Positions 1-64,000 of a stretch of 64,000 nucleotides of DNA are shown piece by piece. Each line of letters opens with the position of its first letter. The first letter of the stretch is position 1. Origin of the DNA: Eledone cirrhosa (Eukaryota); the NCBI GenBank assembly GCA_964016885.1, contig OZ024749.1:48298001-48362000 (forward strand), read 5' to 3'. Position numbers and translations under genes: made by a program. Below the pieces are notes generated by a model, which searched no databases, was not told where the DNA came from, and saw only the letters and a list, made by a program, of their open reading frames with translations.

Positions 1-98
1 CAACATCAACATCACCTTTATTATTATTATTGTTGTGGTTGTTGCTAGTGGTGTTAGTCGACATGGTCGTAGGCGTAGTCATAGTAGAAGTAATAGCC

Positions 99-480
99 TT
101 AAGTATGATTTAGCTTGGGTTGGAATTTATCAATAAAGCTATTTTCTTTAATTTTTCAATTAATTTCACTCGGGCTGTGTAGTTTGTAGAAAGGAAATAT
201 AAATATTTTCTGACCACATGTTGCTAGATGGTTACTCTGGGGTATATGACGGACATTTTGGGTCTCTGATTTGCTGCAGGTGCAGCCGTGCACGTTCCGA
301 TAGTGCATTTCCAGTTTGACCGACATATAGTTCTTCATAATTCGGGCATTTAATGCAGTAAATTAGATTTCTGCTTTTGCAGTTCATATTTCATTTAGGA
401 ATATTTTTCTAGTTTTTGTGTTCATATATTGACCAGTATGTATGAACAGACATGTACCAAATCGACTATCCTTGCATTTA
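99..480 (-). pseudogene. PLE GIY-YIG endonuclease domain (frameshifted)
   Basis: Manual translation of ~390-255 gives NMNCKSRNLIYCIKCPNYEELYVGQTGNALSERARLHLQQI (LIY...YVG = GIY-YIG, with conserved R and H). The degenerate Cys linker CKDSRFGTC lies upstream. Confidence 0.88.
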
Positions 481-991
481 GATACAGTGAATGATTGCTC
501 TTTGCTGTTAAGGTCAAACTTTGACTTTGTTAGTAATTGCTTCACATTTTTCGGCTGTCTTTTACTAAGAATCAAACCTCGGTATTTGATTAAACCTTTT
601 AATTCAATACTTTGAGCAATGATCGGTAGGTTTGCTTTGGCAGTGTTGAAGATATTCTGGTGAAATCGGTTGTGTCATTATACATGGTATGACCAGTTCT
701 TGGTTTCTTCTTCCTTGGGTTGTCCTACGTGGTTGTATAGGTATTTTTATAGCCCGCTGTATGCCATTTTCTATAAGTAGAGATGGGTATTTTCGTTTGC
801 ACAAAAATCCTCTCAGTTCTGTTAGGCGTTTGTTCCTGGTATTCGTATCTTCTACAATGGTACACATTCTTCTGGCTAGGCAGTATGGGATGTTCCGCTT
901 TGTAAGAGGTGGATGGCACGACTTTAAATTCAGATATTGATGAGTGTCTGTGTGTTTATAGTATATATATGTGGTAATGGTGGTGTGGTTT

Positions 992-1177
992 TGGATTGGC
1001 AGTATTGCTAGAGGGTCGGACGTCATGCTTTGACGCATAGAGTTACATTCCTTTCCGTTCTGAGTTCAAATCCCGCCGAGGACAACTTTGCCTTTCATCC
1101 TTACGGGTCGATAAAATAAAGTACCAGTAATGTACTAGGTTATTTTATGGCCTTGTGCCAAAAGTAGAAACAATTAT
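992..1177 (+). mobile_element. tRNA-derived SINE (octopus-type) nested in the PLE RT gene
   Basis: A-box-like TGGCAGTATTG, B-box GAGTTCAAATCCC, central block GCCTTTCATCCTTAC(G)GGGTCGATAAAATAAAGTACCAGT and tail GGCCTTGTGCCAAAAGTAGAAACAATTAT. It separates FLDI from NHTTITT of the PLE, and many copies occur in the window. Confidence 0.9.
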
Positions 1178-2290
1178 ATCTAGGAATGTTAATTTGGTAC
1201 TACTCATCTCTTTTGTAAATTGGAGAGATGGGTGTAGGTTATTCAGGAGGATATTGAACTCATCCAGAGTATCTAGAGATTCTGTCCAGATGATGAAACA
1301 GTCGTCAATGTATCTCTTCCAAGACTTGTTAATGTACTTTCTAAATTCAGTGCTATATTTTTCCTCTATTTCTTGGTAGAGTTGTTGTTCTAAATATCCC
1401 ATTACAGAGTTCTCGTAAACGGGAGCAAACTTCGTTCCCATCGCTGTGCCTCTAATTTGGATGTAATTATTTCCATTGAAGAAGAAAGTGTTGTTTTCCA
1501 GAATAAGTCTGACGACGTCTAATATAAATGGCACTGTGAATCTGGTGGGAATCAATTCTCTATGTTTTTCCACACAGTATTTAACCGCCTTTATTCCTAA
1601 ATCATGTGTAATGTTGGTGTAAAGACTTACCACATCAGAACTAAGTAGAAGTGAATTCGTTTCCGTGGTTTTAGGATGATGCACCAGGAAGTCCATATCA
1701 TCTCGGATGAAACAGGGTATGTGAATACATAGTGGTTTCAAAATAATGTCAACAAAATTGCTTAGACGGTGGGTAGGTTATGTTGGACCAACAATAATAG
1801 GTCTAAGTTTTAAGTCTTTGGGGTGTAGTAATTTAATGTACTCACTCTTTTGTTCTTTTACTGCCAGTTGGATTTCTTTTGACTTATGCATGTTTGGTAA
1901 TCCAAAAAGTTGCTGGGTTTGGGCTCAAAATAGGTGATGTAGTCTCTTTCATTATCAGTAAGTGAGTTGAAGCCAGGTTTTGAAGCCCGGTTGTTGATCT
2001 TCTTCATGATGTTGTGGTCTATATTTGACGGTATTTCATGGTAGAATGTTGTGTCTTTCAGTTGTTCCACAACCAAATCTTTGTAGTATTCAGCATCCAT
2101 TATAAGGATTGCACCCTCTTTATCTGCTTGCTTAATTATTATTGGTCTATCATTTTGTATACGTTTAAGTGCATACATTTCCGATTTGTTAATGTTTGGC
2201 CTAACAATAGTATTACGTCTAAGAGGAAATTTAGACAGGATAGCAATGAATTGGTCAATATAGATATTTCTTCCTTTTGGCGGAGTGAAA
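1178..2290 (-). pseudogene. PLE reverse transcriptase domain (frameshifted)
   Basis: ORFs 1145-1741 and 1858-2322 contain RT motifs A (DVVSLYTNI), B (GTAMG) and C (YIDD); frameshifts lie between the pieces. Confidence 0.92.
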
Positions 2291-2349
2291 TGGTAATAAA
2301 AAAACGACACCACCATTAACACGGATATATACTATAAACACACAGACAC

Positions 2350-2353
<4 letters not shown>
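2291..2353 (+). mobile_element. Inverted duplicate of an internal PLE segment at the element's 5' junction
   Basis: ACACCACCATTAACACGGATATATACTATAAACACACAGACACCCAT matches the reverse complement of ~940-987 (encodes ..DIYYKHTDTH) and is followed by (TA)n. Confidence 0.85.
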
Positions 2354-2384
<31 letters not shown>

Positions 2385-2510
2385 AAGTTTTATTTAAATT
2401 GTTGGGTTACAACGAGTAAATATTTATAACTGATATAAAAGCACTCAACAAGTATTTGGAGTATATTTACGATATTAAATAAATGGAAACTATATTTATA
2501 AAACCATATT

Positions 2511-2576
2511 TATATCATTATATATATTTCGGGGATATCATATAAAAAATATGGTATGCCTTCATCAGACAAAATA
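2511..2576 (-). ncRNA. Minimal type-I hammerhead ribozyme motif (mirror copy)
   Basis: Reverse complement reads TATTTTGT-CTGATGA-AGGCATACCATAT..ATATGATATCCCC-GAAA-TATATA-TA-ATGATATA. Confidence 0.75.
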
Positions 2577-2664
2577 CAATATAAACAGTCTTATAAATAG
2601 ATAGATTTGACATACCTTACAACTTCAACTTCCATTTAAAAAGTGTATAAGACTGTTTATATTG

Positions 2665-2730
2665 TATTTTGTCTGATGAAGGCATACCATATTTTTAATA
2701 TGATATCCCTGAAATATATATAATGAAATA
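2665..2730 (+). ncRNA. Minimal type-I hammerhead ribozyme motif
   Basis: Stem I TATTTTGT/ATGAAATA; CTGATGA 2673-2679; stem II AGGCATACCATAT..ATATGATATCCCT; GAAA 2711-2714; short stem III T-ATAT-A; UH = TA 2721-2722. Confidence 0.78.
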
Positions 2731-2770
2731 AATATGGTTTTATAAATATAGTTTCCATTTATTTAATATC

Positions 2771-2820
<50 letters not shown>

Positions 2821-2974
2821 TCGTATGTGGTCGATCGCTTAGAGACAAAGTCCTCAATATCGAAGTAGAACTGTGTTATTCATTTTATTAAAGAACAATT
2901 GTAAGTCTTGCTACTCCGATAAATAGGCGATACTCCAGAGTAAGAGGACTCTCTATTAAGTCTTATTAAAATGA

Positions 2975-3012
<38 letters not shown>

Positions 3013-3607
3013 AGAGAGAGAGAGGGAGAGAGAGAAAAAGGGAGAGAGATATGAATGGGAAGAATAAGTAATTATGATAGATTATAACTCTGAATTTCAA
3101 ATCAATAAAATACACTTTTGACTTTCAGAACGTGAATAAACTAGATATTCTATGTTTAAATTCTGGTACACGCAGATAATATACAAAAGCATACACACAT
3201 ATACTCGTCCATATATGCAGACATACACGCATGAATATATACACAGAGAGAAGGAGAAATATAGTGAAATACATTTTATGTGAGTCTTGGTGGAGAAAAT
3301 TATCTATTAGAAGAAGTGTATACGGAGTTAAATTTAGTCTGTTTTCTTTAGATGTACACGTTCTTTCTTTTTTACAGTTTTACGTTCCCTCTGATAGCTA
3401 TTCTTTTTCTACAGTTTTGTCATGAATAATACATAAATTGAACATTATTTAATAATCCGATTTCCAAGATATGATGCACATTGGTCTCTTGAAATTTCAA
3501 TAAAATGCCAATCCCGTTCAAAGTATATCTTATGATTTACTACTATACTTCTTTAATCCTTTAACATAGTATTACCGAATAAAATAAAATGTTGTGTTCC
3601 ATGAACA

Positions 3608-4160
<553 letters not shown>

Positions 4161-5193
4161 ATTGGCTTTCGTTTATCTAATTGTCAATTTTATTCACTGC
4201 ACATCCACGAAACTGTATTATTATATTAGGAAATGTATCCAGATTACTATTATAGTTTGGGGATGAAGACGTTTATGGAAAAATCTATATCGATTACAAA
4301 ATAACACAATTTGCCGTTGTTGTTTTAACCCAGGATTTATTTATTTGCAATATAATGTCTATTTAATACAAGCACATACAACGATAATCAGGTTGGAAGT
4401 CTAGAAAAGCGTGGTCGGGTTCATTGGCTTGCATGGTATAACAACAATTCATCCCTAAGTTTAAACAATACGCTATTGAATGTTAGTTATCTGTAGATAG
4501 CAATCTTACAATGTTAGCAATGCTATAAAAAATAAAGTGTTGGCCATGAATGGAACACGTTTGAAAATATCAACCATACTTGATTTTAGACGTATAATAT
4601 TACTTTTCAAAACAAGAGGTGGTGTTGGTTATAATGAAAGAAAAAAACGAAAAAACAAAACAAACAAGAACAATTGACAAAAGATCCTTTCAACATAAGA
4701 TGATAAATTATGTTTTTTGTGTTGAGATATCAATGTTATCAGACTATATGTCTCAATGTTTTTGTAATCTGTTTCTTTGTCTACCTCTAACTATATATCT
4801 TATTCTTAATCCATACCTTAATCTATTTCCTAATTTCTCTATCAGCATATATCCCATTCTATTTTTTATTCTATGCATCAATTTGTTTTTTAGTCACTTG
4901 CTATTACATATCTATATCTTATTATTTGTCACATTCTTTTTCTCAAATATTTACTAAACAGGTTTCAATTAATGTGTCAACCAGTGTATCTGCTTATGCA
5001 TCCATCATTCTATCAATAAGTGTCGCAATTTATAACACAATAGCTTCTTCATCATGTGTCTTATTTCGTGTATAAATCTCTGATAATATTTATATATCAA
5101 TCTATGTTTCAAATAGTGTGTCAATCATTTTCAACATTCATATGTCACACTCAGTGCCTCAAATACACACACACATACACACACATAGATACA

Positions 5194-5227
<34 letters not shown>

Positions 5228-5287
5228 GATACACACAAACACACACACATACACCCACACACCCACCCACACACACACACGTATATA

Positions 5288-5319
<32 letters not shown>

Positions 5320-5518
5320 GTTGTCGTAAAGTTGTAATTAGATGCGTCCGTGGGCGGTATACTGTATGAGTACTCGATGCTCACGCAGAGCAGAGTGTAT
5401 TTTTATAATGCTTTGAAAACGCAAGATATATCTGAGGAACTTGCGAATACAGATCCTGTCCTGAGCTGATCGATGGAGAAACATGTAATGTGTGAATAAA
5501 TTGTGTGTTCATGCATTA

Positions 5519-5675
5519 CTGAGTCCTAGTTAAGGGTGATAGCAGCGATTCTTTGTTTAAACTTTAATCTATTATTTTAATAAATATTTGCTCTACGGTT
5601 CTTATATATTTGATATATATTTATCCTTATCGAGCCCTCTTTCTATTTTCTTCTTCAAATTTATTATTATTACTA
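5519..5675 (+). repeat. Dispersed repeat family D ending at (TA)n; degenerate HHR-like block
   Basis: 5525-5587 matches 58417-58478 in the same orientation; 5626-5675 matches 58357-58406 in inverted orientation. Confidence 0.75.
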
Positions 5676-7352
5676 TATATATATTTCCATATGTATTTGA
5701 AGGACGGGTAAATAGAGTGCTCAATACCGATGAAGATGATAATTATCCATTTAGAATGTATACGTAGGGAGTATTGTTACTCTGGGTTACCAATGTGCAC
5801 AACCAGCATCCTCAGACTCATGTGTGCGATGTGCTGAAACTCCAGTCTCACCAACCCCACTACTTAGCAATAATAAATGAATATAGATAACGGATTGGTA
5901 TCCGTTGCTAGAAATGTGTTCTATTTCTTCTTGTGGTTTGTGTCTAAAGCAGATGTGTCACTTTTTATATCAATCTACGTCATTATTGATATCCCTCTTA
6001 CTGCCTGATCTTATGCCTTTGTTTACATCTCAGTGTTAGGCCCCTTATGTATGACAATCTATGCCTTAATCTCTGTCAAATTCTTTATACCAATTTGTAT
6101 CTCACTGTCAGGATCTCAATATATATCGCAGTTAGTGTTTAAATCTGTCTTTCAATATATTTCCTCCTGTTTCTGAGTAAATAATATAATTGACAGGGAT
6201 AACAAATGCATGCGGAATTGCAGTGAAGACGCGATATATGTTCACGGACAACGACAATTTCCTTATCAAGTGTCCAATGCAGTTTCCCTCCTTCTACATA
6301 TGAACATATATTCTCTGACAATTCTTAATTTCTATGAACATGATATCTATAATAGCATTCTATTTCATCGTACAAGCAGATTAGTTTTTCTCTTGTAAAT
6401 AGGATCCATCATTTTGGCCCTCCGTGATTGAAATGTGTTTGGGACACAACGAATTATTAACGACGTAAGGGCAGTATTGAAGCTGTCAAACACTATGTCA
6501 CTATGTGCTGGTTATCTACGTAAGATATATAAGCTTGAGTAAAAGGTAGAACAAGTTAGAAAAGAGAATATATATTAAAAGTAATGTGAACCTTCCAACC
6601 TAAACGTATTATCGATGTAAATAAAGCTAAACAGCAAATAACATATTCCAAATTTCTTCCATCAAAACATATTCTTATCCACTTTATTTTCCTTCGTCAA
6701 ATACTATTAGTAGACATTCAACATTTCATTCCAAAACTAAGTTGTTGTATTTATATCGGTTATTTCATGAAAACGCGTCAGAAATTATCGGGGTCGATAT
6801 CCCACTATACTTATCGACACCAATATAATTATCGGATATTTCTGAAACACGTGAAGTTATCTTGATATAGGCATATATGTCCATACATTGCACAAACATG
6901 AGTGGTGGTAGTGGTTACGAAATTCTTGATGTTATACCTTCTGTTTAAGCTGGAATAATGTTAGTGAAATAATTCATGTTCAGCAAGGCATTTTGCATCA
7001 GAATAGGAGCCAGAACATCTGGAAATAATATGTGATATGACATCTCAAAATTGGCTCGAGAAATATTTTTCTCTCATGTGGATAGTAACAACATAAATCA
7101 TATCGATATTTTGTTTTACTTTACTCGACGCCAAAAATCCATGGGAAACATGGATATATATCTCATTATTTATCGTGATAGCATTGGACAATATAACTAT
7201 AAAGAAATTGCCAACACACACACGCGCACATACATACATAGACACATATATATATACATACATATACATATTTATATATATGCATATATATAAATATATA
7301 CATATATTGTATACATATAAATATATACATATTTATATATATATCTATCTAT

Positions 7353-7444
7353 CTAGGGCGCGTAAAATTCCCGAGATCCATGGACGAGTTCTCTCCAGCG
7401 GTCTATGTCCCTCATTATCGCTGCCATGTCCTGCGTCTCCAACA
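7353..7444 (-). mobile_element. RTE-clade LINE 3'-end fragment
   Basis: Highly similar to 58539-58630 (..LETQDMAAIMRDxDRW); lies between (TA)-rich tracts. Confidence 0.8.
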
Positions 7445-7445
7445 T

Positions 7446-7477
<32 letters not shown>

Positions 7478-8736
7478 GTGTGTGTATGTGTGTGTGTGTG
7501 TATGCATGTGGTCATGTTGCCTACAGAAATATGTAATGGTGTCTAAATAAATTTTGTCGTTTGTGGATAATTTCTGATAGGTTATTCCCCCTGGACATTG
7601 ATAAATCTAAATCATATATTTACTGCGGGGACATTTTAAGTTAAGACATATGCTCTGGGTTAATTGCATTTTGGATTTTTCCCCTCTATATAAATAACTA
7701 ACCAATATCACCTGCAGCGAATGTTTTACATACGCAATCTTCACCAAACCAACGTCACATCATTAGCCTACACGGCAACACCAATTTGTAGCACACCGAG
7801 CACTACATTACAAATACCAGCTCCGAAATCTATATTATATCAACTATATAAACCACAACATTAACCTAGACATCAACGTCTTCGCAACAACTTCAGCAAA
7901 CATAACATTTCTACAGTAAACACAACTGAAATGTTCAAAACTATATGACTACTTCATTACAATTTAAAGGCTACAAAAATAACATTATGTACACTTAAAT
8001 GTTAACCATTTCTATGATTACAACCTATATCAGAACTGCTGTCTACGAGAACCAAATTAAATAAACGTAAAATTACACTTCAACATCAACTTCACACCAC
8101 ACCATTTGACGACTCTACAAAAGCAACCTATCTTACAAATTAGTAAGACTTGAATTTTCTATCCAATATTCAGGCGTTTCATATTGGCATTTTTTTTCGT
8201 TGTTGTTTTGGCTTTGTTATTATTGATGTCGTTTTCTTATGTGTTAATTAGCTCCCGGTCAGCCTTAGTCCCGCAGAAATTTCATTAAAAACGTGATAAC
8301 ACCAACTGTTTTTTGTTACATTTTTTTTGTATTTTCTCTTTATAGACTGCGTGGATCCAGACTAGAGGCTTATGATGTATACCTAAGAAAGTATGGTTAG
8401 TTTTGCAAGTTATTTGCCTCTCGCAATGTAGCAGGTTTCAAGCTGGGGCTTATTTCTTTTGCTGCTATCATTCTTGATGTTTTGTCGTAGTTTAACCCGA
8501 GGCTAATTCCAATCGAGAATTATTTTTAGCACGACATCCTGGTTTGCATGACCCAGGAATGTTTAATATATCCTTCTGTATTATACATACGAGATGTTTC
8601 ACTCCACAACTCTATGTAGATCTATACATTCTAAAGTTTCTGAAGTATCTATTCGGTCAAAATTAATATATGTTGCAATATATCCTTCCTTTTACACTAA
8701 TAGTTTTCGTTGAATTATTATTTCGACAAATATAGA

Positions 8737-8775
<39 letters not shown>

Positions 8776-9267
8776 GGCATCTAAGGTCAAACAGCGAGAT
8801 CCAATCACACATCCATGTCATTTACACTTAATGTAGCTACATATGTAAATCAGCAGCTGGACTTAAGTACCATGTATGGCACCATCACAACAAATGGATG
8901 TGAAGACTGGTGAACCCTCATACGACGATATACGACGGGAGAGCCCAACATATATGGTGTGTCTGTATTAAGGGAAGATAAAATGGGCTCGATAGATGCA
9001 GGCGCGACCAACCAACTTCATTTGCGTAAATTTTCCATTGATAAGTATTGAAAAAAAAAATGTAATATACATAAATGAACATTGGTCCGTGAGTTCGTTA
9101 TTCATGTCTCTTTAAAAAATTCTAAATATTTTTGATTAACCTATGTAGATTATATTAATCAATTTAAAAGAGATAATATCACAAACATTGTATTCCAGTC
9201 TACTAAACCTGATATATTATCTGAAAAGACAGACTTGTTGCATTTATAACATTAATGCTTTTTATAT

Positions 9268-9301
<34 letters not shown>

Positions 9302-9759
9302 TTACGAAAACACATGTGTGACACCGCATACATATAGTGTATAAATGTGCACATATCATTTCTCATGTGAAAACTTTCGGAAATACGGCATATTAATATA
9401 TACACTTATCGGAGAAACCTCATAAACACTCATCGAATAATTAATTAATTATGGAATTTAATTAATGATACTTGTTTACTTAGAACTGGTCGATTTTACA
9501 ACGTCTTTGTGTTGCTACGAAATATTCGAAAGGAGGTATATCTCTGCAGTGTCCTGCTGCTGTTGTTGCTTCTGCTGTTTCTACAAATGCTGTTATTGGA
9601 ACTGCTGATATTATTGTTGCTTCGTTAGCTAAAACAATTTCTACTGCTGTACATATTTTTTTTTCTTGTCTTCTGTTCATATGATATTGATGTTGGCCAT
9701 AATGATGGCGTGGCGATGAAGAAGGCGAGTGTTGGAGCGGCTGCTGATGGCGATAAGGA

Positions 9760-9878
9760 TAATTGTTTCTACTTTTGGCACAAGGCCAGCAATTAACCAG
9801 TGTATTACTGGTACTTTATTTTATCGACCCCATACGGATGAAAGGCAAAGTTAACCCCTACCGATACTGCCAATCCAC
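9760..9878 (-). mobile_element. SINE copy with internal deletion
   Basis: Reverse complement of the SINE tail and central block, joined directly to the head GGATTGGCAGTATCGGTAG. Confidence 0.85.
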
Positions 9879-9936
9879 GATAAGGATAATGACGATAACG
9901 TCGATTAAGTTGGGACAGTATATTGTGATTTAGATA

Positions 9937-10209
9937 ATGATGATGATGATGATGATGATGGTCATAGTGATGATGATGGTGATGCTCATGATTGTCATGA
10001 TGATGATGATGATGATGATGGCGTTGATGATGACGCCCGTGTCGATGATGGTGCTGGTGATGATGATGATTACGGCGATGATGATGATGGTGATGATGAC
10101 GATGATGATGATGATGATGACGATGATGACGATGGCGATGATGATGATGATGATGATGATGCTGATTGTGATGGTGATGGTGATGATTATTATTATTATT
10201 CATAATAAT
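9937..10209. repeat. Degenerate (ATG)n/(ATT)n trinucleotide tract
   Basis: Directly visible; source of the poly-H and poly-M pseudo-ORFs. Confidence 0.95.
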
Positions 10210-10381
10210 AATTGTTTCTACTTTGGGCACAAGGCCAGCAATACCCAGTGCATTACTGGTACTTTATTTTATCGACCCCGTAAGGATGAAAGGCAAAGTC
10301 AACCTCGGCGGGATTTGAACTCATAACTATGCTGGAAAGCATGACGTCCGACCCTCTACCGATACTGCCAATCCACCACCC
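10210..10381 (-). mobile_element. Near full-length SINE
   Basis: Head (A and B boxes), central block and tail all present in reverse complement. Confidence 0.9.
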
Positions 10382-10403
10382 TTATTCATAATAATAATAA
10401 TAA

Positions 10404-10601
10404 TAATTGTTTCTACTGTTGCAACAAGGCCAGAAATTATCCCAGTGTATTACTGGTACTTTATTTTATCGACCCCGTAAGGATGACAGGCAAAGTTAAT
10501 CCCGCCGAGGTTATCTTTGCCTTTCATCCTTACAGGGTTGATAAAATAAAGTACCAGTAATACACTGAGATGATTTCCGGCATTGTGCCAAAGTAGAAAC
10601 A
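10404..10601. mobile_element. Two 5'-truncated SINE halves fused head-to-head (inverted pair)
   Basis: 10404-10498 is the minus-strand 3' half and ~10499-10601 the plus-strand 3' half, with (AAT)n and (ATT)n tails pointing outward. Confidence 0.87.
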
Positions 10602-10603
10602 TA

Positions 10604-10604
<1 letters not shown>

Positions 10605-10639
<35 letters not shown>

Positions 10640-10869
10640 GATGATGATGATGGTGATGATTGTCATGCTGGTCATGGTGATTATTATGACGATGATGATG
10701 ATGATGGTGACGTGGATGACGACGACGACAACGATAACGATGATGATGACGATGTAGATGTTGATGATGACGACGACGGTGGTGATGTCCATGGTGATGT
10801 TGGTGATGACAATGATGAGGATGGTGATATGGAAGATGAAGGTGATGAAGACGATGATGATCATGATGA
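10605..10869. repeat. (ATT)n then degenerate (GAT)n tract
   Basis: Directly visible. Confidence 0.95.
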
Positions 10870-10957
10870 TAGATTGGCAGTAGCGGTAGAGGGTCGGACG
10901 CCACGCTTTGATGCATAGAGTTACGGCCCTTGCCATTCTGAGTTCAAATCCTGCCGA
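10870..10957 (+). mobile_element. SINE tRNA-like head (3'-truncated)
   Basis: GATTGGCAGTAGCGGTAGAGGGTCGGACG...GAGTTCAAATCCTGCCGA. Confidence 0.85.
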
Positions 10958-11023
10958 ATATGAATAATCATTTAGCTCATTTCTGCTTGTAGTAGATAAA
11001 AATTGTCGCCGTTGCTAATTGTA

Positions 11024-11047
11024 CTGCTGCGGCTGCTGCTGCTGCTG

Positions 11048-11101
<54 letters not shown>

Positions 11102-11147
11102 TTACTACTACTACTACTATTGGTGGAGTTGCTGCTACTACTACTAC
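11024..11147. repeat. (CTG)n-(CTA)n microsatellite
   Basis: Directly visible. Confidence 0.95.
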
Positions 11148-11322
11148 AGAGAATAATAATTCTTGAATAAAACAATAGCTAGAATGAATTCGTAATCGAT
11201 GTAATAGTGATTTCAAATTGGAAAACGAACACACACCTACGCGCGCACACACACACACACACACACATACACACACATATACACACACACACATACACCC
11301 CACACACACACACACACAGACT

Positions 11323-11352
<30 letters not shown>

Positions 11353-11353
<1 letters not shown>

Positions 11354-11660
11354 GTTATTATATTTTGGGAGGATCACGCTGCGAATAAAAAAGAAGCACC
11401 AGTTGAAATTAACTTTTTTGTTATAATTTCCAAGTTGCCTAGTTCATTAGCCGGCTGGTTGTTTAGTTGTTGGTTGTCAAATGTATTTCGCCACACATAC
11501 TGTGACATCCACAGTGATTACTTGTGTTACCTTTTCACTACTCTTTGTTGTGTTTTACAACATTTTGTCTTTGTTTATCTGAGGAGTGAATTGTCTTTCA
11601 AATATTAGGTGGGCTTTCAAAATGTTTATTTATTAAACATACCATAGATATACGAAATTC
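11353..11660 (+). repeat. Dispersed repeat between (TA)n tracts (family E); possible PLE-end remnant
   Basis: 11353-11405 resembles 58085-58135 (TTTGGGAGG.TCA.G.TGC.AATAA...GCACCAGTTG). Contains CTGAGGA (11579) and GAAA (11654) joined only by a weak stem. Confidence 0.5.
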
Positions 11661-11826
11661 ATATATATATATATATATATATATGCGTGTGTATATATAT
11701 GAGCGGAGGCCATATTAAGTTGATTAAGTTGATACATATTTACACCTGGGCCATCTATTATGACAATCGAAGCTCTTCACACACACACATACACACATAC
11801 ACACACACACAGAAACACATACACAT

Positions 11827-11865
<39 letters not shown>

Positions 11866-11898
11866 TGTATAAGTATATGGTTGATGTATGCATACACA

Positions 11899-11938
<40 letters not shown>

Positions 11939-12269
11939 TCGTCAATATTATTTGCAATTCTAAATTTGACATGTAAACAGCAATAGGGGAGTGATATTAT
12001 ATTCGATTGTATATAATATTCTATTCGGAGACGTTGATAGTTCTTGTGAGAAAAGTGACCAGTTAGTCCTACGTGCCCTAGAGAGCAGAAGGAAAGCAAC
12101 AACCAAATATAGGTTGTTTTTAAAAGAACAGAAAAGGTATTTTTTGGTATGAAACTCAGGAATGTAAAAGGTCAAATTTTAAAAAGACGGTGACCTTTAA
12201 AAAGCTTTCAAAAGTCGATTCCTGGAAATGATATATAAAAGGAAATGTGTTGTAAACATGCCGTGAGGA

Positions 12270-12321
<52 letters not shown>

Positions 12322-13284
12322 GTGTATATATGGATGTATCTATGTATATATATATATTCGTATGTAATTGATGGCTGAGAGAAAAGTGTACTCAATACAG
12401 ATCAACCTGTGATAAACAGGTGAAACTCCACTGTAACAAGTCTAACAATTTAGCCTTAATTAAATATATATATATATGTGTGTGTGCGTGTATGTGTGTG
12501 TGCATGTGTGTGTATGTGTGCGTGCGTGTGAGCGCGTTTGTGTGTGTATGTGAGTTAGTGTCTGTTTACATGGGGAAAATACTTATATCTGTATTTAACA
12601 AGAGACCACTGCTATTGTCATACTCTCACATGATGAATAATGTCTTAAATGGATATATTTTACGTATAACTATTTAAATAACTTTTAAAGAGAATTAATA
12701 GCATTATTTGATTATACGGTATATATATTTTTCTACGAAATTTAGACCATTCACTGTGACCCATTACGGAAATAAATGTTTCTCCTATATGTGTTTACAT
12801 TTTTAAAATTAGTTCAAATTGTGTTTAGCTTCTTGAAAGATATTTGACGATACTTTAATGAAAGAGGGAAGTCATTACGTTGAGGGGCGTTCTTATGATA
12901 TATTATTTTGAAAAATGCACTGCCATAGCTGCTAACATCAGCCATCAGTCAGTTGGTGCAGTAAATTGGGTATGAGTAAAAACAACTTATTTTGTATACT
13001 TAGCGGAAGTGGAAATGGCACACAGTAATAAAGAGACTCCGTACTGTGAAACTAGTGTTTCTTTTAGATATCGCATTTTTGTTTTCTCCATTCTCTCCAG
13101 TGGGTAGACGAGGCAGACTAACCATACATGAGAGTGAAGTTATATATACGTAGAGCAATTATGAATCAATGCGTTATATAAAGGTGAAATAAAGAATACA
13201 TTCATACAAATAGATATACTCAAAAGCCCTAACTTTAATGCCAAGGGAAATAATTGTCAACATTAAAATTACCCATTATCTATT

Positions 13285-13335
<51 letters not shown>

Positions 13336-14085
13336 AATCAAAGGAAAATATACCATACGAATAGAGTAAAAACTAGCTGTGATTTCATTGTGTGATAAAC
13401 CTCTTCCATTGACTAATCGGTTGGTTATTTTATAACCTATTCTGATACACTTTATTTTTCTTTTATATATAGACAATTGAATAGATTAATAATAAAGATA
13501 ATAATGAGTAGATGTTCATAACACAAACAGGATTGTTTACCACTTGCTCTCTTTCTTGTCTAGTTTGCATTCTAGTGGTAGTAGTATCAATAATAGTCAG
13601 TTTTTATTCCCATGATACGCACAAACTTCATATATAAATACACACATACACCCACCTCATCCTATCTCTTTCTCTCTCTCTCTCAAATATGTGTATATAT
13701 ATTTATGTATACATATATATATATATATATATACAGACAACAGAGTAAGTGTGAGCGAGCTATTTACAACTGTCTGCAATATACACTGTACGTGTTTGTA
13801 CGAAAATAACGCTACTGGAAAGAAATTATATATTCCTGCTGTTGTCTTCCTTAAGAATGTTAGGTTTAATAGAAAAATAGATGCCATTTTTCGGTAGACA
13901 AACAAACAGCTAAGGCTAATTATAGTAACAACTTCGTTTTCATCTTTTGGAAATAACATGTTGCTATATTTAATCATAGAACATATTAACAGCAAACCTC
14001 TAAAAAAAATGTTTCGTACAATATATTTTTCTTTACACTTTCGTCACTCGCCCACCCGTTATAATATATATACACTCTTACATAT

Positions 14086-14138
<53 letters not shown>

Positions 14139-14430
14139 GGGGGTGGTGCTTATGTGAGTTATTATTACAAACGATTCTCGATATACTTTCCATCTATAAG
14201 ATTCTATATGTTTATTGTTTACTTCTGAAAACTGGTTTACTCGCACCCACAAATCCTATATAAAAGTTCAGTGCAATCGTGAGATTAGGTTGTTTAAATA
14301 TATGAAGCGTTTTTAATGAACATACCGCTCCGAGCTTTACGTCTCTGCTGCTATAGACTTCAAAAACACAAACACAATACAGACGCACACACTCACACAC
14401 ACACACGCATACATATATACACACATATGT

Positions 14431-14598
<168 letters not shown>

Positions 14599-17500
14599 AT
14601 AAATACACAATCGGTTCTTAACGTGTTTCACATTTGGATTTGATATGTGTAAGGCGTTATTTTCCTTAATTGAATTCAGTTCATTTCCCTCATGCCACAG
14701 TGAATCGAATTTAAGTATATCGATTGACGTTTGAACAAGCAGGCGGCTTGTCAGAGGTTTGCTTTCCCTAACACCATGCTATCGAAACGTCAACTGAGAG
14801 GTTCATCGTGACAAATACTTCAGTCGTTGTACTTGCTAAATACACTGTCGTATACAGAGTTAAATTCATCGATCAATAACAAGAGAATATTCCTTTATTG
14901 TAACAGTTGTTTCACTTCTTCCAGTTCTTTTATCATTATAATTATTGTCTGTCATATATAACCTTCAATTTAGATTAGAATACGTTCTATCTCGTTCTGG
15001 TAAAGGCATCTATTACATATTTGTATCCTATAGAAAAGGATATATATTTCCTAGCCAATATATTATGATTAATATATAATTTATTAATACCAAGTTGCAT
15101 TTTTAGACCGTATAGCCAATGTAGACAGTACTATTATATCCAATCGAAATCTTAACTATCTTTCGCTTTTATTGTTCGCGAGCAAAGAAGGGAAGGAGAA
15201 TTATGTGAGTTGAAGCAGTTATAAATATCAAAGTACATACAAATAATAAAACACGTTTCTATCAATGATTGACAGAAGAAGTTCTAACAAGATTACATGG
15301 TGCATTCTTTAGTTAGTTAATCGCAGGAACAACTGAGCAAAAATGATAAATAAATCAAATATATAAGTGTACAGTAAAATAAATAAAGGTAAATGAAAGA
15401 TTTAAAACTCCATGTATTTCAATATAGCTTGCACTTAGGAAATAGAAATAAGAAATTGCTAATTTTTACCTCGAGAATAGATTATCTTTAATCTTAGAGA
15501 GGAAAAAATGTTGGGAGGAGTAGAGAATAAAAATGCTAGAAGATAAGCTTTATTGATTTTCTCTGAGTAGAAAATAACTTTTGAGTTAAATCTTCCTAAA
15601 TGTATCCACCAGGATTGCATTATCGTACTTTTGTGAAGAAGACATGTTGGAAAATTGAAAGTAATAACGATAATAAAAACTTATTCCAGCCAAAAGGTAT
15701 TAGCCGAATGACATTAGATGAAAACAAACATTAGTATGAGAATATCCTCCTGAGTTAAACCCATTACCTGTTTTAAAGAATACCCAAACTGCTATTGCTG
15801 ACAGTTTTTCATATAAATCGATGAATTTAAGTATTAATATTTAGTATTTCAACATCAGCTACACATTTCCTCCTTCCATAAAGATATTTAAGAGATCCAT
15901 GCTCAATATTATAATATTTTCCTTTCTTGTTTTTCTTCATGCTCCATAATTCCGTAATTCAACCCAGAATATTTTTTTACTTTTCTTTTATATTCTCTTT
16001 ATATGATGTCTCCCATTTCCATATTACTTTCATTTCTTCATTTTTACGAGCTCTTTTATAATTTATTGATTGATGTATCAATATATTTCGCATATTCTAT
16101 ATATCAATTTATTGTATATATTCTTTGCACGGGTCCTACTCTTTGTAATTTTCCTGCATACGTATAGAAGAATGGAACTATGAAACACAACCAGACATAG
16201 ACACAGAATGCACAGGCCACGATAGAATACACTGTCTGATTCGTTTTCCTTCATCTAAATTATTATATAATCTTTCATAACACACTAATATAGTGAAATA
16301 CATTATGTAATATATATATATATATATGTGATCTTTTATTTTAATCACAAAGGGTGCGGGTTGAAACAGAAATAAGTCGTTGTAAGGCATGTCTTGTTTA
16401 ACATATGCAAATATATACTTATCCCTTGCTCCAGTAATCATAGATATTATAGTCATTTTAAGTAAAGTATTATAAATGCAATTGGAAATCACAAAACACA
16501 AATAATAGCACGATTTACATCAGCGTTCTTTGAACCTGTAACTGTTTGTGTAATGAGAACGAGCAATAAACATGAAAATGCAAATGTAAAACTACCATTA
16601 AACATAAACAATAATTTTGGAATGAGATTAAAATATCTGGGACATGATTGTTGTACAACCAAATATTCGAGTTGTTTGAACAACGAAAAACACAGAGACT
16701 GAAATTAATGTAAAATTAGCCGAGAATTTACCGACACGTGTAACCTCAACAATATCCCAGCCATCTTGTGCTTGTCAGTGTTTAGCAGTGTTTAGCATGT
16801 CTGATAATTTTCGATTTAAATGTAGTGACGGATTTTGTAAATTAACCAAAAATTAATACACGGTGTAATTAATATTTAAAACTTATAGATACTCCTAATC
16901 ATATAATGGATTGTAACACACAACCAGAAATATGATTCAACCAAGCAATCGGTTTAAATTTTGAGAAATATTGTAGAAGGTCTACAGATGCATATGATTA
17001 TACTGAAAATGTAACATTGAAGATGAAATATTATTATATATACATCACTATAGTTCGACCTTATGCATTTGCATTTATTGACCTCGTAAGACTAATATGA
17101 CTGAAACATATACTGGGATTTATCCGATATTTACTGAAATGTAAAGTGCCAGATAGAGAATAATTGGGGTTAATAGGTGAAATGTACATCCTTTTAAACA
17201 CATTCCTATTATTTCCTCTTGTTAACATATAACCTCCAATTCAATGTGTCTTTACGAAACTAAAAATAAAAGAGAAAAACTACAAGGTGCATGTAAAACG
17301 AAATGAACCAATATCTAACGCTATTTTCTAAAACTCCAAATCTGGAGTTATTTGAGCACATCGATGTATAATCTATATATGTGTGTGACCGTATATGTGC
17401 GTGTGAGTTTCAATGTAGAGGACATCGCATATTTAATGCCTGTTATATTAAAACATGATTGTGTTCGGGTGTTCTTATGTTTGGTGTGTAACAAAGCATG

Positions 17501-17775
17501 AACACGTTAACGACTCTAGTATCCCCATAATCCAATCTTTGCTAGCAATTCAATGACCCAAGAAAACACACAACTGACAATAGGCTGCGAAGTTTCAAAA
17601 CATTCTCAAACTTATATATATATGTAAGTATGCTATCGTTTCAAACCAATAGGAAAAACTGTGAATAAAGACCAACAACCTTGATCACCATGTTCATCAT
17701 ATCACAAGCATAGACGCATCTCTATCTCTCTCTCTCTCTTTCGTTCACTCTCTATTTCTCTCGCTCTCTGTATAT

Positions 17776-17858
<83 letters not shown>

Positions 17859-17897
17859 TATTGAAGTTTGCTTGAAGCATTGTGGAACAATAAGTAA

Positions 17898-18132
17898 ATA
17901 TTTATAAGTCGTTTGGAAGCCTCGACAATGCAAATGGGTAAATCTCCGGGTAACAAGGTCCGGTGGTGGAGAGAGAGATATGTAATTGGGTGTACGTTGA
18001 GAAGCGTGGTGTTATACACACCACGCATCTCAACGTACACCCACTTACATATCTCTCTCTCCACCACCGGACCTTGTTACCCGGAGATTTACCCATTTGC
18101 ATTGTCGAGGCTTCCAAACGACTTATAAATAT
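17898..18132. repeat. Near-perfect 235-bp palindrome (family B fold-back)
   Basis: 115-bp arms (17898-18012 and 18018-18132), 2 mismatches, 5-nt loop TATAC. A single-arm relative lies at 60433-60548. Confidence 0.95.
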
Positions 18133-20133
18133 ATATAGGACTAGAATTGCTTTATTCGTATGGAACGTGAGATGATTTCAGAAGGAAACAGTTCCAGCCA
18201 ACAGCAAGGTAAGAGGGCAAAGTCTTCATAACGACCATATTCAGAAACGTTGATAGTCGACAGTTATGCAACCTTGATTCTGCTGGGATCCGCTAGATAG
18301 TTGTACGTCATGTGATTCCAAAATTAATGTATATATATATATATATATATATATAAGTATATATTTTGTGAGAATTTAAAGCAAAAACACACCAAACATG
18401 CACATACAGCTGAGTTGATATTTTTTAAAAGTTATAACGAAGAAATAAGAGGTTTCGGCATTGACATTATGAACAGTGGCTGTTCATTTGGAAAATAAGA
18501 AATGTATAGAAAAATACGGATGAGGGAGTGAGACATTTAATGTGTTGTACATTATTATTTACCACGGTGGAACTGCGGAAATGAGAGAAGAGAATATGTG
18601 GGGATATATATTCATTCATTCAAAGGAACACCGCAGGAAAAGTGATATATATCTGATCGGAAATACTTTAAAGGGTGCATCGTTGTGTTTGTGCATTTAT
18701 GTGTGTGATAGTTTGACGAATGTCTCGTCTACATTTGATTATACAAAGTCTTTGCAAACATATGATTACACGCACACACACAGATAATCATATAGATTCG
18801 CATACACACGTACACCCATACACACACGCACACACGCACACACGCACATACGCACACACATTTATGTGTGTTTATTCAACCATAGTTGTTTATTGGTTGT
18901 AAACAATCATCAACAATATGTATTGAATATATTTACACTTATCAAACCAAATTGAAACATTTTAAGCAGCTTAAATAATTTATTTGTTATGACATTTGTG
19001 TTTTTCCTTTTTATACGAAATGGAGTTTAACTTTTATCTTAAAATATTTAGGAATTTTCTCTTAAGGAAACTTTTCCTTGGAAGAAACTAAAAACAGCTA
19101 TACTATTTTTTCTCAAAATAATAATAATAAAAATGATTTGAGTTTATTCAAAGTAAAATTTTCAAAACACAAAATATTTAAAATGGATTTTATTTTTAAG
19201 AAGATTAATTAAATTTTTAATGTATTGGTTTGAAAATAAAAAGAAGACACAAATGATGTATTTGTTGTGTGTGATGTTTGGAAATATAATTGCTATTTGT
19301 GTAAAGTGGCACACATTTAATATTCTGTAATGTTTACTACAACATTGTTACTAATACGATGAATCATACGAATATGGAAATTCATAAATGACAAGCCAGA
19401 AATGGAGGAAATAAAATGCATCTTGCGGTGGTTTCAATCTCAGGAGAAACTACAGCCTACAGGTTAAGCATCAGACAAGATTCTTTTAAACATTTAAACA
19501 GGTTTTAAGTTCACCTACTAAGGTATGTGACTTCACCTTTCCTTTTTTTCTGTTTTATGGAATCTTGTTTCAATGAAAGATTAAGTTCAATTTTTAATGT
19601 GTTGTGAATATGAATCTATACCATAAATTATAATACAGCCAATGTAATGAAACTATGAAGAATAGTGAGCATAAATACTTTATGACAGCTTAATGTGAAA
19701 CAAAACTGTATTGTGTAAAATACCCAGGGACACGCTGGTCATAAATATCAACTTGTACCGTGGCTGTTGTATCACAAAATGAAACACAATGAATAATATA
19801 TTAGTTTCACGATTGATGCAATAGGAGAGTTGGCTTTACTTTTCGGAGCCTAGCGTTTCATCAAAAGACAGAATGAGAAACAAAAGATGCCATAGGATTA
19901 TTGAGAAAGAAACGAACAAGTACGGACAACATTCTTGAGAAAGAGCCACTGTTTATTCAGTCTATATGTAAATATATTAAATATCGATGAGAGAAAACAA
20001 CATAGGATAGCCGTATAGTTTAATGAAGATATATATTAGTTTGAGGCTTAATATAGCAGGAAACTATCCCTTAAGCTGTGAAAGTCAGTCCTTCATATAA
20101 AATAACGAGATATAGGAAAAATATTATGAATCA

Positions 20134-20190
<57 letters not shown>

Positions 20191-22834
20191 CAGCTGTTTT
20201 TGTATCTAAATAAACAAGGAAGTAAACGTAATTTCAGCTATAAATGTCCGGTACTCTGATCATTAATTGCTATAAGTTTTAATTGATAGTGTCAGCATCA
20301 TTGTGATATTCCGTGTTATTTGTGTCACTATAGATACAAGAAATGGTATAGTGATTAATTTAGTTGACTATATATATAATGAATGTTGGGGCGACCACAT
20401 AGTCTAATGCTTATGAACATAAAACATTCATATTATTGCAAATAAATATTTACTTGGAGATGTATAACCTACAATTTTGGTGCTGAAATCGTACTTGATA
20501 TATTATTCTGCGTTCACTTGATAGTATATTAAAGATAAAGAAATAAAGAATAATATATTCATTATGGACAGAAACATTTTTCAATATATATTGTATTTTT
20601 TTAATTATGCTAATGGTCACAATGAATCAAACGTATTTGAAAACAATTTGCAATATAAACGAGGCGATAATATATTACTTGCCAGGGAATACTTAATGAC
20701 GTTTGTAAACTCCTCTGTTAAGAAAATCGTTGAATGAATATGTTGATAAATGTAGGAAATATTCTCTAAATATGACAATGTTAAACACTACGAACAAATT
20801 TCGACGAAGCTAGAACCATAGTATCTGCGAATTACGTCAATACCGAGACCTAAAACAATTAATTAATATTCTGGTGCTTTGTGCTGTTCATTTACATACG
20901 AGAATAATTTCATTATTGAGTTTTAGAATAAATTATCATTGAAATTAATGTCTCTTAGTATTGCTTCGGGAAAAGACTATAATATGTATATGTCATGGCT
21001 CTAATGGTCATATACATACATTTATATTGATTTATTGCAGTAAGAATATAGTCAATGAAACAAGTAGTGGCTTTCAGTCCATTCCAACGAAAATATATAA
21101 CTCGAATATATATATATATATATATAGTGCTTCAGACAGCCAAGTATCGATTGACTTAAAACACGTTTGATAGACAGAAATGTGTGTGTATCGGATCTAA
21201 TCAGTCCTCCGAGTTTCCACTATCACCTGGATACATTTAGCAGACTCCACGATGTTGCAAGCCTGCAACACACATTTCAAAAGTGGAAATGACAGAAGAA
21301 ATAACATATATGTGTGTGCCTGCGTGTGCGTGTGTGTAGGTAAAGCCACAATTCTAAGTTTTAAGTTGACATTTGTCTATGTTCTGCAATCCAAAGCTAG
21401 AAACTATTACAGGAATAAATAATATAGTGACCACAATTTGAATTTTGCATAAAATACGCAAATTCGATGAGATTTGATGAGACATACTGGAAAATTGTCG
21501 GAAGTGGATTACAACATAACAACAATACCGAATATAACAATTGTATTTTATCAACTGTCTAAGTGAAATGTCTTTTTATACAAATAAAATGATCGATTTG
21601 ATGACTAGTTTTATGTCAGTGATGTATCAACATCATCTGTTTTGAAGTAAAGTTAGACGTATCCGCTTTGTCGCAAGGAACTTTAAGAGAGGTCTGATCT
21701 GCAAATAATATCCTCCTGTTTTAAATACCGTTCAGAAAATTATGAAACATAAAAATTAATCATGTTTAAAAATAAAATGTAATCATGTTTTATGTCAATT
21801 CAATAATACAGGAAATGATGATGTATAAAACCCCTGACCTTCAGCCTAATTCAAGGTCAGACATTCACAAAGATGTAGTATCTAATGTTACATTTAAATA
21901 CTGTCACTGAGATGCAGGATATATAAAGAAAGCCAGCCGTAGAAATGTATTCATCACATGCTTCTGCACGCTTACTGAGTAAGTTCAAGTATAATCGGAT
22001 TCTTAATAAATGTTCATCTGTTCGCTGTCGATATAATATTACCAGTGTTGAGCTGGTCTTGATTCGATTTAATCGGCTAACACTCTCTTCTGAACATTTC
22101 TTGAATTGGCACATTTTTTAGAAATCTATACTAAATTCATTAAGTTTCTTTGATTCAATAAAATATATCGATACTATGTTCCATATACGTGCCGATACAT
22201 TTCCAAATGATATGGATGTATTGATAGATGAATAATTGGATTTGAATAGTGGTTATGCTTTACAATATATAAAAAACAGTATATACAAATTTAATTCTAT
22301 AATTTGAACGTGTCATATGACTAAACTAGTGGCTGTACAACTCATTATTTAAGGGTTGAATGAATGTATATATAATGTCAATAACATTTGCGATAGAATA
22401 GAAAATTACTCTCTTCTCTTGCTCTTGATACAAACTATAACACAATATTCTCAGTGATATCGATTTGCGAAGTCTCCGTTTCAGGGAACTTGATATAATA
22501 TTAAGAGAAAGTATAATTCCACTAATGCAAGATATTAGATTGTAATTAATTCTAGTTCATTATAGTTTCGACATTGTATCCATAGAAATATAATTCTGCG
22601 AACTAGGTCTCTACATGTTTAATTTGTTCCCGGTTGCAGCCTCTATGTCTAGGTGCCAATAAGAATTATTTGTGTTTTTATACTGATTCCTACACTCCTA
22701 ATGACTTAGAAATTTGATTCCATTTTCGCCCATTTTCACTCTGTTCCTCCCCCTTTCTCTCTCTCTCTCTATCTCTCTCTCACTCTCTCTTTATGTCTCT
22801 CCGCTCATCACACACACACACACACACACACACC

Positions 22835-22902
<68 letters not shown>

Positions 22903-23268
22903 AAGACAGTTATTGTACCAACCAGTCTATTCCCCTATATTAACCATCCTGAATATTCATACACTTATACTACACATATATACTCTATATACGTATATAG
23001 AAAACACTCATGCAATCATCGAAAGCCGTATATATAAACAATACACTAGATAAACAAAGCCAGAAATAAGCATAGCATATAATCGACAAAACCTTCGGAT
23101 TACACACTCTAAAAATTATATTCATAAAAACTGGGTCAACCATTAACTAAATGCCTATATTAGAGATATGTCATCCTTCAAAATAATCCCTACCCCATAC
23201 ATATATCCCATCTCTGAAGCCGCTGTAAATATGAGCATGTGGAAGACGGACATTTTCATTTCATTATG

Positions 23269-23584
23269 ATAATTGGCATTATATATCCATTATTATATAT
23301 TATATAATATCCAATATTTAAATATTATATATACATTCTTACAGCTATGATGCGCACGAAAAAAGTACGTGGACCGATTAAACTTTCGTATCAAATTCCT
23401 TTTCAGTCATATGAAATATATATATATATATATATATTTCATATGACTAAAAAGGAATTTGATGCGAAAGTTCAATCGGTCCACGTATATTTTTTGTGCG
23501 CATCATAGCTATAAGAATGTATATATAATATTTAAATATTGGATATTCTATAATATATAATAATGGATATAAAATGCTAATTAT
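23269..23584. repeat. 316-bp palindrome centred on a (TA)n tract
   Basis: Arms ~23269-23416 and ~23437-23584 are reverse complements with scattered mismatches; the right arm runs into another (TA)n. Confidence 0.93.
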
Positions 23585-26265
23585 ATATATATATATATAT
23601 ATTCCTGGTCAGAGTGCATATATTCTCCCATGGAAATAGAGAGATTTCAGACACGAAACGCAACATAATTCTACGCAAATGGTGTTATTTAGTGTTTCTG
23701 TAGTTAAGTCATCATTTCATTACAAAAGTGCTTCCTAAAATAGAAAGACACATCGCATAATAATGATTCATTTGCAATATATCTAATTAAAATACGAGAA
23801 CACAGTTCAAAAATGTTCCTCGATCAGTATTAGCCTGGGGGTAAACAACAGGTACAACAATAGAAAAGGCAGCAACATAATTAGTAGCAACAGTAGAAAT
23901 TTGCATTCAAACGAAATACTGCAGTATTCCCTGTATTCATTATAACATTATAAAATTTACATAATTATTAAATAAAATTAAGTACAACCAAATTATCGAT
24001 TTATCCTGGACAAGCCTATTTCTAAGTCAAATTTTGCCAAATATAATTGAAATGTAAGCAGCTGTAGAATCACATGTATATTTCTATAGATGAAATTACC
24101 TGCACACATTTTAATTCACAGCTGAAATTAGTTTACATAAGTTAGGAGACAGGCTTTTCTCTTAAAGTACACATTTTCGCCACATATAATTCTGATATTC
24201 AGGCATGTGTAATTTCCTAAACATGGAGCATATTTAGTCTTCATTTGTTTTAAGTTTATAAATATCTGCCAAATCATGTAATAGTGTCATATAATCCTTC
24301 AGTTATTTAGTTCGTTTTAACCAACATATTGCTATACTACATCGCTTATAGATTGATTATTTCATGTCAATAATTTTAGTCTAGGAGGAAGGACTACGCA
24401 TATGTCAATCGCAATATGATCACAATGAGGGTGACGAGAAGACGAGACACGTGTCTGGTGATTGTCATAAATAAACATGTCCTAAGACTCGAGTATACAA
24501 AACCACAGAAAACTTGGTGATTTCAGTAGAAATAGGAGCGGCAAATGACGATAACATATCTGTAAACCTGAGTCAGTTGTATACAGTTGATCATATTAGA
24601 TACATCTGTGCATAATGTAAGTCATATGCTGCTTCAAATAAACTATTGTATGAATATAGTAATCAAATGATGATGTTTCATGTGTTGCGTCTCTTACAGA
24701 ATGCACTAATCTTTGATTAAAGGAGCGAACAATGATATATGTTTAGAATGTTCGAAACAGTAAGTATTAAGTTTAAGCCACTCGAAAATCAGTGTGGTTT
24801 TCTTGATTTTATTCTTTAGCTATATATCACATCTGACAAAGAACATATATGTTAAGAGGCATTCCAGATGTGATGACCTATCTGTGTACACACAGTATAT
24901 CTGCAACCCACATTAAGCATTACAAAGGGACTCCCAGGTTTATAATCGTAGAGCATGATTTACGACTGGCTTCAGTATACACTCTACGGAAAGCCGTGTA
25001 CCAATCCCGTTGTTGATTAATTTGAGGGTGGGTGAAGTGGTATTGATTAACAGCTAAATGATCTATGAATAAACAGACTGATACTTACACATCTTAATAT
25101 CTAGATCTACATCAGCAGATATCGCATTCTCCGTCTCTTGAATATTGTGCTTTGTATGAGAGTATTTCCCTATATAGGAGGGCGACTGTCATCTCCCATA
25201 ATTACTCCTTTATTTTTTTAGGATTAATTACACGTTCCCCACTAAACATAAATAAATAACCTCTTCGAAGGAGCAACAATTTTTACCCATAAAATATCAA
25301 TTAAAATTATTATAAATAAGTCTATGATTACCAAACGTGATAGGTTTGTCTCCAACAGTAATGTGTTTATCTACAATAGCTGCTTAGCCGAACATTAAAA
25401 AATTGTCAATCCACGTGATTTTTAAATTGCTCACTTTATGAGATTCTTGTCCATCAGCGCCAACATATCGATTAAGTGTGTTATGATTTTTTTCTAAAGA
25501 TTTTATTCAATAGAATTATCTTCATATGCCACATCTTTCATCTCATCATTTCAAGACATTATTAAATTGTCCATAATTTTAACTGTATAATTTCGAGAAG
25601 ATTTTCCTGTATCATTATTCATTCATCACTATTAATATCATTTAGTTTTCGTTTTCTTCAATATAATGCGATGTAATTTCTTTTTCACATATGCGCAATT
25701 ACACAGACATAAACACATTCCTCACATAGAAAATATACACGAATCCGCATGTGCAAATGCAGGAGTATATACAAATCTCTCTCTTCCTCATTCTTTGTAT
25801 ATATATATATATATATATATTGCGTGTGTGACGACTGTGAACGTGTGTGTAGAGTTTTTACACCTATAGATAATATGTGTTTCAAATTAAAAATAAAAAT
25901 AAATGTACATATATTATAATATTCAGTCCGGTAATTAGGTTTATGAAATATCTCTTCTTCAGAGAGAAATGAACCTAATTAGTAACTAATATGTACTAAA
26001 ATTAACATGCAGTAAAAACACAAGTTTCCATATTTTCTCAAATTAGAGCTTCCGTTTAACCAATAAAATCTGTTTTACTTTATTGATGTATGTACCTATG
26101 CATGTAAGCATTTAAATATGTATCTATGAATGTATGTAAGTGTGCAGATATATATATATATATATATATATATAGTAGTAGTAAAAAACCAAAACGAAAA
26201 ACAATAACAAAGAGTGCAGTACGAACACTGTTGGTATTAGGTTCACGGATCAGAGGTGGGGGGGG

Positions 26266-26287
26266 TGCGTTTCGGGCATACGCCCTT

Positions 26288-26289
<2 letters not shown>
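26266..26289 (-). ncRNA. 5'-truncated hammerhead-like motif
   Basis: Minus strand TGA-A-GGGC-GTAT-GCCC-GAAA-CGCA. The CTGA part is lost at the junction with a TA/TG tract and the UH site is not canonical. Confidence 0.45.
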
Positions 26290-26320
<31 letters not shown>

Positions 26321-26325
<5 letters not shown>

Positions 26326-26393
26326 AAAAAGTATGACCTCGACGGCAGAGCGCAAGCCGTTTCGACGGCTATTTCTGGACTACTTTTTCCTAT
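26321..26393. mobile_element. Mini inverted-repeat element, family C
   Basis: ATAGGAAAAAGTA...TACTTTTTCCTAT termini, internal hairpin AGCCGT-TTCG-ACGGCT, abuts (TA)n. Related to 34071-34126 and 61663-61760. Confidence 0.78.
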
Positions 26394-26894
26394 TTCCCAC
26401 TCTACTATCGTAAGTATTTAGTACAAATTCCACTTGATTAAGCACCAACACATATATCAGATGCTAGGAGTTACTGACAGCATAAAAAAACACCGCAAAA
26501 TGCTTTTCAGTCCTCCTCATAATCATAGAACATTTTAGTTTCCCACCGGCACGAAGCGTATGATATGCTCAGGTGAGAATCAAAATGTAGTTTTACTCGT
26601 AATGTCCGTGCACTCCAAGACAGATCTTAATCTTTATGTACATACATGCTTGCTTTTATCTGCAACCATGTAGCAAGCTGCGCCAGATAATTGAAATGGT
26701 GTTCAAAATGATGATACCTTTATCGCTGGATTTTCAAATGTTTCATATTTGGATTGCACTTTATTTTAAATATGATGTACTTTACCAAACTACAGAACAA
26801 ATATTACCTACTGGCCATTATATGAACATCTAGAGACTGCTGCTCTGATACTACTGATATGTGGTTTGACGGTCAAAGTAAATCAACGCTGGAA

Positions 26895-27055
26895 AGACAT
26901 TTTGGACAAAGCCATCCGAGAGGAGACCTAGGGCTAGAACCCGCGCAGGATTGAAGGTTAACATGTACGTGCTTGGCTGATTTATCTTGGGGATCCAGCT
27001 GGAGCAATTAGAGATGTTTACTACTATTAGGACCAGATAGAAGGCGTGCTAGAAA
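26895..27055 (+). mobile_element. Old RTE/Expander-like LINE 3' remnant
   Basis: Frameshifted pieces resembling 'G.RP.GRPR.RW' and 'LGIQLEQLEM', similar to the RTE C-terminus (LAWERLGI..EELE). Confidence 0.45.
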
Positions 27056-30000
27056 GCACAACCACCTCGATCTCATCTAAATAAAAATATAAAATGAGAT
27101 ATATATGGTTGAGTGTTTGTGTGTGCGTGTGTGTAATGAATGGATGATTCACACTGATACCTCATACATAAGCTATACTAGAATTTAACTGAGAAATAAC
27201 TTTCAATCCAGCGATGTGGATTTTATCATTTAGAACATCGTTTCGCGTTCCATTACGCCCACTCAAACTGCAGAAGCAAAACGACATTAAGAAAAGTGTG
27301 TTTAAGGAGTTCTGTCAAGCGGAACTAATGTTGATACCTTCCATGATAAAATATTTTCACTTTACCCCTTGAGTTTAATTCGTTATTTAGCTCGTTAGTG
27401 AACAGCTATAAAACATATAAGCATTCATCCACTACACGGAAAATTATGTATTCACAAATACTTTGCAAACACAAAACATAAGCATGTAAATTCACACATA
27501 GAATATTTTAGTATCTAACCGGTACCAAATGTATATGCTCAGGTATAATCCCGTTTATTTGTGTGTGTATGTATCCGTGTTTTCGTGCCATGATTTATAG
27601 AAATACATTCCGTTACATCAAATTCTTACTATAAAACTAATAACCAATGGAGTTTTAATTATATATGTGATGCCTTAATTATTATGTTAATTTATGTTAT
27701 TGCCGTTTGCCTTCCTGGAAATATACTGGCATTTCAATTTTTTTGAAAATAATAAAATGACTTTTGCAAATTGAAATCCGATTCTCGTAGCGTGAACTTT
27801 TAACAATTGCTAATTAGTCACTTGTAGTACTTAGCCCATCTATGTATATGATTTAACATTTTTTGACATATATATTCCAACGCATCACTGCGTGAGTTTC
27901 TTTTCTCTATTGTAGTCGCTCATATTTTTCTTTAATGCGACTCAAGGGAAAAACACATTTATGCTAGTAATGAGCATGTCTAATTGGAACAATAACTATA
28001 ATTAACACTTCAATTCTGCACTGATTTCTGCGACGGAACAAGTGCACTAAATACAAATTTGTTATATACTTCAGCATTAAACCGAAGTTCTTGTGGCACT
28101 TAGTATATTGACTCATTAATTACAAAGATTAATAATGTGTAAAAAGCAATTATTTTCATTCACTTTAAATACACACATAACTAAGCATATGTACTTTCGA
28201 ACATGATACTTTTTTTATGCATGTATTGTCGCTAAATATGATACGAGTCTGTGTAATATCAAACACAATTAAAAACCGAATTCTACAAGAATTCTATCGA
28301 CGTACTCGGACAATAGATTTCTGAATATGAAACGAAATATGATTAGACGATTCTGTATAAAAAAGAAGGCTGGAAAACATATTCCAGTGCAAAGGGTGCA
28401 TTATGTCCGTGTACAAGAGCAATAAATCATTAAAATCAAAATCTTTATTTGGACACTAAGATTTGGCACATCAGTGTAATTGAAAAATTGTAAAAAAGAG
28501 AAACATAAAAATATATAACTTAGATATTATATCTTTGTGTCATTCTAAATAATATCAAAAAATAGAAACTATCAGTATTTTTCATTTTACAAAGTGATAA
28601 TTTATTTCTAGATTTAAATTTAGTGTAATCAATAGAAATTGATCAATTTATGCGTCTACTTTGATCTATAAAAATGATCTAATCAATTTAATAGCTACTA
28701 TATATGATCAATATCTTAATGTTGAATTATTGATTTTCCTGTTTTAGTTTTCGTGTTTAATAAGATTCGTTTCATAAACTTGTTGAATAGATTTACCCTT
28801 ACTTTAGACGTAGTAAGGAAGTGGATTTGTCTTCTATATTGAATATAATTTATTTGTAAACTATATATATGTTGCCCTGATTTATGACTTATTGGGCATG
28901 CAATGATCTATCAACTTTCATAGCATAATTTTATGTCCAACACGCTTTCTTTACACTGAACACTCTAAAACTTTACGGTCGCGTGACAACATTTTATAGA
29001 CAAATTGTAACTTTTACCTCTTTGGAGAATCTCCAGCATACGCCCTCAAAACCTACCAGTTAGATTCTTATATTATACTGAGTATTCCATCTACCATCTC
29101 TTGCTCTACACCCTCTCTTTAAGAGATTTCTTGTTATTTAGATAACACGCAATCACAAGTAATTTAACATTTTACCTACCATTCAATGATACCCGCATCA
29201 AATTAATATATACACACCATTTTCTATAATTATTACTAATATTTTCACGTGTGCGTATAGCGTCACTCTCTAGTAATTTAAATTTGACCATAGTTAGTGA
29301 ACGTAAAAGGGATTATACATGTGTATACATACGTCCTTGCTTCTGTATGTCTAACCTTCGTATATATTTTCATTTATGTTTGCTCTTGCAAGTATCTGTT
29401 ATTCTGTAACTCTTTTGAATTTCACATATACATTACAATAACTATATTGCTTATTACTTGAAAATAATCATACAGGATGAAATGTGTGCAACATTATATT
29501 TTCAACACATCACATTATTCACAAATGTTCTTCAATTATGTCCAACTATTTAAAAGTGTCGCCTGAAAATAGCACAAAACAACACACAACTAACTTGAAA
29601 TACGACAACAATGTATTTGACAATGATATATGAAACAATATATGAAACAATAAGTAAGTAATGCCTGGAAATACTTTAATTAGATGTAAGTTCGATTTGA
29701 GCAAGGCTGGTTAAATGCAATACAATCAGAAGAGAAGTGAGGTATGGATCTAAATAATCTATGGTTTGTAAGCAAAAATTAATTCAGAAGAAGGCTACAA
29801 GAATACAGTTGGAAAGTCACACATTAAAGTGAATGGAAATAAATATATTCCATTGTTAAATTTCAATATTAAATAGTTCTGTAATACGAGGTAAGATACA
29901 AGTTAACGAATCTTTGAAGAGAGAAAATGAAAGGAAATATATCCATTCATTGTGTCAATGAATCTTTTATATTAAACAAAACAAAGAAACAAAACAACAC

Positions 30001-30723
30001 AATATTACCATTGCATTCACAGATACTGAAAGAGCCGTGGGGTAGGATATTTCATCTAAGGCTCCCGACACCACCATCACCAGCTCGAAAAAGTAAATTG
30101 TTAAAAAGTGTGAGCATTCTGAAATGACAGTTATCTCTTCTAGTTGCGAACCAACAAACCCATCCTCTCTTACATAACCTGTAGTTTGGTGTTTGGTTCT
30201 TCACGCCAATGCCGATCATAGCAACCGATTCTCGATTCTATGTAATATATATATTTCTAACATTTAGTTTCATGAACGCCTGATAAAAACATTCTATGAA
30301 ACATACTTATACTGAAAGAACTGACATCCTTCTTTTTACTTTTATATGTATGATTGAACATGTATGTAGATGCAATTAGAATTTTATATCGTTCCAGACG
30401 CCTCCTCAGAAGCACAAAGAAACAGATCTAACGAGAAACATAATTGTAACCTATATTTCTCGGCAACAGCGGTTTTATAACTTGTCTCAGAGATTGTAAA
30501 TAAGAAATGAGAGGTAAAGAAGCTGGCGAAGAAGCAATCTAGAACTAAGTAAGGTGATACAATAACTGTCTTTGCCAAACTTCACTGAGTCATAATTCAC
30601 CGTGTCTAACATTAATGCCTAACAGATGTGAGCAATGTGCACGTGTGTGTATTATATACACACGCACACATAGGTATATAAATGAATAAATATATATATA
30701 TACATGAATATTTTATATACATC

Positions 30724-30843
<120 letters not shown>

Positions 30844-31373
30844 ATCATTAAACGTCATCAAGCTAGTTACTTTAACCTTTATATTGCATGGTTAAGGCAC
30901 TAAAAAGTGCCAGTAAACTAATCCATAGATTCGTTAAAATACTAAATTTCAACGAGGGAAGAACTTCAGATTTTATGGCATGTTCCTCGATATACTTAAA
31001 TCCTTATACTAGAAAATTAACTTCGTGTATTTATGTCATTTAATTATGGTCCATAAAACAGCCATATACGCTTCGTTTCCTTCTACTCTCTTTGCAGTTT
31101 TTTTTTCTCGTTTCATGTATCATTCTTCATTTAATACTACTTTATATTTATCACACACTTTCTTAACTTTTTCAGTTTAGCTTTTATTGTATTGTACATT
31201 ATGTTGCTTATTTTACATTTCTTGATCTTTCCTGTTGCCAATGCCCCATCTCCTATCTATCTCACTCTCTCACCTTTATCTCCTGAACTCCTTGTCTCTC
31301 TCTTTCCACGTATCCACACCTCGATATATGTATAACACTCTTTATGTATCTGTCTTTCTATCGATTCCTTTTG

Positions 31374-31428
<55 letters not shown>

Positions 31429-31562
31429 TGTGAGGTTTTTTTTACAAAATGAAAAATAACCGAGGTGTCCTACACAAGTGAAAGTATAAAGAAAAAGAGA
31501 TGAAATCGAAAACGCAACTGGAGTCTTATTTAAAATATATATATATATATATTTATTTGGTT

Positions 31563-31600
31563 CCTTTACCGGTTTCGCAGTTCTTCTGTTTTTCAAAAGG
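31563..31600 (-). ncRNA. Mirror copy of the U3-A8 hammerhead
   Basis: CCTT-TTGAAAA-ACAG-AAGAA-CTGC-GAAA-CCGG-TA-AAGG; 4-bp stem I intact, first stem-II pair A.C. Confidence 0.62.
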
Positions 31601-31672
31601 TGAGTTGAGATGGAGGGGCTGTGGTTTTTCTCACAGATGTGAGAAAAACCACAGACCCTCTATCTCAACTCA

Positions 31673-31710
31673 ACTTTTGAAAAGCAGAAGAACTGCGAAA
31701 CCGGTAAAGG
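31673..31710 (+). ncRNA. Minimal hammerhead ribozyme, U3-A8 core variant
   Basis: (A)CTT-TTGAAAA(31677-83)-GCAG-AAGAA-CTGC-GAAA(31697-700)-CCGG-TA-AAGG. Confidence 0.68.
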
Positions 31711-31781
31711 AACCAAATAAATATATATATTTAAAAAGAAAAAATAGGACTCCAGTTGCATTTTCGATTTCATCTCTTTTT

Positions 31782-31831
<50 letters not shown>

Positions 31832-33861
31832 CACCGTCGATGACCGGCTTACAAAAATATTATTTGGCTCTACACTATATCTGTATCTTAATAAAAGAAA
31901 AAAACAACATAATCATTCGCATATGGAACCCTTGTCTTTTGGTGAATCAACCAGTAGATATGTAACATTGGAGAAAATGTAACGTTGGCGAATTAAAGTA
32001 ATGTCTAACGCCCATGCTAAACCATCACCTAAGACAGTAGACGGTTACGCGTACCTGGGAAAGAAGTCCGCAAGACATGGCACACTATTTCCAGAGGTAA
32101 AATGATGGAGTGTGTTTGGCTAGGCGGCTTTCGAAACCAAGAAAACGCTAACGTAATATACCAGTTAGGTACTTTAATACAGGTATTCATTGACCTACGC
32201 CATTCAGGCTACTGCGGGGTTTTGAGCTTGTGTGGGAAAACAATTTCTGATGTAGGATCTTTTTCAATACTCCATAACAATAACTAGTTACAATAGATAG
32301 AAGTATATGGTATGTCTAATGACTACGCTTCGCTTCAAACCTCTTCCTATTTCGTTTGATGACAATGCAATTGTGATGCAGGTGTATGAAAAATGTTGAA
32401 CTCGTAACGCAAAATAGTAGCTCATAGACCACATGCCTCACACCTTCCCTATCTCCCTCGTTTACACACATGCAGATACATAATCACTAGCCACATGAGA
32501 TCCTTATGCGTATATACGCCCACACACGCATACAATTACTCACCTGTAGACCCACAGGCACGCTAACACACACATGTGTATGATAATTGCTATAATTTGA
32601 TATTTTGTGAAACATGCAGGCGCTTTTTTAATTGTATCTCTAAAATATAATACTTCAAGTAAATAAAAGTAAAAAGCATTACACCCTCCAGCTGTAATTT
32701 CTGATTTTCTGTTCTTTTCAAGTATGCTGTAAGAAATATAAAGAAGGAAGCGGCTTATGCTAAATCTATTTCTATATTTTATTCTTTTTTTTTATATCAT
32801 ATTGTACGGACAAGCGACGGATAGAATTCCTGGAGAACATATACTGCAAGGCGTGTCAATTTCTGAACATATTTCTATGATCTTTTAATAGTATAATTTA
32901 TGTTTCTGAAATGAAACGAAACTTTTGGCACCAAAGCAATTATAAATACCCTGCTAACTATAAAGAGCAAGCGTGTCAATGGAGTTACATATATTGCTTT
33001 ACAGAAATTAAATGTTTGCTTTAGCAAAATATCAAAAAAATATCCACTTGGATTTTAATAACACTTTTTAGAAATATTGTTATTCCCATCTCCGAAAGAA
33101 AGGCTTCTGGAATTTAGGTTCTTCCCACATAACTAAAATATGAGTGAAGCTTTGTTGTTGCAAGTATATGATATTTTGTATTTCTTGTCCGGAAAATCAT
33201 TGCTATTCCTTCGGTAATTATTCAATAGCTCAAGGCTACAATAGTTTGAAGATACACACACCGCACTTAATAAAGGTGTTGTACACAAGCAGGATTTACC
33301 ACGAGTATAAATATTCCTATATTTCTCTTCCTTTCATTATCTATATTACTATTTTTGTCGTTCAAGTCCATAATTGATATCTATCATCCGACTTTCTGGT
33401 AGTCATTATTCGTTCCACAGTAGGTAATATACCATCAATTTCCATTGGTTTTGTCGTCCATCTAAGGACCATTTCCATCAGCGCTCAGCTTATCTCTCTA
33501 CTGCCAGAGAGGCGACTATGATTTCTATCTATTCTCATTTATATTCATTTATGCTCATTTTGGAATAGTTTACTTATATAGTTCGCTCTCTTAATGTCAC
33601 TCACAACTAAGCACACATGGATAATACTGACCAATTCCATTTGTTTGAATGACACATATATTCTTGGTTATTTTGTGTTTATTTCCATCTCCTGGTACTG
33701 CTGTTTGATTTAGATGGAAAGACCTCGATAATTCACAATTATAGTCTGCATCGTTCTCAATAATTGGAATACTGTTGATACAGGTGTAAGTAGCGGAGTT
33801 CTGCTGATGAGATTTTCCGTGTCTCTCTCTTTCTGTGTCTCTCTCTTTATCTATCTCAACT

Positions 33862-33923
<62 letters not shown>

Positions 33924-33995
33924 GAAGTCTATAAGTATGAATGTACGTGTGTGTATATATATATACATATACACACACACATACATACATCTATA

Positions 33996-34070
<75 letters not shown>

Positions 34071-34075
<5 letters not shown>

Positions 34076-34126
34076 AACCAGTAACACCGGCTTGAGCTCA
34101 GCTGTCGGGGTCTTACTGGTTCCTAT
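34071..34126. mobile_element. Mini inverted-repeat element, family C
   Basis: ATAGGAACCAGTAA...TTACTGGTTCCTAT (14-bp inverted repeat) centred on TGAGCTCA; abuts (TA)n. Confidence 0.75.
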
Positions 34127-34202
34127 TATCCACCCTACTACCTCAAGTATTGAGTACTTTGGTGCGTTATGGTCCACCTGGTTCCTTACCACATTTCCTT
34201 CG

Positions 34203-34235
<33 letters not shown>

Positions 34236-34767
34236 GATATATATTTAATGCAAGTATATAAGCTTATATCATAGTAATGCGTTGTTTTCTTTCCTCTTCT
34301 CGATATATAATATATAATATGTATGTATTTTGAATCGCTTCAATGAACTTACATGAGTTCCACATAAAGCTGTGTACATATGCCAATATGAAAACACACA
34401 GAAACAGAACAACATATATATATATAGTTGCACTATGAACTCCACGAAGGATTGAATATCTGTGGTTATATATAGGACAACTAACAATGTATTTAAGGTC
34501 ATGTTGTCAAAGATTCTGCGTAAGAAACCTAATCTTTTTTCCAGTAATGTTTTGACATATATGTAATACAATTACATTTCGTTCTTTTACAAAACGTCTA
34601 TTTTGTTTGTGTTTTTTTCTTTTATCGCCATACCTTTTTCAGTTTATTTCTTCTTTTCTAAACGCAGTCTCTATTTTTAGTACCCATATCTGAAGATAAC
34701 GACCATAGATCGTAATTTAATAAATTACCTATGTTATTCACTTACATACAATATTATATTGGTATGA

Positions 34768-34799
<32 letters not shown>

Positions 34800-34873
34800 G
34801 TATATATATATATAATTCAAAACTAAATACACACAGGCACTCCCATATATATGTATATATTATATATGTTTAT

Positions 34874-34986
<113 letters not shown>

Positions 34987-35156
34987 ACACATTTAATGTT
35001 GAATATAATTAGAACGGAAAGTATGAATTGCTGAGCTACACAATTTGTACATACGTATATATTGGGCAATTACATTTCCTTTTAATTTAGGTGCGTAGTC
35101 CTATAAATGTGCCCTTTATGTTTTTCCTACCTCGTCTATTTTCTATTTCTTCATCA

Positions 35157-35220
<64 letters not shown>

Positions 35221-36133
35221 GCTATATGGAGTAATATTATTCATCAACGCGACTTTCGCCTTCTAAACTCCGTTCAGGTAATCTTGCATAATTTCTGTTT
35301 AAATATAGATGCAAGAAAATATGAACCGATATTGCCTCTACGTGTTAGTGAAGCAATGCTCTTAACCCCACAACAAATGACTGCATCCAAACTTATAATA
35401 GGTCTATATTCTAATTGCGGTTTGATGACAAAATAACACGACTTTTTGTTTTGTTATTATTTTTATTCATGGCAATTCTTATTAGTTGTCAATGTTTATG
35501 TTACAATATCTCATTTAAATTCTTTTTTGTTCCTATTGTTATTATTCTTTTGGTTAGCCAAGCAATGTAAGCATTATAATAAGCAGCAGCAAATTGTTTG
35601 AATTCATGAGAGTAACACATTTATTCCAGTTGAATGAATAGTAAATAGTTATGTCGTTGCCTTTTAATTTATCTATTTCATTTGTTTTAAGCAATTAATA
35701 TAGCCTTAGATACTACTTTAGAATCTTCCTTCAGCAAACTAGATGATAGATTGATTCACATCGACCTAGATTACATTATATTGAGTTCGCTTTTTAGGTT
35801 AGCTTAACACAAAAGAAATGCGAATTTATACCGTTGTTAATTAGCTAGAATGACAAAAGCAACAACAAAAAGAAATATGGTTGATTTTCCTTATTATTAA
35901 TTTCCGTTTTCTTAGTAATTAATGTAGGTTAACTTCTATAGTATCGAACATCAAATGTAAACGAATTTTTCGAATCCCTTGAACTGCTAACAACAGTGTG
36001 GCTGACAAACACATACGTATAGTGTGTATATGTGCGTGTGCGTTGTGTTCATCTCTCTCTCTCACCCCCTCTCTCTCTCCCTGTATGTGTACTCTACGTT
36101 GATATATATTTGTTTAAATAACATAGAAATATA

Positions 36134-36213
<80 letters not shown>

Positions 36214-37036
36214 ATATATTGAGAAAAGTACAGTTTAATTGGATATTTTTATGAAGGGCCATAGACAGAATCCAAACTTTTAAATTCAATGAAACTAGAG
36301 CATGTCACGCTAGTAATATTCGCGATATAATATATTAATATATACTATAAAAAAGGAGAATATACATACCCTTTTGAATCATATTCATTATGAAGGAAAT
36401 CAATTTCGAATTATGCATTTACGTACATACATGGCTTGCTTGCAGGCAGTAAAGAAAGAAATTCGTAGCAGAAAAATGATGACCACTTACCTAGAAAATT
36501 GAAATAAATAGAAAGTTTCAAGAACGTTTCAGGAAATGTTATCATATTTTATATTCTGTTATTATTTTTATTAGTATTTTTACGCATTATAAGCATTTTA
36601 TATGTTTCCTTTCTAGGCTTACGTTATTACTGAAATCGAATCCTGATAATGCATATACATGGTACGGTTGAGGAGAAGGAATAATATTGAAAATATAGGG
36701 AGAAAAAGCAAATATTCACTTAAGGAAATGCAATGGGGGTATGGGCAAATGCAATTTATGAATTAAAGGGAAAATCGTACATGAGAATTTAAGTTTAGAA
36801 ATGTATGTCAAATCAAATAAATATACAAATTAGAATAAATATCAAAATATATGATGTAGTTTGCTGGTTACTACATATTTTTCTATATAACGCTTCTGCA
36901 GTTTATTTACAGCGACTCATATGAGTAAAACAGAAAGATGTTTCACGATTTATATAATTGTGTGCAGATACTCAGAGACACACTGTGATAAAGATGCAAA
37001 ACTCCAGAACAACAAGAACCACAATTAAACCATAAT

Positions 37037-37071
<35 letters not shown>

Positions 37072-38642
37072 GACGTCGGCCCATACACTTAAGACTTGAA
37101 CAAAAGAAGGGAACAAAGAAAATATGCCTCATTGAAACGAATAGCGTTATATAACATTTGTTTTACTCTTGCATACTTTATATTCAAAATGATTATATCT
37201 TTCAAAAACTGCAAAGTCATTTGCTAGCTTTGTTTGATTATTAATTAATAGTGAATATATATTTTGTTGATAGAAATATGCTTTACTCTGAGTTAATTCC
37301 ACACGTCCCAATCCCAAATACAAGAAGTAATATAATCAATAGTTTAAACTATGTAGTTAAAAGTAATTGAAAGGGATGAAACCCAGAAGAACAGAGCTGG
37401 GTAGTGAAATATTTAACCATAGAGCGAAATGCGATATCCCCCAGTATTTTCTGTTACATGATGTCGAGGTTCCTAAAAAGCTGCGTGGTTAATTTCGCAT
37501 GAATAAATCGAGATAGAGGTCTCATTTGCTGTCAAATGTGTTCACATGTATATTCCCTCTGCTGAACTGTAAGAAAGAAAGTTTGATTCTGTATATTATC
37601 CCTTATTCAATTTTAATAACAAGTGCAGCTGTTCAGAAATATATTGTGTCAAAATATAAAAGGAATAGAATTATTCTTCAAAACAATATGAAATATATGC
37701 CATTAGCCCTATCCGTAATAAATAATATATATGTGATTGAATATATATAACAACATTAAGTTTGAACTGGGAGTGTAGCAGTTAAGTAGCTTTAAGGAAC
37801 AGAAAATCAATTTCAAATGTATTTCATCCTAGAAAACATATACATTCTTAAACGTAATTTCCTTTCTCGCCAAACATAAACATAGAAACGTATGGGTTTA
37901 GCGAGTAATGCACAACAGTGATATATTCTCTGTTTAGTATATTGATATTAGCTCGAGTGTGTAATTCAATCTGCTTTTTGTCGAGGGAAAATGTTTCTAT
38001 TTCTCAATAGAGACTCTTAATCACCTCGGTTTAGGATTTCAATGAAGGCAAAGAACAACCAAGCTCGTAGTGAAGATATCAATCATTAATGGATATTCTC
38101 GACTACTGTTTTATACGGTTAATTAAAATATCAGAAATGCTTGATATACCATTCAGCTGTACTCGACTACAAAGTTTATTTTTGAAGTTCTTATCCTTGT
38201 AAATGATGCATAGGTATTCGATGAATATTCACCAGACACACTGATCTTGTGATATATATTTTATGTATATCATGTTGCAGAATCCTAATCAATCTTCGAC
38301 ATGGCCTCCATTTACACCCACCATATTTCGAGGAACTGCGTGTATCCAAGGAAAGATATTCATCTCGTCTATAGAGATTACATACACATCACCATCGCAA
38401 TATTCTGATTATTATTTCACTCTCTAGATGGTGTCATCTAATCTTGGCAACTGATTCTTAACATCTTGCGTCAGACTTTATTTTTAAAAGCAAAATATTT
38501 AAAATCTGATTTCCACACCATAAAGTAACACCCGCTACTCCCATTGCGATCTCTCTCTCTCTGCTTTTTCTGTGCACACACACAAACATACACACACACA
38601 TCAACACATACACACATACACATACACACATACACACATATA

Positions 38643-38699
<57 letters not shown>

Positions 38700-39690
38700 A
38701 TGTGCACTTTTATATTATATACACACTGGTGCAGTCTCAGTTACCCACTCTATATAAATACATATACCCATATATATATATATAGATGTATTTGCCTGTA
38801 TATGTGTCCTTCAATATTTCTATCAAAAGTATATTTAAGAATTTATATAACTTTTTCCGATCGTAATCTCAATTTTCCTTTCTTCTCTTTCTCCCTCCCC
38901 AAATCTATTTTATTTCTTTATATTTCTTTATATTTATTTTTTCCACTTCATGTTCTATATCATATTCTGTTTTTGTCTCTTAAAATCATATTCGTGAATT
39001 ATCATGACTTTACCAATCTTCCTTTCTTTCTCCGTTTTCTATCAAAAATTCTGTTCACTTAGAAATACAATACAAACAAAAAATTCAACAAATCATGACG
39101 TTGCTAAAGCACAAAATATATAACATACATCTACTCAGGAGCTATTAGAAATTGCAAGTCAGAAAGCCAAAAGAAATGGCGGAAATCGCTTCCTCTAGTT
39201 AATATTTCGATCCAGGCATTTAAAACACGAGCACAATGCAGGAAATCTTAACCCATACTGTTGCGGAAAGTAATATAACAAAAGAATCAATTAGATTTAG
39301 ACAGGGACATTTTCTCGGCTTTCAGCATCTGATAAATGGACTTGAAAATTTATTCTAGTGAGACATTGTATTTTCCAAAGTTCTGCTATCAAAGAACGTT
39401 CGACGTCTTCAAAGTAAATCAAGATATTACAATTTCAAATACGGTTATTATGATGCTTGCCACTCTGCATTATGCCATTATACAACACACAGCAAGCATT
39501 AAATGTACTTGGCAATATTCTCAATAGAAGAGAATGAAATAAGACATATGTAGTAAGTAACACATACAAAAACTCACAGAGAGTAACATAGGGGGAGGGG
39601 GAAAGATATACTGAAATACATACATACATACACACACATATATATATACGTATGTTTAATATACACATATATATGTATGTTTAATATATT

Positions 39691-39725
<35 letters not shown>

Positions 39726-39746
39726 CTCACTCTCTCTGTATACATA

Positions 39747-39851
<105 letters not shown>

Positions 39852-42305
39852 ATATATATATATAACTAAACACACATACGCACACACACCAACACGCGTC
39901 GACAACCACTTTCGTCCTGTATAAATAAATATATATATATATATATATGTATATATATGTGTATGCGTCTATGAACATGTGTGTGTAACCACATGCTTTG
40001 TATGCTTAAGATTATACATTGCTGATACGGTATATCGTAGCATATTTCTTCCGATGACACGCGGCTGAATTTATTAAATGCATTTGCCTCCTCCGTTCAT
40101 TATTTGGCAGTATTCTTTGCTGCATATTTTGTAGTATTCTGCTCACGTTAAGAGAACCATTCCTTGGGAGACACATTGACTATATTACAAAAAAGTGACA
40201 TTTTCCCACTTGCAGCTGTTCACTCGTGTGAAAATCTACAAATTATGCAATAAAATATAGATGAAACACTGCCATAAAGTTGTAGCTATTGAGGCAGTAT
40301 ACACATAGACAGATATACATCATTCATTTTTATTTATCTTTCCTCGCTCTCTTTCACTCTTCTTAAACAACTTATATCTTCCTTTTTTTCTCCTTGTTTC
40401 TTTGCATCTCTCTCATGTTGCGTGTATATTCACTCACATTATCTCATATATATAAACGCAGCTATAACTCACATATATATTAAGAGAGAGAGATATAGAG
40501 AGGGGGGAGAGGGAGAGACAGTGGGAGAGAGAGTGAGAGTGAGAGAATTCCTGTCTGTGTGTATGTGTATAACACATAGTCCCTCAAACATAAATATTTG
40601 CACACACATGTATACCAGATTTATGGTTTCACTGATGTACGATAAAACACATTTATTTTGTTATTTCTCTTCCAATATTTGTTTCTTGAACATGTTCAAA
40701 GGGAACCTATCATCAAAAGAACCTTACAACTATGACATACCATAAAATCATAAGTAGCTGAAAAACAAAAAGAAACAATGTGTTATTCCGGCCTTGTGAG
40801 ATGGCAATATGCTATGTCACTGACGCTCTCCGTTTGCTTACGTGCTAGAGTATGTCTTACCGTTATCATTTCACGCTGCCTTTAGCTATATACTTCCGGT
40901 CGCCTATCAGTCTCTCACATACTCTTTCCTGTCCAGCTCTTATTCTATGTCTTCTAAATGCCGAGTCACATATAACATCCGTTTCTATTGAATAGCAAAA
41001 GTTACGATATATATATCATCATCATCATTGTTGAACGTCTATCTTCCACGCTAGCATGGCTATATATATATATATGTATGTATATATATACACGGACATA
41101 CACCTCCGGGCACACGCTCAAATAAATACGAGATTGTTTGCAAGTGTGTGTATATGTTTTGGTGTAGGATTTAGAGAAAGAGAGAGCAACAGAAAAAGCG
41201 CGAAACAAATGCAAGCGAATGGGTGTAGAACGAGGTATGCTTACACGCATGTACCTACTCCTCTGTAGTTTGATACGTACGAATATAAGTAACCATCACA
41301 TGGAATAGAATGCGTCTTCACTGTGTCAAGAACTGAACGGCATGAGTGAAGTGAATTAAGTGAATATATACGCTTAATTGATGTGGGCTAAATGATCAAA
41401 TCAGAATCTTAGCATTTTACATCGACATGCGCCGTTTCACCCAAAGTAGTGAGAATGTGCCTAGTCTCTTTAACATTCCTCTACTTTGAGTCAAAAGAAA
41501 ATCAGAATGATTACTGCGTAACAGGTTCGCATGTGTGAACTATTAAACAAAGTATAATTGTAGGTATCGTACCAAGATATTAGTTTTACTATTTGACCCT
41601 ATGACCTTTTCACATAATAATTATCTACGGAAGATCGTCCATGCATGCAATGCTCATCATTAGCAAGCAACAACGGAAACTGAAACAATAAAGGGAAGAT
41701 ATTATCGATATTAACTTGAAATGAAAAAGGAAAATCTTTAGTGTTATTCATATTGCTTCAACTTTTCATACTCGGGTAAATGCCACGTGCGAATATTTCC
41801 ATTGTATGTAGTGGTTCTGAAGTCATCTCATCCAGTAAGAAGAACGTTCCATTATATACGATAAAATAGATGATAAGTGGATGACCTGCTATAATTATCC
41901 TAATATCTTATTGTATTTATGTTTTCTTGGGCAATTTCAATTCTATATTAAGCACTTCCAGATGCCACAAAGAGCGTATCTTGAAAATGAATGGGAAGTG
42001 CGAAGAATTAGATTCACCCATAAAATCGTCGAGTGTCTTTTTTCTTATTCCTAATACGATAATCTGATGTTTGTAATAATTGTTGTACTAATAAATAATA
42101 TTATTTGAAAGTAACACCTGCACCACGATGCATATATATATATATATATATACACATAACATACGTGCCTACACACACACACGCACACACTCACACACAC
42201 ACACTCATATATATATATATATATATAACCATATAAACTCTCTTTCTCAGTGGGCCTCACATATGTAAACTTGCCATATATGTATTCAAGCATATATGTC
42301 TAAAG

Positions 42306-42420
42306 TTCTTCTTCTTCTTCTTCTTCTTCTTCTTCTTCTTCTTCTTCTTCTTCTTCTTCTTCTTCTTCTTCTTCTTCTTCTTCTTCTTCTTCTTCTTCTT
42401 CTTCTTCTTCTTCTTCTTCT
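42306..42420. repeat. (CTT)n microsatellite
   Basis: Perfect tract of ~38 units; source of the poly-K and poly-L pseudo-ORFs. Confidence 0.97.
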
Positions 42421-43695
42421 TTTTGGGACAGTGTCTCAAACAATTCTGAAAAGAATCATTACTGTTGTGTTTCTCGTCTGACGAATTCATTGAAATATTT
42501 CCTTATATTGCTTCTTCCCCCGACGCTCTGTTATACACAAACATATTATAATAGTTTCAGGCTTATTTGTTTGAGCCACAATCTGAGAATTATATTTGTC
42601 TATTTGTTTTTTTATTTCTCCACACATTAAGTATAGCTAAATTTACGTCACCTAATTTATTCCGGAGATTTAATTTTGCCAGGATATAAAGAGTGCAACT
42701 GGTATCAGTTAGGACGTGATAAATCTCCGAAACTGCATAGAAAATATTCAGATGAATTCAGAAACAAAAATGACTGTTATCAAACACTGAAGATATATCC
42801 GATATACTCTTTGTCATGTTAAACTAGTTGCAACTCTCTTCGTCTTATTGGCATCAGTTTAGGAAAATTAAAATGAATATTAATGCAGAATTGTCATTGC
42901 AGTAGTTAATATATTTGCGATGGTAGTTTAAAGATTATAGTCACGTTTCAACAGCAACAGCAATTGCAATGATAATATTTTTTCCCCACTGAACTCAAGA
43001 ATATATGACATAAATTAATGGGTTGAACGTAAATAATAATACATTTTCTAAAAGTCATCTACATAATAGTTATATCAATTTATAATCCTGTCTATCTTGA
43101 AGGATTCCATATACCCGGATGAAAAGGATTTGTCTCTTCTTTTCAAAGATTATGTTATCATTGCATGAATAAATCGTTTAATGAATTCATAACATAATAG
43201 ATTATCTTCATTTGCTTTTATAATTCATTTAGAAAGCCCTTGTGGTACGTGTCCTCAGCTGAATATTAGCAACGCGAAAACATTTTATGTTGTATATTAA
43301 TTCAATACGACCTAATGGTACTTGTACAGTAAATGATAACGGGATATATTGGAGAGTAGATTGTTTGGAACAGTATAAAATGAAAAATAGAATATATTGA
43401 ATACTAAATATTGAAGAGTTTAATCATTGTTTCTTAAATCTAACGCCCGTATCAATGTATTTTACGTTATATTTAGTCTGTGACATATTTAGTTGCACAA
43501 GTCATACATATCATGTAACTTGAATATGAGTAAAATAAAGAATATTCTCTACAGAGATTCAAGTAATGAAGGAATTATATTCATCATAGATCGTTAGAAG
43601 CAATGAGCGTTTTATGTAAGGGCACTCTTAATTGGTATTTAATATATGTTGAGATATTAAGCAAACCCGCACAAACCCAACACATACACACATGT

Positions 43696-44013
43696 ATTAT
43701 GGTATGCATTCATCAGACAAAATACAATATATACTAGTTTTATCCCTGATGTCTTCCAAAAGTAACGGTTGCATTTTGAAAGGGTGTGTCAATATTTATT
43801 TATAAAACTGGTATATATTGTATTTTGTCTTATGAAAGCATACCATAATTTAATATGGTATCCTTGAAATATATATAATAACATAGATATGGTTTTATAA
43901 ATATAGTTTCCATTTGTTAATATCGTATATTTACTCCAAATACTTGTCGAGTGCTTTATATCAGTAATAAAAAATATTTGGTTGTTGTATCCCAACAATT
44001 TAAATAGAACTTT

Positions 44014-44017
<4 letters not shown>
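43696..44017 (+). mobile_element. Fold-back element, family A (HHR core mutated in the long arm)
   Basis: Short inverted arm 43696-43743 (CTGATGA intact but 3' half missing). Long arm has CTTATGA (43829)..GAAA (43866)-TATATA-TA and ends TTTTGCA-(TA)n; it is the reverse-complement homologue of 2382-2645. Confidence 0.88.
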
Positions 44018-44063
<46 letters not shown>

Positions 44064-45437
44064 CTATGTGTCTATACATGTCCAGTAGTCGAAGAGTAGA
44101 CTGACCATTCCATATGTTCATGCTACTTTCATTGAAATATTTAAATACGTGCTGCCTGCTCTGTTTAACCATGATAATATTAACATTATTTTCTGATAAC
44201 GTACAGAAACCAGAGAGTTAGAACATGATTTGGTGATATACTCGTTCTTACAGTGTTTAGAAAATAAAGTACCACTCATGAACTGGACGCGATTTAATCT
44301 ACTTGTCTCTCCCCACAAGGTAAAACAATTGTTATTATTATCATATATGTATGTTCATACAAGGAGCAAAAGCGCTACCTAAGGTTTCAAGGCTTATTTT
44401 GACTACACCTCCAGAAAACAAGAGGCATCAAAATTGTGACCTATCTTCACGAGATTAAATGAGTTTTCATTAAATGACCTATAATTGAATTAGTTTATGT
44501 ATTTACATATTTCCTACTTTACTACGTTGTCTGAATGAATGTTATTAGTTTAAATTTATAAGTGTTAATGCTCCTTTCCAATTCTAACTTAACCAATGAA
44601 TGATTCTTCAGTGATAGAATCAAACTATCTTGGGCCCACTGTATTACCAAATTCCATATTCTACTTTTCATACATTTAATCACCAACAATCTGAAAACTT
44701 CTAATAGATCTAAAAACATAATTTCTGTATTAAATAGGTTTCCTTTTTCTTTATTCTACCAAACATAATTAAATCCATACGCACATACATATATACACAT
44801 TCATATACGCAAACAGACACTCACACTTTATATTCAGATACAAGGATAAACCCAGACACTTACGCTTAGATACATAAATGTATAGTAAGAATTTTGGTTT
44901 CGTAACTTTACTTAACTCTCTTTGTGTTGCTTTTGTTTTCTTACTTCACTTATATTCATTGCGTGTATTCATAGAAATAAAGCATTTGAAACAAATATTC
45001 AATAATCTAAAAAGTTATTATTTTGTTGAAGTTTGAAGACTGCTGTATGAAGAGACAAGATTAAACTGAATAAATGAGATAAAGCAAACATTAAATGGCA
45101 CAATAATTGAATGAGTTTATGCATTTATGCAAATAACATTTTGTTAGCTTCCAGTTTGTTTTTATTTAATGCGATTATTATATTAGATGCTTTTGTGTAT
45201 ATACAAATCACTTGAAGGATTTACCTTCAGCTACAATACATTGAAAGATTAGCTAGCAATGTTCTAATTATTGAATTTAAAGATCACCCTAATATATAAT
45301 TTAATATGTGAGTAACCAGATAATAAACAACAATGTGTAGTGCCAAGATTTATATAACTTGTTGAGAGCACTACACGCAGCAAATATATGAGTAGCAATT
45401 TTAATACAGAAGCGGTAATATTATTTAATATACAGCA

Positions 45438-45634
45438 GGGTGGTGGATTGGCAGTGTTGATAAGCCAACGACATATAATTGTGGCCCTTTAAGTTCTGAG
45501 TTCAAATCCGACGGAAGTTAGCTTCGCCTTTCATCATTAGGGGTCGATAAAATAAAGAACCAGTAACACACTCGCGTTGATTTACTATAAAACAACAAAA
45601 TCTGTTGGCGTTGGGGGCCTAAACCAGACACCAT
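45438..45634 (+). mobile_element. Older, diverged SINE copy
   Basis: GGGTGGTGGATTGGCAG head, B-box, central block and decayed tail; ATTTAATATA on both sides may be a target-site duplication. Confidence 0.82.
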
Positions 45635-46846
45635 TTAATATATACTGAGCTGCAGTATTATAAATACATTTTTGGTTGCCGAGTATGCAATATATGTTCT
45701 ATTTAGAGTTCTATTTCAGTAATGGCTATTTTTTTGTTAATGCCTTTGTGTTAAGTATAACATAACATTCTCATTTGCATTTTAGAAATTAAATCCGAAC
45801 TATATAATGAATCTTTTATTTTTATTGCCTTTTTCGATTTCTGGTATATCTGTATATTATCATAACAAACGGGAAATTGATTTTAGAATAGGTCTTGAAT
45901 TAGCAAATATTAAAACTCATTGCAATAATATATACTTATATATCATAAACACATAACATATAGTTTTTAAACGCACGCACACAGCCGTGCTACGGGATTT
46001 GAAATTAGAGAGTGTGGGAGAGGATTATACGCACACACAAACTCACATACATGCACACACATATATATATATATATATATGGGTGTGTGTTCATGAGTGT
46101 ATATGTAAAAGTCCGTTATATCATTATGTATGTATATAAGTTTGCAACAATTTCAATATCTTGTGTTTGTAATCTACTAGATGGACATTTTAGGAACCCC
46201 TTCTATCAAGCTAGACTGCACACCAGCTGTTAGATACTCATTGCATTTAAACGTTTAAAGTAGAAATATATTTTAAATGTTATGTAATTAATATTTCACA
46301 CTAAAGCAAACGCAACTCTTCAATGTTTGAAACAATATTACTATTATTTTCACATCTTTCCCCATTATGTATGCCTATATCACTGCCGAGAAACATTGAT
46401 ACGATGGAGGTTTGTTCAGGTTCCATTTTCCGAACAATATTGCATGATGCATCTAATATATTCACATTCTTACTTGGATTTTGCCTCATATCACATTCCA
46501 AATGTTTCCAAATCAGGTCTGTTTCTCCCTATAATATACAAATCATTGATCCTCTATTTTTCCACAGTCCAAAACCAATAGAATAGGACGCTGTTAATCT
46601 ACCTACGAACACACGAAATCCTACCTATAATTTAAAATCCCCTTTATTATTGTTTATCGAAAAGTGTTTGCTATGCGTCTCGCAGAATGTATTTATTTTT
46701 ATCTCCCACCAGAATTGCATGATATAATGTATAATGATTTCAGGATATCCTAGCTTAAATTCACTTGAATCTATAATACTTTCATTAAGCCTTACTAAGT
46801 GGAAGGTTTTTGCGATTTACCTCTTTCAATTTCCCAAAATATATGG

Positions 46847-46913
<67 letters not shown>

Positions 46914-46915
46914 CA

Positions 46916-46982
<67 letters not shown>

Positions 46983-47108
46983 GTGTGTGTGTGTGTGTGG
47001 GTGTGTGGGTGTGCGTGCGTAAGCGTGTATATATATATGTATGTGTATGCATGTGTCCATGTGTGTGTAGCGGAAAAGAGTGCTTATCCAATATATATAT
47101 ATATATAA

Positions 47109-47756
<648 letters not shown>

Positions 47757-48083
47757 GTGCGTATGTGTGAGTGTGTATGGTAAAATGAATAGTTAACGCG
47801 TGTGTAAATATACACATAATAAATGATAACAATTCGCTTTCTCTATTACTCGACACGAAAACCATTGTAGGTAATTTACAAATGGTTGTTTGATATTTGT
47901 TACTAATATTTCATAAGTAAAAAAGGGAAGTAATTTTGTCGTCAATACGATGCAAACATCGGAAAATCTTATCGATTTCAACCAGTACATTGTGCACAAT
48001 GAATCATTTATTGATATATTTTCTCTCATTTGTCTCACATTCATAAACAGTAAGGAACTGTGTTATTTACCACTCTTTATGTC

Positions 48084-48133
48084 TGTAACTATTTGCACAG
48101 GAAATTATGAATGTAACTATTTGCACAGGAAAT
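48084..48133. repeat. Direct duplication of 22 bp (period 28)
   Basis: TGTAACTATTTGCACAGGAAAT occurs twice. Confidence 0.9.
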
Positions 48134-49632
48134 AGACAGTAAGAAAAAATGTTAATATTTTGTGATAAAATGATTAAATATGGTATATGTGTACGTTCAA
48201 AATATTGTGAAATTGTTTACCATTGTGAAGTGCATAAAACTTGAAAATATATAGAAGATATTGTAGTTGACGTAATCATAATGTATATGGTTGCTTGTCT
48301 GGATGACTACTTCATTCATATGTATTAGCTTAACATGTCTCCATTAATTGTATATATTAATCTCAAGGAAATAATAGCGGTGCCTTGGTATATTAATTAC
48401 ATATTACATGATAAATAAGTATGCATTTAATGAGATATATGAACTGCCGTAACTATTTCTATCTCACAAATAGTTGCTGAATGTAGATTTGAATACCATC
48501 CGATCAAAATATCATTCTCGACAAATTTCTAATCACGAGACTTCAAGGAGTGTTAATAAATGTATTACTTGATAGAAACAGCAGTCAATGTTCCCCTCTA
48601 TAGAAGCACACACGAAAGACGGATGGATACATCAGGTATTATATATACATAGGATTGATACAATCTGAATGCTTTTTTAGGTGGGGATTTGTGTTATATT
48701 GAATTCTTGAAGTTTGATATGTGGCTAAAATGGAATAGTAACAACAGGAGAATTATGTAAATGTTGTAATTTTATAATATTCAGCCTCATGTACGTTAAT
48801 ATTAAGAACAGGCTATTCCTTAGATCAAACAATAAGTACACACGTCTTCTGAGTCACCGAACTAACAACAACATTCTCGTAAGTATGACCGTAATCACAA
48901 TATAAACTTCGACTAAATGTACGCTCAGCAGTCGAGTATTTCAGATTTTTGAACATAGCATCATTCCGGAGAAGAAGTATGTATCACCGGTTCTTTGTAT
49001 ATTTTTTCTTTATGTTTACCAACATAAGATCAATACAGCCATCTGCAACTGTATACATAAATCTAATGATTTCGTCTCATTATACCAGTCACTATATTTA
49101 CATACTGCAGTGAATAGATAGTCGATTAGCTTAACTCTAATGCGTTAGGCGAACTAACTTAAACGAATGTGACTACATTAAGTATAGAAAAATAACTAGA
49201 GAATAACATTCATTTACTTTAACGTTTTACAATATATCACTATTCTCTTTACGTATATTGAGAATGAAATGCAAAATTGTTTTTATAAATGTTTGTTTAA
49301 GAGTTAGCAATAGAGACATGATAATATAGTCGGGATAATTGTCTAAAGAAAAGTGACTTAAAATTATTCGCTTGCCAAAGACTGTCTGTCACAATATTCT
49401 TATATAAATACCATATGACAATATTATGACAGAAATAAAAATCTCAGCCATTTATTTATATTATCTGATATTCTTACGAAAGTCAATGTCATTCATCATA
49501 ACAAGGAAGACAGTGAATAAAGATAAAATTGAATAAGCAGAATACGCAAACATACACACACGTATATAAAGACAGAAAAGCACACATACACACATACAAT
49601 CGCGCGCATATTCACACACATATCGATACACA

Positions 49633-49854
<222 letters not shown>

Positions 49855-49894
49855 CATCGACATTAATATAATAATCTGTCATTATATGTGACAT

Positions 49895-49927
<33 letters not shown>

Positions 49928-51008
49928 CGCGGCACCGTCACCGCCACAACCACCACCACCTCCACCACTACTACTACTAATACTACTACTACTACTGCTA
50001 CTACTACTACTGCTGCTGTTGCTGCTATTACTACTACTACTACTATTACAATTATTATTGTTATTATTATTATTATATTTATTATCATTACAAGTATCAT
50101 TTATATGTATGTGTTTTCTTTTTTCGTGTTGAATGCGACTCAATATCTTTATTTGTGTTTCTTCTTATTTTGTTATTTTTAGTTTGACAAAAAATATATA
50201 GAAAGAAGAGTTATATATAATTTATTTTATATTACCCTGGCATTTCTCTCGTATATTTTTGAAATTTTTCTTCGTCGTTTCTTAGTAGATGACTGATATA
50301 ATAGGATTATCTTCTTGAGTGAATGACAAAATGAGTAGAATTATTTTGTTAAATTAACTGACTGATTGTTCGAAGCTTCTTTATAACATTCAGGTAAAAT
50401 GCACCAATTTATTACTAAAATAAACACGCTCTGACTTATTGATTTCGAAATGTCTGTTAGCGGAACAGAACATTCTTGAATAAAATAACAAAGAAAAATA
50501 AATGGAAAATAACACATATATAAATGTATGCTTTTTGTTGTTGACTTTTGTCTATTTTACTATAGGTTGTGTTGGGAATTCACATATACAATCTGTCTGC
50601 TGGTTTTCTCTTTCTAAACAGAAAGCAACAGTAAAAAATACACTCACACCTCACCATCCCTCTACCTTCTTCGCATAGAATAGTTAAATGCATGAGTGAG
50701 GCAGTACTGGCAGCAGCAGAGGAAATTATTGTGTTCACATTGTAGGCTATTAGTTAGCCTCTTTGGAAAACTTTCTCCAAGCATCAGTAGTATTTATTTA
50801 AATCGATCGTTGGAAAATTTAGTTCAACTGCAGAAAGAAAGAGAAACATCTTAATTCTACCATTCCCAATCGTTTTCCACAATGCAAATAATATAAAGAC
50901 GTAGTCGAAAAGAACAAATTTGTAAGATAAAGCAGAAACAGTTATATCATTTAGCGTACTTGTACATAAAGATCATTCATCAAAACACATATATCTGCTC
51001 ACATTTAT

Positions 51009-51159
<151 letters not shown>

Positions 51160-51168
51160 GTATATATG

Positions 51169-51210
<42 letters not shown>

Positions 51211-51257
51211 TTATATATATATATACATATATGTGTGTGTGGGTGTGTGTGTGAGTG

Positions 51258-51321
<64 letters not shown>

Positions 51322-51796
51322 CATACTTACACACACACACATATATGTGTCTGTGAGTACATACGATTTAACCAATTTGCCCGAGATAAATTTAATACAA
51401 TTTTTGTATAGAAATTCAAAAAGGAAAATATATAAAATAGTACTGAAATTAAAGAGCTCATTACGAAGACGCAGATACTATGTTTAGTCTGCGGTCGAAC
51501 AAATGAAGCAACCAAATACCTAATTTGAGCCTGGAGACACGCCCTCTCAGTCCACATGATTTTTTTGTAGCAGATAGGGGCTTAGCTTGTTATTGTTCTG
51601 TTTAATTGTCTCTGTGGGTTTTTTGGGTTATTTATTTTCATTTTGTTTTATGTTGATAACGATTTCTTTAAAAATATAATACATTAGATACTTATTCTAG
51701 TCCCCCATTACTGTACTAAAATTTATTCAACTAATATCTTGGAGCGACGTAAATTCAATCATCATAGTTTACCAGGGAATAACTTAGCATATATTG

Positions 51797-51982
51797 ATAA
51801 TTGTTTCTACTTTTGGCTCAAGGCCAGCAATTATCAGTACATTACTGGTATTTTATTTTATCGACCCCGTAAGGATGAAAGGCAAAGTTAGCCTCGGCGC
51901 GATTTGAACTCAGAATGGCAAGGGGCGTAACTATATGCGTCAAAGCCTAGTGTCCGACCCTCTACCGATACTGCCAATCCAT
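51797..51982 (-). mobile_element. Near full-length SINE
   Basis: Head, B-box, central block and tail present in reverse complement. Confidence 0.9.
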
Positions 51983-52000
51983 TTAAATATATGATATTAC

Positions 52001-52089
52001 TTGCTTCTACTTTTGGCACAAGACCAGCAATTTGCCAGTACATTACTGGTACTATATTTTATCGACCCCGTAAGGATGAAAAGCAAAGT
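52001..52089 (-). mobile_element. 5'-truncated SINE in tandem with the previous copy
   Basis: Tail and central block only. Confidence 0.85.
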
Positions 52090-55000
52090 GAAATATATGA
52101 TAATAATAATCGTTATTTTCAATTGAATGATGGTAGATATATGATAGATGAAGGTGGATTTCATCGTGTTGTAACTGAATAACATCTGTGAAACTTGGCT
52201 CCGTGTACTGCAGCATAAAAAAACAAACTATTACAACACAAGTGTATATACATTGATGATATTTTAGTTCACATCCTTCGGTCAGAGCTTCATTCGAACA
52301 GAAAAATGAAATACTGCATATAGTCAGATGTACGTCGACAAGCTAATTGCGTTTTAAACCATTATACATCTTCATTTTGGATTAACTATTTCATCCAGAC
52401 GTTTGTGATTAACTTGGATGCTTGAAGATATCCTGCCACAGGCATATATCCAGATTTATCTGGTACAACACCATATACTCCAAGTTTCAGATATCCTGCA
52501 GATATATATATATGTGTGTATATAATTGATAATGTAAACACTATTATAATATATTTTTTCTTGTTTTCGCAGTTTTGAATGTGATAGCGAAATAAATGCT
52601 TCACACGAAACTTCATTCTTTAGCACTACTCAATTAACACAATTCATCTATGTAGTGGGGCACACATATGACACCCCACTAATCTTAAAATGATTTTGTG
52701 GTTCTTGCTTAACCTAAGAATTAAAATAAACCTGCTAAATGGGGAAATGTAGAGAAACTTCACAGGATCTTCGACAAGATTAGAACACTGCATGATTCAA
52801 GGAGATAAACCTTTTCCATAATAGACCACTATTTGTTGTTCCAGGTGTAATTGGAAGAGTTTATAATAATAAAGAAGCGCAAAGATAAAGGTATACGCCT
52901 AGAAATTAAACGGAATATAGTGTGTATAGTGTTCCTTGTAGCTAGAACTTGCATCATTACAATTGTTTCTAATACACGCATTCTTTGGCCATTCTCCAGA
53001 TAATTATTGAGTGGCTGAATAGCTGGATGGCTTTGGTGTTTTGAAAAGCTAAGGATTCCCCAGAAAGCATCAGTGCTACTGATATTCTCGTTTGATATCG
53101 GAATATAATTTTATTAAAATTTCCTTGCTGCAAATCAAACATATACACTTGAAATCATAAGAATACTTGTGTGAAAGCATACTTCAAGTATCTCACATGA
53201 TTGTATAAGTTTACAATACCATGAGCATGAAATACGTTTGAAATAAAGAGAATTGTGGAGTATTCTCCTGTTGTCTGTATTATTATTGCTTTGAGTCCTA
53301 ATTTCACGAATATATATATATAGAGAGAGGGTGGGAGACTTTAGATATCTTTATACCCATTCTAATTCTGTCTATGTATCGAGTACACACATAATCAGTC
53401 TTAGCCCCTTAGACTCTCCATCTCTCTCTCCCTCTCCCTATTTCTATATTAAATGCGCGTACCTATGTGTATGCAAACGAGTAAATGGAAAACAAAAATA
53501 AACAACTCAGTACAATGAACAAATATATGAGTGTAACGCTTGAAATAGGAAGATATTGGTTCATCAGAAGATAGAATAAGAAATAATACATAATATAGAA
53601 GTAAGTATAAAGAGTAAGAGGAGGAAGAGACGGTAAACAGTTGAGGGGGAAAAGCACATATGCAGTCAGTCAAACAAACAAAGACGTACACACTCATAAC
53701 CAGATATACGCACAGATGCACACACATACATGATTCATGTGCATGTGTGTATGTACATGTTCTGGGGCGCGATATATAAATATAAGTACATTATACCTCC
53801 AACCTAACAGTAGATGAAAGAGTACATTTGACACTGGCGCTAATACTATCAATTCTTGGTTTCTTCTACGAATTTGTTGCAGACAATACAATATTACTAA
53901 TAATTTAGTCCCTGACTTTTCATGGTTATACAATTTCATTTAGAAATGCTATTGATGAAAAGCGTCTATGCTTTTCACCCTATGTCATTTTATTCATTAT
54001 TAGAATATTAGATACATGACAAATGTAATTTATTGTAAGCTATTTCCTTGCTATTGAATATAATTCAAGCCCTGATAAAGCAAGAGGTATAGGCTTTTGC
54101 TACGTTCAACATATATATTTCACTGTTCTTGCTCTGTGAATTATATATATTTCCGGAGTATTCTATGTCAGGATCGTTAAAACCATGTGCCTAGAATTTA
54201 CCTCGTCGTAGGCAGGTAAGATAGAAGAAACGCATGTGAATGCGATCATTCAGAGAATTCATTTCAGTAATAGAACCTTTACAATAGTATTATGACGTTG
54301 CGTTTATGGCTCTTTTGATTTATGATATCGATTATAGATTTCTTTTAATCTTATACCAATTCTTCAGATGTGTGTTATTCAATAATGCCCTTAGTATTAT
54401 GTCAATTCTACTATTCAATGCATTGTACAAGAAAATACTAAAAGGCGCTTTTCAGTGAACGTTTGAGTGACTGCTTGGCTAACGTAAGCAGAGAAGGAAA
54501 AAAAACTTGGTATATAATAATAATGTCTAACGCTCTTGGCAGCTGACACCGTGTTTTGAGTTGCAGTGCCAGTGTCATGCAGTCTTTTTTCTATACATCA
54601 GATAATTTCTATTGAAGAACTTGTGAAGTCAGAAAAGTCATTTCGAAACTCCATTCTTTTAGGTATCAGAAAATTTGCTATACTCTAGTGAATACTGGTT
54701 ATTTGTTTAACGTACCATTTTAAGTGAAATGATATTTGTCTTTATTCTTTCTGTTCCTACCAGTCAAACTATTTGACACATAGTAAAGTAATGTTCCATC
54801 TTTTTGTTGTAGACGGAGACAGAAATATAAAGCATATTCAAGAATATTACAGGATAGTGGAAAATGATTAATGACATAGTAAGTTTGCATACATAGCAGA
54901 AACGGCGAGTACCAGTGAATCTGAATCACGGCCGTGAATGTGCGTGAATGTGTGCATTAATTCAGATTAATTGATATATTTTGTTTTACAGTCATTTAAA

Positions 55001-55420
55001 AGATGAGTTATGTTTATTTTCGTTACCTCCAACCATATTGTAGATATGGTGTCCTTATTCGCAGGGGTCACCAACCTGCTTCTTTTCTCAAACCCACGAA
55101 TATTAGGCGTTTTAGAGGAGGCCTTTACTTGCCTCGCCATTGACACATAACTATGTTATGAGAGTTTTCTTGAGAAACTTAGTTGTCAATCATTGCTCCA
55201 ATCCCCCCCCCCCCCCAATGGTTTACCATGGTTGCTCCCGGTGGCTTACTCGTCCGGCAGGCGCTTACTTATGTTAGAAATAACCATCATATCTGGTAGA
55301 CATATAACTATCCGCCACCTGCGACATATTCTCTAGCAGAACAGCTCTTTCATTTCCTCACGCTGGTTAATAAAAACGCGTAGAGAGGTCAGTTCCCAAA
55401 ATATATCACAAAATATATCA

Positions 55421-55451
55421 CATGCGAAGCGTGGATTCCACGCTTCGCATG
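55421..55451. repeat. Perfect 15-bp-arm palindrome next to a 12-bp tandem duplication
   Basis: CATGCGAAGCGTGGA-T-TCCACGCTTCGCATG, preceded by (CAAAATATATCA)x2. Confidence 0.92.
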
Positions 55452-57426
55452 ACAGTTTGCAGACGCACAAAGATTGCATAACCCATTCGGGTTCAGAAGG
55501 AAAAAAACTGCAATCTATGGAAACATATAATATTTGAAACTATTTATAGCTAGATCTACATGCACGTCTATACGCATCGGGATTTCACATACACTCATAT
55601 AATTCTAATACATCAATTCCAACATTATTTAATGCAGATCAAATGCAGAGGCATGTTTATGAGAGCAGTTGTTAGACAATTACAAGTCACGAGGAAGAAT
55701 TATTATTGCATTACCCACTAAATCTCCTAATATCATCTGAAGGCTAATAGCTACAGTTAATGCGACATGGCATATAATAATATTTCCTCTGCAAGATATT
55801 AGCCCCTATTATATATTCCAAGAATATCATATTAATGTTATCTTATTTAAGTGGCGTTCTTCCTCATTCTTTGTGTGGGCTAATTATTAGATTTGTGAAG
55901 GGATAAATTGGATGCTACATCAGTTATGTTGCGGAGAATGTAGCACATTTTATAGATAAGTAAATATATCAAATGATGTTGAAGGAAAGTATACATATGC
56001 GAATACAAATTCGAGATAAACAGAATACTATATATTCATAACTGCTTAGAAATTACTCTCAGCACAAAAGAATTCTAAACAAGCATGGAAACATCGATCA
56101 TGTTGAAGGAAATTATAAAGAATATGAATTTTATAACAATGATATTTTTTTTTGTATAGAAGATGGGAATAGAAAGAAACAATATTGAAAATTATTAAAT
56201 TCTAATATAAACCCAATCAATCGTAATATCAAACTTCCATAAAAGGATATAAAAACTTGCTTTGTAATCAAATGTGTTTTATGTATCGGCTGTTGTTTCA
56301 AACAAGCAATTTATAGCATATGCTTTTGAAACTGTAACTATGATAGAAAGCATGTTAGAGACAAGATCGAAAATGTTAATAATATTGATGGATTCTGAGT
56401 TGGGCCAACAATTTTGAGGAAGGTGAAAGGCTATTAGATCGACTGCAGACATACAATTGGTATTCGATTTCTTAATCGAGCCTCAGCTAAGCCGGCCCAA
56501 ATATATGAACCGTTCCTTAATTATGCTACATTTTCTCATCATATTGACGTCAAATTGTGTCCCAGAAAACGAAGATAAATAAGAGATTCGTAACTCGAGA
56601 GCATCTTCTATGAGTTGTGATCGAGTGTGTGTTTGTATACGGTCATTTAAGATAATGTTATTACTACTTTTGTCAGTATACCATTTTCTTCATGTGTGAA
56701 CATGCGTTAAAGGAGCATTTTGTTGCAGTTGGTGAATTATTCATTTATTTCAGCTTTCTTCTCTGGGCGTATGTAATTATATACTGATTTTACTGAGAAG
56801 GAAATTAAAACTATGACGAACTTGAACGATCAACAGGTTATGAACACGTCACAAATGCTAAATTGCGTGTGCTACTGTGCTAGGAGGCCAAGACCTTGCC
56901 ATGAAAATATAGAACACAGACCATATTATATACATATTTCGCGGAGACACGTTGACAATCGGCAGGGAATAATGACAAAATAAGCCGTGTATGCTAAATT
57001 ATAGGTGGTACTATCACAGAAACCAAAAATATCGCCTTGAAGAACATGAGAATATAACAAGAGTCATGATCTATTTATCAAAAGTTCAATAGAAGGAAAA
57101 GCAAAACGATGCATTTCTCACCCGTTGCCCTAAAGTCTTTACCAATTCGCTATCTTGCCACTTTAACAACATCATGATTAGCCCAAATTGGTGTCGCGGA
57201 TTTAGGTTTAAGAAAATTAAATTTTGAGGGTAACTACAGCAAGTAAGCCTGGAATTACAATTACCTCTCATATAAAACACTGCTCAGTTTGTCAATATAC
57301 ATATATTCATGAATGCAGAGTTACAGGAGTTCCAGTGATCATTACAATTAGTTTGCCCCTGTCAGTAATATGATTTAGAGTTTACTAAATACTCGGAAAC
57401 CCGAGTAATTCGAATCCATTATTTAA

Positions 57427-57560
57427 TTGCTTGTTTATTTCATCGACCACAGAGATAAGAAATGGAAAGTTGATCACAATGGGAATTTAGATGTAAAAAG
57501 CCGAAACAAAAAAAACACAAGAATATTATTCGAGTACTGTAGCGATTCTGGCAAAATTTC
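57427..57560 (-). mobile_element. Highly decayed SINE
   Basis: TTTATTTCATCGACCAC..GATAAGAAATGGAAAGTTGA..GGGAATTT resembles the SINE central block. Confidence 0.45.
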
Positions 57561-58122
57561 AATCGGTGAAACCTTATCGACCACATATGATTTTGATACC
57601 CATAATCAAAATTAAATGAGGAACAAAAAAATAGCAAGTTATACTTTGTATTGATAAAATTTATGTTAATAAAACGAAGCAATATATTATAAGGCTGAAT
57701 TAAAATTCAATACATGTAAATCGATATCAGATATATATGATATAATTATGTATAAAATCCGATTATTGACAAACATATACCATTTCTTTTAAGTAATTTC
57801 TGTCGTTCATGCAATGGTGATTTATTGCACAACTGCTTTGCAAGTTGTTAACAATTCTGGTTCCGTATATTTATTAAAAATTGTCAGCATGCATTAGTAT
57901 GGAGCACTATTTGCCAGCTCTCTTGATTATAATGAGTCAGTTTCGATACTAATGCTTCATACTAATGCGTGCTAATAGTGTTTGTGTTTAATAAATATAC
58001 GAAAGCAGAAGTATATATATATATTTCGTTTCTGAATTTGTTTAGTAAGATTATTTATCTGAAATCGTGTGTTGAAACCGATATTGTTATACTTTGGGAG
58101 GGTCATGTTGCCAATAAGAAAC

Positions 58123-58187
58123 ACACGCACCAGTTGCTTTCACTTCAATTTATTATAATAAATTGAAGTGAGAGCACTGGTGCGTGT
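58123..58187. repeat. Fold-back of a family E repeat next to (TA)n
   Basis: ACACGCACCAGTTGCTTTCACTTCAATTTATT-AT-AATAAATTGAAGTGAGAGCACTGGTGCGTGT. Confidence 0.88.
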
Positions 58188-58205
58188 ATATAACAATATA
58201 TATAT

Positions 58206-58478
<273 letters not shown>

Positions 58479-58479
58479 T

Positions 58480-58513
<34 letters not shown>

Positions 58514-58538
58514 GATATATACAATATATATATATATA

Positions 58539-58770
58539 CTAGGGCGGGTACAATTCCCGAGATCCAGGGACAAGTTCTCACCAGCGGTCTCTGTCCCTCA
58601 TTATCGCTGCCATGTCCTGCGTCTCCAACAGACAAGTCTTTTTCCTTAGGGTATCAACATACGTTAACATTGGTGTTCCTTTTCCAGTGTGTTCATGTAG
58701 GGGCTCCCACAGGAGCACTGAGTGCACTGTCAACTCTGGATGTCGGTGAGCATGTCCAGCTAACCTCAAT
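58539..58770 (-). mobile_element. RTE-clade LINE 3'-end fragment
   Basis: LRLAGHAHRHPELTVHSVLLWEPLHEHTGKGTPMLTYVDTLRKKT..MRDRDRW matches the RTE C-terminal pattern (L.LAGH..RH..LW.P.HG....GRP..TY.D.L..DT..M.DR..W). Confidence 0.87.
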
Positions 58771-60432
58771 CTGTGTGTGTGTGATAAAAATATGCAGATA
58801 TAGACCGTATACTTATAAGTAAGCTACAACTTAATGAAATATAATTTGAAAAGCAGGAAGGTATTAATCATTCAAATACTGTATATTATATCTTCAAGTG
58901 TGTGTGACCAAACAAAGAATCAATGTAACGATATATTACAATATTACACACTCACAATTTATCAAATTACGAAGCAATTAAGTTAAATTACACCCATCAA
59001 AGAAATTCATGTTATTGCATTTGAAACCCGCGTCTGTTAACTTCGAAATCATAGGATAGCTTGTTCTACTTATGCATTTCGAAAAACAAAAGTACACTCA
59101 CAAGTAAAACGCACACATAGGCAATCTTTTTCTGACAGCTTACTGGCGTGAATGACATAATTGAAACCACCAAGAAAGGCAAACATAAACGGGCTGGCAT
59201 ATTTCCCATTTCAGAGACAACAGGGTTACTATTAAATTGACAGATTGTACACGAATGCAGTAAATATGAAGCAGAGGATGTCCATATGCCAGATGTTGCG
59301 ATGATCTGTCCAGATACCTCAGCCCCACATGGCTCAATATAGCCAGATATATAATACGTTTAATTTTCATTGAATACTCCATTTTTCGTTCTGGTTCACA
59401 GCAAATATCTCGTTCGTATTTCAGGTATAGGAGAACTGAAGAGAGACGGATTAATAATAACTAAATATATATCTAACGAATTCCCCTACGAAACTATTCC
59501 CTTTCCCTCCGGAAAATATTATATAAAATATGTAATAGAAATGTTTTAAGATATTGTGTGAAAATTGAGATAGTGGGTTTACAGGATGAGAACCGGATGC
59601 TTGGAATGCATCCAGATAATAAAATATGGTTCCAGGAAATCTAAGAATCCCACGACTGTATATGGACGCAGACACGTTTGCAACAGACATTTTAACCACA
59701 TAAATATAGTTAAATTCCGGAGAATCCACAACAACTTCCAAAGCAATTTGAAAAGAAACTTGGCGTCTTTTCGCAAAAGTGTAAAACATTATATATATCA
59801 TCTGACAAATTAAAAAAGTATCGCAGTAGAGAGAAACGAACTTTTATGGAACTGACGGGAATCTAATTATAGTGGCATTTATTATTAGATGGAGGAAAAA
59901 ACATATCCTGCTCGTGTGATGAAAAACTATAGAAATTCTCGAACGCTTTTCCGGATTTCGTGATAACATGTATAAATTCACTACATTTAAGCTTTCGATT
60001 AACAAATCTGGTCAACATTGCAAAATCCACAATTATCATTGCAACAATTAGGGAATTGGATCTTAATATAATAAACCACGCTAGCAAATTTAAATCTAGT
60101 ATCTGTCAATGGTACGGAGGTGAAAATATTGAGGTGAATATTTTGTAAAAACTATGAATTCCTGAGATTTGTTTCAATTGTTTAAACATATATGAAAGAT
60201 AGGGAAATAGAAAGAGATAATAAGGGTTTAATATATTCTGTAGAATGTGTCTTTAATAATTTATCACTGGTAATGAAATTCCTTATTAACCTGGCAGAAA
60301 AAAGGCCAATACGAATAGCACAGGTGAAAATATGACGCATTCTTAAGATTTATCTCGATCGGCTTGCGCGGCAAAGTTTGCCGGCCAAAGTCCTCTCGTG
60401 TTATTATTTGTACGCTCTTTCCTACGTTCCTC

Positions 60433-60543
60433 TACACACTATGCGTCTCATTCTACATTTCTTCTTACATCTCTCTCTTCACCACCGGATCTGTTACCCG
60501 GATATTTACCCATCTGCATTGTTGAGGTTTCCAAAACGAACAA

Positions 60544-60548
<5 letters not shown>
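60433..60548 (+). repeat. Single-arm copy of family B ending at (TA)n
   Basis: CACCACCGGA.CTGTTACCCGGA.ATTTACCCAT.TGCATTGT.GAGG.TTCCAAA matches 18014-18125. Confidence 0.88.
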
Positions 60549-60586
<38 letters not shown>

Positions 60587-60792
60587 AACATTCGACAGCT
60601 GTGTCATCAAATTTACTTTACCGGAAGATGTTAGTTTCCTTCACTACTGATTTTCCCTTCAGTGATGAATCAGAAATGCATATACATATATATATATATA
60701 TGTGTATGTGTGGGGGGGTATGTGTGTATGTGTGTGTGTGCGTATGTATGTGTGGATGTGTGTGTATGTTTGTGTTTAGATATATGTATACC

Positions 60793-60850
<58 letters not shown>

Positions 60851-61662
60851 ACTAAATGATATTGCTCATCCGAGTTAATGAACAAACGCTTTGTTTTCAA
60901 AATTGTAACAATTTCCTGTTCATGCTTCGTTTAATATTGGATCTTCCTTCCTTTCTGAGACTCTTTCAATTTCATTTTCTTTTAAAAGAACACTTCCGAA
61001 ATTTCATTTCAGTTTCATTCAATACTTTCTCAAAATTGCTGTTTTATTTTATATTGTGAATTATTTTATTACATTTATATATTTGTTTAATATTAATTAT
61101 ATTATTTTTCGTGTTGCTTGTTGTTTTTTTTCTCAATTCTCTTCCATGTGATCAAATAATTAATGCCATGCCGTTTATTCCAATTTCAAGAATCTATTAT
61201 CAACTGTTGAAACAATATTGTGCATGGAATTGGCGAAGTTATGGTGAGCGTTTATACGGATATTGGCAATTGTATTTCTTGTGAGCAAAGAAAAGTTTTA
61301 ATAACGTGGAAGTCAAATGTTCCCCTCGTTTATTAGTTGAGTCCACTATCCAACTATCCGATTCTACATTACATGAGTCAAATTAATGTTGCACACTCAT
61401 TAGATATAATAGCCTCTCAGAAAAACGACACAAGCTCCACACAAGCATTTACGAATTAAAATTACATATAATTATCATTTCATGTCTTATGATGAGACAC
61501 ATATATTTCAGTCCCATTTTGAGAATTAACTTTAAATTAGCATGTTTAATCGCAACCTCACAAATCTCTCTCTCTCATTCTCTGAATGGAAGTGTACATA
61601 TACATATGAACATAGCACAACAATTCTGGTAAGATATCACTTTGACCATAACGCACCAGGTA

Positions 61663-61755
61663 ATAGGAAAAGAATCAAGAGCTCGACAGCTGAGCTCCGG
61701 ATCTAGCTGTCGAAACGGCCGGAGCTCTGCCATCGGTCGGGGTCCTGACTCTTTT

Positions 61756-61760
<5 letters not shown>
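61663..61760. mobile_element. Mini inverted-repeat element, family C
   Basis: ATAGGAAAAGAATCAAGA...TCCTGACTCTTTTCCTAT-(TA)n; the internal TAGCTGTCGAAACGGCCGGAGCTCTGCC is homologous to the minus strand of the 26.3-kb copy. Confidence 0.78.
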
Positions 61761-61828
<68 letters not shown>

Positions 61829-62151
61829 ATGTATGTGCATGCGTGTATTATATGTTGTGATAACCATTTAGATCGATGGTTAATTCATTTTCTTATATTA
61901 ATTAAATTGTATATTACGGTTAGGTCTACCTACTATTTGCGTTACCATGGTATGAATCGTTACAGGGATTTTATCAGGATTACAAATATAGATTACAGAT
62001 GGGAGTGCATTGCATCGAAACCTATAGATGTCGAAGCTATCAGCGAAGTTGTTATTAAGACAGGAAGTTTGAACGAAACTCTTGGTTATGCCAGAATTAC
62101 TCGGATGAGTAAGTGTATATTTTGGGTTCATGGATTATTTTATGTCCCACT

Positions 62152-62202
62152 AAATTTCAATATGTAAAATTTCAATATGTAAAATTTCAATATGTAAAAT
62201 TT
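62152..62202. repeat. 15-bp minisatellite, ~3.4 copies
   Basis: (AAATTTCAATATGTA)n. Confidence 0.92.
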
Positions 62203-63021
62203 ACATCAGTATTTCATGTGTAATTCATTCATCATATATCTAAACCTACCGCAATGTGCCTACTGCGTTTCAAGTGTTGTAATTATGTTCTATAATCATG
62301 TTGATGTATCATTCTGTAAAATAAGGTGATTGCATGAATTCACAATATATTACAGGATAGATGATTTGGTATATTTATATAACCAACTGCATGTGTTATT
62401 CCTCATGTTCAAGTGTGACTCAAGGGATGAATTTATTGTGCTCAGATATTTGGAGAAAGATGATACACAGAAAACAGAGTATATATTCACGTTCACGTTA
62501 TTTCTAGCTTAATCTTAGGATTACAGTATTCAATTCATGTTTTCAACCACCCTCATATCACGCAGAGAAAGTACTGAAATATTGCCGCTCTTTAGTGTAT
62601 TTTATTGCCACTCATCCAAAACGAAATCGATATGAATAAATGTTAACATAGCAAATATTAGAACGTTCCTGCTTCCATACCTTAGAAATTATATTGTTAA
62701 TTCGACGAGGAAAGTATGTTCTCTGGCTAACCCCTGTGAATCGATAACTAATTTCCTTCTCCTGTACTTTGTAGTTAATATCCTACAGGAAGGCAACTAT
62801 TTATTGAAGCCAAAAAGCAATATACCTGATGAAAAAGGCGACCATTTATACAAGGATTGTGTATGTTTACAAAGCTTCACGTTGTTAATTATATATACGT
62901 ATGTATGTTTATCGATGTATGTATATAAGCGTACACGTAACTATGAGCTCGTTTCTGTCTGCGTGTCTATATGAGCGTTCAGATGTATATAAGTATTTAA
63001 GATAACCACGTTTATGCGAAC

Positions 63022-63111
<90 letters not shown>

Positions 63112-64000
63112 TCATCTACCCGGGTGTGCAAGCCGCTATATGTGTGTGGGTAGAAGTAATAGAGATAGCTGATATTTACTTGCATGAATGATATATACTT
63201 ATGTAAATCACAAACACACACACACAAACATACCCCACCTCCTTATATATATATTCATCTCATATTCCAAGTAATTGCGCTATCATTATATTTTCAAAGA
63301 ACGAACTAAGCATTTTTTTTAATGTGCAACTCTTTGACAGACTATACTTGATTTCGTCTTACATTTGGAGAACCTTGTTTTATATGCCCTCCATCTTATA
63401 ACTCGTAATGGATAGCCTTGTATTTTTATTTTTATTCTTTAGGTTATGTGAAAATTGCTTCTTTCCTCCTTCAATTATCTAACTTTATAGGATGAAGGAA
63501 TTGTAGCCCGAGTAGAAATCTTTTCGCTTTCCTTCCTAATGCTAATGTAACCTGAAATAAAGCTATTTTGTTGAGGGGGATTTTACGACCTGTGATCAGA
63601 TAAGTGTGGTTTAAAGCTCAATTTCCGAGACATACTGCTTGTAGTGCTTGTTCCCACTGTGCATGCTTTGCTCTAATCTCCCTTGCATTTTCTAGTGTCT
63701 ATATGCACAAGGCTAGCCTTATATGACTTAACATTTTTGAGCGATTAGGAAGACGAATCGATGCCAAATAGAGAGCAGAAGCCCTGAAACTTTACATCAG
63801 GTGATCGTCTGAAATTCAGAAGGGAGACATAGGCTAACAATTTTCAATTGATCACACTGCTTTGTAGACTAAGGCTGTGGCATTTACTAGAACAAAGAAT
63901 TTGGTTTACCACCCAAGTAGTAATGACTTATGTCTGTCTGAATTCATCACCTATTTTCCTTCTCTTTAGTTACTCCTGTCGCGTCAGCTCCTACATCTGG

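Follow-up and report, generated by a model that had tools for sequence, protein, structure and literature searches.

Judged by its sequence, the insert at 2382-2773 of the window (the whole 64,000-nt stretch of Eledone cirrhosa DNA analysed here) is two partial, 5'-truncated copies of the non-coding 5' leader of a Penelope-like element (PLE) of the Hydra clade, placed head to head in (TA)n. It is likely that this arrangement arose by two reverse transcription events, with products that would then have been joined head to head. The start site of each event would be a fixed one, located immediately ahead of a conserved stem-loop on which the reverse transcriptase (RT) would dock. The insert is ordinary in itself and is a new family member within a known clade.

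Architecture of the insert

An earlier note on this DNA had described a ~390-bp insert between TA tracts, and this is borne out: 2382-2773 is bounded by (TA)n target tracts at 2352-2381 on the left and 2772-2820 on the right. The inverted arms, at 2462-2595 and 2646-2779, are 134 nt long, 97% complementary and 50 nt apart; once the TA-like overlap is subtracted about 128 nt remain, which is the ~128 bp that had been claimed. The insert is asymmetric. Its left arm, on the minus strand, has an additional tail of ~85 nt (2382-2468) and 49 nt more 5' sequence (2596-2644), the latter being the 5' part of the leader, found in the tail-bearing arm only and ending 12 nt before a putative, initiator-like run-off site. 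This arm differs from young copies at three positions, two of which weaken its ribozyme. The inverted short arm (2646-2773, plus strand) ends at the short end, start site 1, and is 100% identical to young copies. The arms meet at a head-to-head junction (2644-2646) that contains one extra base and is unique among the 83 fold-backs.

The tail is the interval between two fixed 3' ends, with 2382 as the tail end (start site 2). On the minus strand, a TA-like tract at start site 1 (2463-2469) is the candidate primer-annealing site, and a bulged stem-loop, module 1 (ACUC..UU-GAGU-GCU), occupies 2440-2462; this is the motif of the clade-wide test described below. Module 2 is missing from the window insert because the copy stops just before it. 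In copies that retain the template context, the tail sequence runs on into the leader and the ORF. In copies that end at start site 1, a target T replaces the template A at one position.

Two other stretches of the window contain PLE sequence. An older cluster at 47108-47600 belongs to a sister subfamily and repeats the fold-back design, a tail arm facing an inverted short arm, together with a third arm that has the short end; its stem II carries compensatory changes. At ~130-2331 (minus strand) lies a decayed PLE of another clade (DKEG, YIDD, CxxC; RVT_1 E 1e-5) with stops and frameshifts, split by a ~190-bp high-copy SINE-like repeat at ~992-1190. This broken neighbor was considered as the parent of the insert and rejected: its clade and motifs are different, and it is not common to the other copies.

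The parent element

A DNA search of the animal's own 3.0-Gb genome gave 971 candidates, 40 of which were scored; these have fixed ends in (TA)n and variable centers. Longer stretches led to a 3870-nt unit consisting of a leader, an ORF, a ~1.3-kb 3' UTR and a pLTR. Copies of the parent are found at L042, L151, L152, L154 and L159; of five copies that were translated, four have an intact ORF of 740-742 aa, and L151, L152, L154 and L159 are the loci with intact ORFs. On sequence grounds, it is near certain that the parent of the insert is an autonomous Hydra-clade PLE. The earlier note had proposed a PLE origin with an inverted 5' pLTR copy, had placed the target in (TA)n, and had suggested a search for attachment of the arm to a PLE ORF. 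All three proposals hold up: the ends of the insert are the same as those of the 3.87-kb ORF-bearing element, exact junctions of element end and TA are found, and the arms trace to the 3870-nt unit with its intact ORFs.

The parent ORF appears to encode an RT with a C-terminal GIY-YIG-type endonuclease (EN) of the Hydra clade, as judged from its motifs and a by-eye match to Fig. S7 of PMC8557442. YRDD and Y..YxG..R..H..E..N are invariant or nearly so in 97 homologues; DKT is found at 118-120; RWR is present at 37-39, where 20 of the 97 homologues have RWR and 74 have RWK. The cysteine motifs are C601/C603/C609 (CxCx5C), C699/C702/E705 (CxxC before E) and N717/C726/H728 (CxH after N). Besides DKT, RW(K/R) and CxCx5C/CxxC/CxH, the family has the insertion into (TA)n, the hammerhead ribozyme (HHR) in the pLTR and the tandem and inverted 5' partial copies that characterize Hydra elements. 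Searches of Pfam and of PDB sequences with the parent ORF gave no match.

The published Hydra elements, for example Hydra-1_Obim and Penelope-13_HM, are described as having a single ORF for RT and C-terminal EN, as the parent appears to have, and share with it DKT, RW(K/R), YRDD, CxCx5C, CxxC and CxH, together with a pLTR HHR with palindromic stem III and a (TA)n target (Craig et al. 2021, PMC8557442). In Penelope-13_HM an inverted 5' copy, with HHRs on the two strands as in the window insert, was already known. Hydra-1_Obim is a different family from the parent, with different HHR stems. At 3.87 kb, including the ~1.3-kb 3' UTR, the parent exceeds the <3 kb given for the clade, a length that is a tendency and not strict, and its ~85-nt tail compares with the 30-40 bp quoted for PLEs (PMC8557442). 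At least four more Hydra-type families, each with HHR stems of its own, are present in this genome (L258 and L265, family B; L312-L322, family E; L018 and L329, family C; and L011), with 1551 exact matches for the family B tail motif and 3159 for the family C end motif.

Two fixed ends and their pairing

Exact element-TA junctions in the animal's own genome number at least 872 for the tail end and 2160 for the short end, the latter including older subfamilies, and 0 for controls with reversed patterns. The fixed ends of the two arms sit about 85 nt apart. At the positions found on contig C1, 29 of 47 tail ends have a short end in head-to-head orientation no more than 10 kb away, and among the positions listed there are no tail-tail pairs for 100 tail ends and no short-short pairs for 100 short ends. 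Ninety of 100 listed tail-anchored inserts, ordered by position, were examined (the 30 that come first, and 60 from the 70 that remain). The partner is an inverted short end in 58, a tail in none and another end in one; 15 have no called partner, although six of these show a short-end stub, and 16 fall in an unresolved class. Eleven of 20 long inserts could be resolved, and nine of these are mixed, three of them in reversed roles, with the long copy at the short end; the exceptions are L142, which is tail-tail, and L156, which ends at an intermediate site. In several long copies (L114, L118 and L137) the 5' ends lie exactly at start site 1, and the tail therefore appears at both ends. Families B and E repeat the short-plus-tail pattern, the E sample being biased in that it was chosen by fold-back similarity. 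Short-plus-tail pairing is near-strict.

One pair of loci 84 kb apart (L002 and L003, G000:C10) has the same insert with the same flanks, which is a local segmental duplication. Penelope-like elements are the closest relatives of telomerase RT. At family B tail ends (L254, L261, L262, L272 and L274) there is often a (CT)n stutter between the element and (TA)n, which looks like a repeated, telomerase-like copying of the first template bases.

A bulged stem-loop behind both ends

In template-context copies, each fixed end is followed by a TA-like tract and RCUCC-N-GAGYGCU. The corresponding bulged stem-loop (RCUC..UH-GAGY-RCU) lies past both sites in families A, B and E and past site 1 in family C. 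Family B has both modules, yet the A-B flanks align no better than shuffles. When family E was searched with the 5' half of the motif only, 11 of 12 matches were leaders, and the 3' half was present in 10 of those 11. The stem-loop can also be seen by eye in published Hydra consensi from a sea cucumber (twice in one leader), a coral and a sea louse; its tandem form is visible in File S7 of PMC8557442, and a word search of the main text found no mention of it.

A broader test used marine metagenomes. A first scan with a single protein query found nothing. The set that was then assembled comprised 78 loci, of which the 60 with a match starting near the N-terminus were tested; 56 had enough upstream DNA. 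A pattern that set only the basal helix and the 3' triplet found the stem-loop in 40 of these 56 Hydra-type leaders, and twice in 24, as against 1 in antisense, 2 within ORFs and a mean of 0.62 in shuffles. The upper stem pairs solely in the register with a 2-nt bulge: its three pairs form in 85, 64 and 59 of the 89 metagenome modules compared with 64, 38 and 35 when shuffled, and 0 of 1000 shuffles, which ignore relatedness, were as good. Element ends were sought at 35 metagenome loci, 27 of which aligned and 17 of which had sequence beyond the match; with one tandem left out, 16 ends remain, of which 10 lie 0-6 nt ahead of a module, three more do so by eye and three do not.

It has been suggested (PMC8557442) that the endonuclease produces such ends by resolving intermediates of integration at a motif in the DNA; the ends would then not reflect RT starts on RNA. 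The motif can indeed be read as DNA, and the tail of the Drosophila virilis element is needed for EN recognition, as cited in PMC11167929. However, its covariation is that of a bulged helix within a single strand, it occurs strand-specifically, with 89 sense and 7 antisense occurrences, and the tail ends of Poseidon_Ac matched RT starts in vitro (PMC11167929), so that resolution by the endonuclease is very improbable. Tail-end copies could also have been primed in transcribed (UA)n without module 2.

Hairpin stability of the modules is nothing unusual (z about 0), which is compatible with a protein-bound motif but is no proof of one. Kissing of two modules through a palindrome was also considered and dropped, as 78 of the 89 metagenome modules end in a non-palindromic variant. 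The stem-loop has no match in Rfam, and no mention of it was found in the literature searched or in the Craig main text; relevant statements may exist in papers under subscription, in notes of Repbase and in supplementary files, namely those of PMC11167929, PMC4209133 and PMC3846280 and of the bioRxiv preprint cited below. Within the scope of these searches, the duplicated stem-loop and the proposed fixed twin priming are what is new here.

The 5' ends of the arms

Among 130 arm ends, 25 lie within 3 nt of the A of a TTCA that is located ~90 nt upstream of the hammerhead core, compared with 5 in the preceding 20 nt. In family B, 14 of 47 ends are at that family's own TTCA, and family E seems, by eye, to behave likewise. 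The sequence TTCA(C/T)(T/A) matches the initiator consensus, BBCABW. Because the ends cluster at this initiator-like site, we infer run-off at an RNA start; that is, the RNA would begin at TTCA, and the arms that end there would have been copied to the end of the template. An initiator and a DPE have been described in the pLTR (PMC2377424), and an Inr-like TCACT in rotifer Penelope work (PMC3846280). Cleavage by the HHR as the usual source of the 5' end was ruled out, since only 5 of the 130 ends are near the cut. The cut site is crossed by 118 of the 130 arms, which would mostly have been copied through an uncut ribozyme.

Families A and E have a splice-donor-like site (2604-2618, minus strand; L313) 41 nt past the putative RNA start, and families B and E have acceptor-like sites directly before the AUG. 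An intronic leader, like that of the Penelope of D. virilis, is possible. Splicing at the donor-like site was seen in 0 of 189 matches in the fetched loci, duplicates included. The contigs of four runs of unknown kind contained no joints, a result that has no bearing on expression, splicing or editing.

Origin of the two arms

Two observations bear on how the arms were made. First, in 23 of the 58 inserts with a short partner each arm has sequence that is missing from the other, and two of these have no overlap at all. Fold-back copying is excluded in these 23 because each arm contains sequence that the other lacks. In the remaining 35, the window copy among them, the short arm is nested in the tail arm or lies within 15 nt of its 5' end, which is non-discriminating. 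Second, the source variants of the two arms are the same. Among 37 inserts with an arm overlap of 160 nt, 80 subfamily marker sites agree, and the sole recurrent disagreement is the primer-site position (36 inserts). In addition, seven private variants are common to both arms, with 0 of 2000 permutations as close. Gene conversion following insertion could also have made the arms identical, as could the use of two RNAs transcribed from the same locus.

Such findings have to be compared with the self-priming proposed for rotifer Penelopes (PMC3846280), in which a local palindrome would let a single cDNA, or else an antisense template, fold back on itself and be copied. Self-priming accounts for the identical variants, fits the 35 nested or nearly nested inserts and is in keeping with the microhomology at the junctions, which amounts to at least 2 nt in 28 of 46 flush junctions (null mean 10.9, maximum 22); inserted bases are present at 19 of 65 junctions. 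However, the 23 inserts with arm-specific sequence on both sides refute it as the general route, and it offers no reason for the constant position of the second arm's end, immediately ahead of a conserved stem-loop. Self-priming is consequently considered improbable.

A different idea is that a non-autonomous ribozyme element, retrozyme-like or SINE-like, moves independently by means of the PLE enzyme, either as the fold-back or as the short leader; the earlier note had likewise proposed an ORF-less, retrozyme-like unit. Short copies are abundant, with a median of 424 bp, and start at the putative RNA start; given an internal promoter like that of the D. virilis Penelope (PMC2377424), they could be transcribed. 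Moreover, two unusual types of junction are each shared by 2-3 unrelated loci, and one insert copies a source with four private changes. The insert also resembles the non-LTR retrozymes (bioRxiv 10.64898/2026.07.22.740005) in being pLTR-derived, with a type-I HHR and no ORF. However, those elements are defined by tandem HHR units, and within the partial family sample neither tandem HHR repeats nor mobilization as a unit of its own was found; the insert has no tandem array, only a head-to-head pair made at integration. Its ends belong to the autonomous element. Furthermore, the 83 fold-backs have 72 junction types, and all seven marker haplotypes of short copies recur in longer copies in that sample, none being confined to short copies; therefore, the hairpin does not travel as a unit. 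An independent ribozyme element is thus unlikely, and the retrozyme-like unit is not upheld. Fold-backs are mostly formed anew at each insertion, and the hairpin is a by-product of integration.

The hammerhead ribozymes

A full minimal type-I HHR had been claimed for each arm. CUGAUGA, GAAA, the palindromic AUAUAUAU stem III and the AUA triplet are indeed present in both, but the left copy is weakened, with the first pair of stem II broken and stem I cut down from 7 to 4 bp. The hammerhead of the inverted short arm (2666-2729, plus strand) has its core at 2673-2679 and GAAA at 2711-2714, and the predicted cut after 2722 agrees with the position given in the earlier note. In the tail-bearing arm (2512-2575, minus strand), the core is at 2568-2562 and GAAA at 2530-2527, and the cut is predicted between 2519 and 2518.

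Core conservation, which the earlier note had offered as a check, was examined in 20 copies chosen from 166 motif hits to cover sister families. The core is invariant except at N7 and for one A9 change. In this alignment, 89% of stem cells are paired versus 33-48% for slid controls, a comparison that ignores relatedness, and two-sided changes occur at 15 of 19 stem pairs, with stems I and II covarying. Judged from these alignments, the motif match is not due to chance. A scan of Rfam gave no hammerhead match and only hairpin-driven miRNA look-alikes far under gathering scores; the hammerhead call is based on motif and covariation because Rfam gives it no score. In the energy model, the active monomer fold lies 5.1 kcal above the MFE, and a double hammerhead (-15.6) is better than two monomers (-13.2), but the best cofold is at -19.3. 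These calculations disfavor the active monomer and weakly allow a dimer. The minimal hammerhead is genuine, as judged by motif and covariation, and would probably work as a dimer.

Stem III (window 2673-2729) is (AU)4, identical in sequence to the target; this is common to all the octopod-type families found here, whereas the metagenome relatives differ. In L273 of family B, both arms start exactly at the predicted HHR cut+1, a possible fossil of cleavage in vivo.

It had also been proposed that the fold-back acts as a switch between self-cleavage and dsRNA processing by ADAR or Dicer. A transcript of either strand is predicted by the energy model to fold as a ~190 kcal/mol hairpin that conceals the ribozyme, and PLEs are targets of small RNA in a rotifer (PMC3846280). 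Against selection for a switch, however, arm length and junction vary freely among inserts, and the left ribozyme of the window already has weakening changes. The switch is unsupported and can hardly be entertained; in a short fold-back, the ribozyme is a passenger and is predicted to be locked within the hairpin.

Relation to known systems

Much of this architecture has been published before. PMC8557442 describes (TA)n targeting, HHRs located in pLTRs, 5' copies in inverted orientation and a tail that is confined to one end. Cervera and de la Pena (PMC4209133) reported dual minimal HHRs on opposite strands, 100-700 bp apart, which is the architecture described in the earlier note, and assigned such pairs to truncated PLEs. 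The object singled out by the earlier note is therefore a known by-product. The description in PMC4209133, as far as that source goes, is without mechanism or end polarity, and the stem II of the present hammerheads is long and contains a C.C mismatch that is conserved.

The closest mechanistic precedent is Poseidon_Ac (Frangieh et al. 2024, PMC11167929), in which, as here, two internal RT starts bound the tail and uncut RNA is the main template; both target strands are cut and extended, and a dimer is predicted. The Poseidon_Ac starts are inside the ORF, at an AC-rich stem loop, and are without target homology, whereas those of the present family are in the leader at TA-like tracts. In addition, no strand preference was seen in the Poseidon_Ac work, whereas here each start precedes a duplicated stem-loop, with one start per insert end.

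In the twin priming of L1, the RNA is primed from both strands of the target, which leaves the 5' part inverted and microhomology at the junctions; the site of the second priming varies, and there is no overlap between the two parts. In contrast, both sites are fixed in the present family, and the two cDNAs usually copy the same stretch.

A model for tails and inverted ends

Taken together, these results, all of them genomic, make the following model of two fixed starts the likely one. The endonuclease of the element would nick both strands of the self-complementary (TA)n, and each target 3' end would anneal to the short UA-like tract ahead of one stem-loop. Two subunits of the RT, which probably form a dimer on a single RNA, would dock at the tandem stem-loops and copy toward the 5' end of the RNA, usually across the uncut ribozyme. 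The two cDNA ends would then be joined through microhomology or a short fill-in, and a short fold-back would be the abortive product of such leader priming. Docking, the dimer, the use of a single RNA, the RNA start and cleavage are the parts of this scheme that are read from sequence patterns.

The origin of PLE tails and inverted terminal repeats has been named an open question (PMC8557442). Slightly more likely than not is a clade-wide version of the model, in which a tandem stem-loop places two RTs at two fixed sites of one RNA, one for each strand of (TA)n; the tail would then be the spacing of the stem-loops, and inverted pLTRs would be programmed twin priming. The family of the window insert offers a testable answer to this question, given an RNA motif open to mutation, intact ORFs suited to expression in a family that is young, and a defined target, and it yields sharp predictions, namely one start site per target strand and run-off at the RNA 5' end. 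The stem-loop would mark the boundaries of Hydra elements in annotation. Furthermore, if the model is true, the stem-loop pair would be a portable cis-signal for the targeted insertion of any upstream RNA.
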